64,000 nucleotides of DNA. Source: Lingula anatina. Its lineage: Eukaryota > Animalia > Brachiopoda. Under the pieces are notes generated by a model. It searched no databases and had not been told where the DNA came from. It worked only from the letters and a program-made list of their open reading frames with translations. Numbering within the stretch: the first letter of the stretch is position 1; every line of letters begins with the position of its first letter. The stretch covers positions 18,786,001-18,850,000 of the forward strand of contig CM120640.1 in the NCBI GenBank assembly GCA_051362555.1. The letters are read 5' to 3'. The translations under genes and the position numbers were made by a program. This document shows, in pieces, positions 1 through 64,000 of this stretch.

Positions 1-667
1 GTCTAATATCACATCAACAAAGCGGTATTTAAAGGCATCAAACCAAATGTTTCGGGAATCCGGGGGTCAAAGCGAGTCAAAATAAACGTGGATACAAATT
101 AGTTTCATCTCCTTGGAGACCTGTTTCGTTTTAGCGACTTTCTTTTTAACGACTAGAAACTGAAAACAATTCATTGTCTAATACCGATTGAGCTCTGAAC
201 TTCTACCCTGGAGACAGAGACTGATGGAAAGTTATATATTTTTACAGGTGAATTTGATCAAAAAGATTGCAAAGCCGCAAAGTCAGGTGGAATCCTATGG
301 GTATTGTGCCTTCACAGGCAAGCTGTTCACTTCCAATTAGTGTACATGGCACGCATAGTGTAGCAGAACAAAAACATTAATGAGATACAACAGTTTCAAG
401 GGGATATACCAGCTCTCAATCTTATCAAATTATCAAAATTAACCAACATTTTATGCCAGGAAAGCAATCACTGCATGTGGCACGGGATTTTATGATTATT
501 ATTTAGCAAGAATTGTCTGATTTTTTTCATTGCACAGAATCTGCGGTTATTAGTATAAGAAAGAATGGAACGTTGACAAATAATGATTGTAATGCTTTAT
601 AGTGTGGATAATTAGGTTAAAACAAATTGAGGTACCACTTATTTCAGCGAAGAAAATATGTTCTTAC

Positions 668-3600
668 CCTCATGTGCTTGTTCAGACTGGAGGACTGACT
701 AAAGCTCTTGCCGCATACGGTACACTTGTGTGGACGATGCTTTTCATGTACGTGTAAAATGTGAATGCGTAGACGATCCCGTTTTTCAAATGACCTACAA
801 AATTATGTGACAACAATATTGTAACATTGAAATTCTAATAACGTAATTTTTTCAGATTCATTTTCCATCGTTCATTAATAAACAACTATTCTAGAATCAC
901 GCCTTGACATTACGCCAATATAAACAAAATTTATTTGGATTATATGTGTTGCTAATAGTAAAAATGGTTCTTTAAAATGTCCGTCTAGCCACTTAACCAG
1001 AGTCCAGTCTGAATGCTACTTAACAGCAACAGCAGATCCTAATGAAATAAAGACCATCTTCAAAGAATTATTTTCAGATCTTAAATGCGTTACAGTTCAG
1101 ACCCAGTTCCCTGGGGCCAGTTTTCCCAGCCTGGCCATTAGTACCATTCCGGGACCTTAACGGCCTCGGGGCGTTGACGTCGACGGGAATAAGTATTGCC
1201 AACGTTAGACATATACAAAACCGAAGGTGAAAAGTACCATTCAAATTAGTTCTAATTTCATTTGGACTGCAAAAATATCGGCCTTTCACGGTCATGGCTA
1301 ATGTAGATAAAAACCAATAGATAATCGACGTGATTTTAGTCCGATAATCTATCTGGGTTGTTCCAATGATAATATTGCCAAAAATAACATAATTTTGCGT
1401 CAGAAATGTAAAATCATAAGCACCATAGAACCCATTCCAATAGCTGCCTAAGTGCAGAATTTAGTTATGTTCCTGTGGAGAATAATACATCAAGCAGTCT
1501 TGAAAAAAGAAGAAGAAAAAAACGGTTCCTTCAAAAATATTTCCACATAAAACTTGGCATTTAACTTGATTTGTGCTCTGTTGCAAAGTAACATTCTATT
1601 GACTAACATTACGGCTATCAAGTCCCTGATGCATTTGAAATGCATAATGAATTAGTTCAGTCTGTTTCATATATTGATATAAGTATACTTTACCTGTTGC
1701 ATAGATTACAAGGGAACTTTCTGTCTCCCATATCAACACATCGTGTATATTTGAGATGCTTGTCCCTGTAATACTTGTAAGCAAACACTTTTCCGCATCG
1801 TTCACAAGTGTAACCCTCGCAATCTTAAACAGAAAGAAAAATATTTTACCATTAAAGCGTAGTCTCCCGATAAAATTATGATTTCTGCGATAAGAATTAA
1901 ATAAAGAAAAAAGAAAAAGAAAAAAACAAATTGAAATATCTAGCAACAATGAAAAAAATTGACAGCAAGTTGAATAAGCTTTTATACATTGCACTACATT
2001 CTTTCGATGGCACAAAAATCCTTCATAAAAAGTTATATTTTCTCTTAAAAATAGCCAAAAGACATACTTTCTAATTCTTCGCTGTGAGTCCCGTCGGCCA
2101 TTTCTTTCAGAGCGACTGGTATCCCCATGAACTGCAAATAGCAGTCCCCGTACCAGACAAGCAGCTCAGTGCCTTGTGGGATGTCCTTACAAGCCTCATA
2201 AAATATCTCCTTATCATTTTGAATGGCAATAAGGTTCTGTTCTTGTGCATAGCGGGCACAATTCACATACGCCATCCAATTCCCCGCGCTGCCTCGACCA
2301 TCTACGAAGTAGTTCAGTTTTCCTTCTTGAAAAATCTGGGAAAACATGAGACAAATTGAAAATGGAAATTACTCATTTTGAACAGCTGATCAAAAATAAT
2401 ATTACAAGCATGTTTTTTAAATTTTTTTTTACATATGAATGCACGATACTGTCATCTATAACTTTTTTGAATAACATGTGTTTGGGGCAAAATGCGTTTA
2501 TTCTGTGAACAACTAGAATTCAGCTGACGAAATTTTGCGTTCGCCGGGTGTCAACACGTCATGGCAGTGATTCCGACCGACGTTAAGGCATAGGTAATTT
2601 ACTTCATTTTCGTCCCTTGACGTTGTCCCGAGCTGTAGGATAATTATCTTAAAAGAGAATGTACCTCCCACATAAAGCTGTTATCGTCATGAGACTTAAT
2701 TTCACTGGTGTTGACGATTTTTCCTTGAAATGGCCCATAGCGGGTTCCCTTGGCAATGACTGTCTTTTGGCAGAACACGCCATAGTGCACCGTTCCCGCG
2801 AAACTGGTTTGAAATATGGCAATGCCTGTAAATGAAAATACATTTATAAAATTATTCACAGTGTTTCTATAATTTTCTTGTGATAATCTTTATGATCTAC
2901 ACTTTCATTAAATGAATGAGTCGATACCAAAAAAAAGTTATCTTTAATAATTTACTTTTCATGAATTGGTATAAACCCTTATATTGCATAAATAATATTC
3001 TGTCTAGATTTTTTGACGTAAATTTATTGTTTCTTCTGTAAGGTGAAGGTGGCAATTATGATTCTTGCAAAACGTTGAACACGCCAGCTGTACCCCTGTA
3101 TATTGTTTACACAATACATCGAATTTATAGTAATGATCAATCATTTAATTTGCAGAAATTTATAACATGACTATAGGCAGTAAAGTAAAACAAATGCAAT
3201 ACCAGCGCGGCTGACAATTTTCGAGGCAATCTTATTATAAATTAATCTTATAATCTCGCCTTGTTAAGACCTGTCAGAGCCTGTCAAGTGACAACCTCTC
3301 AACCGCGACGAAAACCGAGTGAGCAGCGTAATGTCATCTATTTCCTTAATGACATTTACTTTTTCGCGTTATAATAAGATAGACACGCGCTATTTTTGTC
3401 AAGTTACAGTGGTTTGGAAAGGGACTCTTCTGTCGTCATCGATACCTTGAGCAAAATCAAAACAAGTACTATTCTGGTAAATTTCTTTTGTATTGCAGTG
3501 TGTATATATTTAAAAAAAGTATTCTTCCACTCTTTCAATCGAAATGGATATTTGTCTGCTATAACTATTATCATTAGGACGGATACATAAAAGGAAGTTG

Positions 3601-6600
3601 CGGTATACATGCATATGTGAAAATTTGATGTAAGCTTCTAAATAGTATAAGAATATGTATACAGCCACTGAATTAGCTAAAAGCATTATACAGATGTTGT
3701 ATGAAAAGACATTAAAGACGACAAAAAGTTGATTTCACTTTGAATTAAAGGAATTACAATTTTTCCATTTTTCTTATAGCTGTCTGTTTAATGATGATGG
3801 ACCTCTTTTTCAGCGACTAAACACTAAAGCGTTAAAAAAAACCCGTCAATATTATTCATTCGCTTTTATAATTTTTTACATTTAATTGCTTCATGTCTTA
3901 AGTTTGCTGTCAGTACCTCTCCTTTATGCAAGGCGAATTATTGTCATGTAAAAACAGAGGGCCGTACATCCTTATTAACGTATTCGAAAACCATCTGTAA
4001 TTCCCATTAAACTTTTTTCATGCTGTCATAGTTTGCGATAACTTCACATTTTATTAAGAAACAAGCAGGGGCAAACAGTGTACAAATGTACATGTTTCTA
4101 AAATAGAATGTGCTGAAAAACGATTCTTTTAAAACCACCATTGCTTTGCTGTTACCTAAACACCTATATTGTCAAGTAAGTTGTATACCACTAGCAGACT
4201 TTTAACAAGTTCCTCCGTAAAATTCGTTGAACCATGCAACGAGTTGTTCAATTAGTCTTTAATTTCAGAATTAGTCCACGGGAGCGACCCACGGGGTTAG
4301 GGGTACGTCTTATTTTAGCTTTGTAGGAAGTCATGCGTACCGTCAGGTAGATCAAGCGTGCTCGGATCTATGGGGCTGCTTATCGACGGCGATTTCAGCG
4401 CCGTGGTACCATATCCTTGTCCACTCTGCGACGTCTGACCAGCGGACAAAATGCGGTCAATACCTGAAATAAAACAGAATAGAAAATGATTCTGGTTAAA
4501 AGAGGCGAGAAAAAAATAATAGGAAGCATAAACAGAATTCCACCAATTGCCGCTAATTGGCGGAGAATAATTAATTATGAATACGGATGTCGATTTTAGA
4601 TCAAGAAGTCAGGACTGAAAAGAATGACTTTTTACTTTGCCACTGTATTAGTGGACAAAAGTCTTCACAGTCATTTGAGAAAAAATGCTTAATTAGAAAG
4701 GACCGATACGTATTTCAATATTGGGATATTAATCCAGTCTCTAAAAGGAATGTTTAGATAATGCACTTTGTTCTCTTGTCTTCATTCTGTTTATTAATTT
4801 ACATGAAATGAAATTTGACGATACTCTATCGTGTACTCCCAAATACTAGTATATAACACGCTCTTTCTTTTGCCGATTTTTAAAAATAATTATTTTCATT
4901 TATTTTATTTTATTTTTTGCACATTCAATGCACATGTATCAAGCCCGAAACACAGCCGCAGAGAAATGCATTCATTAAGTAGGTTTTTCGTGGGAAAAAC
5001 GAACCAGGCCTCCGCCACAACATAATGATTTCCTATTTCATTTATAGCGGAGGTCCCACTTCGAGCCAGAACATCATGAAAGTCACAAAACAAAAATTAA
5101 TAAAGTTAAATTTCCAGACAAATCGAACTTCGTTTTGATGGCAATATCGAAACAATAACAAAGGATTAGCAATGCCGAAACATAGCTGCTTCATGCTACC
5201 AAGTCAGTGTGAAAAGGCCGTGACCGAAAACGATTTTGGATACACTTATAGCATAATAACAGGTATGCTGTCAATAGCGGTAGCTTAAAGTCTCTCTTTG
5301 TCAATACAGAAACGGTGTATTCTAATTCAATCAAACATACATAAATGATGTCGATTTTTCTCTGTGCTTGTATGGATTCACTTTGTTTGCATAGATTTAA
5401 ACCCACTATCAAATATTTATCAAAATAGAGTCCTTTGTGCCTGTTTCTTTCGGTTCCCGATAATTAATCGTCTAATTTATGCTTCTAATTAATTACGAAG
5501 TTCTTCTGGAGTCCAAGGAAAACAGCCTAGCCGTGCTTAAAACGCCACTATGCAGAGCACTGTTCGTGGATACCTAATTTGACGTAACGGGAAGGTTTTA
5601 ATCTGATTGCTATATGTTAAGGTATTCATTTCTAGATTGATCTCTACTGGTCATTATGGATAGCATAAATACTGGAACACAGGACGATAACACTGATTGT
5701 ATAACAGGGTGTGTAAACCCTGGGAGGGGTAATTTGGTACACTTGGAAGATACTGAAAATGACCAAGGGCTGACCAGTAGTTTTAGACGTCTTCAGCCGC
5801 CATGGATGTCAAAGAGTTTTAGTGCCGCAAGAGATTTGACAAAACAACGCGAGTTTGTTCAGCAAAACGGACATCTTCGACTCTGCATAATGAATTCGTG
5901 CATTAATGGTTGATTTTAGAACTATTTAAAATGCTTATTATTAATGGTTTTACAGAAAATACTTATGTAACTAATGAAAATAAAAATAAAAATGAGATAG
6001 TGGGTGATTAGGAATATATGTATTGTTTGGATTGAACACTGTATATTTTAATCAGAAGTAACAGTTTAGTTAATTGCCACATACGGAGGGAGAATCTTAA
6101 CGATGATATCCACAACATGCCTATAACCTCAGTTAAGGTGATAAAGCATTCTGATTGATGCGCATTGCTTCTTCGTTTGCGGGATGCCTTTACATTTTCC
6201 CTTTGTTTTCTATCTAAATATCTAATACCTGATGAAGTAGGGATTGAATTCTTAAGGACTTGGTAATATCGATTTAATTGACTTAATGCCTCACTGCAAG
6301 TTCTGTTACGGAGAAGACTTGATCGATTCACCTTTCTTCTTTTGTTACAACACTCCGATGTGTTCCTCCGCCAACGGTAAAGTAGACATTCAATAGCGGT
6401 TAATCGGACAATTAAAGAATAAAAAGGAAACAGTTACAATTCAATGAGCAGGTGTAAAATAATTCTTCTGTTTGCTCTAATGACATGGCTCTACAAATAA
6501 AAATATTATTTAACTCAACGGAAAATCGATGTTCGGTGCTGTTGAGGGGTGTTTATAGAGCGCATAGCGTATAGACCCAGAGAAAAGAACAGTAATTGAA

Positions 6601-9600
6601 AATTATTGGCATTGTATAGTTAGAAGCGATCTCATTGACTCGACTCCCTACGTTCTCGCATTTGCGTGCTTCTTATCCGCTCAGGTAGTATTTTTAGGGA
6701 TGGTTAACTTTTAATTAATTAGTCCGCTCATCTGGCCAGCTATAGGATCAATAAGTCGCAATCTTTAAGTTTCTGATTTAGCAGACGCTGCTGACAGGCG
6801 AGAAAGAAATCATGAAGATAGTCATCGTCTCTCAATTGGGAATGACCATACGAACAGCGTCCCCAGTGCTCATCTCAACGAGGGGAAAATGACCGCCATC
6901 ACTAATGTTCGTTATGAGGCCGATAACTGTACCTTTCTTAGGCATGCCGGGTTCGATTTTTTCTTCCCTTTTTTTCACACGTTTGATGAAGAGACACGAA
7001 CATACCCAATCATTTATGAAAATACATTTAGATATATTTACTATGACTTTTCCTCCCCACCAAAGTGACGTGTTTTTTCTTGTGGTTGACCCGACAATTA
7101 CGAACTTTCCGGTTTTTTCATCCGATGCATGGTATCGGGTCGTTGCACCAACAACAAAGAAATTGCTCTTTTAGTAAGGTCAACATTTCATTGACGGCAA
7201 AATCGCTGGAGACACAGAATGCTCAGCATAATGAACCGTTTTATTTCCTTTTGAATACCTGCAAAACACGACGATAATTAACTGTTACTGTACCATTATA
7301 TTGCCGTCCCCCTAACTCGCTCTGCTGGCCCAAAGGAACCTGTCGTATTCAAGCAAACCAGTGGAGTCACCGTATAGAATAACTTTAAGTACACTTTACA
7401 TTCTATACCGACGTAACTTCAAAGGGTTTGATTCGTACTATTCCAAAATTACAGATCCACGTATGTTATCTTAGGTAACAAAAGCCAGTCAATTGTTTGT
7501 TTTTGTTGGAGGACTTATTCTCTCAACAATAATTCCTGCTCTCTAGTGAGACTAAATAAGCTCTTCTCTAAGAATGGGATGTTTGTCCTTGTAAGCATTT
7601 AAATGGGCTTAATTGTACCGCCTTTCCTTAAAATCTGGAATTGAAAAATTGTCATCGTAATAGGTATTTTCTTATTTTGTCTGACAACCACTAAATACCC
7701 TCGGTGAATTTAACTTGCAACTATTTCAATAATTCTATGGAAAACTTCGAGTAACAAAACCGTCCGCACCAAGCTGAAATATCGCAGACAGTAACCAAAC
7801 CTAACACAGAACCTGTATCAGCTCGGTTAGAAACTAAATTGTGCATCATAGGCCACGAGGTTCTTGGGTGCGGTTGTTATTATTTGTTTTAAGGACAAAT
7901 AATTTATTGTGAGAATAAAGTAACTTTTCTTCGATCAGCAGCTAAAATTGAAATCGTTCATCTTCAATATTTCGATGTCTGTCTAGAATATCTTTATCAG
8001 GGAATGAGACTTTACAGGTGAATAATTTTTGTGTTTTTATGACGAATATTTGATATTCCAACTTCATCTACACAGGAGCCACCACTTAAATCTTAGTATT
8101 AAAATCATTCCACCTTCTTTGCTTTTGCATTGCATAGGTAGACATTTCCATTTTTTCCCCAAGTTTGATAAGGGCCTTTCTTCAATTTTAATTCATTCTA
8201 TAAATGATGCACTCCGTGTCTCTCATTTTAAAGTGCTATCCTACCGTGTTGCGGATATGAGATAATAGTTTATATAAATCCCCTCCGAGTTAGACAAGGG
8301 CTAAGGGAGATCCACAGGAAGTGAGAGGAAATGGGAAATATCCCAATTCCTTCTTCGTGTGCTATTCTGGAACTCCTCTTGAATCGCTCCGAGAAAAGGA
8401 GCGAAAAAAAAGGCAAAAGGTGATTTTTAAGAAGATCGCACTTGTACAAAAGACAGCTGATGCAGCTGACAAAGTGCCCCGTGAAGCGTGCACTCTCGAA
8501 GGAGAGGGATTCTCGGAGGAGCTGCCCTTACTAAGGTAAACCCATTTCCGCCCAGAGCGTAAAAAGATCCACTGAAATCTCGGGCTGATTGTCCATTCAC
8601 GGGGCATTTAGCTCAGCACTGTTTGACAATTTGTGATGCATGAAATGTCATTGATGTGAACCTGAATGTACCATGTTTTATCATCCTACTGTTCTAAGTA
8701 AGTTTAGATAGCATTAGAAAGTGATAAACGAGTCCTTACAAAGGCGAAAGAAATGTATCTAGTCCGTTGTGTAAATGTCGCTTTGACGCAACCACTTTCT
8801 TTATGTGTTTGCAATGAGATATAGCCACTCAATGCCAAAACAAAGATTCGCTTGTGAACGTGAATACAGTCAACTGGGTCTTCCTTTACACTGAAAGATG
8901 TTTTTCTTTTTTTAGCTCCTGGTTTCAGACTCCACAGGTCCCCGGAGAAACCCGCTCGCGTCTGCGGTCGGACACTTTTTGTGGCCGTCTCTTCTCGGCT
9001 CTTCAGCGTCTAAGGACGTAGGTGCGCGTAGCTCTAAATTTAAACGCGTATGAAAGCAGTTTCTGGCTAATTGCTTCTCAGGTGGGCTTTCTGAACAAGC
9101 TTCTGAGCGGCTAATTACAATATAGGCGGTCCTAAGGGAAGCATGAGTAAACTCTAGATACTTAATAGCGACAGAAGGGCTACTGTCATTCACTCGCCCA
9201 AGAGCTATGATGATTTTTTCCATTTCTTTTTACTGCAAAATGGAAATGATCTTTAAACAACCCTGTAAGCACACCATCAAATGAAAGACACTGGAAAGTA
9301 TCTATGAGAAAGTTTTTCCTTGAGAACTTTGAACAAGGCGCTTTTTGCGCATTGAAAAATAAAGAGAAGAAAGCTCCATCCATTCTCTAACCTTTGAGAT
9401 CTAACTAAGAACGCTACGCCTACTTATGTTAATTAAGCTAGTACCCTCTTGTGGCCAAACAGAACGTTCTCTGGTGGCCAAAATATCGTCGAAACAAAGA
9501 CACAAATTGCCGTCTCAGCAGAGAATTTCTTGGGTAATCTGCTGGCCCACATGTGCGGCGGTCCGTACTCTATGAATTGTTAAACGGTATCTGATCAGAA

Positions 9601-11471
9601 ACCAAGCCAACTTGGAAACTGTTCAAAATTCAGATGAACCAGATATTGCAGGTTTTCTGGAGAGTTGTTTGTTTGTATACAGTTTGTGCATGGAACGGAT
9701 TTACCATGTTGTTGCCCTTGAAAATGTTTTGTAAATACATCACGCCAAAATTTGATTTCCAGTAAATATGAAAATACTTTTTTTTTTTATCTTAGTATGA
9801 TTTAAATTAAATAGTTTGGTAGAATTTGTTTTTGTCTTCCTGTGATATTTTACTTGAATTATTCGCTTGAAATCAATAGATCGTGTACCAGTTCATATAT
9901 AAATTCGTCGATTTCTGGAGTGTCATAAAAACGTTGTCTTTACCTCACCAAAGCGATGCATTATCATATTTTATTTGTCCGTACTCTAAATGTTGAACGT
10001 CAATTAATACATGTATATTAATTAAATATCTTGTTTACAGAAACGACACGTACAGTTTCAAACTCAATCACTCAACAACATATTTCCACTGGCCTAATCG
10101 TTGTAACACACCGCATCTAAGAAAATCAAAATTGTAAACCAATTAAAAACTGACTGGTGCTACAAAAAACGAAGACAAATTCAGGAATCTATCACTTTCA
10201 ATCACACCACCAAGCAAACAGATAACGAAGCCGTTTTATAATAAAACAATATTAAGTTTTAAACAGAATCTATCTCAATATCGAATTTAATTCACTATAA
10301 AGACTCCTACCGTGACTTATATCTGATATCCGCAAGCCGGAGAGGGCGTGTCCGGGAAGGTGGTCGTTTATCTTGTTGCGAGCATAACCGTACAAAATCA
10401 TGTCCAAGTCTTCTTGGGAAAACATTGCCCCGCCAAACGGAGCTGGATTGGACAGCGGGAACCGTGGCTCGTGCAACCCCTGGGGTATGGCCGGTAGCGG
10501 GTAGGGGGCTGCGGGTGTCGTTGGGGGATGGCCGGCCATGGCGAGGCCCGGGGGAGAGGTGATTGGGGAACTCAGGCTCATAGCTGGTGGCGGCATGAGA
10601 GGGGTGGGGAAGCGGAACCGATCCAATCCTACCGGGCTGAAATGAAATAACAATTTAAAAGAATAGAAGAATATAAGTTTTATAGGTGTAAGTGATTTTA
10701 CGTCTTTAATTTTTTCTGCAAAAATTAAGAGTTGAATACACTGAACCATTTAAACAAATTTCTAGTCGGACAACTGCAAACATTAGTTTGATGCAGTGCA
10801 ATGTTTGTCTGTGTGTACATAATTCGTGGATATAATTATTTTGAAATATTCTTATTCTTATTTATATACTATATCTCCGTTTTCTTATCCATGCGTCATC
10901 TTAAATTTCGTTGTTCTGATATCAGATAAAATATTATAACGACTTTTAATGTAATATATATCCCAAAACGGAAGAAACTATATTTCACTTATAATAGATT
11001 AGATATCTAATACAAATTACAAAGCGCATAAAAGAAGCGTCATTCAATATACATTTCGTAACTTAATCTACAAAGAAACACGATTCTGAACAATTTGTAG
11101 GAAAGAAGTATTAGAAGCATTAGTAATGCAATATTTATCTTTTAATCAAAGAATTTCCATCTATGCTGCAAAGTTATAGACACTGTACATTAGACCAACA
11201 AACGGCATGGAAACAATCGCGCTTTCAAAAATGACTTCTCGCTAAAATTTTAAAAAAAAGTTAATTTTGGTTGTTATTCTCATCTGCGACCTTAACCATC
11301 ATCAGTTATTTTTCATTTCAAATTAATATCAACTTTTACAAGTAATGAGAAATACTGTAATTACGTGACAAGCAAAATGCTGATTACTTTAAACACGCCT
11401 TACCTTGAAAAGGCAGGAATTAAGCCCGGTGGAAAAGGAGATGGAAAGTGGAACGGCCGCGGATTGTCCAT
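668..11471 (-). CDS. PRDM14: PR/SET domain zinc finger protein 14; 3' end lies beyond the left edge of the window
   Basis: Phase-consistent GT-AG exons on the minus strand: 11471-11404, 10636-10311, 4463-4341, 2825-2665, 2335-2068, 1823-1694, 794-668. Translation gives the pre-SET motif [13 protein letters not shown]...GHALSGL; the PR/SET domain [24 protein letters not shown]...[11 protein letters not shown]...[17 protein letters not shown]...[10 protein letters not shown]; and the zinc fingers [80 protein letters not shown]. These closely match vertebrate PRDM14 as I recall it. Confidence 0.93.
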
Positions 11472-11720
11472 GATACCAATAGAGCGCACGTGCGGTCAAG
11501 CCCTCCAACAGCTCAGAACGTGCTTTGAGACGCGAGGACGCAGGTCAAACATCAAATAAGGGCACGTGCCGAAAGCATCCCATCAAATGCCTACCTGACA
11601 CTAAATTACCAATAATATACTCTAATTACAGTCCGAGCATCGAGTCTGCCTTTACTTCATTTGTTTTGCCGACAAAGTGCGCATGCCTCAGTCCGACTTC
11701 TGCCTCCTGATTCGTTCAGT
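11472..11720 (-). promoter_or_regulatory. Putative PRDM14 5'UTR / proximal promoter
   Basis: Directly upstream of the inferred ATG. GC-richer than the flanks, with two palindromic CACGTG E-boxes (~11486 and ~11563) and TAATTA homeodomain-type sites. Motif-level inference only. Confidence 0.35.
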
Positions 11721-14700
11721 GTTTGTTTACGTGTGCAATGTATTGGAATGGGCGATATAATGTAGCAAAATTCTCCACGAGGTGTGGCCAATGCGGTTTT
11801 TGGACTCGGGCTCAGACAGTTGGATTCAAACTGAACGACATCCAAGTAGATCATCATTGAAGTGCGTGAATAATGAAGATTAAGTCTTCGGTTGACGCTA
11901 ACGCTATGTACCTAAATTTTCTCTGACTAAAGCTGTTAATCAAAGAAAAAAAACGCCTTAAATTTTAATCCATAGATATCCAAGAATAAGTTTTGATCTC
12001 TGAACATGACATTTGGTGGAGAGACGGAATAAGATTTAAGAAAGGACAGGGAAATGCGAGAACCATGAGGGCCAATCGGTATCCCACGTTTGGAGATGTG
12101 CAATCGGCATAAGTCCACCAACTCATTGATCTTTTGTTGGCAATAAATTCCATAAACCATTCCTAACATACAGTAGATTATAAAGAAGAGAAATTATGTG
12201 GGTCGATTTCGGCGGCCTTAACAAAATATTTTCATAAATGTCCTGTTTGATCGGTATGCGAACAAAGCGAATTTACAGTGAGAAACAGTTTACTTGATAA
12301 ATATATCATCTTCATAGTACTCTTTGTGGGAGTGAAATAGCACATAGAATAAACATGGACAATCGGCGATGTAGAAGTGAATTACCTATTTGGATACAAC
12401 AGATAAAGAACAGGCACTGAAGACATTGTTTCGAAGAGAAAATGTCTTAACGTACGGTATTGTACATAGAACTTGGAGATCAGTAAAGTCGTGAGTAACT
12501 ACGATTCGCTGATACTAGGCCTCATGCACAGTGAAGCAAACCGCGCCTGAAGTATTTTGATTGTGAATTTAAGAAGACGTCTCAACTTTCCCGAAGTCTG
12601 TTTAATTTCTAGGCATTTACGCAAAATGTATGTTTTAAGGAATTTCTAATAAACCTCTTAAAGCAGACGAGATCTTCGTTAAAGTGGGCGTTATTCTTTA
12701 AAACGGAATCCATCTCAATCGTTCTAACGTTTCGCATGCAAACAAATTTTGATTTTTCACGTATGGAAAGTGAGATAAAAATAATTATTTGTATGAATAT
12801 TAATATAAATATTCCTATTATATTTTCGTGCAATTTCAAGTGCATTGGGTTTCCAGACAGAGGCATGCGTGAGTTCTAATATGACAACACCTGTTAAACG
12901 CGATAATAAACGTGTTGAATAACACAACATACATCTCTTCTATTGCAAATGCATTATATATGAGGCAAAGCAGACTAATTCAAAGCACCTGTCTAACCCC
13001 TTACGGCTCCTGGATTTCTAAAAAAGGACTCCCAATGTTGCCTTTTGTATATTTGTGACCGTTGTTGGAAGTAATGATCAGTTTTCAACGAATTTGGGAG
13101 GGATAGCAATAAGCTTTTTTTTTCTTGTTGATTGTGGTGCGATATTATAATTAGTATTCTCGGTAACAAGTTATGATTTTTTTGCATTCGTTTATCATCA
13201 GTGCGCAGAAGTTTTAAACTAATTCTGTAAAAACTGTCACCCAATAATTCACCCGACAAATCTTCATGGGTGTCTATATTACTTTCATCTAATTCTATTC
13301 TCAGTTTTAATCATAGATGGACCCAATCACACTTTTTTTCAGCGGAGAACAAAAATCATGAAACGAATAGATTACTTTGATGAGAACTTGGTCACGAAAA
13401 ACATAAGCAGCGGAAGATAGCAAGGATGATTCTGAATTTGCGTTTCTAAGTTTCCTCTCCTCGTGCGTAAATGACAGATGGGACCGGTGGTACCTACTTA
13501 CACAGCTCATCGATTCCGTGCCCTTGATGACCTCTGCACGCGACAGCGGCGACGAAAGACAGGGAAAATCTGGAGAGAGCGATGATGATAATTAAGCAGG
13601 TCAGCACGCGGGACATGCCGGTTGCGGGGGGTTAATTAGCAGCGCTCTGTGCCCTTAACGACTAAATCAGCGACCGGTGTAAGGAGGCCATGGCCCTGTA
13701 CCCAGTGTCTACGACCTTGACGCCCATCTTTCCTTGTCACTAGGAAGAGATTCTGGGTAACGGCCTGAGCAAGATGCCGCATAGTCAATAGTGGACCCCC
13801 CCCCCCCCCACGGCAATACCAGTGACATATCTGTTATACCTGTGTATTATCTAGACCTAACAATTGTCGTGCGAAACGTGTCTGGTTCAGCTTCAAAAAT
13901 CCGTATGGCACTTACTCATCAAAGGCACGTTGTCAATTACACTTTTTCTAGGAATAATTGTACTAAAATGATCGAGGGTTGTGTACTCCAACAAAGCCAC
14001 TTCGCCGAGTTTTCCCTAATATGCATTTGGTGTTTCAATATTTCGCACGACAAAAGATACTAAAACTATAAAATTTCACTCCTTCCCAGACCCCTCTTTA
14101 GACTTCAACTCCGCTGACTGGGGCAGTGAAAAATTTCAATGAAATATCAGATTTTTAATAGACAAACTTTAAACAAAGGTGATAGCCCACCAGTCTTCTG
14201 TAATAAATTGATGAATAAATAAGTCTATAACATCTTTTTTGATTATCCTGAATGCGCTGTATCATAAACCTGTTAGGACGGGTTTATTTATATGCATAAC
14301 GGTGAGAAACACGTTTTACCGGGGTCTGCCTTTACTCTGTTAAGATAACTGCGTAGGGACACTTAAAATCTCCTTTATTCTTGATCAATATTTTATTACT
14401 ATTTTAAAATAAATCTTCATGGATTGCATATAATCTAATATTTTTTAGCATTAGGAAGGCTGGTATATCTCTTTTTAATGAATCCTTAGAGCTGAATTTT
14501 TGAAAAGGAAATAAGTGCACGCTACATGCTACCTTGATGAATCTTAACCCGGTGAGATTTCGTACAATAAATAATACAAAATCATAAAATCTATTCAGTG
14601 TTAAAAGCCACTGGGCTGCTTTTGTATGTTTATCTGACTGATATAAATGAACATTCGTGCTCGGGAAGCGGGCGTGATTTCTTCATCTGATGAATGGAAG

Positions 14701-16119
14701 TCGCTTTCTCTCCCCCCCCCCTCCCCCCCGACCGAAAGAATACCCAGAGTAGCCGAGGGCTCGTCAGCCCAAAGTGACAAATACACAAGCATAGCTGTTC
14801 GTGTCGGTCTGATCTTTCCTAGGGGTCGACATGTTTTGTGTTAGTCCCAGTGGAGCAGAACGAAAGAACGCTACAAGAGGTTAATATCTTAAGAAGCCCA
14901 AGTTGGAAAAAGACCATGCTAGAGCTAAGTGAGGTTAATGCTATTTTCACGTCTCGAACGTCCCCCTAATTCGGTTTGTAAAGGAAAGCTGTTGGCTTCC
15001 GAGCATCTTTTGTACTTCTTATGACGTTTCCGTATGTTTGCGAGCCTTTTTATTGACCCAGGCTTAAAAAACAATAAATGATGCATGGGAATGGTCTTGC
15101 TTTGGGTAGCTAATGTGCGTAGGGCCGCTCATTATGGAATACAAGGTTCCAGAAATGGGTAGTGGAAGGGACACTAAAAGCCATGTTGTTAAAGTGATTC
15201 TTTAATTTCGCATTTTAGTCAATTGTTTTGTTCTTTTCCTTTAGCTTTTCATCCCGAGATAACAATTTGATGAAGTGACGCTCATTATTTGAACTTGTTG
15301 TTTTGCTGTGTTTACAGATGGGATTTTAACAGATGCACAGTCTGGCTGCTGTAGGTTGAGAGAAATCGGAAGGCCTTTTCCTTGCCGCAGTGAATATTTT
15401 TTTTCTTTTTTTAATTGTCAAGTGTGTTCTTTACGGCAACGTTTCTCTGTTTCTCCCGCCATGTGCGATGTATTACAATTTCCTTTCAAAGAAATAAATG
15501 ATACACTTACCTTAATAATCACTAAGAGCATTCAACACTTGATCTACCAGTTTCCACGTGTTTGGATGTGTTAAGTTCATCAGGCACCTTCCGGCAGAAG
15601 TGCACTTCTATTCAAACGTACGCTAACCACAAACTTGTCACATATTGGGCCTAAGGATTTGGGTGACAATGATGGCATCGTCCTTAGAACTTACACATCG
15701 TGTTGTATTTTACCGTATCGACTTCCAGAATTTTGACAAAGCATATAGAGCTGAAAGATAATTAGAAGGAGGAATCTGCGCCAGGAGAGATAGAAAGACC
15801 GCACAATTAGATCTTCTTCCCCTTCATTAGACCAAGCTAGCCAAACTAATTTCAATTTGCGGCCCTGGGTTTCAGTGTGAAATTCAATTTTGGAGTTTGA
15901 GTCGGTGGCTGACACTTTTTCCTAAATTGCTTTCGATTTTGAATGTCTCTTCCACAGTCGCTGCCAAAAGAAAGCGGACTTGGGTGTGATTGGCCTCGGA
16001 AACGTCCTCGTCTCTAGCTCGAAAGCTATGTCCCAACTTGTTGTGTCTCGTTTGATAATTTGTTGGAATCATTGATAGAAAAGAAACTTGAGTATCAACA
16101 AAAAATTTCAGAAAACCTC

Positions 16120-16178
16120 ATTCCGGAAGTAAATCGCAATTGCAACAAATTAAAAAAAATTATTCCGGAAGTAAATCG
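16120..16178. repeat. 17-bp direct repeat pair ATTCCGGAAGTAAATCG containing the ETS core CCGGAAGT
   Basis: Identical copies at 16120-16136 and 16162-16178, 42 bp apart. Confidence 0.7.
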
Positions 16179-19100
16179 AAACAAACACATAGAGAAAATA
16201 TGAGGTAATGATATTCTAACAGAAAAAAGATAGAACCAGTTACGCTGTAACCGATTATATTTATTGTGTGGGGTTAAAAAAACTATTGTTTCAGATCCAA
16301 ATTATCACTCCTATTTTCTAGTGGGCAACTGTTACAATATGCCATGGAATTTATACGTTTGGCAATTGGATAACTCAATGTAACGATTTATTCCATTTAT
16401 TATTGTGAGGGTCCTCAATCCTAATACTATTCTCGGCTACGGTGTCAATCTGATAACAGAATTAGACGACCCTCCGTCTGGTCGCTAATGAACAACTATC
16501 ACCAGGCAAATTGGATAGGAAAGAGACCTTATCGGATATTCTGCGCCATCGAAATTGTCTGGGAAAACGGTAGCGCAGCGTCTAAGAGATGCCAGCGAAT
16601 ATACTTCGGAGTTTTCGAAGTTAAAAAGCCATAGTTATATGTACAGCCCCTTTGTTCACATTTGTGTGCTTAACATTTGGAGGCGTTTCATATGTTTTTG
16701 ACATATCACTAATATGCAATGTGACGGTAATTTTGCTTTTGTCTTTTGAAACAAATTTAACAAGTGCGTCAGCTGGTACACGTACATAACAGATATCTTA
16801 GTATGAATTACAAATCATGAAATGGGATGGCTCATTGGAATTTTTATTATTTTTTTTCTTAAGCATTAATCATAATACTATTATTATTATAAAAGTTTGG
16901 AAATATTCAAGACAGCCCTCTATACCTCCTATCGGCAAAAATAGGTAGTACCTTTCCTGGTCAACATCAAAGGTTTTAAGTACCACGAAGAATTCATTAT
17001 TGACAGAGAAAAAATGTGGGGAAAATATGCGTATTTTTCTTTTTATTTTTTTAACAAAAAGCCAAAATTATTTTTCTTAACAGTCACAAACGGTTTTGTG
17101 TCTTTACCTACCGCAGTGCTAATCACCAAGTGGCGTTGGAGACTGCGAGTGTCCTAACCTCTCACAATCATACAATGCAGCGACTACCAATGAACGCACA
17201 GCCGCACCTAACATTTCCATTAATCCCTTGCTAATTCGCCATTGTTTTCACGAACTCTTTAACCTGCACCAAGTTTGTCTTCCTGTAAGCGGGGGAACAG
17301 AGAGAGATTACGCAGCACGGCGTAGTGTTATAAAAGACAGTACAGATAACATTGACAGAAGAACTGAGCGGTGAAATGCGTAATCATTCTGTCGTGAGGG
17401 TTTCTGAAGGCATCGCTGCCCTCTGTTATATTTGTCAGAATGGAATGCTAATCAACTCCGCTTTCATTTACATTGTAGCTGCGATGTAATTGGATTTCTT
17501 TTCTATCTGTCAATGAAAAGAATAATTTTAAGTGCACGTAATTGCAGAGGAGATAAAAACAGTTTGACATCAAATCATAGAAAAGAGCAGTGTCCGTTAT
17601 TTGGATTGCCCTCAAAAGCTGATTGATCACGAACAGTTTCGCAATGACATCCTGCAAAAAAAGCCATGTACTTTGTACAACGCCTTATGCATGACTAAAA
17701 GAAAAGGGCACTGAGATCGTCGCTTCTACGAAATAATAAGAATTATTAACCTAAAATCTATTTTTACTACCCATACGTTTAAAAGTATGCCTGAGTGCAT
17801 GGCCAAGATTCAATAGACGTTTCCTTAATCTTAAGTGCTAATAGTAAAGGAATCCCACTGAAAGCAATAAAAGAAATAAGAAGGATAATTGCTAAAACAA
17901 TGTAAAAATCAGTGCCAGGGTTGATTTTGAAGGCGATGCACGGAAGACACGTTTAAATGTTTCAAGGTTAGATATATATTTATACCTACATATGTAAGTT
18001 AAGCTGCTGTCGGAAGTCACTTAGGAATAAAACGTGACGACTCTCAATAGTCTAATTTTATGAACCTCTTATTTCCGCACGAAGTATCAAAATTACTTTA
18101 CTCATCGCAGAATTCATCGATTGGGCGTAAAAGACAAGTAACATTTTACGGAACTGGCATTAGATCAGCTGGCCAACGGACCAAGTGCCCATTGTTATTC
18201 TACCAAGTGTTCTTATACACCTAAATTATGCTGTAACAACTGACTGCTGGTCGCGATTTCGTTTACATTGTACGACTACTGAGAAAACAATAAACCGTCT
18301 CTGAATCGCTACCGTTAACATTGATTTTCGAGACCTTATTTACCGCCCTTCAATACCGCCTTAATTTCACACCAATGACCAGGAAGCGCTAAGCGAGCAG
18401 ATGGATCTATTAATTTAAATCAAATTGAATCGCCAAATAACACTTGCCTTAATATACAGAAAATTATTCTGCTTTCATCACAATTATTTGCACTGATTGG
18501 CCATTGAAGCCGCGGGGCTCGTAGGGGTGAAAGCTTCGGTGCTCACATTAAATGCGAACCTCAGAAACTCTCGCGGGAGCCTTCGAGGCTCTAGCATTTA
18601 ATTTCCGCTCTGGTTTCGCGGGGACTATGTATCCGGAGGGTCAGTTTCAAAGAATTCACGGAACTTACACTGCGCATAGCTCAAAGGTTTAATATCTTCA
18701 TTACATCTAATACGACAGTGAACAATTGAATATGCTCGAATCACTTTTCTATGTAAATAAATTCTCCGTCTTTAAACAATTGCACATCTTGGTGAACTCA
18801 TCGTGTACCGGTTACTCAAGTGTTTTCAGTACATTCATTAGATGACCACGATAATGAAATAAAGAAAATATCGGGAGGACGTCATTAATGTTAACAACAA
18901 GGCACCTAATTGCGGTTTGTCTCGTGTTCAATTGTCCTCTGAAGTCGTTTTAGTTTTATAAATGGACAAAACAATAAATAGCAATCATATTACATTGCAC
19001 AGGCTTGTACTGAAAGGCGTACGTGAAGACCTTGATAATGTCTCAATGTGTCTATTCAGAATATTTCTGCACTTCGTCACTCCTTTCTAAAATCTTTTAT

Positions 19101-21443
19101 GCTTTCCTTCGTTGCGCCTCTTTAAATATGTAGGCCTACTGTGGGGATCTCTAAATATTAGTATCTTATTCACCTATATGCTGTAAACAGCAGTTTTTTA
19201 ATTTTTTTTCCTGGAGATTCAAGACTGAAAATTATTTTCACACAACAGTCCAAATAAGACCAACTTCTCAGCATACAATCCATGCCGTATTTATTAACAA
19301 AAATAGTCAGACGTAAACAATTTATGTGATCCCTGAATTACAGGTAAACTACATGTTTAAAAAAATAACATTCACTTAAATGACAGCTATATAATCAGAC
19401 AATGGCAACTGTTTTTAAAAAAGTTCCATGAAGTTGTAATATAAGCCAGGTGTATCAGACGAATGTACTGTAACAAAAACACAATCATACTCTGGGTGTG
19501 AAAACGCATTCACAGGTGTTGCCTCATTGGTATACACGTACAGCAGGTCATCAGGGCAGTAATGAGATGAATCAGCCTCTGCTTTCAAATTCTCTTTTAT
19601 AACTATTCCAGGGTTTTAATAGACTCTATTAGACAATGAAAGATATAATGGTTAGAACAATAACGATGCGTAAGGTTAAGATCAATGACGATTCATTATA
19701 ACCATAGTGATAAAGTGTTATGTGTTGCTTTTAACTAAAAAGAAACTTTTCTTTAATTAAATTAGTTTGACATCAGTTTTAAGAACACTACGATGAAAAA
19801 GAAAGAAAAGAAAAAGGCACTTATAATATATATATTTTTTTCAATTTGCTTATAAATGCTGCATATCATTAAAGAGTAATTAAAGAGAGTGCTTGATTAT
19901 ATGACTCGGGGTGCGGGTGTGGTCTCAATATTCACCTGATCTATCATTGACTTAATCAAGTATGTGGAATGAGGCACGGGTTTCCAGCTGTTTTATAGTA
20001 ATCTACGCCTGCTCTAATCCCTGTCAAGCGTTTACCTGTAGTTCAAACTACAGCCTCCCGAACCTCTTGAACAGCGTGAGCCTTCCCATGAAAAGAGGCT
20101 CAAATATACACGGGTATCACAGCACATGCCCTCTCTGACGTCACAAGATAAACTCACACAAGCCTTAAATGGCGTTTGAGTGGGCCGAAGAGCAGTATAC
20201 AGGTACAGTGATTTAGTGCATGCGCAAGGAGAGTAAAATGTGTCCCGTGCGCAGTTTTTGAGTCTGGCACTGCAGCTGGGGGAGAGAGAAGCGCTCAATT
20301 ATGCTGATCCTCCTATAATACAGAAACTTAGAGCTCTGGTATGTATATCTACTGAATATTATTCAAAAATATTAATTGTGGTATGAACCCTGTATGGCAT
20401 ATATGTGATATCGTAGATAGAGAACAGTTTAATATTAAGATTTTCTCTCCGAGAGACGGCAACAGAATGAAGCTTTATATCTGTTGAATCACGGAAGGAT
20501 ATTTTTTTCGAGGGTGTAATATTATAGTGTAAAGTACATATAATCCCAACAGACAAGAGAATGTGTTTTTTTTTCCTTCGTGGAACCCCGTTAAGTTCAT
20601 ATCAGATCTCTTATTTATCTTCATTTTATAAATAATTCAATACAAAAGCTCAGGTGTAGTATTTCACATCTATTCTCATACAAACTTTTTTATCAAATGA
20701 TGTCGGGGATTGCCGCTACAAATATTCAACTTTACACATCATATTTAGTTCATCGGATTGAAAACGGCAAGCGAACTGGAATAAAAGGGAAGGTAATCTC
20801 AGTGTGGTAATATATTTGCTATGGCAGAACTTTACTAATATACCCTTTATATGCTATCCAAACAAGAGCGTATAACGTCCATTAAACTATATTTACTCAA
20901 GGTGCGTGTGTGTTTTGAGAAGCTTAAAGCTCAACTAATTATTGAATGCCCTTGACCCCATATACATTCCAACGGTGAAAGTTTGAAGTTTGTGAAAATG
21001 CAGTAGTCTTCCAAACGCCACTATTCAAGTCTGGTTGTGTCCATCAGCGGTGTTGCTTCTCTGCAAGCCTGACTTCAAAGCTGGAAAGTCTTGTAGAGGT
21101 GAGATTTCATGGTAGGCTTACCTTATATTTCAGAAGGGTGGAGAGATGTTAACTTAGGAACAATTGAGACTTTGTAAAACTGCCACTCCCACTTTTTAAA
21201 AGCTGCTTAATCGCAGTTCAGTTCTGTTATTACATATATAAACCATATGTATATGTACTTAAAAGTGACCACAATTGAATTCACGTGGGTATTCTGGAGT
21301 ACTTGCCCGTACATAAAACATGTTTTCCAGTTACAAGGCAGACGGTGAACTCTGGAAACCGAAATCTACGCAGCATTTCCTTATGTAGGGGGCCTATGTC
21401 TGCGCACCTGTCTGGCGATTGGACTATGGAAGCGTGTTAGGGT

Positions 21444-21670
21444 CACAACACCAACACCAAAAAGAAAGCTCACAACACCAACACCAAAAAGAAAGCTCAC
21501 AACACCAACACCAAAAAGAAGACTCACAACACCAACACCAAAAAGAAAGCTCACAACACCAACACCAAAAAGAAAGCTCACAACACCAACACCAAAAAGA
21601 AAACTCACAACACCAACACCAAAAACAAAGCTCACAACACCAACACTAAAAAGAAAACTCACAACACCAA
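21444..21670 (+). repeat. 27-bp minisatellite, about 8 copies (CACAACACCAACACCAAAAAGAAAGCT)
   Basis: Directly visible tandem array; it produces the 9-aa periodic ORFs in the ORF track. Confidence 0.95.
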
Positions 21671-22790
21671 ACAAAGAGCGTTTTAAACAAACCTGAGTAT
21701 CATGTAAACCGTATAATGTCTGCACTATATGACCACTCACACTTGACCCACTTCAATGGCCATTAAAGAATAATCAATCAATTGTCAAGCCTACACATAA
21801 AAGAGTAGAGGCAGTTCCAACCCTTCAAGATGTTAATTTTGTGTCTTACTTTTTAACACAATAAAGCTTAATTGAGATTTCGTATTCAGCTGTGCGGCTG
21901 TTGAGGCACAGTGTTTATAAAAATAAAGCTCGATCACCAGTAATGTAAGGTGTGGTCCTTGTAGAAATAATAACGTAACGTAGAACAAAGTAAGAGTCAA
22001 GTGTCAATTTCTGAATCTATTTCTACATATCAATCAATCCCAGCTACATTTGAGGATCGCCAATTATTCAAAAATCATGTTTTACTTATAGTTCTGTCGA
22101 AGAACGCTGATTATGTGATATTCAGGCATCAGCCTCAACTACAGAAGTTGATAAACATGACTTAAACGATTTAACATTCAGAAGTGAGGTACGTGTGACT
22201 TCTGGATGTTAAGCCCGAGAAGTGTCTCGAAGTTAATTAGCTTGCAATGGTTTAAGGTCCTTTGATTGAAGAACCATATATTCTAACATATTTTAGTTTA
22301 AAGGGAAAAACTAAAATAAGAAAGAAAATATAGTTACTTTGGTTGCTTTGGCAACAACAAGCACGGGGAGCATTTTAAACACAGAGGCTAGTAGCAATCT
22401 TGAGAATCATATGTATTATGTTTGCACCAGGTTACTATTCCAACTTGACCGACTTCAGTAGTCATTGAAGAACAATCAATCACTTGTCAAGGTTGCATAT
22501 TAAAGAGTAGTGGCAATTCCAACCCTTCTAGAGAAAATGGTCTATTTTAATCTTAATTAGATCATCTAAGATTTTTTCACAAAAGCAGGATAGACAGCCG
22601 TGCCAAGCAGTCGAAGTAACCATATTTTCTATCCTATTTTAGTTTTTACCTCTAAACTAAAATATGGGAGAAAATATGGTTGTTCAATCAAAGGGCCTTA
22701 AACTTCACAATTGATTGTTCTTTAATGGCCACTGAAGTGGGTCAAGTAGAGTGGTTATCTAATGCAGACATGATACTCGGGTTTGTTTAA

Positions 22791-23064
22791 AGTGAAGTTT
22801 GTTTTTGGTGTTGGTGTTGTGAGTTTTGTTTTTGGTGTTGGTGTTGTGAAGTTTGTTTTTGGTGTTGGTGTTGTGAGTTTTGTTTTTGGTGTTGGTGTTG
22901 TGAGCTTTGTTTTTGGTGTTGGTGTTGTGAGTTTTCTTTTTGGTGTTGGTGTTGTGAGCTTTCTTTTTGGTGTTGGTGTTGTGAGCTTTCTTTTTGGTGT
23001 TGGTGTTGTGAGCTTTGTTTTTGGTGTTGGTGTTGTGAAGTTTGTTTTTGGTGTTGGTGTTGTG
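22791..23064 (-). repeat. 27-bp minisatellite, about 10 copies, inverted relative to the 21444-21670 array
   Basis: Tandem TTTTTGGTGTTGGTGTTGTGAG units; 10 HNTNTK repeats appear in the minus-frame ORF. Confidence 0.95.
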
Positions 23065-26000
23065 ACCCTTACACGCTTCCATAGGACCTTAACTGTGACT
23101 ATAACAAAAAGATAACAGACTGAACAGAAACATCCCCCCTATACCTATTTAGAAAAAAGACACCCAAAATATATTTGGGAGTGATTTCTGGAAAGGAAGA
23201 ATTGTCGCTGGAATTAGTTTCTTCTAATGTACATGTAGTTAGCAACACAAATGCACAGAGAGAGAGAGAGAGAGAGGGGGATATATAGTGTTAAGGAAAA
23301 GGATATATCTCCTCAATACAGCATCGATTTCTAGTCATTATTTTACTAAAATACACGATAGTTTACGACCAATTTAGCTGTTTTGTAACAAACGAGGTGC
23401 ACTTTTTGGGATATCATTTCTAGTGAATAATTTGATATCGGTACCTGTTGGGCAAAATTTCTGGAATGAGCTTTTATAGAAAGACACGGATTGTATGCCA
23501 AGCAGTCGATCACACAATGGATTTTGGAATGCATATTTAAGAAAGCAAAGTTTATTTTAGCCAGTGAGGGCATCCTATTGCGAGAGGTGCTCAAGAGCGG
23601 GGATAGACAAGCAGGTAGGATTAAGATGAGAAAAAAATACTTCGCTGGCATATTGCTAGGCTATGGGAGAGTATGCATTAGTCGATTTGGCCACATAATA
23701 AAACCACTCTGAGATCGACCAAGTAACATCATTAAACCCACACTTATTGAAGTAATTCTGTAACTTATGAAAATGATTTCGAAATATTTCCCGGACTGGT
23801 AAAAACAAAATTGAACGTCTGTCCTATATTTGATGTCGAGAAGAATCACGCAGGGAGGGTATAGGTTTTGATTGACTTAAGAAAACAAAACTTTGGAGAG
23901 GTTGAAGGAGGTGTAAATACTGTAAGGCAGCAATATGGGTAATTTGCAGGGTTGTATGTACTGGGTAAGCAGTAATTGGATGGCCCAGACGAACACCTCT
24001 CTCCGAACGCAACAGATTGAGAACAGTGGGAAATTAAGCAAGCGCACGCGATGTCTGACATTTGCCTACAAATTTGTTGCAAATGCTGTTTCCTTCATGT
24101 TTATGTTTCGTCTGAAATTGAGCACTATTCTATGTCCTCACGAAGAGTGAGAAATACTCACAGGTTTTAGGATAGGAACTTAATGGGCCCCATATGTAAC
24201 GTTAAATTTTTGAAATAATATTCCTTCTGACTTAACGCATGCGGAATCACTCGCGAGCTCGTTTTTGCAAACGCCCACAGAGGACTTTTGGATTTTCATT
24301 CTGTATTAATTTAAAATAGGTGAGACGGATTGCATTGTAAGATCAAAGAAATAAATATATCCTCAGGTAGAAAATACAATCATTGCCAACTCTGAGTGCG
24401 ACAGGAAGGTGAGATAAGAATGTGTGAGATTTTCACATGAATCACTACAGTTGCATTGGTAATGTCGACTTCGACTGTTGAACTGCTGAATCAGCCTTCT
24501 GCCGTATTAACTAAACAAAGCAGTTACCGAAAGTATATTAGCAAACAGTTTGGAACTTAATACAATAGGGTATATATATACTGATACTGACCTTGATAAC
24601 TCTTATTTCATCGTTTTGGATCACCAATTTTAAGAGCAGCCACACTTTTATCAGAATTTTTAATGATTGACTGAAAACAAAATAATAGTTATAAGTAAAA
24701 ACTTAAACTTGTTCTCATTAATTCGTTGAATTTTTTAACAGAAATAATAATTAATATAACTAACTTTCTGCCCACTTATAATATGTTCTCTTAAGTTATA
24801 ATCTATTTCTCCGACTTTTTTGTAACATCAGTTGATAACAAAATTGTGAAAAAACAGCGCACAGGGAAAAATTTAAGGTACGCCTATTTTGATTTCAAGT
24901 CTTCACTTCGACGTCCTATCTATTTATACACTAAATTGTCTTGATATTTTAGCCAGGTTGATAATGAGTAAGACCTCTCCCCGTAAGACTAATTTAAAAA
25001 TAGTTCCACCTGAATGCGCTGACACCTGACTGGCAACCACCCCGGCTTATATATTTTCTTGGGATGAGTTAAAGTCAACAGGGCTGCCTCATGGTGAGAA
25101 TGAATGAAAAATTTCCAAACTAATTAGGTAGCAAATATCCGGCAAATATGAGCATGAAACTTATGCTGGTATATCAATAATTTATTCCTCTTTTATATAA
25201 ATGCTTATACCCGGTATATATGAGTTGATCTACTCACAAGGAAAATTATCACCTAGTAATAAGGGCGTTGCCCATTTTGACAGAAAAAATCAACAACGTC
25301 GATTTTCTTCATCTAATGTCAAAATAAGAGTAAGTTAGAGTTGGGTTTGATTATGGGATGAACCGTTAAAATGGGAAGGGTTCAGACAAAATGGGGACGA
25401 AAACTTAGGGAATAATTGAAATTCACACAGTGTAGGATACTGGCAATGCAGTTAAGATACCATGATCGATTTGATTCAAATCAGTGATATCAACATTCCA
25501 AATGATACAGAATACCTTTCGTCACCATCTTCAATTAACTTTGTAACTCTTGTGGCGCCAGCGATGAGGCAAAATCATTTAGGAGGTCTTGGCCTGTATA
25601 CCCTACCTGCCCAGGTAAAGTTCTGTTCTCAGAGTTCATGAAACGAATGTTGTTTTTGTAAGTTTAACATCTTTTGGTTGAACACAAGCAAAACACGGAA
25701 CATGTACAAAAGCATGGTTGGTATTTTCGGTGAAAGTTTAATTTTTGATAGCCCTTACGTGTCGTGCAGTCCTTTCAAGATGAAACATCGCCGTGCTTCG
25801 TCTTGAATGTTCCCCTTAGGTTCTTGGCATTTAGGATTTGTTTTTGTTCTTCTGAAATTGGCCCTGATTGGATGAAACTTGTCAGTTAGAATAAAATACT
25901 TTTTTGCCTAAAAGGTCATTAATCGAGTAGAAATTTACAGGTAGGATAAACTTCTCTATCAGACGATGTGGAAGATGATAGTTTCTCCTGACATTTTCAG

Positions 26001-27494
26001 AGCTATTAATACCATCCCTGAATTAAGGCTGTCTGGCCGGTGAGTTAGGTATTCGTTGGCAGGAATGACCCATACTTGACCAGTTTTGCATGTTCAGCCG
26101 TCCGTGTACATGAATTCCAAATTTAAAGCTTAAGCCTGACTGATTCAATACAAGAAGATAAGATGTTCCACTTCCATGAATTAATAAAAATGTTTTTAAA
26201 ATATAATTAGTTGTCCTCAAAGAAGAGTCTTTATTCTATGCACTAACAAATTCTTTCTGATAAAGAAAATTACATATTCTCGCTAATGTATACCATGTTT
26301 CACAAAATAGGTTATCTTAGCGAACAGGTGAACACTCATGCAGATACAGGTTGCGCACTTTATCATTAAAGGGGTACAAAACATATATTAGCACACTTAC
26401 ATTTGTGTACATGGTTTATGCCAGCGTGTATAACGCAACATTTCCTGGCCCAGCGACAGGTACTCATTCAAACGAATCTACATTACCATTTTTTTAGGAT
26501 CGACAGTTTACATAGCCCTAGCAATTCATTTTTTTCTACTAGTATTATCTATTCTCTATTTTCGTTATTCCTTGTTTTTTATTTGTCGAACATTATCATT
26601 ATATTTTTGAGTGAGTGATTTTAGGTGCATGGATACTATAGGATGTTTACTCCATGTTCTTGGATTCCTGCAATTTTTTCGGATGAAAAGTAAAGACGAT
26701 TAAGTGTGCACATCTTTATCTGATGTCTTTACAAAAAGAGCACACAAACAATGAAATGAGTTGTAAACAAAAACCTAACAAGAACAACATGTGGTGGGCG
26801 TATGATATATTGGTTTGACCTTGCTAGAGGTAATGATAAACCTGCATGATTATTAACATTGTTTTTGCTATGCACTTTTTATGCACAGGTGGGCGGTTGC
26901 GAAATCCTTATTTGCTGGCTCTGGTGGAAGACCGTATCATTGACACTGATATTCATTTGCTAATTCGTCACATACAGATAGTGATTTGTGAGCTTCTTTC
27001 TTATCAAAAGAAGGGGAAAATAATGGTTGGGCATGTCTGTTTTCCACATTCTAAGAAAGATGAATGGTTGAATGAAAAATTAATTTCAATAGAAGCAGAG
27101 TGAATTTTGAACGTGTATTGATAGCATAACATGCTTTTGCTGTCATAAACCTCCTTCCCCTTTCAATTCCTCAGGTGAAAGGTATTTGCACAGATGCCTT
27201 ACAGCCATGATCTTCTATTTTTCCGTCCCAAAATCATGCCAGGCAAGGGGCAATGTTAGATGCACGATGGCAGATTGTCTAAACTTCTGTAATATAAACA
27301 AGGAATACCAGATTCCAGCAGAATTCCAAACCAGCTACTCTGAAACGATTTTAGCAGAGAATCTGAGAAACGTTGAATTTGTGTGAAAGCTATCTATGTG
27401 TTTGGCTTCTGACTTTATGACAAATGTATAGAAATCCACACGTATCCACACAGGTAAATCTAAAAATATCAACGACCTTTCTGGAACCGTGTGT

Positions 27495-27655
27495 ATCTGT
27501 GACGTCATAGTGGAGGAGTTAATTATGCTGGTGATTCACGTCAGTGATTGGTCATCGTTAGATATGTGGCTCAGTATCTATATAGTTTCAGTCTCAACCT
27601 GCAGGGGTAAACATTTTCTCGGGTTCTCAGGTAGAACACAGCATTTTCAGCAGGT
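27495..27655 (+). promoter_or_regulatory. Candidate promoter and first non-coding exon of the TRIM gene
   Basis: Full CRE TGACGTCA at 27500-27507, a half-CRE CACGTCA, a reverse CCAAT (GATTGG) at ~27546, a TATA-like CTATATAG, an Inr-like TCAGTC and then donor-like CAG|GTAG and CAG|GTAC. Inference only. Confidence 0.35.
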
Positions 27656-27790
27656 ACGGTTTAGTTGAATTAGGGAAGTACGGAAAGAATGAAAACTAGG
27701 TTTTACAATGAATATAAAAGGACAAAAATCAAAATGAGATTTTGTCTGTTGGTAGTTAATTGTGACATGTGCTTGAAATTAAGACTTTTA

Positions 27791-27950
27791 TTTCAGGTAC
27801 ATGGTTATAATAATCGGTCTTTTGACGCCCTTTAACGTTCTATCTTTTAAGATTTTCATTTTAGGTATATGGTCATAATGGTCGGTCTTTTGACGCCCTT
27901 TAACGCTTTATCTTTTTCATTTCAGAGTCGTCAAAAAGGACGGCCATAAC
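27791..27950. repeat. ~70-bp tandem duplication plus a short inverted partial copy
   Basis: AGGTA.ATGGT.ATAAT..TCGGTCTTTTGACGCCCTTTAACG occurs twice, followed by CGTCAAAAAGGACGGCCATAACC, which is roughly complementary to it. Confidence 0.6.
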
Positions 27951-29626
27951 CCCATCCTAAGAGGCCCTACTTCGGAGGTCAGAAAATACATATTTTTCGC
28001 GCACAGAAGGTATGAATTTTGATCAGTAGTCTGGATATGGAAAAGTTTTTTTTTGTGTGTGTTTGTTAAACAGCTAAACTTTTTCACAATTTCTGCTACA
28101 CAGGACTCAACCAAAAAAATCCCTCTGTGCCGGATCATTACCGGCATTTCCGTGGTGGTGAAACATCTGCTTCATTAAAAAGTTGGCACGTTAACATAAG
28201 GCCAAGCGCAAATGAAAAAGTAATGCGTAGATTGTGGGTTCTCTTTGACGGCCGTTTAGAATTGAATGGTTTTTAAGCCCAAAATATCTTTTTTATGGCA
28301 AAAATATAAGTAAAATACATAGGAACAGGAACTTGTGATAAAAAATGTTGTTATGATTGCTTGAATGGTCAGATGAGGTGTGTTGTCATCGTAACATGCG
28401 TGTTCATGATACAAGCCTTTTCTCTGCAAATTAGAATTGCGTGTAGACAGGGAGGTAACCAGGACGATACACCTGCATGGACCAAGATAAATACCTGTCG
28501 GAAAAGTTCATCAGAGTTCAGTAATTTGATCTCACAAAGGAAATTCCTGGAGTAAAAACAACTTGGTAAAGTTTAAAGCATTTGCTTGAGGTATTTTGGT
28601 TGGCAGCCAGTATTGCTAAGAAATCTCTGAAGATGAATGAGTCATATTGCCAAATCCACCTTTGCCTCCTAGAAACTAATTCAAACAGGAGCACGGGCTT
28701 ATTTATTTAGAAACTGTGGTTTTAAACTGACTTTTCATCTCTTAGTACGGTTATGTTACAATCTGAAGCAGACGCAGAACTAACAAAAATGAAGCTTTTA
28801 GAGGTGTGTATCTCAGAGGTCAGTTGTGATTCACTCCCAACTGTGTAATGTAGGTAAATATGTTCATAAGACACCAGATGCCTGAAGCAATAAGCATCCG
28901 AAATGCTATTTATAGGTGAGAAATTGCACCGCTTAATGATACTCGGAAATAACGTGTTATTTTTATACAGGGTGCCGTCTGAGAGAACTTTTTTTATGTT
29001 TTTGTAAACGCAACTCGATGTTCTAGCAATTTGCAACAGCGTACTTCGGGAGTAAAAAATACCTTTTATTGAATATTTTTTACCAATAAGTCATACTAAT
29101 TTCAATTTTAGTTTGTTTTGTAGTCTTCTTAAGAGTTATAAGAGTCTTTATAAGTTATCTATGATGCTCTCTGACATTCACGGGATTTAACAATTGTTTT
29201 AATAAATTTTAGGGAAGGAACCCGACTGTGGACTGTCAACTGTCTGGCAACCGCGGATAGCCTACCTTAAACAACGTAACAAGCTCTAAGCTGTCACGGA
29301 AGTTAAACAGAAGGATAACTCATCAAGCTGGCGTTATTAGATCGAAGAGCGGCCAAGTAAGCCCTCAAAGACACCCAGCGCATGCATTTGAAGCCAATAC
29401 GTCATTAAAACCATCTGATCACGTGCCTTTCCCGTGGTTCCTTGTTCAGTTCTGACAGATTGTTTCTGTTGGGATCTTTTTTCTGTTGGACCCTTACCAA
29501 ACAATACAGTGAGGTAATAGGATTATATGAAATTCGATGTCCTATTCTAAGACCTGTCTATGACCTACTGTATACTTCAGCCTTCCATCACTATCATCGC
29601 CATCACATGCTCCACTGGATTAAAAC

Positions 29627-32419
29627 ATGACTGAAACTTCACCGTACCGAGACAGGTAGGTTTCGGTGGAGTACAACGCAAGTCCCTTTAGAACTGCTGT
29701 GAACATATACAAACTGTCACATCATCTTACCTATCTAACCCTTTTCTGTGACACTGAAACCTTTTCTAGAATCCTAGATATCTAGAACTGTTACCTAAAT
29801 AATATAAATATATATATATATATCCCTTTCGTAGTTACACGCTGTTACGTATATGTATGCCATATAGTTGTACATCTTGCGTGTGGGATTAATGGATGGC
29901 GATGGTACTGTTGGCGTTACCTTCGACATCCAGGTACCTTCTTTATCTAGCACAGTGTAAGTAGTCTGAAGGTAACACGTCGGTTTTGAGTGCTTCGTGT
30001 AAAGGTACACTTTGCTAAGCTGGCTGAGGCATGGATGGCATGCAAGGCCCAGCAGGACGTGGTCAAAAGAGTTTTTACTGGCTATTTTTTCCATAACACT
30101 CAAATAAAGCGTGTTGCATGCGCACATTGGCGATGACTTGCACTTTTCTGCTCTTATTTAGGTACAAATCCAAGCAACTGCTCCTATTCCCGTATTCATT
30201 CTGAGTGGGTCCTTTAGTATCTGCGTGGTCTAATGCATGTGCTGGGCTGTCGACTCTTTTAATTGCAGTATTATATGACAAAAAGCAAATGCCTCAAACG
30301 TTTGAAGTACATGCACAAGATTTCAATTTTTATGCACAAAGTTTGTTTGAGTTGATAGTGGACATTGTGTACGAGATATTTTAACTGCATGAATAACCAT
30401 AAATCATAACATGACAGTAATATCAGGTAATATTTTTGGCTTAAATAAAAGTAAATAATGAAAACATGAACTGAAACTTTTCATATATTTTACATGCACG
30501 AATAAAAAACTCGTATACACAGACAAATAATTTGAAAAATTAACTTGATTACCTAAGTGGGTATGACTATAGTTCCTTAAGGTGGTAAATCATATATATA
30601 TATAACCAAGCATGTTATTATCATTTTCAGACTGGGCCTTGGGAGCAACGATTCAGATCGGCCTAGTCCCGATCGCAGGTCGTACCGCTCCCGCAGGTAC
30701 ACAGTAGGCATCTCTCCCAGTGACATCGAAAAGTCGGACAGCCCAGAGCCCACAAAAGAGTACACCCCCATCCTGATGGCGAACTCTGCAGGAAAACTAG
30801 CTCAGGAAATCAACGAGGAGTTTCTGACGTGTAAAATATGTCTAGAAACGTACAAAGAACCAAAAAGTCTCAACTGCTTGCACACATTTTGCGAGTCATG
30901 TATCGAGAACCATGCCATGTCAGAAAGTTCGTACAAGAAGTACAGCGAGTACAGAGATTTTACATGCCCTCTGTGTCGTAAAAGGACCCATCTTCCGACA
31001 GGTGGGGTAAAAGCGCTTCCAGACAACTTCCTGGTTGCTAGCCTGACAGAAGTCATCACACGCCAAAAGCCTACAAAGTTTCCTTTTTGCGATATCTGTA
31101 AACTAGTGGCCAAGAAACATAGGGAAGCGAGCTCAAAGTGTTTAGACTGTGCCAAATTGTTGTGTAAGCAGTGTGTTGAGGTTCACAGAGAAACCAAGGT
31201 CACTAAAAACCACAGTATTTTCGACGTGGAAATCGAAAAGGATGTGGAGTGCAAAGATCACCCTGAAGAAGTGGTGCGTTTCTACTGTGAGCCTTGCGAG
31301 ACGTGCGTCTGTGTGCTGTGCACCTTCAATGAGCACAAGGATCACGACATCTCCAACTTTAGCGATGCCGTCATGACGTACAAAGACTCCATTCAGAAAC
31401 TTCTGAACGGGTGCAAGGACAAGCTGGACAAACACGAACAGCAACTGGACACCCTCGCAAAAGCAGACAAGTCTCTGAAGCAGGCGGAACAGAAGATCAG
31501 AGATGTCTCCATCCAGTTCATTTCAGAAATCAGAACCCGAGAGAAACAGCTTATAGAAGAGCTACACAACCTATACGGGCCAGCCCTTATGGAGTTCATC
31601 CATCGCAAGGCAGACATGCAAATCACACTGGAAGGTCTCAAGAGCACGTGTAATCTCACCGAGCTCATTCTCAAAGGTAAGGATATTGAGCTTCTGCTGC
31701 TGAAAAATCAAGTACAGGAAAAGTTGCGAAATTTATCTGATCTTGACCTCAAGCCGTTGCCACCAACTGTAGGAAAGCAGGTGCAGTTCGTGCCAGGAGC
31801 CCTAGATATGGGATACATACAAGATATGGATCGCCCCTTGTCCATGTCGAAAATCAGAGCCAGGAGAGCCTTCTCCTCAAGTTCAAGCACCGAGTATCGA
31901 GACATGCAGGAACAGCCAGAAGTCCGCACCACTGACACGCAGACAGATTCTTCCATCACATCGGCTTCCAACTGCGAAAAGACAACCATGACCGACAAAC
32001 CGAACACCAACGACAAAAACTGTGCCACCGTGCCGCCGACCGTCATCACCGTGGGACTTCAAACGGATGTTCCTTCACCAGAAAATACTTCAGCTAACGT
32101 CGTTGACGTGACGGTCAATCTGATCCCCGACACCGAGGAGTCATCTCTCGTTCAAGAGTCTCGGGAAGAACGGGAACGGCGCAGACGCCAGGCTAGACGC
32201 ATGCGCGAAGAGAACGGCGAACAGGAAGACGAGGAAGACAGTCGTGTAACCAGACGACAGAGAAGACGGCGTATGAATCGGGCCAGCAATGAAGGCGACA
32301 GTTTTGAGAGCAACCGCAAGTCACGAGAGTTCACATCTCCCCCTCCACCTTTCAGGCGTGTGGAGCGTCAGAGCCAGGTCTATCATGGTGACAGCTTAGA
32401 AGACAACTCCAGCCCATGA
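29627..32419 (+). CDS. Tripartite-motif (RBCC) E3 ubiquitin ligase with a TRIM2/3/45/56-type N-terminus and no C-terminal NHL, filamin or SPRY domain
   Basis: ORF 30776-32419 contains a RING (CKIC...CLHTFCESC...CPLC), B-box1 (CDIC...CLDCAKLLCKQCVEVH), B-box2 (CKDH...FYCEPCETCVCVLC...HKDH) and a coiled coil. The frame stays open back to the acceptor TTTTCAG|30631. An upstream mini-exon, ATG 29627-29655 (MTETSPYRD, phase 2, AG|GTAGG), joins in frame, giving about 605 aa. Confidence 0.88.
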
Positions 32420-33699
32420 CAGGAGGCGCCACCGTCTCCGACGGACGCTACTGGTGCGTCTGAGAAGAAAAAGAATAGAGAAAAATGTACGGTTTCTTGA
32501 CTGCCATCACGATAGCATCTAACTCTGACGCCGCACATGTTTGATAGCAGTGTCTTCGAGGCACCAAGAGTCGCTGTTGATGTAGACCGACCCGATCTCA
32601 ACCGATCCGATGCAATTTCCTCCTTCTAGTTTCAAACATATCAAAATCAAATAGATCAGAGAAAAGAACAGACCCCGCGTCGTCTTTAGTTTACCAAGTG
32701 AAACGAAGGCAAGTTATGAGTGAAACGTACCCGAAAGCGCATACTAGAGGGACCTTACGATCCAAAGAAAAAAGCACCAGCTGCAGTGTCAGTGACGGTG
32801 ATTCAACTGACCCCACATACTTTTACCTAGCGAACCACGCTAGCCCTCTTCATTTGAAGAGATTTTATATATGTTTGTGTATCTAAACCCAAGTTAGAAG
32901 GAGAAGGCGTAACCTAAAATACCTCACAGATATGATGATATACAGAATGCTATTATATGTATATATTAAGTCACAGAATATGATATTTAGTAGAATGTTA
33001 ATTAAGGACCTAGTGGCTATGTGAGATATTTTGGGATATGCTTTATATAGTATTAAGAAAATTGTATTCGGTATACTATGAACAGAAAATTATATATAGA
33101 TTTATGTGTATACGTCAGAGAAGGCGTAGTTTATATATTTACACGTAATTGTGCCTATGGTACAGTATTGAGCAATGATATTATCTTATTTCAGATTCGT
33201 TCAATTAAATTCAAGTAAATGCCAACGAACCAAACAGGTGCTTTTTACAATGAGTGCGTATTAGTAACTGTATAATAATAATTGTATGTGACCAATAATC
33301 CAATTAGTAATGACAAGTAAATTCTTTATAATTAGTTGGTACACCCAAGCTTGATTACTACACCTAGAAATGTCTCGCTTTGGTAACATTTTCATGCAGC
33401 TATATTTGGTTTCACGGTGCAAATAAAGATATATAAAGGTAGACGTAAAATTAGTATTGATATTTGCAATTGAGAATCAAATAAACAAATAGATGAATTA
33501 TCTATCAGTTGTCTTTCATTGTTTTGCAGATTGGAAATAATATGATTAATACATCATTATGAAAAGGGCCTTGCCAACACTTATCCATGTTTTTTAAATT
33601 ATAAAGATGCCAGTACGACTGTTCAAGTAACTGGATTATGTCTTTCTCTAGATTTAAGGAGAGACGACTTATATCTGATAAAAGTTGATATGTGTAGTA

Positions 33700-34530
33700 G
33701 TGTTATTCATATTGACAATATTTAAAACTTCAATTTCTACACAATTAGTTGAGAGCTTTCGTCCCAACACTTGTGTTACGTAAAGAACTGAACTGTGTGA
33801 ATGATGCATTGAAAAGATGTCACTATCCAGACTAGGCAATTAGTAAAGTCTCCAACAGTTTCCTAGAACCCACAGACCCAGATTGACCTTAGAATAAGAC
33901 CTCTCACGAACATCCAGAGGTCAAAGGGAGGGGCTCGATAGTTGTTCCTAATGTGAGGGGTAGGTCTGAACAACTGAGGCGCATATTCAAAAAGCACAAA
34001 GTCAACGTCAGCTTTAAACCACATCAGACGCTGAAGGATCCGGAAATGCTTTGGCACCCTGAGGATGAAACTGACAAAAAGGACATCAGCGGGCCCATAT
34101 ACAAAATTCCATGCAAAGGACATGACGGCAGTGGGTGCAACCAAACATACATTGGTGAGACTGAGAGGTCTTTAAAGGCACCGAAGACCTAGTTGTTCCA
34201 ACCCATCTGAGGTTTCTCGACACATCAGTGTTGAGGCACCTGAACACAACATCAGTTGGGACAATGTGGAGGTCTTAGACCTCGACCCATTGTGGTTCAA
34301 TCGAGGGGTGAAGGAAACCATATACTAAACAAGGACGGGTGAGACACAACCTGTCTCACCCCTGGGACAGTGTTATATTGAACAGTTCTCACTAAACTGC
34401 GCACTATACACTGTCCTGCAACTTCAGTGTGACTGATGAAGTCCCAAGTGTTAGGACGAAAGCTCTCAGGTACGCTTTCAGCTTATTGTGTAGAAATTGT
34501 TTTAATTTATCATTTAATATGAAGACGACA
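33700..34530 (+). mobile_element. Decayed 3' fragment of a Penelope-like retroelement (GIY-YIG endonuclease plus pLTR), with an inverted partial pLTR copy at its 5' side
   Basis: Broken frames read VPNVRGRSEQLRRIFKKHKVNVSFKP...GPIYKIPC...CNQTYIGETERSLK / HRRPS...HNISWDNVEVLD...WFNRGVKETIY / LNKDG, typical of the Penelope-like RT thumb, linker and GIY-YIG region, with deletions and frameshifts. A hammerhead motif follows. Positions 33700-33773 are a reverse-complement copy of the 34445-34530 segment. Confidence 0.88.
34430..34468 (+). ncRNA. Minimal type I hammerhead ribozyme of the Penelope pLTR type
   Basis: TGA-CTGATGA-A-GTCC(caagtgtta)GGAC-GAAA-GC-TC-TCA: both catalytic boxes, helix II GTCC/GGAC, a palindromic AGCT mini-helix III, a cleavage site after C34465 and a 3-bp helix I TGA/TCA. 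Confidence 0.82.
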
Positions 34531-35953
34531 TACTCGTTTCACTTTCCCTTTAAGGTTGGTATCACTTTACCAGAGATTATGACGCGGATTTGTTTAATTG
34601 TTTAGCGCTTGAGAAATATGAAATGGGTTAGAGAAACTGAATATTTAAGTTCTGCTTCCTCGTGGATACAGTGTCAACCCGGCTTTTCAAAGAGACCAGA
34701 TTTTGACACAGACACACACAGACAGACACACACACACGCAAAAAAAAGAAAAAAAAAAGAAAAAAAAATAATAATAATAAATAAAAAATGGTATTTTTTT
34801 CCTGATCCTTGTTTCTGAATTGCATTTTAAAACCCACGCTCAGTGGTATAGCGCTCAATAACCACACCGTCGCATCAATCTCATCTATCACATTTGTGAC
34901 CCTAGTTTGGTAACTTGCACACTTTGGTACAGGACAGGGCTAACCAAACAACCAAAGGTTTAGGGGCAGTTGGGTGAAGGTGTCGCACTTAGGTGATTCT
35001 TTCACGCTTTTTAAGAGAACAATTGAGTAATTGACCGAACATATAAAAAGAATACCTCGTGCGGTTTCAGAGAGAGCACAAAAAACCGCCAGTAAAATGC
35101 AGGCGCATGACCGACACCTTTCGATTCTCCAAAGGTTATCAATAGTAGTTTTTAAATACTTTCTTCGCAGATCAATGTATTCGCTCTTGTAAAGCATTTT
35201 GTGGGTGTATGTCAACGATCTGATCAATTCACTTGAGAGTACATGGAAGACGACGTGTATTTCGCAATGCATGGCGAAACATAAAAGCACATGAGCTGAT
35301 CTCATAGAACAGCTACATCGCAAATACCTGTGCCTCACTTGACATATACAACATGGCCTCAAAATACAACCAATGACACCATTTGCTTGAACTAGTGCGA
35401 GCAATAAGGCTTCACCTGATTTTGATTCGTATACATTTGCTCAATTCAAATATCTATCGTATCGTATCGAATGATGCATACCTTATGTACTTTATCAAAG
35501 TTGCTGACTTTGATCAAAAGAAGGACTTCATTTGTGCAGAAAAAAAAGTCACATATCGTTAGTCAAAGTTCTTCAAACATGAAACAAGGACTTTCTTAGT
35601 GTGATGTAACAGGTGACGCAGCTATAAAAGGCCATAAGAAAACACGACTTTACAATGAAATTGTTATAAAATCAATAGCCCCTATCGAAATTCCAATTTA
35701 ACTCTGCACACTTCAGTAACTAAACAAGTGGTCTTCCAATACATCGATAAGCAAGCGTCGGTTTTGCTTTGATCGGAGTCGTTTAAAATGTCGAAATTAT
35801 CGAACACACCAGTTGCATGATACGTTATGCTCTCTGTGTAAACGTCGTATAAACAAAATACCAAATAGGGAGATTGGAAAGCGACTTTACAAGGAGGACT
35901 AGTCGTTCACGCTTTTCTTAGCCGCCACAGAGATACATCCACCGTTGGGCAAA

Positions 35954-38776
35954 ATGGCACAAAAACCTGTTAAGCCATCTGATTCGCTGGAAAGGCCTAG
36001 CCTTGAAGCACTCCAAAAGGTCAATGAGGACTTCATAGAAGCTGTGGTGATGGAAAAGGACCAAAAATGCACACGAATCCTTAGGGACAATGTATTATGG
36101 GCTAAAGAAATATGTGAGATGGAGAATAAGTTTGGGCTGCGACCGCTCCATGCCGCTGCGGCTAAAGGAATTACGTCGATAGTAGAGGTAAGTATGGCTA
36201 GCTCTGGTAATAATTGCAGATTGCAAAAAACATCTGCTTCACTTTATCTCATCCATCACCTTGTGTTTCAGAGAGGTAAAAGTGATTCCTCGACCCAGCA
36301 CACATTCTAATGCCCTTTTCAACCATTGGAAAAGGCGCACATGTGCGTGTACATATGTGCTGCAGAGTTTCAAATACATTATGAAACTTTTGCTAATACA
36401 AATGCCATATGTTTGTTTGTTGCTGTTCTATATTTTATCATATGGCATACAAACAAGGTACAAAGCTGTTGCGATGGATGACTGAGAGGCAAACAAACGA
36501 TATTTTTGTTTTACATTTCTTATCACAGTGGTCTGAATTGACCTTGAAATGCAACAGTGCTTAGGTTGATAGGTTTTGGAGAGAACTTCAAAGATCAGGC
36601 ATTAAACTCCATATGGTCTGGTGGGAATCAATTCAGAAAGATCATGCGTTTTACCTGAATGTTAATTTCCCTATTAAGAGTGCGTATGTGATAGACTATT
36701 GTTCATTAAAGATCCCCCGCCGTCACCAGCAAATGCAATAATTGATTTTTCTTTCTTTTGTTCAAATAACTGCTGCTCCCTTTACAACTGTATGCGAAAA
36801 CTGAACAGAAGCGTCGACACCTTTTACTTGCGTATTATATACCTTTTCGACGCACAAAGCTGGGAGTGGTTATGCTAGGCAGGAGGATCCCAAAGCAGAA
36901 GTCACGTTTCACTGTCACATTTTACCAGTTTCAGAGCAAAGTATAAAAACTGATGACTTATGATCTTACAAGTGTTGTAGAATGTTACAGGATGAACACA
37001 AAGGCTTTATCAAAATGGTTTCTTTGTAGGAAATAGTCAACACAGGGGCAGACGTGAACCTGAGGTTAACGAAGAATGTAAAGAAACGCCTAGGAGAACG
37101 CGTGGATGTGTTTCCAGCCGGTTGTTCTGCACTGCACCAAGCCTGCAAGTTCGGCCATCTTGACTCGGCCAAGCTTCTCGTCTCCAAAGGAGCAGATGTT
37201 AATATTGTAGACGAGGAGAACAAGTCACCGATTCATGAGGCTGCTTGGCAAGTAGGTTAAATGTTACAGGCAGACAGCTTGATTAAGGCACTCTCGCATC
37301 TAGCGTATAGCACGAACGTATGAGAAAAATTGCCCATTTGCAGACAAACGCAATGGGTTCGTTGGAGTTACGCCGTATACGCCTCGAGTACGCAGGCAAA
37401 AGTTGGTGTGCGTTTGCATACGCCGGTTCTAAAACAATTGCATACGCTGCTTATATCTTTTATCATTTTAATACGCTGATACGGTGATTTCCTACGTTTA
37501 AAGTTGTGCGCATAATCGATGTCACTATACGTATCTGTTTACGCTAGGTGTGACAGAGCCTTTAGCAGATGACTGTTTTGTTTCATAATAGTTTTTCAAA
37601 CACTTTCGATTGTTTCGATCCGTTAAGTTGTACCTATTCTCAAGTATCTTTAACATTTATCCACACGAAAAATAGGGCCTACTGACAGTTGATGAACTTG
37701 CGCACCAAAGAGCGCACATTTTTTAAAACATCATGAGGACACGTCAATGTTTACAAACCAAATCCCAAACAAAATCAAATAAATATAGTTATGAAAAATA
37801 GTTATACATATAGGCCTATTTTCAAAGAAATCCTCATCAATATAAGATTCGTTGCAGGGTCACGCCAATGTGGTGCAGCTTTTGGTAGACAACGGGGCTA
37901 ATGTCAACCTCCAGGACAAATACCTGCAGAGTCCTCTCCACAAGGCCTCAGAGAATGGGCGTACCGACTGCAGCCGCATTCTGCTGGACAGCGGAGCCGA
38001 CATAGATGCAGTCAACAATTTCGGTCGTAGCTCCATGCAGGAGTGTGCCCAGTCGTACTTAGACACGACCCCAGTGTTTACTATGCTAGTGGAGAGGGGG
38101 GCCAAGGTGGAGCATCGAGATCAAAAAGGTTAGTTAATCCTATGAATTTGGTTAGTGAACTTTTGTGCGAAATAAGCAGTTTTTAGCGCCTTAACTAGTT
38201 TTGCTTTTACAGAATAAAAATTATCCGGACAATTTTATAAATTGACTCTTATATTCAATCGGTAAAGGGGGCAATTTCATTTTCTTTTAATGAAAGAATT
38301 TTTTATATAATTGTATTTCAGGTACTACTGCACTCCACTTTGTTGCCAGACACGGGCAAAAACAGCGAGCAGAAGTTTTACTTAAACACGGAGCAGACGT
38401 CAACGTCAGGAAAAACAGCGGAAAGACTCCCATGCACGAGGCAGCACGAAGCGGTCACTCCAGCATGATTAGATACCTCCATAACAATGGTGGAGACGTT
38501 AATATCCAGGACCATCCTGGATGGTCGCCGCTCCATCTAGCGGCGCAAGAAGGAAACACGCAGGCTGCAGAAGTCCTCATCGAGTTGGGGGCAAATGTTA
38601 ACGCCGTAGACGCCAGCGGATACACCCCACTTCATTTAGCAGTTCAGAAGAATAAAGTTGGCACTACGAAATTGCTCGTGGGTAAAGGCGCAGACCTGAC
38701 TATTAAGGACAAAGAAGAAAATGTCCCTAAATATTATGCCAAATCAGACGATTTGCTTAAAATTCTGAACAAGTAA
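35954..38776 (+). CDS. Ankyrin-repeat protein of about 393 aa, consisting almost entirely of ANK repeats
   Basis: Phase-consistent exons 35954-36187, 37030-37251, 37858-38128, 38322-38776. Repeated motifs: GLRPLHAAAAKG, SALHQACKFGH, SPIHEAAWQGH, SPLHKASENGR, TALHFVARHG, TPMHEAARSGH, SPLHLAAQEG, TPLHLAVQKN, with GADVN linkers. AATAAA at ~39233. Confidence 0.88.
37286..37561. mobile_element. PIF/Harbinger-type MITE in ankyrin gene intron 2
   Basis: Imperfect TIRs: AGGCACTCTCGCATCTAGCGTA versus reverse-complement AGGCTCTGTCACACCTAGCGTA. TTA flanks both sides (37283-37285 and 37562-37564), the 3-bp TWA target-site duplication typical of Harbinger/Tourist elements. About 276 bp, non-coding. Confidence 0.78.
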
Positions 38777-40708
38777 TTTAATCAGTTTAGCCCACGGTTT
38801 TGATCATTTGATATACCATTTAAAAGTGACGTAAAGCTTTCAGGGAAAAGCAAAAGGAATGTAGGTTTTAATATTTTTTCTTAGATATGAAGGCAGCAAT
38901 TTTCATCCAATTCGGATATTCTCTTTACTTTATGAAGCGAACAGCTACAAAAATGAATGCCTTTAGATTAGAAAGAAGCCGTCAAAACAGGACAGGGACC
39001 ATTACAAGTCATTATCATGGAGAGAACAAAACGCAGTATTTGTTCATGTTCTTCATTACAGACTTAAATGTGTAGTGGCACAAACTGAATAGCGGAAAAC
39101 AGTTGGTCAGCATTTTACAATCGAGGACAGGTTTCTTTAATTTTTAAAATTCAGACGTTTCCGTAGAGCCTTCGTGCTAACCCATTTCAAAATAGGCTAC
39201 AGCACAGTAGTATAAAAATAGTGTAAAGGGCCAATAAATAAAACAACTTTTTATACCAACATCACGCTTTGCGTTACTATGAGTTGTTAGAATTTTGAGA
39301 GCTCACAAGAAAAATATCTTACTGCTCCCAAATTGGACAACACACAGGTCACAATAACTTGGACAATTTTAATTGTTAAATTTCAAGTCTTAAAATAATT
39401 CTTAAAATAATTATCAGGAAAAACAAGACAAAAACCAAATAATTTGTCAACATGTAGTTATTCATCCTCCTCTATGGTTTTATATATGCCACGTGATGCC
39501 TGGTCATTATTTAATCCTAGCTTCTCAAACCCCCCCCTCTTAGCAAAACCCGAGGACCGCCTGTGTGTTAACCATGCCTGCAGCAAATGCTGTGTAAAAA
39601 AATTCAGTACCCTGAGACGGGTAGAAAATCTGAATCTGGACAGTATCTCAGCAGACGCTTAATATCCAATTGCTTTTACATTCATAAACATCATAATCAT
39701 GATTTAAATGATGCTGCAAATGAATTTGTCTAAGTATAAAGAGACTTCTTAAAGAAATATTCTTCAGAGTTCAAAGAACAGGTCAAAACAATTCAAAATC
39801 ACGGTAATTATGAAGTTTTTATGAGTGAACTAGTAGTTTGATTTGAAAAACTAAACTAAATTTAACATCTAATTCATCCTTGATTTGAAGACCAACTTTT
39901 TTGACAGTTAAATAAAAAGCAAGATGAAATAAAGGAAAATGTATAATTTATTTTTATTTTATGCTCTTTCACTAGTGTCAGAGACGAATGAAGTTCAGTT
40001 AAACATGCATATTTTTGCACCCTTAATTACATTCACTAGCTAAGATCCCTGACAACTGATGTCAACTTCAAGTACTTAATTTTTGCCCTACAGCTCCTTC
40101 CACGCCCGCAATGTTTTAACTGCCAGCAGTCTGTGAGATACCATAGTGTGTCCGATTGCATTACATCATACATTTTCAAAAATAATGATACGTAATGCTG
40201 TTGCTTCAAAACCAAGCAGAATTTATTTTTTCTTTCTTTTTTATAGCAAAAAATGTTTTAAAAAGCCATAGTACTTTTGACTCTTTGTTTTACATGGAGG
40301 CTTTTTTCTTAGAAACAGATCTGATTACTTATGTTCGTTTCCACTGTTGACTCTTGAACAGTAGTAAACAATGTCTCCTCCATGTCCAAACGTACACCCA
40401 ATAGCTTGAGGTTTTGGGGATCTAAAGTCTTCAGAAGAAAAGCCATATTCTGTTTAAATGTCCGTCAGGATCATACCCTAAAAGAAGAAAAATGCTGCAA
40501 TCGGTCCTTTTTGTTAATGCTATTTGAATCAAATGATCTATTTTGTATGAAAATGTCCTTGTTCCTGCCATATGCGAAATACTGTAAAATGGCTGATCCA
40601 TTTAAATTATTTATCACTTTCCCATTCAAATGTCTTTTACAAAGATTTACTTCTTAAAAATATTTAAAAATATTTGTCTGATTAAGCAGAAACCACTTAT
40701 AGTGTCAC

Positions 40709-43700
40709 TCACTTTTTAACAATCTGTACCACATCCTCATCTTGCAAAATGTGATCTTTGCCTACTTTTTGAGGCTGGTATTTTACCGAGGTGCCCCACA
40801 CTATGGCACTAGAATAATGTAAAAGTGCAATTAAGATGTGGATAAAAAGGGTAAAGAGTAACAAACATCACAGGACCACATTAATCAAAAGTAATAGATA
40901 ATTTCCATTTATCTTAATACTTCCATTCCCAAATATAAAAAGCACCCCTTCTTCCTTACTGGAACATATATCATTTACATTTAATCCTTTATAGCTTTTG
41001 CTTCTTTCTGAAACATTAAACATTCAAGTTTATAAGTACTCACTATTTAAATTCTTTGATGATAGTCCTGTGTAATTTATTACAGAAATCTTCTATAGAG
41101 GTGTTGCCAGACCTTAGGACGACAGGAGACCTGTAATCTGGAAGCTGACCTTTCGGTTTGGTGTAACTGTAAAAAATAATGTTTAGGACTAAGTCTAGTG
41201 AAAATTAAGACTTCCAAACATCAGATATTCCGTATCAGAGACCAAAGATTTACAAAAAATTTAAAATAAATAGCGATCTTGGAGGAGTTGCAGTAAAGTA
41301 AGGAACCACAAAATTCAAAATCTATCGTATGAATTTCTCAGATTTTATACCGTACTCACAAAGTTAAAAGAAAGATGATGTTGTGTTACTGCTCACATAA
41401 ATGAATATGTTGTCCATCAGGGACTAGCAAAGGTCACTCATGACAAGGGAACTACACTGTCTTCGTTGAAATGTCTTGATTTCAGTAAGGAATTAATTGT
41501 CTAAATATATCATCTCAATTGAACACATAATAATAAAATTAATATCTACTGATCCACAATTCTTAAACAATTCCCATACCTTTGAAATGCTACAAATACT
41601 CACATCCTAACTAAATTGAGGTATTCCCACATTTTTTCCAGAAGGTCATCAAAATTCCACTTGTGGTGAGCTGATATAGGCACAGTATGGGGGACTTTAT
41701 GGATTATATCAAGCTCCTGAAAAATATGCATCACTGCTAAGGAAGACTCTGAGATAATTGTAACAAATGAACACTGAAATCAACAATTTTCCACTTAATG
41801 TCTTACAACAGAAATATCATCATTCGATCAATTCTTATTCAAATGTGCAAAACATTTTAAGATAAAGATTTTTATTTGCTCAAAAATGACATTTGATGTT
41901 AAAAATAGGGTTTTAATCTATTTATTAAGTTCCTAAATTGTGTCAAAAAGTGAATGTCTTAGTTCAACCAGTTGTATACTAAGAAAATGAGAAAACTGAA
42001 TCTTATACTGGAACTTACTTGAATTACAAAGTACCGTACATTTCAAGTAAGATCCAGCATAACATTCAATTTTCTCATTATCTTTGTGTTAAAAAAGCTT
42101 CCGATCTTTAGCAAAAAGAAACATATGGGTTCAGAAAGATTACCTCTATGGAAATCTGGTCTATCTTGTTGAGGACATAAATGCAAGGTATGTAAACCCT
42201 GTTGCCTTCCACAACATCTATCAAGTCCTCTGGCGTGGCATCGTACCTCAATGTTATGTCTGCATTGTGTATTTTATACTCTGCCAGAATCGTCTTCACA
42301 ACATCCGCGTCTAACTCAGACTGGGGAACCTAGCAGCAGATAATGTCTTTTAATGTGAATATCTATTCATCACCTATTCAGTTTATATTGCATCTGTTAA
42401 AGCAAAATGTATGTAAATAGAAACACCGACAAGATATGAAAAGACAGACAAGATATGAAAAATTTCCATTAAAAAATTATTAATAAAGGCTATAGATTTA
42501 TATTTTTATCAAAATCATTGTTTTAACTACTGGTTGCTTCTGTACATATAACTTAGGGGTAATTTAAGTAAAACTGACACAATCAAAGCTTGTGAACCTA
42601 CAGATACCAAACAATTTTTATAAATAAATCAATTTTTTTTATAAAAATAATATGATCGTGCTAATTTTGAAAAGAACCTGCCCCTTTAACAGTGCACACC
42701 CCCCCTCCCCCCCAGAAAATTTGAAGTAAAACCCAAATATGCCAAAATATTTCCAAAATAATGCTAAAAACTACTGTAAAAAAAAAATCTGATCATGGGT
42801 TTTGAAACGAACTTGGCCTTTTTACCAAACAGACCACTTGGGGAATTTAAGGCAACACAATAATGTTTTAGTAGTCAAAGAGTGAACAACATGTTTCAGA
42901 CACCAAAGGCAATGGCAATGGCATATAAAATGGCATTATAGACACAGATACAACCATTAAAAAAAAGATGGCTGAAACCTTCACCATTCATATTCTATAT
43001 TTCATTCTTCTAAGTGACTTACCATTTGCTGTAAATTTATTCCACCTTTTTCCTTTTTCCTAAACACAATATTTGGAGGAGTTTTGTTAAGTCTTATCCC
43101 AAAACCTTCTAGTTCATGTTCTATCAGTCTTTTATGTTGTAGTGGCTTGAGGACATCAAGAACAATAAAAATTAAACCGCAAGTTCTTGCAACTGAAAAC
43201 AAAAATTACACACACACAAGTAAAAATTACAGCCAAAATATACATTTCTAAAAATACATTCACAACAAATGTTTTCTTCACATTATGAATTTCTTCTCCG
43301 GCTAAATAAAGAGAGACATGTATTGAATTACCTGCAATTACTTGCTTTCCTCTTCCTTTACCATCCTTAGCACCCTCAATAATACCTGGGAGATCTAAAA
43401 GCTAAAATGAAAGGTACCACTCTAAATGATAAACATCATCATTTATTCTATTGATAGTATATATATGTCTCATATTTGACAACAAGAACTTGATTAACCA
43501 AGCTACTGACAAATAGAGCAACTTCTTAATATCTATCTATGAAGACATACTTCAACTTGTTAACTCATGAATATCAGTTTGAGGAATTAGGATGTGGAGA
43601 ACTGAGTTGAGATACAAACATCTAACAAGGTTTTACCTGGATCTTAGCACCTTTATACCTGATGACCCCAGGCACAGTAGTAAGAGTGGTGAATTCATAA

Positions 43701-45096
43701 GCAGCCACCTCAGAATAAACTCCAGCCAGATTAGTCAATAAAGTGGACTTGCCAACAGATGGGAAACCTAAAGATAAAAAAAGCACCATTACAACTTTTC
43801 AAACAAAGCTGTGATTCAGCTTTTCCCTTGAATATATAGTATGAAGCTCATTTAATACAGACCAGAATCATTTTAATGACCAAGTTGAAAAATAAAGTTG
43901 GGAGCAACAGGCTACAAATGCATTCTGTAAAATAAATTATTGGTTTAACATGTCCTATTTATATCACAACAGAGATCAATTGCTATAAAAATGTTCTTCC
44001 CCACAGGCTTTGATTTACAGCTTATCAAAAACAACAAATCTTAGACAGAAAACAATTTAAATAAACTAGTATCATCAATGGTTATAAACCCCCATTTATA
44101 TATTAACCTCACTATCTTTATAAACTATGCAATAACCATCTTAAAGAGTACATTTGATTTGACATACATACTCATATTACCTAGTCATTAACCTATTCTT
44201 ACCCACAAATCCTATCCTGGCATCTCCAGTTTTTGCTACATCAAATCCTTCTCCAGCACCTCCACCTCCTCCCTTTGGTTCTATCAGTTCTCTCCTCAAC
44301 TTTGCTAATCTAGCTTTAAGTAAGCCAAGATGCCCCATAGTTGCTTTATTTCTTTGGGTTCGGGCCATCTAGTCAAAAATTCAAAATGCATTTTATTTGA
44401 ATTAAATTTCATCGAGGCAGGTGTGCATGCTCTCTGGTGGTCATTTTACATTTATATACATCTATAGCCTTCAAGTGTTAACAAAAATAGTAAATATCAG
44501 AAACCATAATAAGAAGAGCTATCACATAAATCACCGTGCTTAAATATAATATACAGTATATCAGAAACTACAGCATATAGGAGTGCTTACACATGTTCAA
44601 AACTTTGTACTATCTATGGTCATTCTACATAACTTACAACCTTCAACTCATATTATACGTATGATTAATATAATGGTAATGCACATTATGCAGAACTTTG
44701 GATTAACATCTGCCAAAGAATCGAACATAAGAGTTATATAGAGGCCGGCGGAATTCTAAAGCATTTGACATGTGTTACCTTTCCTGAGGTATGTGTATTT
44801 GGGAGGTGGGGTGGGGTGGGGTCTGGTTCAAAATATAGGTAGCATACCGGAACGTGACATACGGTAGCAGGTTATAAGTTACGTGCACATATACGCATCA
44901 ACCAAATCAGCGTATCCCGCCGGCATCGATAATTTCTGTTTTAAGTGTAAAGAGAAATATACTGTAATGGTTGAAAATACCAACAACATCGCCAATGAAA
45001 ACTTTAACAATAAAACAAGAAATACATCTGCCGTTAATACTAATGTGTACACCATACCTCCGCTTCGATCTCCGCTATCTTTTGAAGCGCACTCAT
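40709..45096 (-). CDS. DRG1: Developmentally regulated GTP-binding protein 1 (OBG family, TGS domain), 365 aa
   Basis: Exons 45096-45058, 44368-44203, 43767-43637, 43401-43332, 43192-43023, 42329-42144, 41716-41604, 41166-41044, 40808-40709. Reads [23 protein letters not shown]..., G1 GFPSVGKS, G2 YEFTT, G3 DLPG, G4 NKID and ends [10 protein letters not shown]. The [16 protein letters not shown] segment is DRG1-type rather than DRG2-type. Confidence 0.96.
41981..42084 (-). repeat. 43-bp imperfect inverted repeat (hairpin) in DRG1 intron 6
   Basis: Arms 41981-42023 and 42042-42084, 5 differences, 18-nt loop. Confidence 0.85.
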
Positions 45097-45640
45097 TGTT
45101 GTAATGGCTTTGAAACAGTAGCAAATGAAGCATACAGATGGCAAGTGCAGCACGTTGATGGCGGAACACTTGAATGACCCCCGGAAGTGTTAGTATTACT
45201 TCCTGTTCGTAAAGAGTTACTGTCAAGACATTCGGCATGTGGAAAATGTATAGCGTGCAGAATTATTCACTTCAAAAGTTCAATAGCTCACTATCATTTA
45301 ACTAACTAACATCAATCAAATATATTCTAGACTGAAGTATAACCAATTAAGCTTTTATTTTTTGGCAGGTCGAAGGTCAAAGTCAAATGCGCAGGTGTGC
45401 ATCCGGGACTTTGTGCCCAGGCGACATTTTCCAAAAGGCTTGCAGTGTTTCGGAGGCGTTTGAAAAACTTGAATTAATAACAGTATGCTTCATAGTACAT
45501 CGTTATAATTGCTACAGATACTACATAGAAAAGCTACCGAAACGGGGAGAAACAATACGTGTTGAGTGACAGTCTGACTTAAGCAAAACTGGTCCACGAA
45601 ATTGTAGTATCTTCTCCGCAAAAGCAGCAACGTGGAGGTA
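45097..45640. promoter_or_regulatory. Bidirectional promoter shared by DRG1 and EIF4ENIF1
   Basis: Divergent ATGs at 45096 (minus) and 46445 (plus). YY1-like GATGGCGG at ~45157, an inverted ETS pair CCGGAAGT (45181) / ACTTCCTG (~45197), and a candidate non-coding exon donor GAG|GTACAT at ~45638. Confidence 0.55.
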
Positions 45641-46444
45641 CATTGTTTTGATTTTGGGATCTTTGACTTTTACCTTTATTTAATTAAATGGACAGTTGGG
45701 CTAGTAATTTTGAGTTCCGATATGGTGAATAAGGTATTGGTTACTAATTAGTGCATGTTTGCATAGTTAATTTTGCTTCCTTTTGAAAGCAGTTATAGCT
45801 TAGTTTGGGATGTTCGAGAGTATTATTTCCACATCTTCTAACAGTCATACACGGAAATGTGTCAACCATAGACTGTGTGTCATTTGTCATATCCTGAAGT
45901 TATGTAAAGAAACCTTTGTTTTTGGAAAAACTCATTTACCCGTATATGTAAGTATGGTGCAGGTGTCTGCAGTATTTTATTGGGACGAGTAGGAGATGGT
46001 AGAATGACACTGTAGCAGAGTACAGCTAGCAGTTGGTTATCACGTAATTATATGCAGTCACACTGTGCAGTTTGAGTTATGATAGCCATAAATATTAAAA
46101 TGGCAAATGGTGAATACAGATGCCTACTTTTAAAAGCCCTTTCTGCCATTTTGTAAAACGTGCAATTTGACAACTTGTTTTTAAAATTATATCAGGATTA
46201 CCCAACTTAATACTTCTTTCCATTGGAAATGTGTTCACTGCCAGTGAGAAGATGGGATCTGGATGTGTATTACACTAAAGGACAATTCTTTTCAACATTT
46301 TCTGCAAAAATTTGTAGAGGAAGATGGCGTTTTTGTCAAATTAAGTTGTATTAATTTAATGTATGATCTTTTCAAATAATTGTCTTTTATGCTGCCTCTT
46401 CTTTCTATATAATAGCCAATTATTTTTTATCTTATTAGAAAGGA

Positions 46445-49400
46445 ATGGACAAGAAATCCGAGATAGATGTCGCTCTGAGTGATTTAGAAGGTAACAAAGA
46501 AAATGAAAACCAATCGAAATCGGAACATAGTTCCAAAGAGGGATCACCTACTGTTAATTTGCCAGAACATCAATATTCTCGGGTGAGTTGTTAGAAAATT
46601 AACTCAATATGAACCTTGAATAAGCTTGATTAAATGTTCTCATTAGTTATTACTTGCACTGAACTCTACTATAGATAATACATATTTTATTCCAGTCATG
46701 TAACAAATTCAGTTGGACATGAAAAGTACATACACCAAAGGGCACACATTTTAGTAAAACTGAATTGTTGACGATCTCAGAATATTTGTAGATAACGGGT
46801 TTCTCTTTGTAGGATGTTCTACTGAAAATTGCTGATAGCAGTGCAGCAAACATCAGGCCAACCTGTCTCAACAAAGAATATGACGGGTAAGTCTTCATTT
46901 TATTAAGTTATCATAATATTATTTTTAAAATTTTAAACTTGTTTTGCTAGTGTAATTATGTACTAAATAATGCCTGATATATGCGATAACAGGCATCAGA
47001 CTAGGGGGTAGTAGTGCATTATTTGTCATACATACAAAGGGAAGTTGTACATTTCCCACCCAAACCCATAATTTTGAATAGAATAAGCTGATATCAATGC
47101 TGTCTCTAGGACTGATATGTCTCACAGAAGGTACAGTAAGAGATCCTTAGTAAGTGTTCTATGTTATTGTAGGCCAGAGGGATACTGGGATCCAGAAAAG
47201 TGGTTCAAGTCATTTGGAGGTTCCCGAGGCAACTCTCCATTGACATTGGGAGATAGAAGAAAACGTCCAGCTGATATTGACCGTGATTCACTGAAGAGAC
47301 CTGCTGGTAAGAACCTTTTGTTAATCTTGGAACTCCTATCCAAGTATCTGACAAGAGCTGTAGTAAATTTCTCCTTAATCTGTTATCAGTGTATTCAAAT
47401 TTCATTGATAAAAATGGCCATTTCAAAATATGATTATATTTTTAAAGAAACCTTTCTTCTAGTGCCATGTTTTGTTAAGAATATATGTGGCTTCACTAGT
47501 TGAATGAAAAGTTGAAAACCGATTCTTCACTTCACAGTTGTCACTTGCAATGTAAACCTGTCTTAAATTTTTTTTTTACAACCTGCATGCTGGAGGGTTC
47601 AGAGTAACATAGAAAGTAAAATTAACAATGTTAATACCACTTAATTGTTCTAGATCCCAAGGAAAGAGTAAAGCAAGAAGACAGTGGTATTGTATTGAGT
47701 CCTCAGAGGCGTAGCTTCTTAACAGGATGCCATGTGACTCAGACATCGTCACCATCTCCATCTGTGCCTCAAAGACAACTCAGTGTGGACTACAGAGACA
47801 GGGAGAGAGACAGGGATTTGGATCGGGACAGAGAAAGGTACTTCTTTAAAACTGAGATAAAGAAATGCACCTAGAAATGTGCTTTGTAATCATCAAGTGG
47901 CATATTTTTCAAAAATGACATTTTTTTTTTACTTTAGATTTAAGTTAATGGTATGAATTCGTTAGGAATGAATCCCCCATTTTCGTTTGATTTTGTTATG
48001 CGAGTATGTGGTCAGGAATTATAAATTTAAGTGTATTTGGGTGTCTTTTCTAAAATTTTCTCTCTATTTAGACCTAGAAATGACCAGAGGCGAATAGGAA
48101 GTGGTCGCATCCAACTTGACCGAGAGCGGGACAGAGAATATGACCATGACAGGGATAGAAGAGAATTCAGGTTCAGTAGAGATATTCGAGATAGCCGGGA
48201 CATTCGTGACAGTAGGGATCTTCGAGATGGTAGGAACCTGAGAGACAGTAGAGATAGCAGAGATTCCCGTTTCGACAGAGATCGTGATCGAGATGACAGA
48301 AGATTTGAACGCTTCAGGAGAGATAGTGGAAGTTATGATGATCCAGACAGGAGATACAGTAAGTATAAGATAGGCTATTCTTTTGCTTTAGGTATCTCTT
48401 GTCTTTAACTGGATGGGATATTTCCGTAAAGATAATTAAAGTAAAGCGAAATACATGTGAAACCTATTAATAACCTATATATATATATTATTGATAATTT
48501 GTATAACTGTCATGTTATTGTCACAGATCGTGCAAGAAGTTTCCGTTACAACGAACAGCCTGAGCAACCGGAGTGGTTCACAGAGGGTCCTATCAGTCAG
48601 TCTGACACAATTGAACTCCATGGGTTTGATAGGACTTCTGATGATGATGATGAAAAGGCACCAGATGAAGAAGAGAAGAATGTTGATGGACCGAAAAATT
48701 TGAGTAAGTGATATTTTAAATCAATTTTGGGGGTTTGCAAAGCAGTTTTTAATGTTAAATGAACCTGGATCAATATGTGTCATCTTTGGCACGTATCCTT
48801 GTATAGCCAAAAATCTGTGATGTGTATTTTCTATTGAAAGGAGTAGATATGTTGTTCTTGTATTTTTGTCTACCACCAATTACTGAAAAAGTCTAAATTT
48901 CAGTGTTGTTTTACAGCACATGACACACCGTTATTTGCAAAGAATGTTTATTTTCTGAATTGTCTTGCAAGTTACATCACATTGTTTATTATTCATCCAC
49001 ATTTTAACAGCAACCGTGAATGTCCAGGACAGGAATGGTAGCTTAGAGACCCAGGAATCTAGTTCACCCGAACCATCTCCTCAGTCTGAACCAGAGAAGG
49101 CCGTCCCATCTGCCACAGAGAACGCTGTGCCAGAGTTTGATATCAACGAGTTCTTCAAGTCTAATCTAGAAGTGCAGGTATGTAAAAATGTTGTTTCCAA
49201 CACTAGTTTCATGTACATTTTGGAACAATCTATTTGCCATTATGACCTGTCAAAAATTGATTGTAATCTTCTGAAATTTGAAAAATGGTTCTTACTGGAG
49301 TTGGAACTAAGTAGTTAGTTTCATGATAACATGTTTAGTAGGATTGCTCTATTTTCAATTGTCTTTCATCATTTTCTTCAAAAAGATCAACTTGAACAAC

Positions 49401-52400
49401 TTGAATTCTCTCTTTTTTGTAGGAGTCCACCAGTCCAAAACCAGACCAAGTTCTCCAGGTTTCCGGCAGTCGCTTTTCCCAGTGGTTCCAGTCCAAGGCT
49501 CAAGGTGGTGGAAACAGCAATAGCAACAGCAGGCGATCATCCCTTGATGGGGATTTCAGTTTCTTAAATGGTTTGTTTGATTGCTGATCTTTAATGAGTA
49601 AGAAATTTATATTTGCAAACTCTAGTTTCTGAGTTCTTCCCTTCATGCTATTTTAGGCGCCAAATGTGCACAGATAAAAATAGATTATACAGTTAAAATG
49701 GCTTGGATTTTTTAAAAATAAAAATGGAGTTAGCATGAATTTGAAGCAGATTATAACCCCCTAGATGTATGATTCTTGTGTGGCTCTGTAGTGAGAACTT
49801 TGGGTAACTTTCTCTCCCAGATCTCATCAGTGGTCAGAAGAGCCCACCCACAGTTTCTCCCGCCCCTCCCTTGGATGGTGTACCATTCCATGCCCCTTCA
49901 CATGGGCCAGAGGAGACCAAACAACCCAACATCCTAGAGATGCTGCACCATGCTGCCAAGAGAGGAGGACTGCAAGGTAAAGCCTGGGTCTCTTTACAGG
50001 GTTATGAGAGAAAAAAAAATGATGGGTGGTTGTAAGAGAGAAATTGAAAAAATATGATTAAGCTTTCTAATTGTTTTATGTATGTCACTTTAGCATTGGC
50101 ACAAATTTGTACTCTGTGTATAGCTATTCACTTTAAGTTTTGAAAATTTTGTTTGCATCTATGCTAGACAATGTTTTTCACATGTTGTGTTGTTGCATAG
50201 TTGTTTATAAGGTGATAAATGTCCATGTTGCCCAAAATTTCAGCAGAGTCACATGGAAATAACAGTACCACAGAAGCAGAAACCAACTTGAAAGCTCTTT
50301 TAATGGGTGATAATAAAACGGAGGCTCTAAGTCCTAGCTTTGTTCATCCTAGTGTACAGAGTAAGTTCCCCCTGGCAGTGCCTTCCCCATGCTTTCGTAG
50401 TGTAGATCGCTTAGAGCTGGGCTTGCATATTAGTCTCTCTGACTAATCTATATAGTTGCTGCAGTATTTGCTTGGGTGGTGGTGAATAAATTCCTTTGTT
50501 TGAGCCACCCGTGCTAGTTAACGCATGGTCCTTTTTTTTTGGAATATAAGTATTTTTTCTACAATTAGAATTTTATTTACTGGCTGATTTAGTTAAAAAA
50601 CACTATGTATGGATTTATTCATTTGAATCACTCTTTGAAACAGATTTTCTTCCCATGTATTAAGCAAGTGAAAGATGCAAAATTTTATGCAATACTTTTT
50701 GTTTTCACACAAGGCTGGTTTCCAGTATATGTGGTTTCCAATCTTTAGAACTTCTATATCTACTCTGACCTTACTATTAGAAGTTTCTGCTAAGTCCTGA
50801 ATTTTTGTAGGTGTCTTGCTAACCATTAACGTAGTTGTGACAGACATAATTAAGGGTGATGTAAATGTCAGTTGCCTTTATACCTTCCTGTTTGTACTAA
50901 CAATGAGCATTTTGTCTGTTTTATGTATCAGGGCAGTATAATACCCATAGTTCCAATAATTACTTTTATTACTTTCTGTAAATCTTGACAAAGAATTTAC
51001 AAACCTTAATCTCATTTTCTCCTTATAAGTTTACTGATGGATGCCATCACATGGATAACATCACACATTATACACATATTAACTGTAATGGACCTCCATC
51101 TGCAGAGCAGTTTGAGATGTACTAAGGATAGATGCTGTACTATTTGAATATTATTTTTTATTTTTGGTGAATGCATACATGTCATTGGTCTGGGTTGTTT
51201 TGTTCTTGAACATGTGAATGTAATAAAGGATGTCTGAATGGTATTGAAAAACGGATAGCAGTATTTTTTAAGTCTTCAATGAAAGGGGTCATGTATCTTT
51301 AAAGGGTTCTGCAAACCCCTCTCATTTCTTGTTTATGCATTTCAGGTTTACCCAAGGAAAAAGTGATGACAGCAGAGGAACTTGAAGCTGGATTGAAGAA
51401 GATGGTACTTGGCGGTGGTAATGCTTCAGGACAGATGCCAGGAGAGAACCAGCACCACATCCCCCTGCAGCACAATCAGAAACAACCACACCATCACAAC
51501 CAGCAACAACAGCATCAGCAAACCCACCATCACAACCAGCAACAACAGCAGCAACAACACCATCACAACCAGCAACAACAGCAGCCACCACCAGAGAGTT
51601 TCTCACCACAACTACAGTTCATTGCTTCTCAGTTGGCCAAAGCTCAGCCAACCCCCACTCCGCCACAAAGGGGCACCCCAGGGCACCCTGGCATGTCCAG
51701 TGAGAACATGCTACCCCCTATGGATACACGCACACCTAAGAACCAAACAGGTTCTCCCAATAACAACGATATGACAGCCTTTAACAAGTTGGTAGGGCTT
51801 ATGAAGGCTAATGGGGCTTTGAGTGAAACACCAAAGATGCCAACAAACGTAAGTTTGGAATTTTGTTTTTAAGGTATCTCTAATTCACTTTACATTTGTC
51901 TTACTAAATCATAGAACAACAACAACAAAAACCCTAGAACAGTTGTGTGTATTATTTATTGTAGTACATGTTTATCTTGTTCTTCAACAGGCTGTTATGA
52001 CAGAACCACACAACCTTCCACCTGCAGCCCAACAACTCATTGACCATGCTCAGAAAGAAGCTCAACAAAATGCAATTATACAGGTAAAATGTTAAAGGTT
52101 TCTTTTCATTTGTTGTGAAAGACATTCATTGGAAAGTTGAGTGAGATGTGTACAGGGATTGTGTGAAATTTGAAACCCTCTCATGTGATGCCTCTTAAAG
52201 CTGTAGCTTTGACAGAGGGTATCACCTAGAAAAAAGGTGTTTTTGACTTAGTCTGCATAACCAAGACATCTACCTACTTTTTACACAGAGAACATGCTAA
52301 CAGTGCCTTAACATCTAAATCTTCTACTAATTAAAGCAATATTTTCTCTTGAAGAACCATAGCCTGTGTATTTTGAAAAGTGATTCAAGCAATATCTTGG

Positions 52401-55400
52401 TGAAAGAGGTCAAGCAAATTATATAGATCACTTTTGTTTCTATATAATGAAAGAATTCTAATCCTGATCAACAGTTCCATGTTGAAATCCTCCCCATGTA
52501 CAAATCCTTTCATAATGTTTGTAATCCTAGATTAATTTCTGAACCAAACAACTCCCATTTTGTCATTTAAGGACTTGATGAAGGCACAGCAGCAGCACCA
52601 GCAGCTGCAAGACTTGCAACAGCAGCAATTACAGCAGCACCATCAGAACCAGATGAGGAACCTGCAACAACAGCAAGCCACTCCACTTCACTACTCCTCC
52701 CTTCAACAGAAGGTCCAACAGGCAAAACAACAACATGATGCCATATGGAACTTCATTCAGAAAAACCCTACCATTATAACCAAAGGGGCTTCTCCCCAGC
52801 CAGGGGCTCCACCACAGCCTCAGCAGCCCCGTGGGGCATCTCCACCTCAACTGGTGCAGCAGCTGGCTCAGCAAGCAGCACTGCAACAGCAGCAGCGCCA
52901 GTCGACTCCTAAGGCACCATCCCCAGTCAGTAAGTACCAGAATTGTCCTCTTTTAAGCACGACTTAGATTTACCACTTATGCATATCTAACCATAGAGGT
53001 AAATGTCTTCTTACAGCTACAGAACAATATTTACTGCTTGAATATTAAGAAAAATTGGGTAAGTTGGGCAGCAATGTATATGAAGGAAATATGTCAAACA
53101 TACGTCATAAATGAACTCTTTGGAAAAAATGTACCACAGGATTATTTTCAAAGTTTTTTGCCTTGTTTATTTCCAGTGTTTGGTTCTCAGCCTCCAATGC
53201 ACCTTAGAGCCCCATCTCCAATACATCCAGCACAGTTCCAGCAGCAGGTGCTCAGTCAGAATCTAACTGTACAGGTGAGCTGATGTGGTGCCATCCTGCT
53301 GGGATATTCTTTTGAAAAATTACATCTAAACAGGAATGTTGATACACAGATAATTTTAGTGTGTAGAACTGAAAGGAGATTCTGAAGATTTTTAATGATA
53401 TTAGAATAGTTGTGTGTGTGAGAGAGAGAGGGAGAGAATGAGCCAGAGACCTGTCTTAAATCAATAAATTGGAGTATTGGGACCTTATTGAACTCTTCCA
53501 GACTATTTCAGCCATGGATTTTGTACATATGTCATAATTGTTATACATGTGATACATTACCCTTTGTAGGGCACAACCCCAACTGCTTCTTTGGCCCGTG
53601 TGCCATCACCACAAGAGCTGGCAGCTCACACTCAAGCCATAATGCAAAATGCACTGCTCAAAAAACAATTGGAGGATCAAAGAGAGAGATTTCTAAAGAA
53701 ACAGCATACTGAAGGGTAAATAAAGCTTTGTCCCTAGAGATTCACATGATAACTGCTGACTATCATATTTAGTTAAAATGATGTTTTCTGTATATCCTGT
53801 GTAATAATTTATATTGTTATTGAATGTAATTGTTTTGATTTGATTGCAGGGGTAAATCTCCTATTGGTGCACCTGGTATGGCTGGCTCCCCTATGATACC
53901 ACAGAATCAGAAGGTAAAAAACAAATTTGTACATGTGTTTAAATGCAGTTACAAATATTGTGGTTTCAGTCATATTTGCATGTGTCATACTTCAAATAAA
54001 TATTGATTTTTATATTGGAAATTATCACTTCTGTAACTGAATAAGTTATCAGGTCATTACCCATTGTATTTTTTCCAGGCCAAATTTTAATTATGAGATC
54101 TTTTAGCAATCCAGCAATGTGTGTAACATGTACTCAAATGTTTATGGGAGAAACATCAGTTTTGTACTTAAAACAGTCTCTTAAAGCAATATTAACTCTT
54201 TGTTTCGGCCAAAAAATGAATTTTCCTGGAGTAAACAACAATTTTCCCATGCTTACCAATGGTTAATGAATCCATTTTTACATTCAAAGTTAGTCCCTGG
54301 TTTTTTTCTAAAAAGTTTGGTTTTTTGTTAAAATCTCTTAAGAGATTTTAACAAAGTATAGACATCAATGGAGGTTACGTGGTCTAAAGACAAGTTCAAA
54401 TATCAGAATAAAAGCTATAACTGCTGTTTTTGTGGTAAAACAGAATATATTATATTTCTATGAGTTATTCACAAGGTTTTTATTGTGAAATATAGGTATC
54501 ATACAAAGAGTTATTATGCCTTTAAATTTAAGCCACCAGTCTCTGCTGCATTTACACCCACCTCTGTGATCAGAAAACTGGTGCAAGATAAAGCAGAAGA
54601 GAAAGAGAAACAGGGCAAAGATGGTGGTCAGCCTGGTAATGAACAGAGCCCAGCACCTACCATGATGATTCCATCTTCCCAGGCAGAGTCCAGTGTTCAG
54701 ACTCCAAGAGCACCTGTCCCCATAGCTAACCTGATGGCAGCGGCAGCTATGGAACAAAACAAACAGCCGCCACGCCCTCTAGTGGGACAAGGAATGATGA
54801 ACATGCTGCATCAAGGACAGATGCAACAGGCACCAGGTCGACCCATTGTTAAAGGTATATTGACAATTTGCTATCTTATATATTATCAGCAAAGTGTGAA
54901 AGTTTTTTTGTTTTGGTGTCAAAAAGTTAAAAAAAAACAGTGAAAGTTTATTTAATTAGTGTTGATCTCTGTGTTGCACTGTGTTATAATTGAATTCTGA
55001 TAGTCACGATTAAACTTTTGGATCGCCGAGTGGGGATGGCTCTTAATTACTAATATATATCTAAACGAGAGTATACGAAAACAAATTTAAACACATTTGT
55101 TTTTACTTTGATGTTCCAGGCAACCCAACTAGTCCAAGCAGTCCAGGTAGACAGCAGCAGCTCTCTGGTCAGCACATTCTAAACATGATTAACAGGGGAA
55201 ACCAACAGGGCCAGCAAAGTCAAGATATCAACAGACTCATTGAACAGCATTTCCAACAACAACAACAGCAGCAACAGCAGCAGCAGCAACAACAACAATC
55301 ACCGCAGCAGCAGCAAGTTAGCCCCAACTCAGCAGGTGTTCCTCGCTCTATGCCAAGTGGTGTATCTCCTGGTAATGCTATCCCTGTGCCAATAACAGGA

Positions 55401-56618
55401 AGGTCTCCTGCAGTAAACCAAAGAACAGCTGCCCAGGCTCAGGCACAGGCTGTGGCAGCACAGCAGGCACAGCAAATTTTGGTGCAGAGAATGCAGCAGG
55501 CTGGGCTGAATCAGGCAGCAGCAAGAGGTTTGTAGATTTGTCAATTTCATATTTCTCTGAGAAATTTCAATAGTCTTTTAATACATCCAGGTCTTTACAA
55601 AGTGAATTATATGTATGTGCAAGTTGAAAAAAACTTTTTTTGACATTAATAATAATTGACATTAAATAAATGTAATGTTTTGCCCATTGCTTAAATCATT
55701 ATTATTTTATTTTTTTTTTTCATTAAATGAAAGCATGATGGGTAATTGATGTAATATGCGTGTCTTTCTAATACTTCAGGTTTGCAGCAACAGTTGGCCC
55801 AGTTGAACATGACTCAGATTAGTCAGCTGGCAGCCTTGCAGCAGGTCCAACAGAGGGCAGTACTGGAGAGCCTGATCCAGGCACAGACATCCAGGGCAGC
55901 AGCAGCAGCTGCAGGCTATCAGCAAGGCAAAGTGGCCTCCCCCAGGCCTGGCTTCTCTAACAGTGTTCCCATGTCTGCCAACCCGGCTGTGGTCAGTGCT
56001 GCTGTCAACGCAGCTGTAGGGAGAAACAACTCCCCTCAGCCACAGATTCCCACACCTATGATTCCACAACAGAATAGACCAGGTGAGGTGGATTATTATG
56101 CTTGAAGAGAGCAGTCGAAATCCAGTGAAAGGTTTTTGGCTCTTCCAATTTTTTTCTTCTGTTCAGTTAATGCACGGCTAAACACTTGGTTGAACTAAAA
56201 GAACTGGCAGATGTGGAGCATCTCTGCTTATCACTGTTTTGGATAATGAGTACTGCATCAATGAATTATATTTCTCAAATAAAGCCATCGCAAAATACAA
56301 ATGGTCTTCATATTCATATGTTTGGAATCCTGCTTTGTTTCAGATGTTGTCAATGGCCCAATGTCTCCCGGTCGAGCCATCCATGGCAGCAACCACCCCT
56401 TCCCACAGCACAACTCAAACATGCTGAACATGCAACAGCACCAACAACAGCAGCAACAGCAGAGACCAGGTGGAGATATAGGTGTGAACTTGGCCAAGTT
56501 GTTTGGCAGCACTGACAGCCCTGGGCAGCTCCCCAAGATGCCACCACTCCCACAGCAGGGCCAGAGAGTGATGACTGTGGATGAGCTGGAGAGAAGGCAG
56601 CAGACTGTAACACATTGA
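46445..56618 (+). CDS. EIF4ENIF1: eIF4E transporter 4E-T, about 1380 aa by my exon assembly
   Basis: 20 phase-consistent exons: 46445-46582, 46813-46886, 47173-47306, 47654-47837, 48072-48358, 48527-48703, 49011-49177, 49423-49570, 49821-49976, 50244-50360, 51346-51848, 51991-52083, 52572-52929, 53177-53274, 53570-53715, 53850-53913, 54533-54854, 55120-55527, 55780-56082, 56344-56618. Hallmarks: YSRDVLL (YxxxxLphi), WDPEKW, DPKERVK..VLSPQRRSF..GC, RRIGSGRI, the Cup-homology motif PEWFTEGPISQSDTIELHGF, SRFSQWF, AFNKLV, FTPTSVIRK and the C-terminal LAKLFG...VMTVDELE. Confidence 0.93.
54324..54355. repeat. Perfect 32-bp palindrome centred on TTAA (4E-T intron)
   Basis: TTTGTTAAAATCTCTT|AAGAGATTTTAACAAA is its own reverse complement. 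Confidence 0.9.
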
Positions 56619-59600
56619 GAAGATAATGGGATGATACGTTATGTATTGGTGTCATTGTATGAAACTGCCCCAAGATTAGACGTTTCATTGTAAGTCACAT
56701 TTTGAAATTGGTTGTGTGGCTGATAAAAAGAATTTTGTAGGTTGTGTCCAAAAACAGTGGGCATGTCAGACAAACCAGGAGAGATCAAAAGGAAATGGCT
56801 GCTTCTTGATAAATGAACATCCATACTGAAACTAATACTGCCTGTGTGTCATGCTTAATGTTGAATTTTTTTAAAAATGAATCGTCAACTAATTTTGGAG
56901 AGGAAAATGTAGATGTTGCAGAGAAAATGAGACCATTCATGCCTGCTAACTGAAAGGAATCAAGAATACTTTGCTGCTCTAAACATGTTTAAATCTTAGG
57001 CATTATCTAAGCAGGATCATGTTTATTTATTTATTTTTTGGAATTAACAAAAAAAAAAGGAATCGAGTCTTACAATAAGTTTTGCGGTATTCCTTAAACA
57101 GTACTATGAAGAATCTGAAGTGACTGTTATGTGAAGGTTCCTTGGAGAAACAATTAGGAAGTTTCACTTATCAGCCTGTCATAGTGTTGTTATTTGTGCT
57201 GGGAGTTGCATGGGTGTCGAGTAAAGCAGGCCAATTCTGAAAGTTTCAGAATGTTAGCTTACTCACTGGCTTACCAGATGCATCAGTATTAGCATAAGCA
57301 TAGAACTCAAATGAAATATTTTTTGAAGACAGATTATTTATTTTTTGAATTTAGAGTAAAAGCTGGAAAATTAAGTGAGAAAGAGTGCATAGGAAATCTG
57401 CAGATGAGGAAAAATTAGCCTGGATACTTTGTAGTGTTGTAAATATGTATATTGTACTGCCTAGTATATAAAGTTGCAACTGTTGTGGTTTGGTTAGTAT
57501 GTTCAGGAGATGTAATAACATGTCAAATCTTAAAATCTAGTCATGTTGTGTAGTGTAATCCATTATTGATACTGGTGATTCAGTGTTTATGACTGTCGAG
57601 CAAGCTGTATATAATGCATTTTGTATTTAGCTGTAAGATGGTAGAATTGTTGTGGTACACAAGTTTCCGGACTAGTTATTGTACAGAAGTGAGGTACATG
57701 ATCTAAATACATAGCATCTATGTTACTGAATGAGTGAAAAGTAAGCTGTCTAATAACATGTGTGATCAGAATCAATATATGGAGAGTATGTGAGACTAAG
57801 ATGTGTGTGTGTGAATAGTAAAAAAAAACTTCCATGTCAAACTGTCATGTAAATGTCTCTTTTATGTCTTGTCCTTTTGTATTATTTTGTGTATTTAAAT
57901 TACTCATAGCAAACAGGAGAGGCTAATTTTTGTTTTGCAATTTGATTTGATTTGTTCAGGTGTACATATTTAAGAGAGTTGAATGGGCATGAAAACTGTG
58001 TAGTGCATAAATGTATAGGACAGTAGGATATTTAGCTTGTTTGCTGTATATTGCTTCTGTTAGATTCTCGATGGATGATATGTGCCAATTTAGGTCCGAA
58101 AGTAACAGTTGGATGGATGGTGTGGATTGAATGGTGTAAAAAAAATAGTGTTCTTTACTACATGTCCTGTGTTTTTGTTTGTTTTGTCATTTGTGTGTTG
58201 TCTTGTTTATTTGCATATACATAATACTGCTTAATACCTATTTACACTGAAGATGTACACACTGTTTAGTATCTGTGAAAACCTGCCATCATATGGTAAA
58301 GTTCTGCAATAGACTTAAAGAACTTAGTATGTTTTGTGCAATTGCTAATTCCGTCTTTCTGTGTTGCTATTTTGTACTGTATATAGTTACAAACAACAGG
58401 TTTTGCTAAATCACAAAACCCTTAATTTGTCTGTGTAAGATTGAAAGGTGATTGTATCACGAAGTTGTGTGAAACTGATGTAAAAGCTTTTGTAATTTCT
58501 GTCCATTACAAAAGTAAGTGTAAAAGTAAGTGTTATGGTTGAGGCATTGTTATTCTGAGTCTATGTATGTCTTTATTTGCCAGGTTCTAGTTTTGCCTTT
58601 GTAAACCTCTAATATTTAATTACTAAATGTGGCATTTCTGCACTGCCTTCAAACTTTAACTATGTGTGTGTGAAATTGTGGTTAATCTTGAAAAACTACA
58701 AGTGTCTATTAAGTTAGGGTTTAATGTTTGTGGCAGTCACTTTTTTGTACATATTTCACTTCTCACCTTAGCAATTTTTTCCTGATTTTTTTTTCTTTTA
58801 TGTATATATATTTTTTTCTGTTAATTTTACTTCAAGTGGATAACTGAAAGTAAATTGTGAGAAAGTTTGATATTATCTAAAAAGGAACTACCCAGTGCAT
58901 AAGTCTGGTTGTTGTAAGGTTACACATCCAGTCAAAGATGGTTACATTCAAAACGAGATATGCCAAGAAAAAAATTGAAAATGGGGCAGTCTGCTTTGGA
59001 TCTGCACTAATGAAAATGTTACTCAAATCTGTAGAAGGGAGGAAAGTACAATGTGTGTGTTCACTAGTCTGCTCTCAAACATGCTACTATGTCAGCAGTC
59101 CACTCCTTGGTTTTTAAGCAAGTGAATGTGGTAAAACGGCAGCAAATGTTAAATCACAAGGGTCTGAAACACTGTAAACTGAGTAAATTTTTGCAGTGAT
59201 GATAGCATCTGACAAAAAATTGCTGCAATCAAAGAATTATATATGCCAGGATACATGAAATGTACATTCTCTGAGAGAGTAAGAAAGGTTACAGATAAAG
59301 TGAAGAAATTAAAAAAAAAAAATTATTCAATAGATCTAACACTCCAAGCAATTTTTTCAAAGTTGGTAACAGATGCTGAAGAGAAAGTAATGAATTTTAA
59401 AAAAAATTGTTCAAAAGGTGGAGGGACACTCCAAGCAATCAGTTTGGTACCAAAATGTTTTCACAGATACAGGCATCTGATAAGCAAAAAGATACATTTT
59501 GCCAATCTATTTTCAGCAAACGTGTTCATTCACTACAAGCTCTAGTCTTGTAAGACTGGCTTTGAGTCCGTTCTCCACCATGAGGTTGATAAGTGTTATT

Positions 59601-60239
59601 ATTACATGGTTCAACTTTGTGATCAAATAAAAAAATAATAAAATAACTATGTGTTTGTTTTTAACTTCTTTTTAATGTTTATCTTCAGATGTGATTGTAA
59701 CTTGCAGAATTTTGGGTACACCAGCATTGTGCAAACTTCACAAAAACTTTAAAAATTTACACTAGCATACACAACCTTTGGTGCCATAAAGCAATTTCTT
59801 ATACCCAATGGATGGAAACTTGAAGTAGTATCAATACACTATCAACTTCATCTTACATTCATTGCACTATTAATTGGATGGGAGAGAAGAAGATATTCCA
59901 GTTTTTATCCACTTCATGTGGGCACAACTGGTGATGAATCATAGCCATAAGGCTAACTGTAGATTTCTGTTCCTGAAGATAGCCTTGTTTGCACAGGTCA
60001 CTACATTATAAATGGGGCACAAGTGTCTGGTAAAAAACTGATACCACATTCAGCACTATTCCCAGTTAGCATTCGAACTGCGTGGGCACGCATGTCTATT
60101 TCAATTGGTCCTTGGCTTTAGTAAAAGGCATTGTTCAAATACTTATCAACTGGTAATACAATTATCTACTTTGGTATAGCAAATTATCTGCTTTGGTATA
60201 GCAAGATTAGTGTTAATATAAATCTCTTCACATTCATCT

Positions 60240-62611
60240 CTAAGGGCTGAAAGTATTGACAGGGCTGACCACACTAGTGCACAGTGAATTTGGACTTGGG
60301 CTCGGCGTGCGAACATTGCGGAACTTTTGCTTCATAATTGTTACAAAAGCCCTGTGAAGGGAGTCTCTACTAGGTGTGCAATTCAAGTCTGCTCCACTGT
60401 CATTGGACACCCGCTTAAGGTTGTTCAGAGGTGTTCCTCCTGGGGATCTGGAACATTTTAAATTGTCCTTCCCATTAATTTCATATCTATAATAATGTAT
60501 TCGAGTTAATCTGTTACCGTTAATTTACTTCCCACAACAGACTAACTTTATGTAATTTTGCCTCTTGCAAATATCAGTATTTTAGTAATATTATTGAGGT
60601 AAAGGTTTACTTCACTCCAGTTGCCCTCAGTCTTTTCATAGGATTTGATCCCACAGACAACAGCTCACTATGTATGCTGCTCAGTGAGGTGGTAGAACTG
60701 AAAATATAAACTCGCATTTCAAGACAACTACAAAACAAAAAATTCTACCCACACATCATGACACCTGAAACATGTCTACCAGCACAAAACACTGCAATGA
60801 CAAATACATATCACAACTTTTCCAAATATTTTCATTCGTATAACATAACATACTGCAGACAATCAAATCAGTTGAAAAGTATATACTTTACCCTGCAAGC
60901 CTGCTGCTCTCTTTAAGATTGGTTACTGTTGACTTTAGAGGAGTCTAAAAAAAAATTTTGACGGGCTTTAAACAGTTTCTATATTTACACCTCTATGAAA
61001 AACATACTTAAAAACTTTTAGAAATGTTCTGATTGAATTTCAAGAAGTGAAGGAAATGTGTGTGTGTGTGTGTGTGTGTGAGCATGTGTTTTGATCAGCT
61101 TTAAGTGTTGCACATGCTACAATTAGTCCATCCTACCTGAATGTTCAATCTATCTGTCAGTGGTGTGAGTGGCCGGCGTGGAGTTGGTTGCTGAATCAAA
61201 AACATGGGGTTCTGTGAAGGGGGAGGGGGTGGTGGTGGTGGGGGTATAGAAGCAGGGGGTGGTGGAGGAGGAACACAGGGAGGGGGAGGGAAGCTCTTTT
61301 TCCCTGTTGGGGTATTTTCATCATTTAAAGATGCACGCTTGGACTTTCTAGCTGCAATACGTTTGGAAAATCGTCTCCCTTTGGCCTCTGCATAAACAGA
61401 AAAATGGACAGATATTTCTTTCTGGTTTTGGCCACTAATCTAACACCTCTATCCTTAGCATTCAAATTTTTTTTATAATTTGTCACAAAATTAAAATAAT
61501 AATCAATTTGTAAATAAAATGCAACATAGACAATTAAATTACATATTAAAATTTAACTCTATGATGAAACTAACCTTGTGCATATTCAAAAGCTTTCTCC
61601 ATGCCACATGTTAACTCATTCAGCTTCTGTTTACTCTCTTCCTCAGTGATCATATTTTCTACATAATTCTCACCTTGAACTGCCATAAAAAGTTTACACT
61701 GAATAATAAAACAGAAAATCTTTGTTAATATTTACATCATCCATCAATCCATAAAGATGCTAGCTTAAAAAGTGTAATCTTTTGCGTTACACCATACAAT
61801 AATGAGATGCACAGATGCAATACATATTGCTAAACTAAAAGGTTTAGTATAAAGAATTTCTTTTAATGTGACCATGTAAAATTTAACAGCTTATCCAGTT
61901 TACTGATGAACATGAGTTCCCTATATGAGGTAAATTACCCAGGACTGGATAGATCAGTTTGAACTTACCTTCAAATAAGAAAATACACCAGAATTTTCTA
62001 TCTCTTCTTGTTTTTTCTTTTTCAAAATTTTATGATAAGTAACTGGATCAGATTTTAAATGCTGTATAAGCTCCTGAAACAGATGTAGAATCAGTTAGTC
62101 TAGAAGTCATACAGAATTTGTTTGACATTAAATTTTGCTCGTACATGTACATCTACTTTGTAACAAAAGACTTCATTACTTACACAGCCAGCTATAAACT
62201 TAAATAGAATATGTAACAAGCAACCAGGATAGTCTAGGATACTTTAAAGTTACATATGTGGTGAATGTGGATTCCCTATAACACATACTAGTTTCTATTA
62301 GTTTCTCATGCAACTCAAATTAAATCGATGAGCCAAAGGCTTTACCAAATTAATCACTCAATCAGCCATAAAAGAGCTTTACATCTGCAAGGTGTCATTT
62401 GGTCAGTTTTTGTGGCAAAAATCCACCTTTAAGGTGTAATGCTCTGGATTATTATACATACCCGAAGGGCTTTCTCTGTCTCTGTTGCAGTTTGTTCCTC
62501 ATATTCATCCTCTGTCATCTGACTGCAGTATGCACTGCGTAGAGGAGAAGGTTGGTCAAATTCATCCAAGTTTCCAAAACCTTCATGCTGTACAGGGCTG
62601 GTGACTGCCAT
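60240..62611 (-). CDS. Proline-rich protein of about 325 aa with a PRR11/MTFR-like C-terminus
   Basis: Phase-consistent exons 62611-62462, 62073-61969, 61698-61575, 61387-61137, 60944-60892, 60697-60611, 60447-60240. Contains a poly-Pro tract, KRLRATGVKSPGGTPL and HRAFVTIMKQKFRNVRTPSP, resembling the (R)SPGGTP...AL..KF motifs of PRR11 and MTFR1/2. The family assignment is uncertain. Confidence 0.72.
61058..61080. repeat. (TG)n microsatellite
   Basis: Visible dinucleotide run; similar short (AG)n and (CA)n runs lie at ~23257-23276 and ~34706-34738. Confidence 0.9.
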
Positions 62612-63790
62612 TTCTATGAATTTCCATTAATTATGCTAAAGACATTAAAATATGAAATCCAATATACTTTCTGTTTCTATTCTTGCACTTTTACAGCATC
62701 ACAATTCTACTATTTTCTTCTTTACTATTGCACAAGTAATAACTGAAATAGCTTGATTATTAGGCAAACTATTATAACGGTTATCTGGCTAACAGAAACC
62801 TATCTTAACCAACACTACTCTTATTCAAAACAATGAGACTGCAATAAAAGTGTTACACCTTCTCCCCCCTCCTTAAAGAAAAGAAAAAGGAAAATGCCTT
62901 TCCTTGCTTTTTTCAGCATCACCCAGTACAGTATACAGTATGCACTTGCAAAATTTTTAAAGAGCTCAAAAGGTTTAAAATTAACAAAAACTTATTTTAA
63001 TCTCATATCAGTAGGGCAGACTATATTTATTTAATTAAAATTCCGATTATTTAATTTCAGTTTCCTAAACTGACGTTCGAATTTTCTCCCCTGACATTGA
63101 CAATGCTACAAAGAAAGTCTGATTTCTTTGATTTGACATAGGCAGTCAAATAACTATATTCCTCTTCATCAATGACAATGATCAACCTCATAGTCATAAA
63201 TAAATCCATTGTACAGACAAACTTTTTTAAACTAAGTTTTTAACAGTACCTTTTTTCAAATTTACCAGTCAAGGTATTACGGCTAGCATTTTTTACTTCT
63301 ATTAAGACCAGGTGATGTAAAGTCTTAAAAACAAAGTCCATTCAAGATAAGAACTATTCAGGTAAGTTGTTGACTACTGACCTAACAATGTTTACCTTTA
63401 AGTAAGCATCTGACTCTTCTGGTTTCATTTGAAACTACCGCAATCTCGTTATACGATAAATCTCGTGACTTGGAAGTAACATCCGGGCAAGTCAGAGTTG
63501 GGTCTTACAGAAGTTAGACCCACTTTCTCTTAGGCGCTTTCCAGCAGCTTTTTCGCGCGTCCAAAGTGGGCGACAGGGGGTAAATCCTCTGCTAAGCATT
63601 CTCGGTGCTTTTTTTGCATCTGTATTTTGTACTTTCATAGCTGTTATTTTGCTACAGAAGGCGAAATATTGCTTATATTTTGTTTGTTTTGGTCGAGATG
63701 GAGTTCTAAACATGGTCGCCATTCAGAATTTTGTCGGTCCTTGCTCATGCAACGGAACGGCCTTCGGGTCTTACTCAGATATTGAAGTAG

Positions 63791-63899
63791 ATGCAAGAGA
63801 GTGTAGAAGAAACAGAAGATATGGACAGGAAAACCAACAACCGGGCTTCTTCTGTCCCACCTAAAGGAAATGGGTCGGATTCGGGCAACCGGAAGTCAG
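63791..63899 (+). CDS. Possible first coding exon of a divergently transcribed gene continuing past the right edge
   Basis: ATG 63791 reads MQESVEETEDMDRKTNNRASSVPPKGNGSDSGNRKS and ends at CAG|GTCGGT, in a CpG-richer promoter-like zone. No homology recognised. Confidence 0.3.
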
Positions 63900-64000
63900 G
63901 TCGGTTCCCATGATCTTAGCTTTAACCATTTTCTCTACTTTATGCTTTAACGGTATAGAGAGATAAGAGTCTTGATAGGTGAAGTCTTGATCAGCTGGTC

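What the first reader, a model, noticed from the sequence alone, without database searches (positions are those of the whole stretch)
32417..32500. Hidden CaaX prenylation tail behind a leaky UGA stop in the TRIM E3 ligase: candidate programmed readthrough switch
Seen: the TRIM ORF ends ...AGC CCA TGA C. The same frame then stays open for 26 codons, QEAPPSPTDATGASEKKKNREKCTVS, to a second TGA at 32498-32500. The extension ends exactly in C-T-V-S, preceded by the basic patch KKKNREK. Just 3' of the stop the RNA can fold: CCGTC/GACGG nested in GCGCCA/TGGTGC and CAGG/TCTG. Established: UGA-C is the leakiest eukaryotic stop context, 3' stem-loops stimulate readthrough, and CaaX with X=S plus a polybasic stretch is the K-Ras4B-type farnesyl membrane anchor. 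Inference: one mRNA yields both a soluble and a lipid-anchored ubiquitin ligase. I know of readthrough-appended peroxisomal signals, but not of a readthrough-appended prenylation box on a TRIM. Alternative route: TGACAG|GAG could act as a weak phase-0 acceptor that reaches the same tail by splicing.
Basis: partly seen in the sequence, partly recalled or inferred. Interest (0 to 1): 0.88.

Follow-up and report, generated by a model that had tools for sequence, protein, structure and literature searches.

The report
Leaky stop hides ligase membrane anchor
A lamp-shell (brachiopod) gene for a predicted ubiquitin ligase ends in a leaky-type stop codon followed by 26 open codons that end in a lipid-attachment signal, and relatives in moss animals show the same layout while molluscs add such a tail by splicing, so the gene likely makes a minor membrane-anchored form by reading through its stop.

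Summary
A Lingula RING/B-box (TRIM) gene ends at TGA-CAG; 26 open codons follow, ending KKKNREK-CTVS. The TGA is in mRNA and unchanged in a diverged RNA run and a diverged DNA run, so it is no error or nonsense allele. No splice junction reaches the tail (about 1000x and 130x depth). No SECIS. CTVS is a positive in yeast prenylation screens.

Orthologues raise the odds. Molluscs encode a CaaX end on a spliced terminal exon. Among 15 distinct loci with a true stop, all 4 with TGA-C (Lingula, three bryozoan-clade loci) have an in-frame extension ending in a membrane anchor: CaaX in two (one behind TGA-CTA), a hydrophobic helix in two. None of the other 11 does.

Best reading: low-level functional readthrough giving a membrane-anchored isoform (0.68). 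Unshown: translation past the stop, prenylation, and conservation in another brachiopod. Readthrough-added prenylation signals were already predicted in fly and Arabidopsis, and this scan noted the same layout on three unrelated genes. New here: one gene family reaching the anchor by splicing or readthrough. New variant of a known kind.

The parts
29327..29356 (+). 3' end of the main upstream exon, joined to 30631; its start was not mapped. Holds an in-frame CTG (29328-29330) that aligns with the Met of the closest relative
   Evidence: loose-end consensus of 555 (X17) and 55 (X20) reads before 30631 maps here; translation; P0002 N-terminus
29627..29655 (+). alternative upstream coding exon piece of the annotated 605-aa isoform
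   Evidence: tblastn of P0121; GT..AG joint in 20 + 2 reads
30631..33486 (+). large last exon: whole RING/B-box coding region, both stops and the 3' UTR
   Evidence: continuous RNA depth, no internal joint, molecule ends at 33441-33486; AATAAA at 33422
30776..32416 (+). TRIM ORF, 547 aa: RING (aa 19-67), B-box-like (104-147), B-box (157-193), then a low-complexity tail with an Arg-rich run; no filamin, NHL or SPRY match
32417..32422 (+). first stop and context, TGA-CAG
   Evidence: no other letter listed in X20 RNA (about 130x) or X10 DNA
32420..32497 (+). 26-codon in-frame extension (candidate readthrough tail)
   Evidence: 3 differences in diverged runs, 2 synonymous, no indel or stop
32465..32485 (+). 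basic patch KKKNREK (5 of 7 residues K/R)
32486..32497 (+). CaaX box CTVS
   Evidence: in the prenylation-positive set from yeast screens and positive in 4 of 4 predictors
32498..32503 (+). second stop, TGA-CTG (itself a UGA-CU context)
32422..32462 (+). predicted RNA structure 3' of the stop: two 7-bp hairpins, or the alternative stem 32426-32457
   Evidence: significance depends on the window chosen

Best explanation
The gene's mRNA carries a real UGA-C stop followed by an in-frame CaaX tail, and a small share of ribosomes likely read through that stop to make a 574-residue form that is predicted to be farnesylated and held at membranes, beside the main 547-residue soluble form. Shown: the stop and tail are in the spliced mRNA, no splice reaches the tail in two runs, molluscs encode a CaaX end for the same gene on a spliced exon, and three bryozoan-clade loci have TGA-C plus an in-frame anchor tail. 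Inferred: a near-cognate tRNA (Trp, Cys or Arg; recalled) decodes the UGA at perhaps 0.5-5%, possibly helped by a downstream hairpin; farnesyltransferase modifies Cys of CTVS; the basic patch acts as second membrane signal; because TRIM proteins dimerise through the coiled coil (established knowledge, recalled), a minor anchored form could also recruit the soluble form. Ligase activity is inferred from the RING domain.
For: (1) Stop is genuine: unchanged in X20 RNA and X10 DNA, and at the family's usual end position, D..SP(x)-stop, in 8 orthologues I picked for that ending. (2) No joint or left-out stretch near 32423 in X17 (about 1010x) or X20 (about 130x); the 3 members of the Lingula cluster all end DNSSP. 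(3) Tail quality: 1 of 7316 window segments has CaaX plus basic patch; CTVS is screen-positive. (4) The family uses a CaaX end: annotated isoforms end SCVIA (Mytilus), DCVVA (Patella), KKKNCLLQ (Octopus), KKCNLA (Mya), KCVLE (Dreissena), CKCC (Tubulanus); matching mini-exons behind strong acceptors lie downstream of the stop in L001 and L005. (5) L018 (bryozoan clade): TGA-CTA, 67 open codons, end KSCNLQ, double TAG; its tail is homologous to the out-of-frame CaaX segment of L016, which sits behind a strong acceptor (score 48, 0 of 2000 shuffles; 36 and p 0.015 without the last 4 residues). (6) Second bryozoan paralogue: L011 TGA-CTC + 45 codons and L025 TGA-CAA + 37 codons, each ending in a hydrophobic stretch of mean Kyte-Doolittle 2.8 over 19 residues; 0 of 864 flank segments and 14 of 7316 window segments reach 2.5. 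Four-fold sites between L011 and L025 are saturated (27 of 98 identical). (7) 4 of 4 TGA-C loci have an in-frame anchor, 0 of 11 others (Fisher p 0.0007, overstated because the four are related). (8) Tail differences: 2 of 3 synonymous, one inside CTVS; no indel in 78 nt, two indels in the next 170 nt.
Against: No ribosome-profiling, peptide or reporter evidence. No DNA of a second brachiopod species was reachable, so direct conservation of this tail is untested. The Lingula tail does not align with the L018 tail (p 0.17) and the L011 and L025 tails do not align significantly with each other (p 0.20). L018 is one contig and has a fair acceptor inside its extension, in the same phase as L016's, so splicing alone could serve it; L011 and L025 each have a weak YAG|G too. 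L016/L017 is a bryozoan-clade counter-example (TAA-C, CaaX out of frame). L011 has a frame slip upstream of its stop. The context is UGA-CA, weaker than UGA-CU(A). The second stop is also UGA-C, which would bury some CaaX ends. The 2-of-3 synonymous count is not significant (P 0.17). Cys at -4 occurs in only 8 of 161 distinct family C-termini, against 6 at -1 and 5 at -3, and no CaaX isoform was listed for abalones, oysters, scallops, several snails, chiton, Watersipora or Owenia. Only two RNA runs had coverage.
Confidence: 0.68

Rival explanations
1. The tail is not translated to any useful extent: it is 3' UTR that spells a CaaX by chance, or a decaying relic of an ancestral CaaX exon.
For: Loose criteria would give about 12-19 such genes in 30,000. 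GC of the tail (0.51) equals that of the next 126 nt of UTR (0.52). One of three differences is a Pro-to-Leu change. No significant sequence likeness to any orthologue tail. Structure z-scores are near zero in longer windows.
Against: CaaX plus basic patch is about 1e-5 per stop and falls in a family that uses CaaX ends; three other loci repeat TGA-C plus an in-frame anchor, with saturated synonymous sites.
Confidence: 0.17
2. The tail is functional but reached by alternative splicing, as in molluscs: a donor inside the large exon joins the CAG at 32420-32422, in a tissue or stage not sampled.
For: Splicing is how mussels, clams and octopus reach the CaaX end, and probably L016. A phase-0 CAG lies right after the stop, and a weak donor-like CAG|GT lies 45 nt upstream. 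Only 2 of 4 RNA runs had coverage.
Against: No joint or left-out stretch in X17 or X20 (listing needs 3 or more reads and possibly a 2% share). The tract has 2 T in 20 nt and two internal AGs, against 8-11 T in used or strong acceptors. No annotated Lingula isoform has the tail. Splicing alone does not explain why 4 loci keep TGA-C and the frame (about 0.006-0.02 each).
Confidence: 0.12
3. The UGA is recoded by another route: A-to-I editing to a Trp codon, selenocysteine insertion, or it is a nonsense allele or assembly error in a gene that normally ends in CaaX.
For: Three partial A>G differences lie near the stop in X20 (32364, 32376, 32521) and are absent from the X10 contig.
Against: No other letter at 32417-32419 in X20 or X10 (the X17 table hid 70 rows). 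No SECIS or other Rfam match at gathering level in 32300-33600; 1 chance-level hit at E up to 10. Orthologues end at the same position.
Confidence: 0.03

Closest known systems
Cryptic peroxisomal targeting by readthrough or splicing (fungal glycolytic enzymes; human LDHB and MDH1; Stiebler et al. 2014, PMC4207609; Schueren et al. 2014, PMC4359377; passages read. Freitag et al. 2012 seen only as cited there)
   Same: A C-terminal targeting signal hidden behind a UGA-C stop; orthologues reach the signal by readthrough in some species and by splicing in others; L018 has the same UGA-CUA motif.
   Different: The signal here is a CaaX lipid anchor (or a hydrophobic tail in a paralogue), not PTS1; the host is a predicted E3 ligase, not a metabolic enzyme; Lingula has UGA-CAG; nothing is shown by experiment.
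Predicted prenylation signals in readthrough extensions: Drosophila Syx17 (Dunn et al. 2013, PMC3840789) and Arabidopsis MT1C (bioRxiv 10.1101/2021.11.09.467898); passages read
   Same: Readthrough extension ending in a predicted farnesylation signal.
   Different: Those have ribosome-profiling support for readthrough, but the passages read give the prenylation only as a prediction; different protein families; no splice-versus-readthrough comparison across phyla in those passages.
K-Ras4B-type anchor (CaaX plus polybasic stretch; recalled, not from a call)
   Same: Farnesyl-type CaaX (X = Ser) preceded by basic residues.
   Different: Shorter patch (5 basic of 7, with one Glu); present only on a conditional isoform.
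Lophotrochozoan TRIM2/45/56-like RBCC proteins (automatic NCBI names)
   Same: RING and B-boxes, 55-70% identity over the N-terminal 65-80%; orthologues across molluscs, annelids, nemerteans and bryozoans; several alternative C-termini.
   Different: No filamin or NHL domain, so the vertebrate names are resemblance labels; in Lingula the whole coding core and both stops sit in one exon.

Membership tests
Functional stop-codon readthrough gene | stop codon is real in genome and mRNA | tested here: met
Functional stop-codon readthrough gene | leaky context UGA-C | tested here: met
   TGA-CAG
UGA-CU(A)(G) high-readthrough motif class | CU or CUA after the UGA | tested here: not met
   Lingula has CAG; bryozoan-clade L018 has CTA, L011 CTC
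Functional stop-codon readthrough gene | extension not explained by splicing | tested here: met
   no joint in 2 of 2 runs with coverage; other tissues untested
Functional stop-codon readthrough gene | stop, frame and coding signature conserved across species | tested here: inconclusive
   within-species runs keep all (2 of 3 changes synonymous, P 0.17); 3 bryozoan-clade loci share the layout but the tails do not align with Lingula's; no second brachiopod DNA
Functional stop-codon readthrough gene | stimulatory 3' RNA structure | tested here: inconclusive
   z from -2.9 to +0.4 by window; no covariation data
Functional stop-codon readthrough gene | ribosomes or peptides beyond the stop | not testable with these tools
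   no ribosome profiling or proteomics available
CaaX-prenylated protein | terminal C-a-a-X accepted by farnesyltransferase | tested here: met
   CTVS in the positive set from yeast screens, 4 of 4 predictors positive (PMC9231725 supplements); a yeast result, not brachiopod
CaaX-prenylated protein | second membrane signal upstream | tested here: met
   KKKNREK
CaaX-prenylated protein | prenylation and membrane binding of the protein | not testable with these tools
   needs bench work
TRIM/RBCC | RING followed by B-box(es) | tested here: met
   Pfam zf-RING_UBOX and zf-C3HC4 and zf-B_box above cut-off; first B-box below cut-off
TRIM/RBCC | coiled coil after the B-boxes | not tested
   inferred from the sequence and from PF25287 marks on some relatives; no predictor run
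TRIM2/3, TRIM45 subfamilies | C-terminal filamin and/or NHL domains (recalled) | tested here: not met
   no such Pfam match among 9 families found
Selenoprotein | SECIS element in the 3' UTR | tested here: not met
   Rfam scan of 32300-33600 to E 10: 1 unrelated chance-level hit

The most novel reading that the evidence does not exclude
This TRIM family keeps an ancient soluble-versus-membrane switch whose wiring changes between phyla: a spliced CaaX exon in molluscs, UGA-C readthrough into a CaaX tail in a brachiopod and a bryozoan, and UGA-C readthrough into a transmembrane tail anchor in the duplicated bryozoan copy. It would be the lipid-anchor counterpart of cryptic peroxisomal targeting, acting on a ubiquitin ligase.
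Probability: 0.55. Interest if true: 0.8.

Novelty: new variant of a known kind. Interest (0 to 1): 0.66.

Why it matters
In the papers I read, prenylation signals in readthrough extensions are predictions only. Here the need for the anchor is shown independently by orthologues that splice it on, which makes this a strong test case for readthrough-controlled lipid anchoring and for membrane targeting of an E3 ligase. It would also add functional readthrough in brachiopods and bryozoans; Jungreis et al. 2016 (PMC5100048, passages) found abundant readthrough only in Pancrustacea and the text has no hit for mollusc, Lottia, Capitella or brachiopod. Annotation pipelines miss such isoforms altogether.

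Tried and rejected
Nonsense allele or assembly error: rejected. Selenocysteine: no SECIS. A separate downstream CaaX mini-exon in Lingula: 5 other Cys(-4) stops in 32420-36000, none judged to lie behind a good acceptor; the one at 33239 loses its stop in both RNA runs (differences at 33251 and 33252). Search with the read-through tail region found only the gene itself; the 50%-representative search found 1 weak hit to the upstream part; a search with P0002's C-terminal half (86 hits) gave no new CaaX-ended protein among the 14 new ids. Contigs of two other organisms (X11, X12) did not lay at 80%; this is no proof of absence. X14 and X15 had 17 and 4 reads laid, so they say nothing on splicing. 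No indexed RNA holder was listed. No whole genome is held for the window, so no genome-wide null. The genome-contig scan gave 1 partial locus. Of 78 loci (best 80 of 152 stretches), 28 had a C-terminal hit; I dropped 12 (L012-L014, L020, L022, L023, L046, L052, L059, L060, L069, L077) because they ran off or their first stop may lie in an intron, and 2 duplicates (L006, L017); none of the 10 dropped loci with a stop has TGA-C or an anchor. Literature searches with no prior report of this gene or case: 'stop codon readthrough'+'Lingula' 0 papers; readthrough+stop codon+lophotrochozoa+TRIM 1 unrelated listing; TRIM+E3 ligase+CaaX+farnesylated+isoform 26 papers, 15 listed, none on this by title or abstract start; translational readthrough+farnesylation+membrane anchor+extension 0; readthrough+prenylation+CaaX 1 unrelated listing. 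Subscription journals are not covered, and supplements of the bioRxiv Arabidopsis paper were not seen.
Full report
Observation. The frame from the ATG at 30776 encodes 547 residues and stops at TGA 32417-32419, followed by CAG. It then stays open for 26 codons to TGA 32498-32500 and ends KKKNREK-CTVS. Pfam finds a RING and a B-box above cut-off, a second B-box-like match below it, and no C-terminal domain. A member of the protein's own 90% cluster is named Lingula anatina TRIM56-like by NCBI; all 3 members end at the first stop.

Is it more than chance? Of 7316 stop-to-stop segments in the window, this is the only one with a CaaX and a basic patch; simulation gives 1e-5 to 3e-5 per stop. These criteria are post hoc. 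With loose ones, a 30,000-gene genome would hold about 12-19 cases. CTVS is in the prenylation-positive set built from yeast Ras61 and Ydj1 screens and is positive in all four predictors (PMC9231725, supplements and passages). So the tail is a good anchor signal, but the sequence alone does not prove it is used.

Is the stop real, and is the tail reached by splicing? Four RNA runs were laid on 29500-34500; two had coverage (X17 about 1010x and X20 about 130x at the stop). The coding core, both stops and the UTR lie in one exon from 30631 to about 33480. The only joints listed are 5' ones. On 32270-32670, X20 RNA and the X10 DNA contig, both diverged from the window, show no change at either stop, no joint and no left-out stretch before 32545. 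The listing needs 3 reads and may need a 2% share, and the first table hid 70 of its difference rows. The candidate acceptor at 32422 has 2 T in its 20-nt tract, against 8-11 in acceptors used in Lingula or strong ones in relatives. Orthologues from a close relative, a chiton, an abalone, bivalves and others end at the same D..SP(x) position (8 proteins picked for that ending), so this is the old stop, not a new nonsense change. Rfam finds no SECIS.

Variation in the tail. Three differences fall in the 78 nt: two synonymous (one inside CTVS) and one Pro-to-Leu in the linker; no indel, while an 8-nt loss and a 2-nt gain lie in the next 170 nt. The neutral synonymous share is 26%, so P is 0.17. 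In the ORF, 21 of 28 listed differences are synonymous. The direction fits coding use; the count is too small to carry weight.

RNA structure. Longer windows give z near 0. The C>T at 32439 fits both folds. Structure is possible, not shown.

The family uses a CaaX end. Among 289 relatives of 400 residues or more, 18 have Cys at -4, in 8 of 161 distinct ends. The excess over other positions is modest (6 at -1, 5 at -3), and one end (CRLK) is not CaaX-like. But the rest are typical and several follow the Arg-rich run at the same point: Mytilus SCVIA, Mya KKCNLA, Dreissena KCVLE, Octopus KKKNCLLQ, also Patella DCVVA and Tubulanus CKCC. Loci L001 and L005 show the matching mini-exons downstream of the main stop, behind T-rich acceptors in phase 0. 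Many mollusc clusters list no such isoform.

Orthologous stops. From 78 loci, 14 distinct ones had a stop at a true C-terminal position (dropped rows listed under Tried and rejected). With Lingula that is 15. Four have TGA-C, and all four have an in-frame extension that ends in an anchor. L018 reads TGA-CTA, the consensus for high readthrough (PMC4207609, PMC4359377, passages), runs 67 codons and ends KSCNLQ before two TAG stops. L011 (TGA-CTC, 45 codons) and L025 (TGA-CAA, 37 codons) end in a 19-residue stretch of mean hydropathy 2.8, reached by 0 of 864 flank segments at 2.5. None of the 11 other loci has either feature, though L005 reaches 1.98. A tree places L016 and L018 with one Watersipora copy and L011 and L025 with the other, in a clade of support 100/100; Lingula pairs with P0002 at 99/97 and its link to the bryozoan clade is unresolved. 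Four-fold sites are saturated within both pairs (28% identity), so shared TGA-C is not simple inertia. L016 is the informative exception: TAA-C, the CaaX segment out of frame and behind a strong acceptor, yet homologous to L018's tail. Under a splice-only model each of the four loci has about a 0.006-0.02 chance of keeping TGA-C and the frame. Caveats: the four are related, L018 is one contig with a fair internal acceptor, L011 has a frame slip upstream, and the tails do not align between Lingula and L018 or significantly between L011 and L025.

Mechanism. The best reading (0.68) is low-level readthrough that appends a farnesyl anchor with a basic second signal, giving a membrane-bound minor isoform of a predicted E3 ligase. 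The stop, the tail, the lack of a splice route in two runs and the orthologue pattern are shown. Decoding of the UGA, its rate, prenylation, localisation and any regulation are inferred. Rivals are chance or relic UTR (0.17), unsampled splicing (0.12), and editing, selenocysteine or error (0.03).

Comparison. It works like cryptic peroxisomal targeting, where orthologues reach a hidden C-terminal signal by readthrough or by splicing (PMC4207609, passages). It is not a member of that class: the signal is CaaX, not PTS1, and Lingula lacks the CUA motif. Predicted prenylation signals behind read-through stops are in print for fly Syx17 and Arabidopsis MT1C. My searches found no report for this gene or a TRIM. 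This scan's own notes record the same layout on a fungal quinone reductase, a fungal 14-3-3-like gene and an annelid Kv-beta gene (unchecked, not used as support). Verdict: real feature, probably functional, new variant of a known kind; interest 0.66.

Noticed in passing
window 29328-29356 joined to 30631-30775: The main 5' exon has no in-frame ATG, but an in-frame CTG in a strong context (A at -3, G at +4) aligns with the start Met of the closest relative P0002, and the peptide after it is similar. A CUG-initiated N-terminal extension of about 58 residues is possible: a second recoding signal in the same gene.
   Followed up: partly
L011 1641-1781 and L025 6171-6287: In the second bryozoan-clade paralogue, TGA-C is followed by an in-frame tail that looks like a transmembrane anchor; both have ATG as second codon after the stop, so re-initiation or a weak acceptor are alternatives.
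   Followed up: partly
window 32498-32515: The second stop is TGA-CTG, a UGA-CU context; reading through it would add a few residues and bury the CaaX.
   Followed up: no
window 32364, 32376, 32521: Partial A>G differences in X20 RNA (7-28% of reads) that are absent from the X10 contig; two change the amino acid. Alleles in a pool or A-to-I editing; no matched DNA.
   Followed up: no
L003 2217-2280: Annelid-like orthologue: a strong acceptor 39 nt after the stop leads to a 7-codon frame ending CETA, a possible weak CaaX mini-exon. L004 has a similar candidate ending CIRL.
   Followed up: no
P0047, P0147, P0007 and other scallop isoforms: Nemertean and scallop isoforms end in Cys plus two residues (CVI, CMQ), possibly short prenylation motifs.
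   Followed up: no
L007 2213-2525 and L010 2324-2852: After the stop, another frame stays open to the contig end and encodes similar peptides in both loci, suggesting a conserved alternative exon or isoform overlapping the stop.
   Followed up: no
window 30631-33486, runs X14 and X15: Two polyA RNA runs with the same species label have almost no reads on the gene while X17 has over 1000x; expression may be strongly tissue- or stage-specific.
   Followed up: no
L079 2073-2510: A record titled as a cyanobacterial genome bin holds an exon of this animal TRIM gene (same length and match as L019); probably host DNA in the bin.
   Followed up: no
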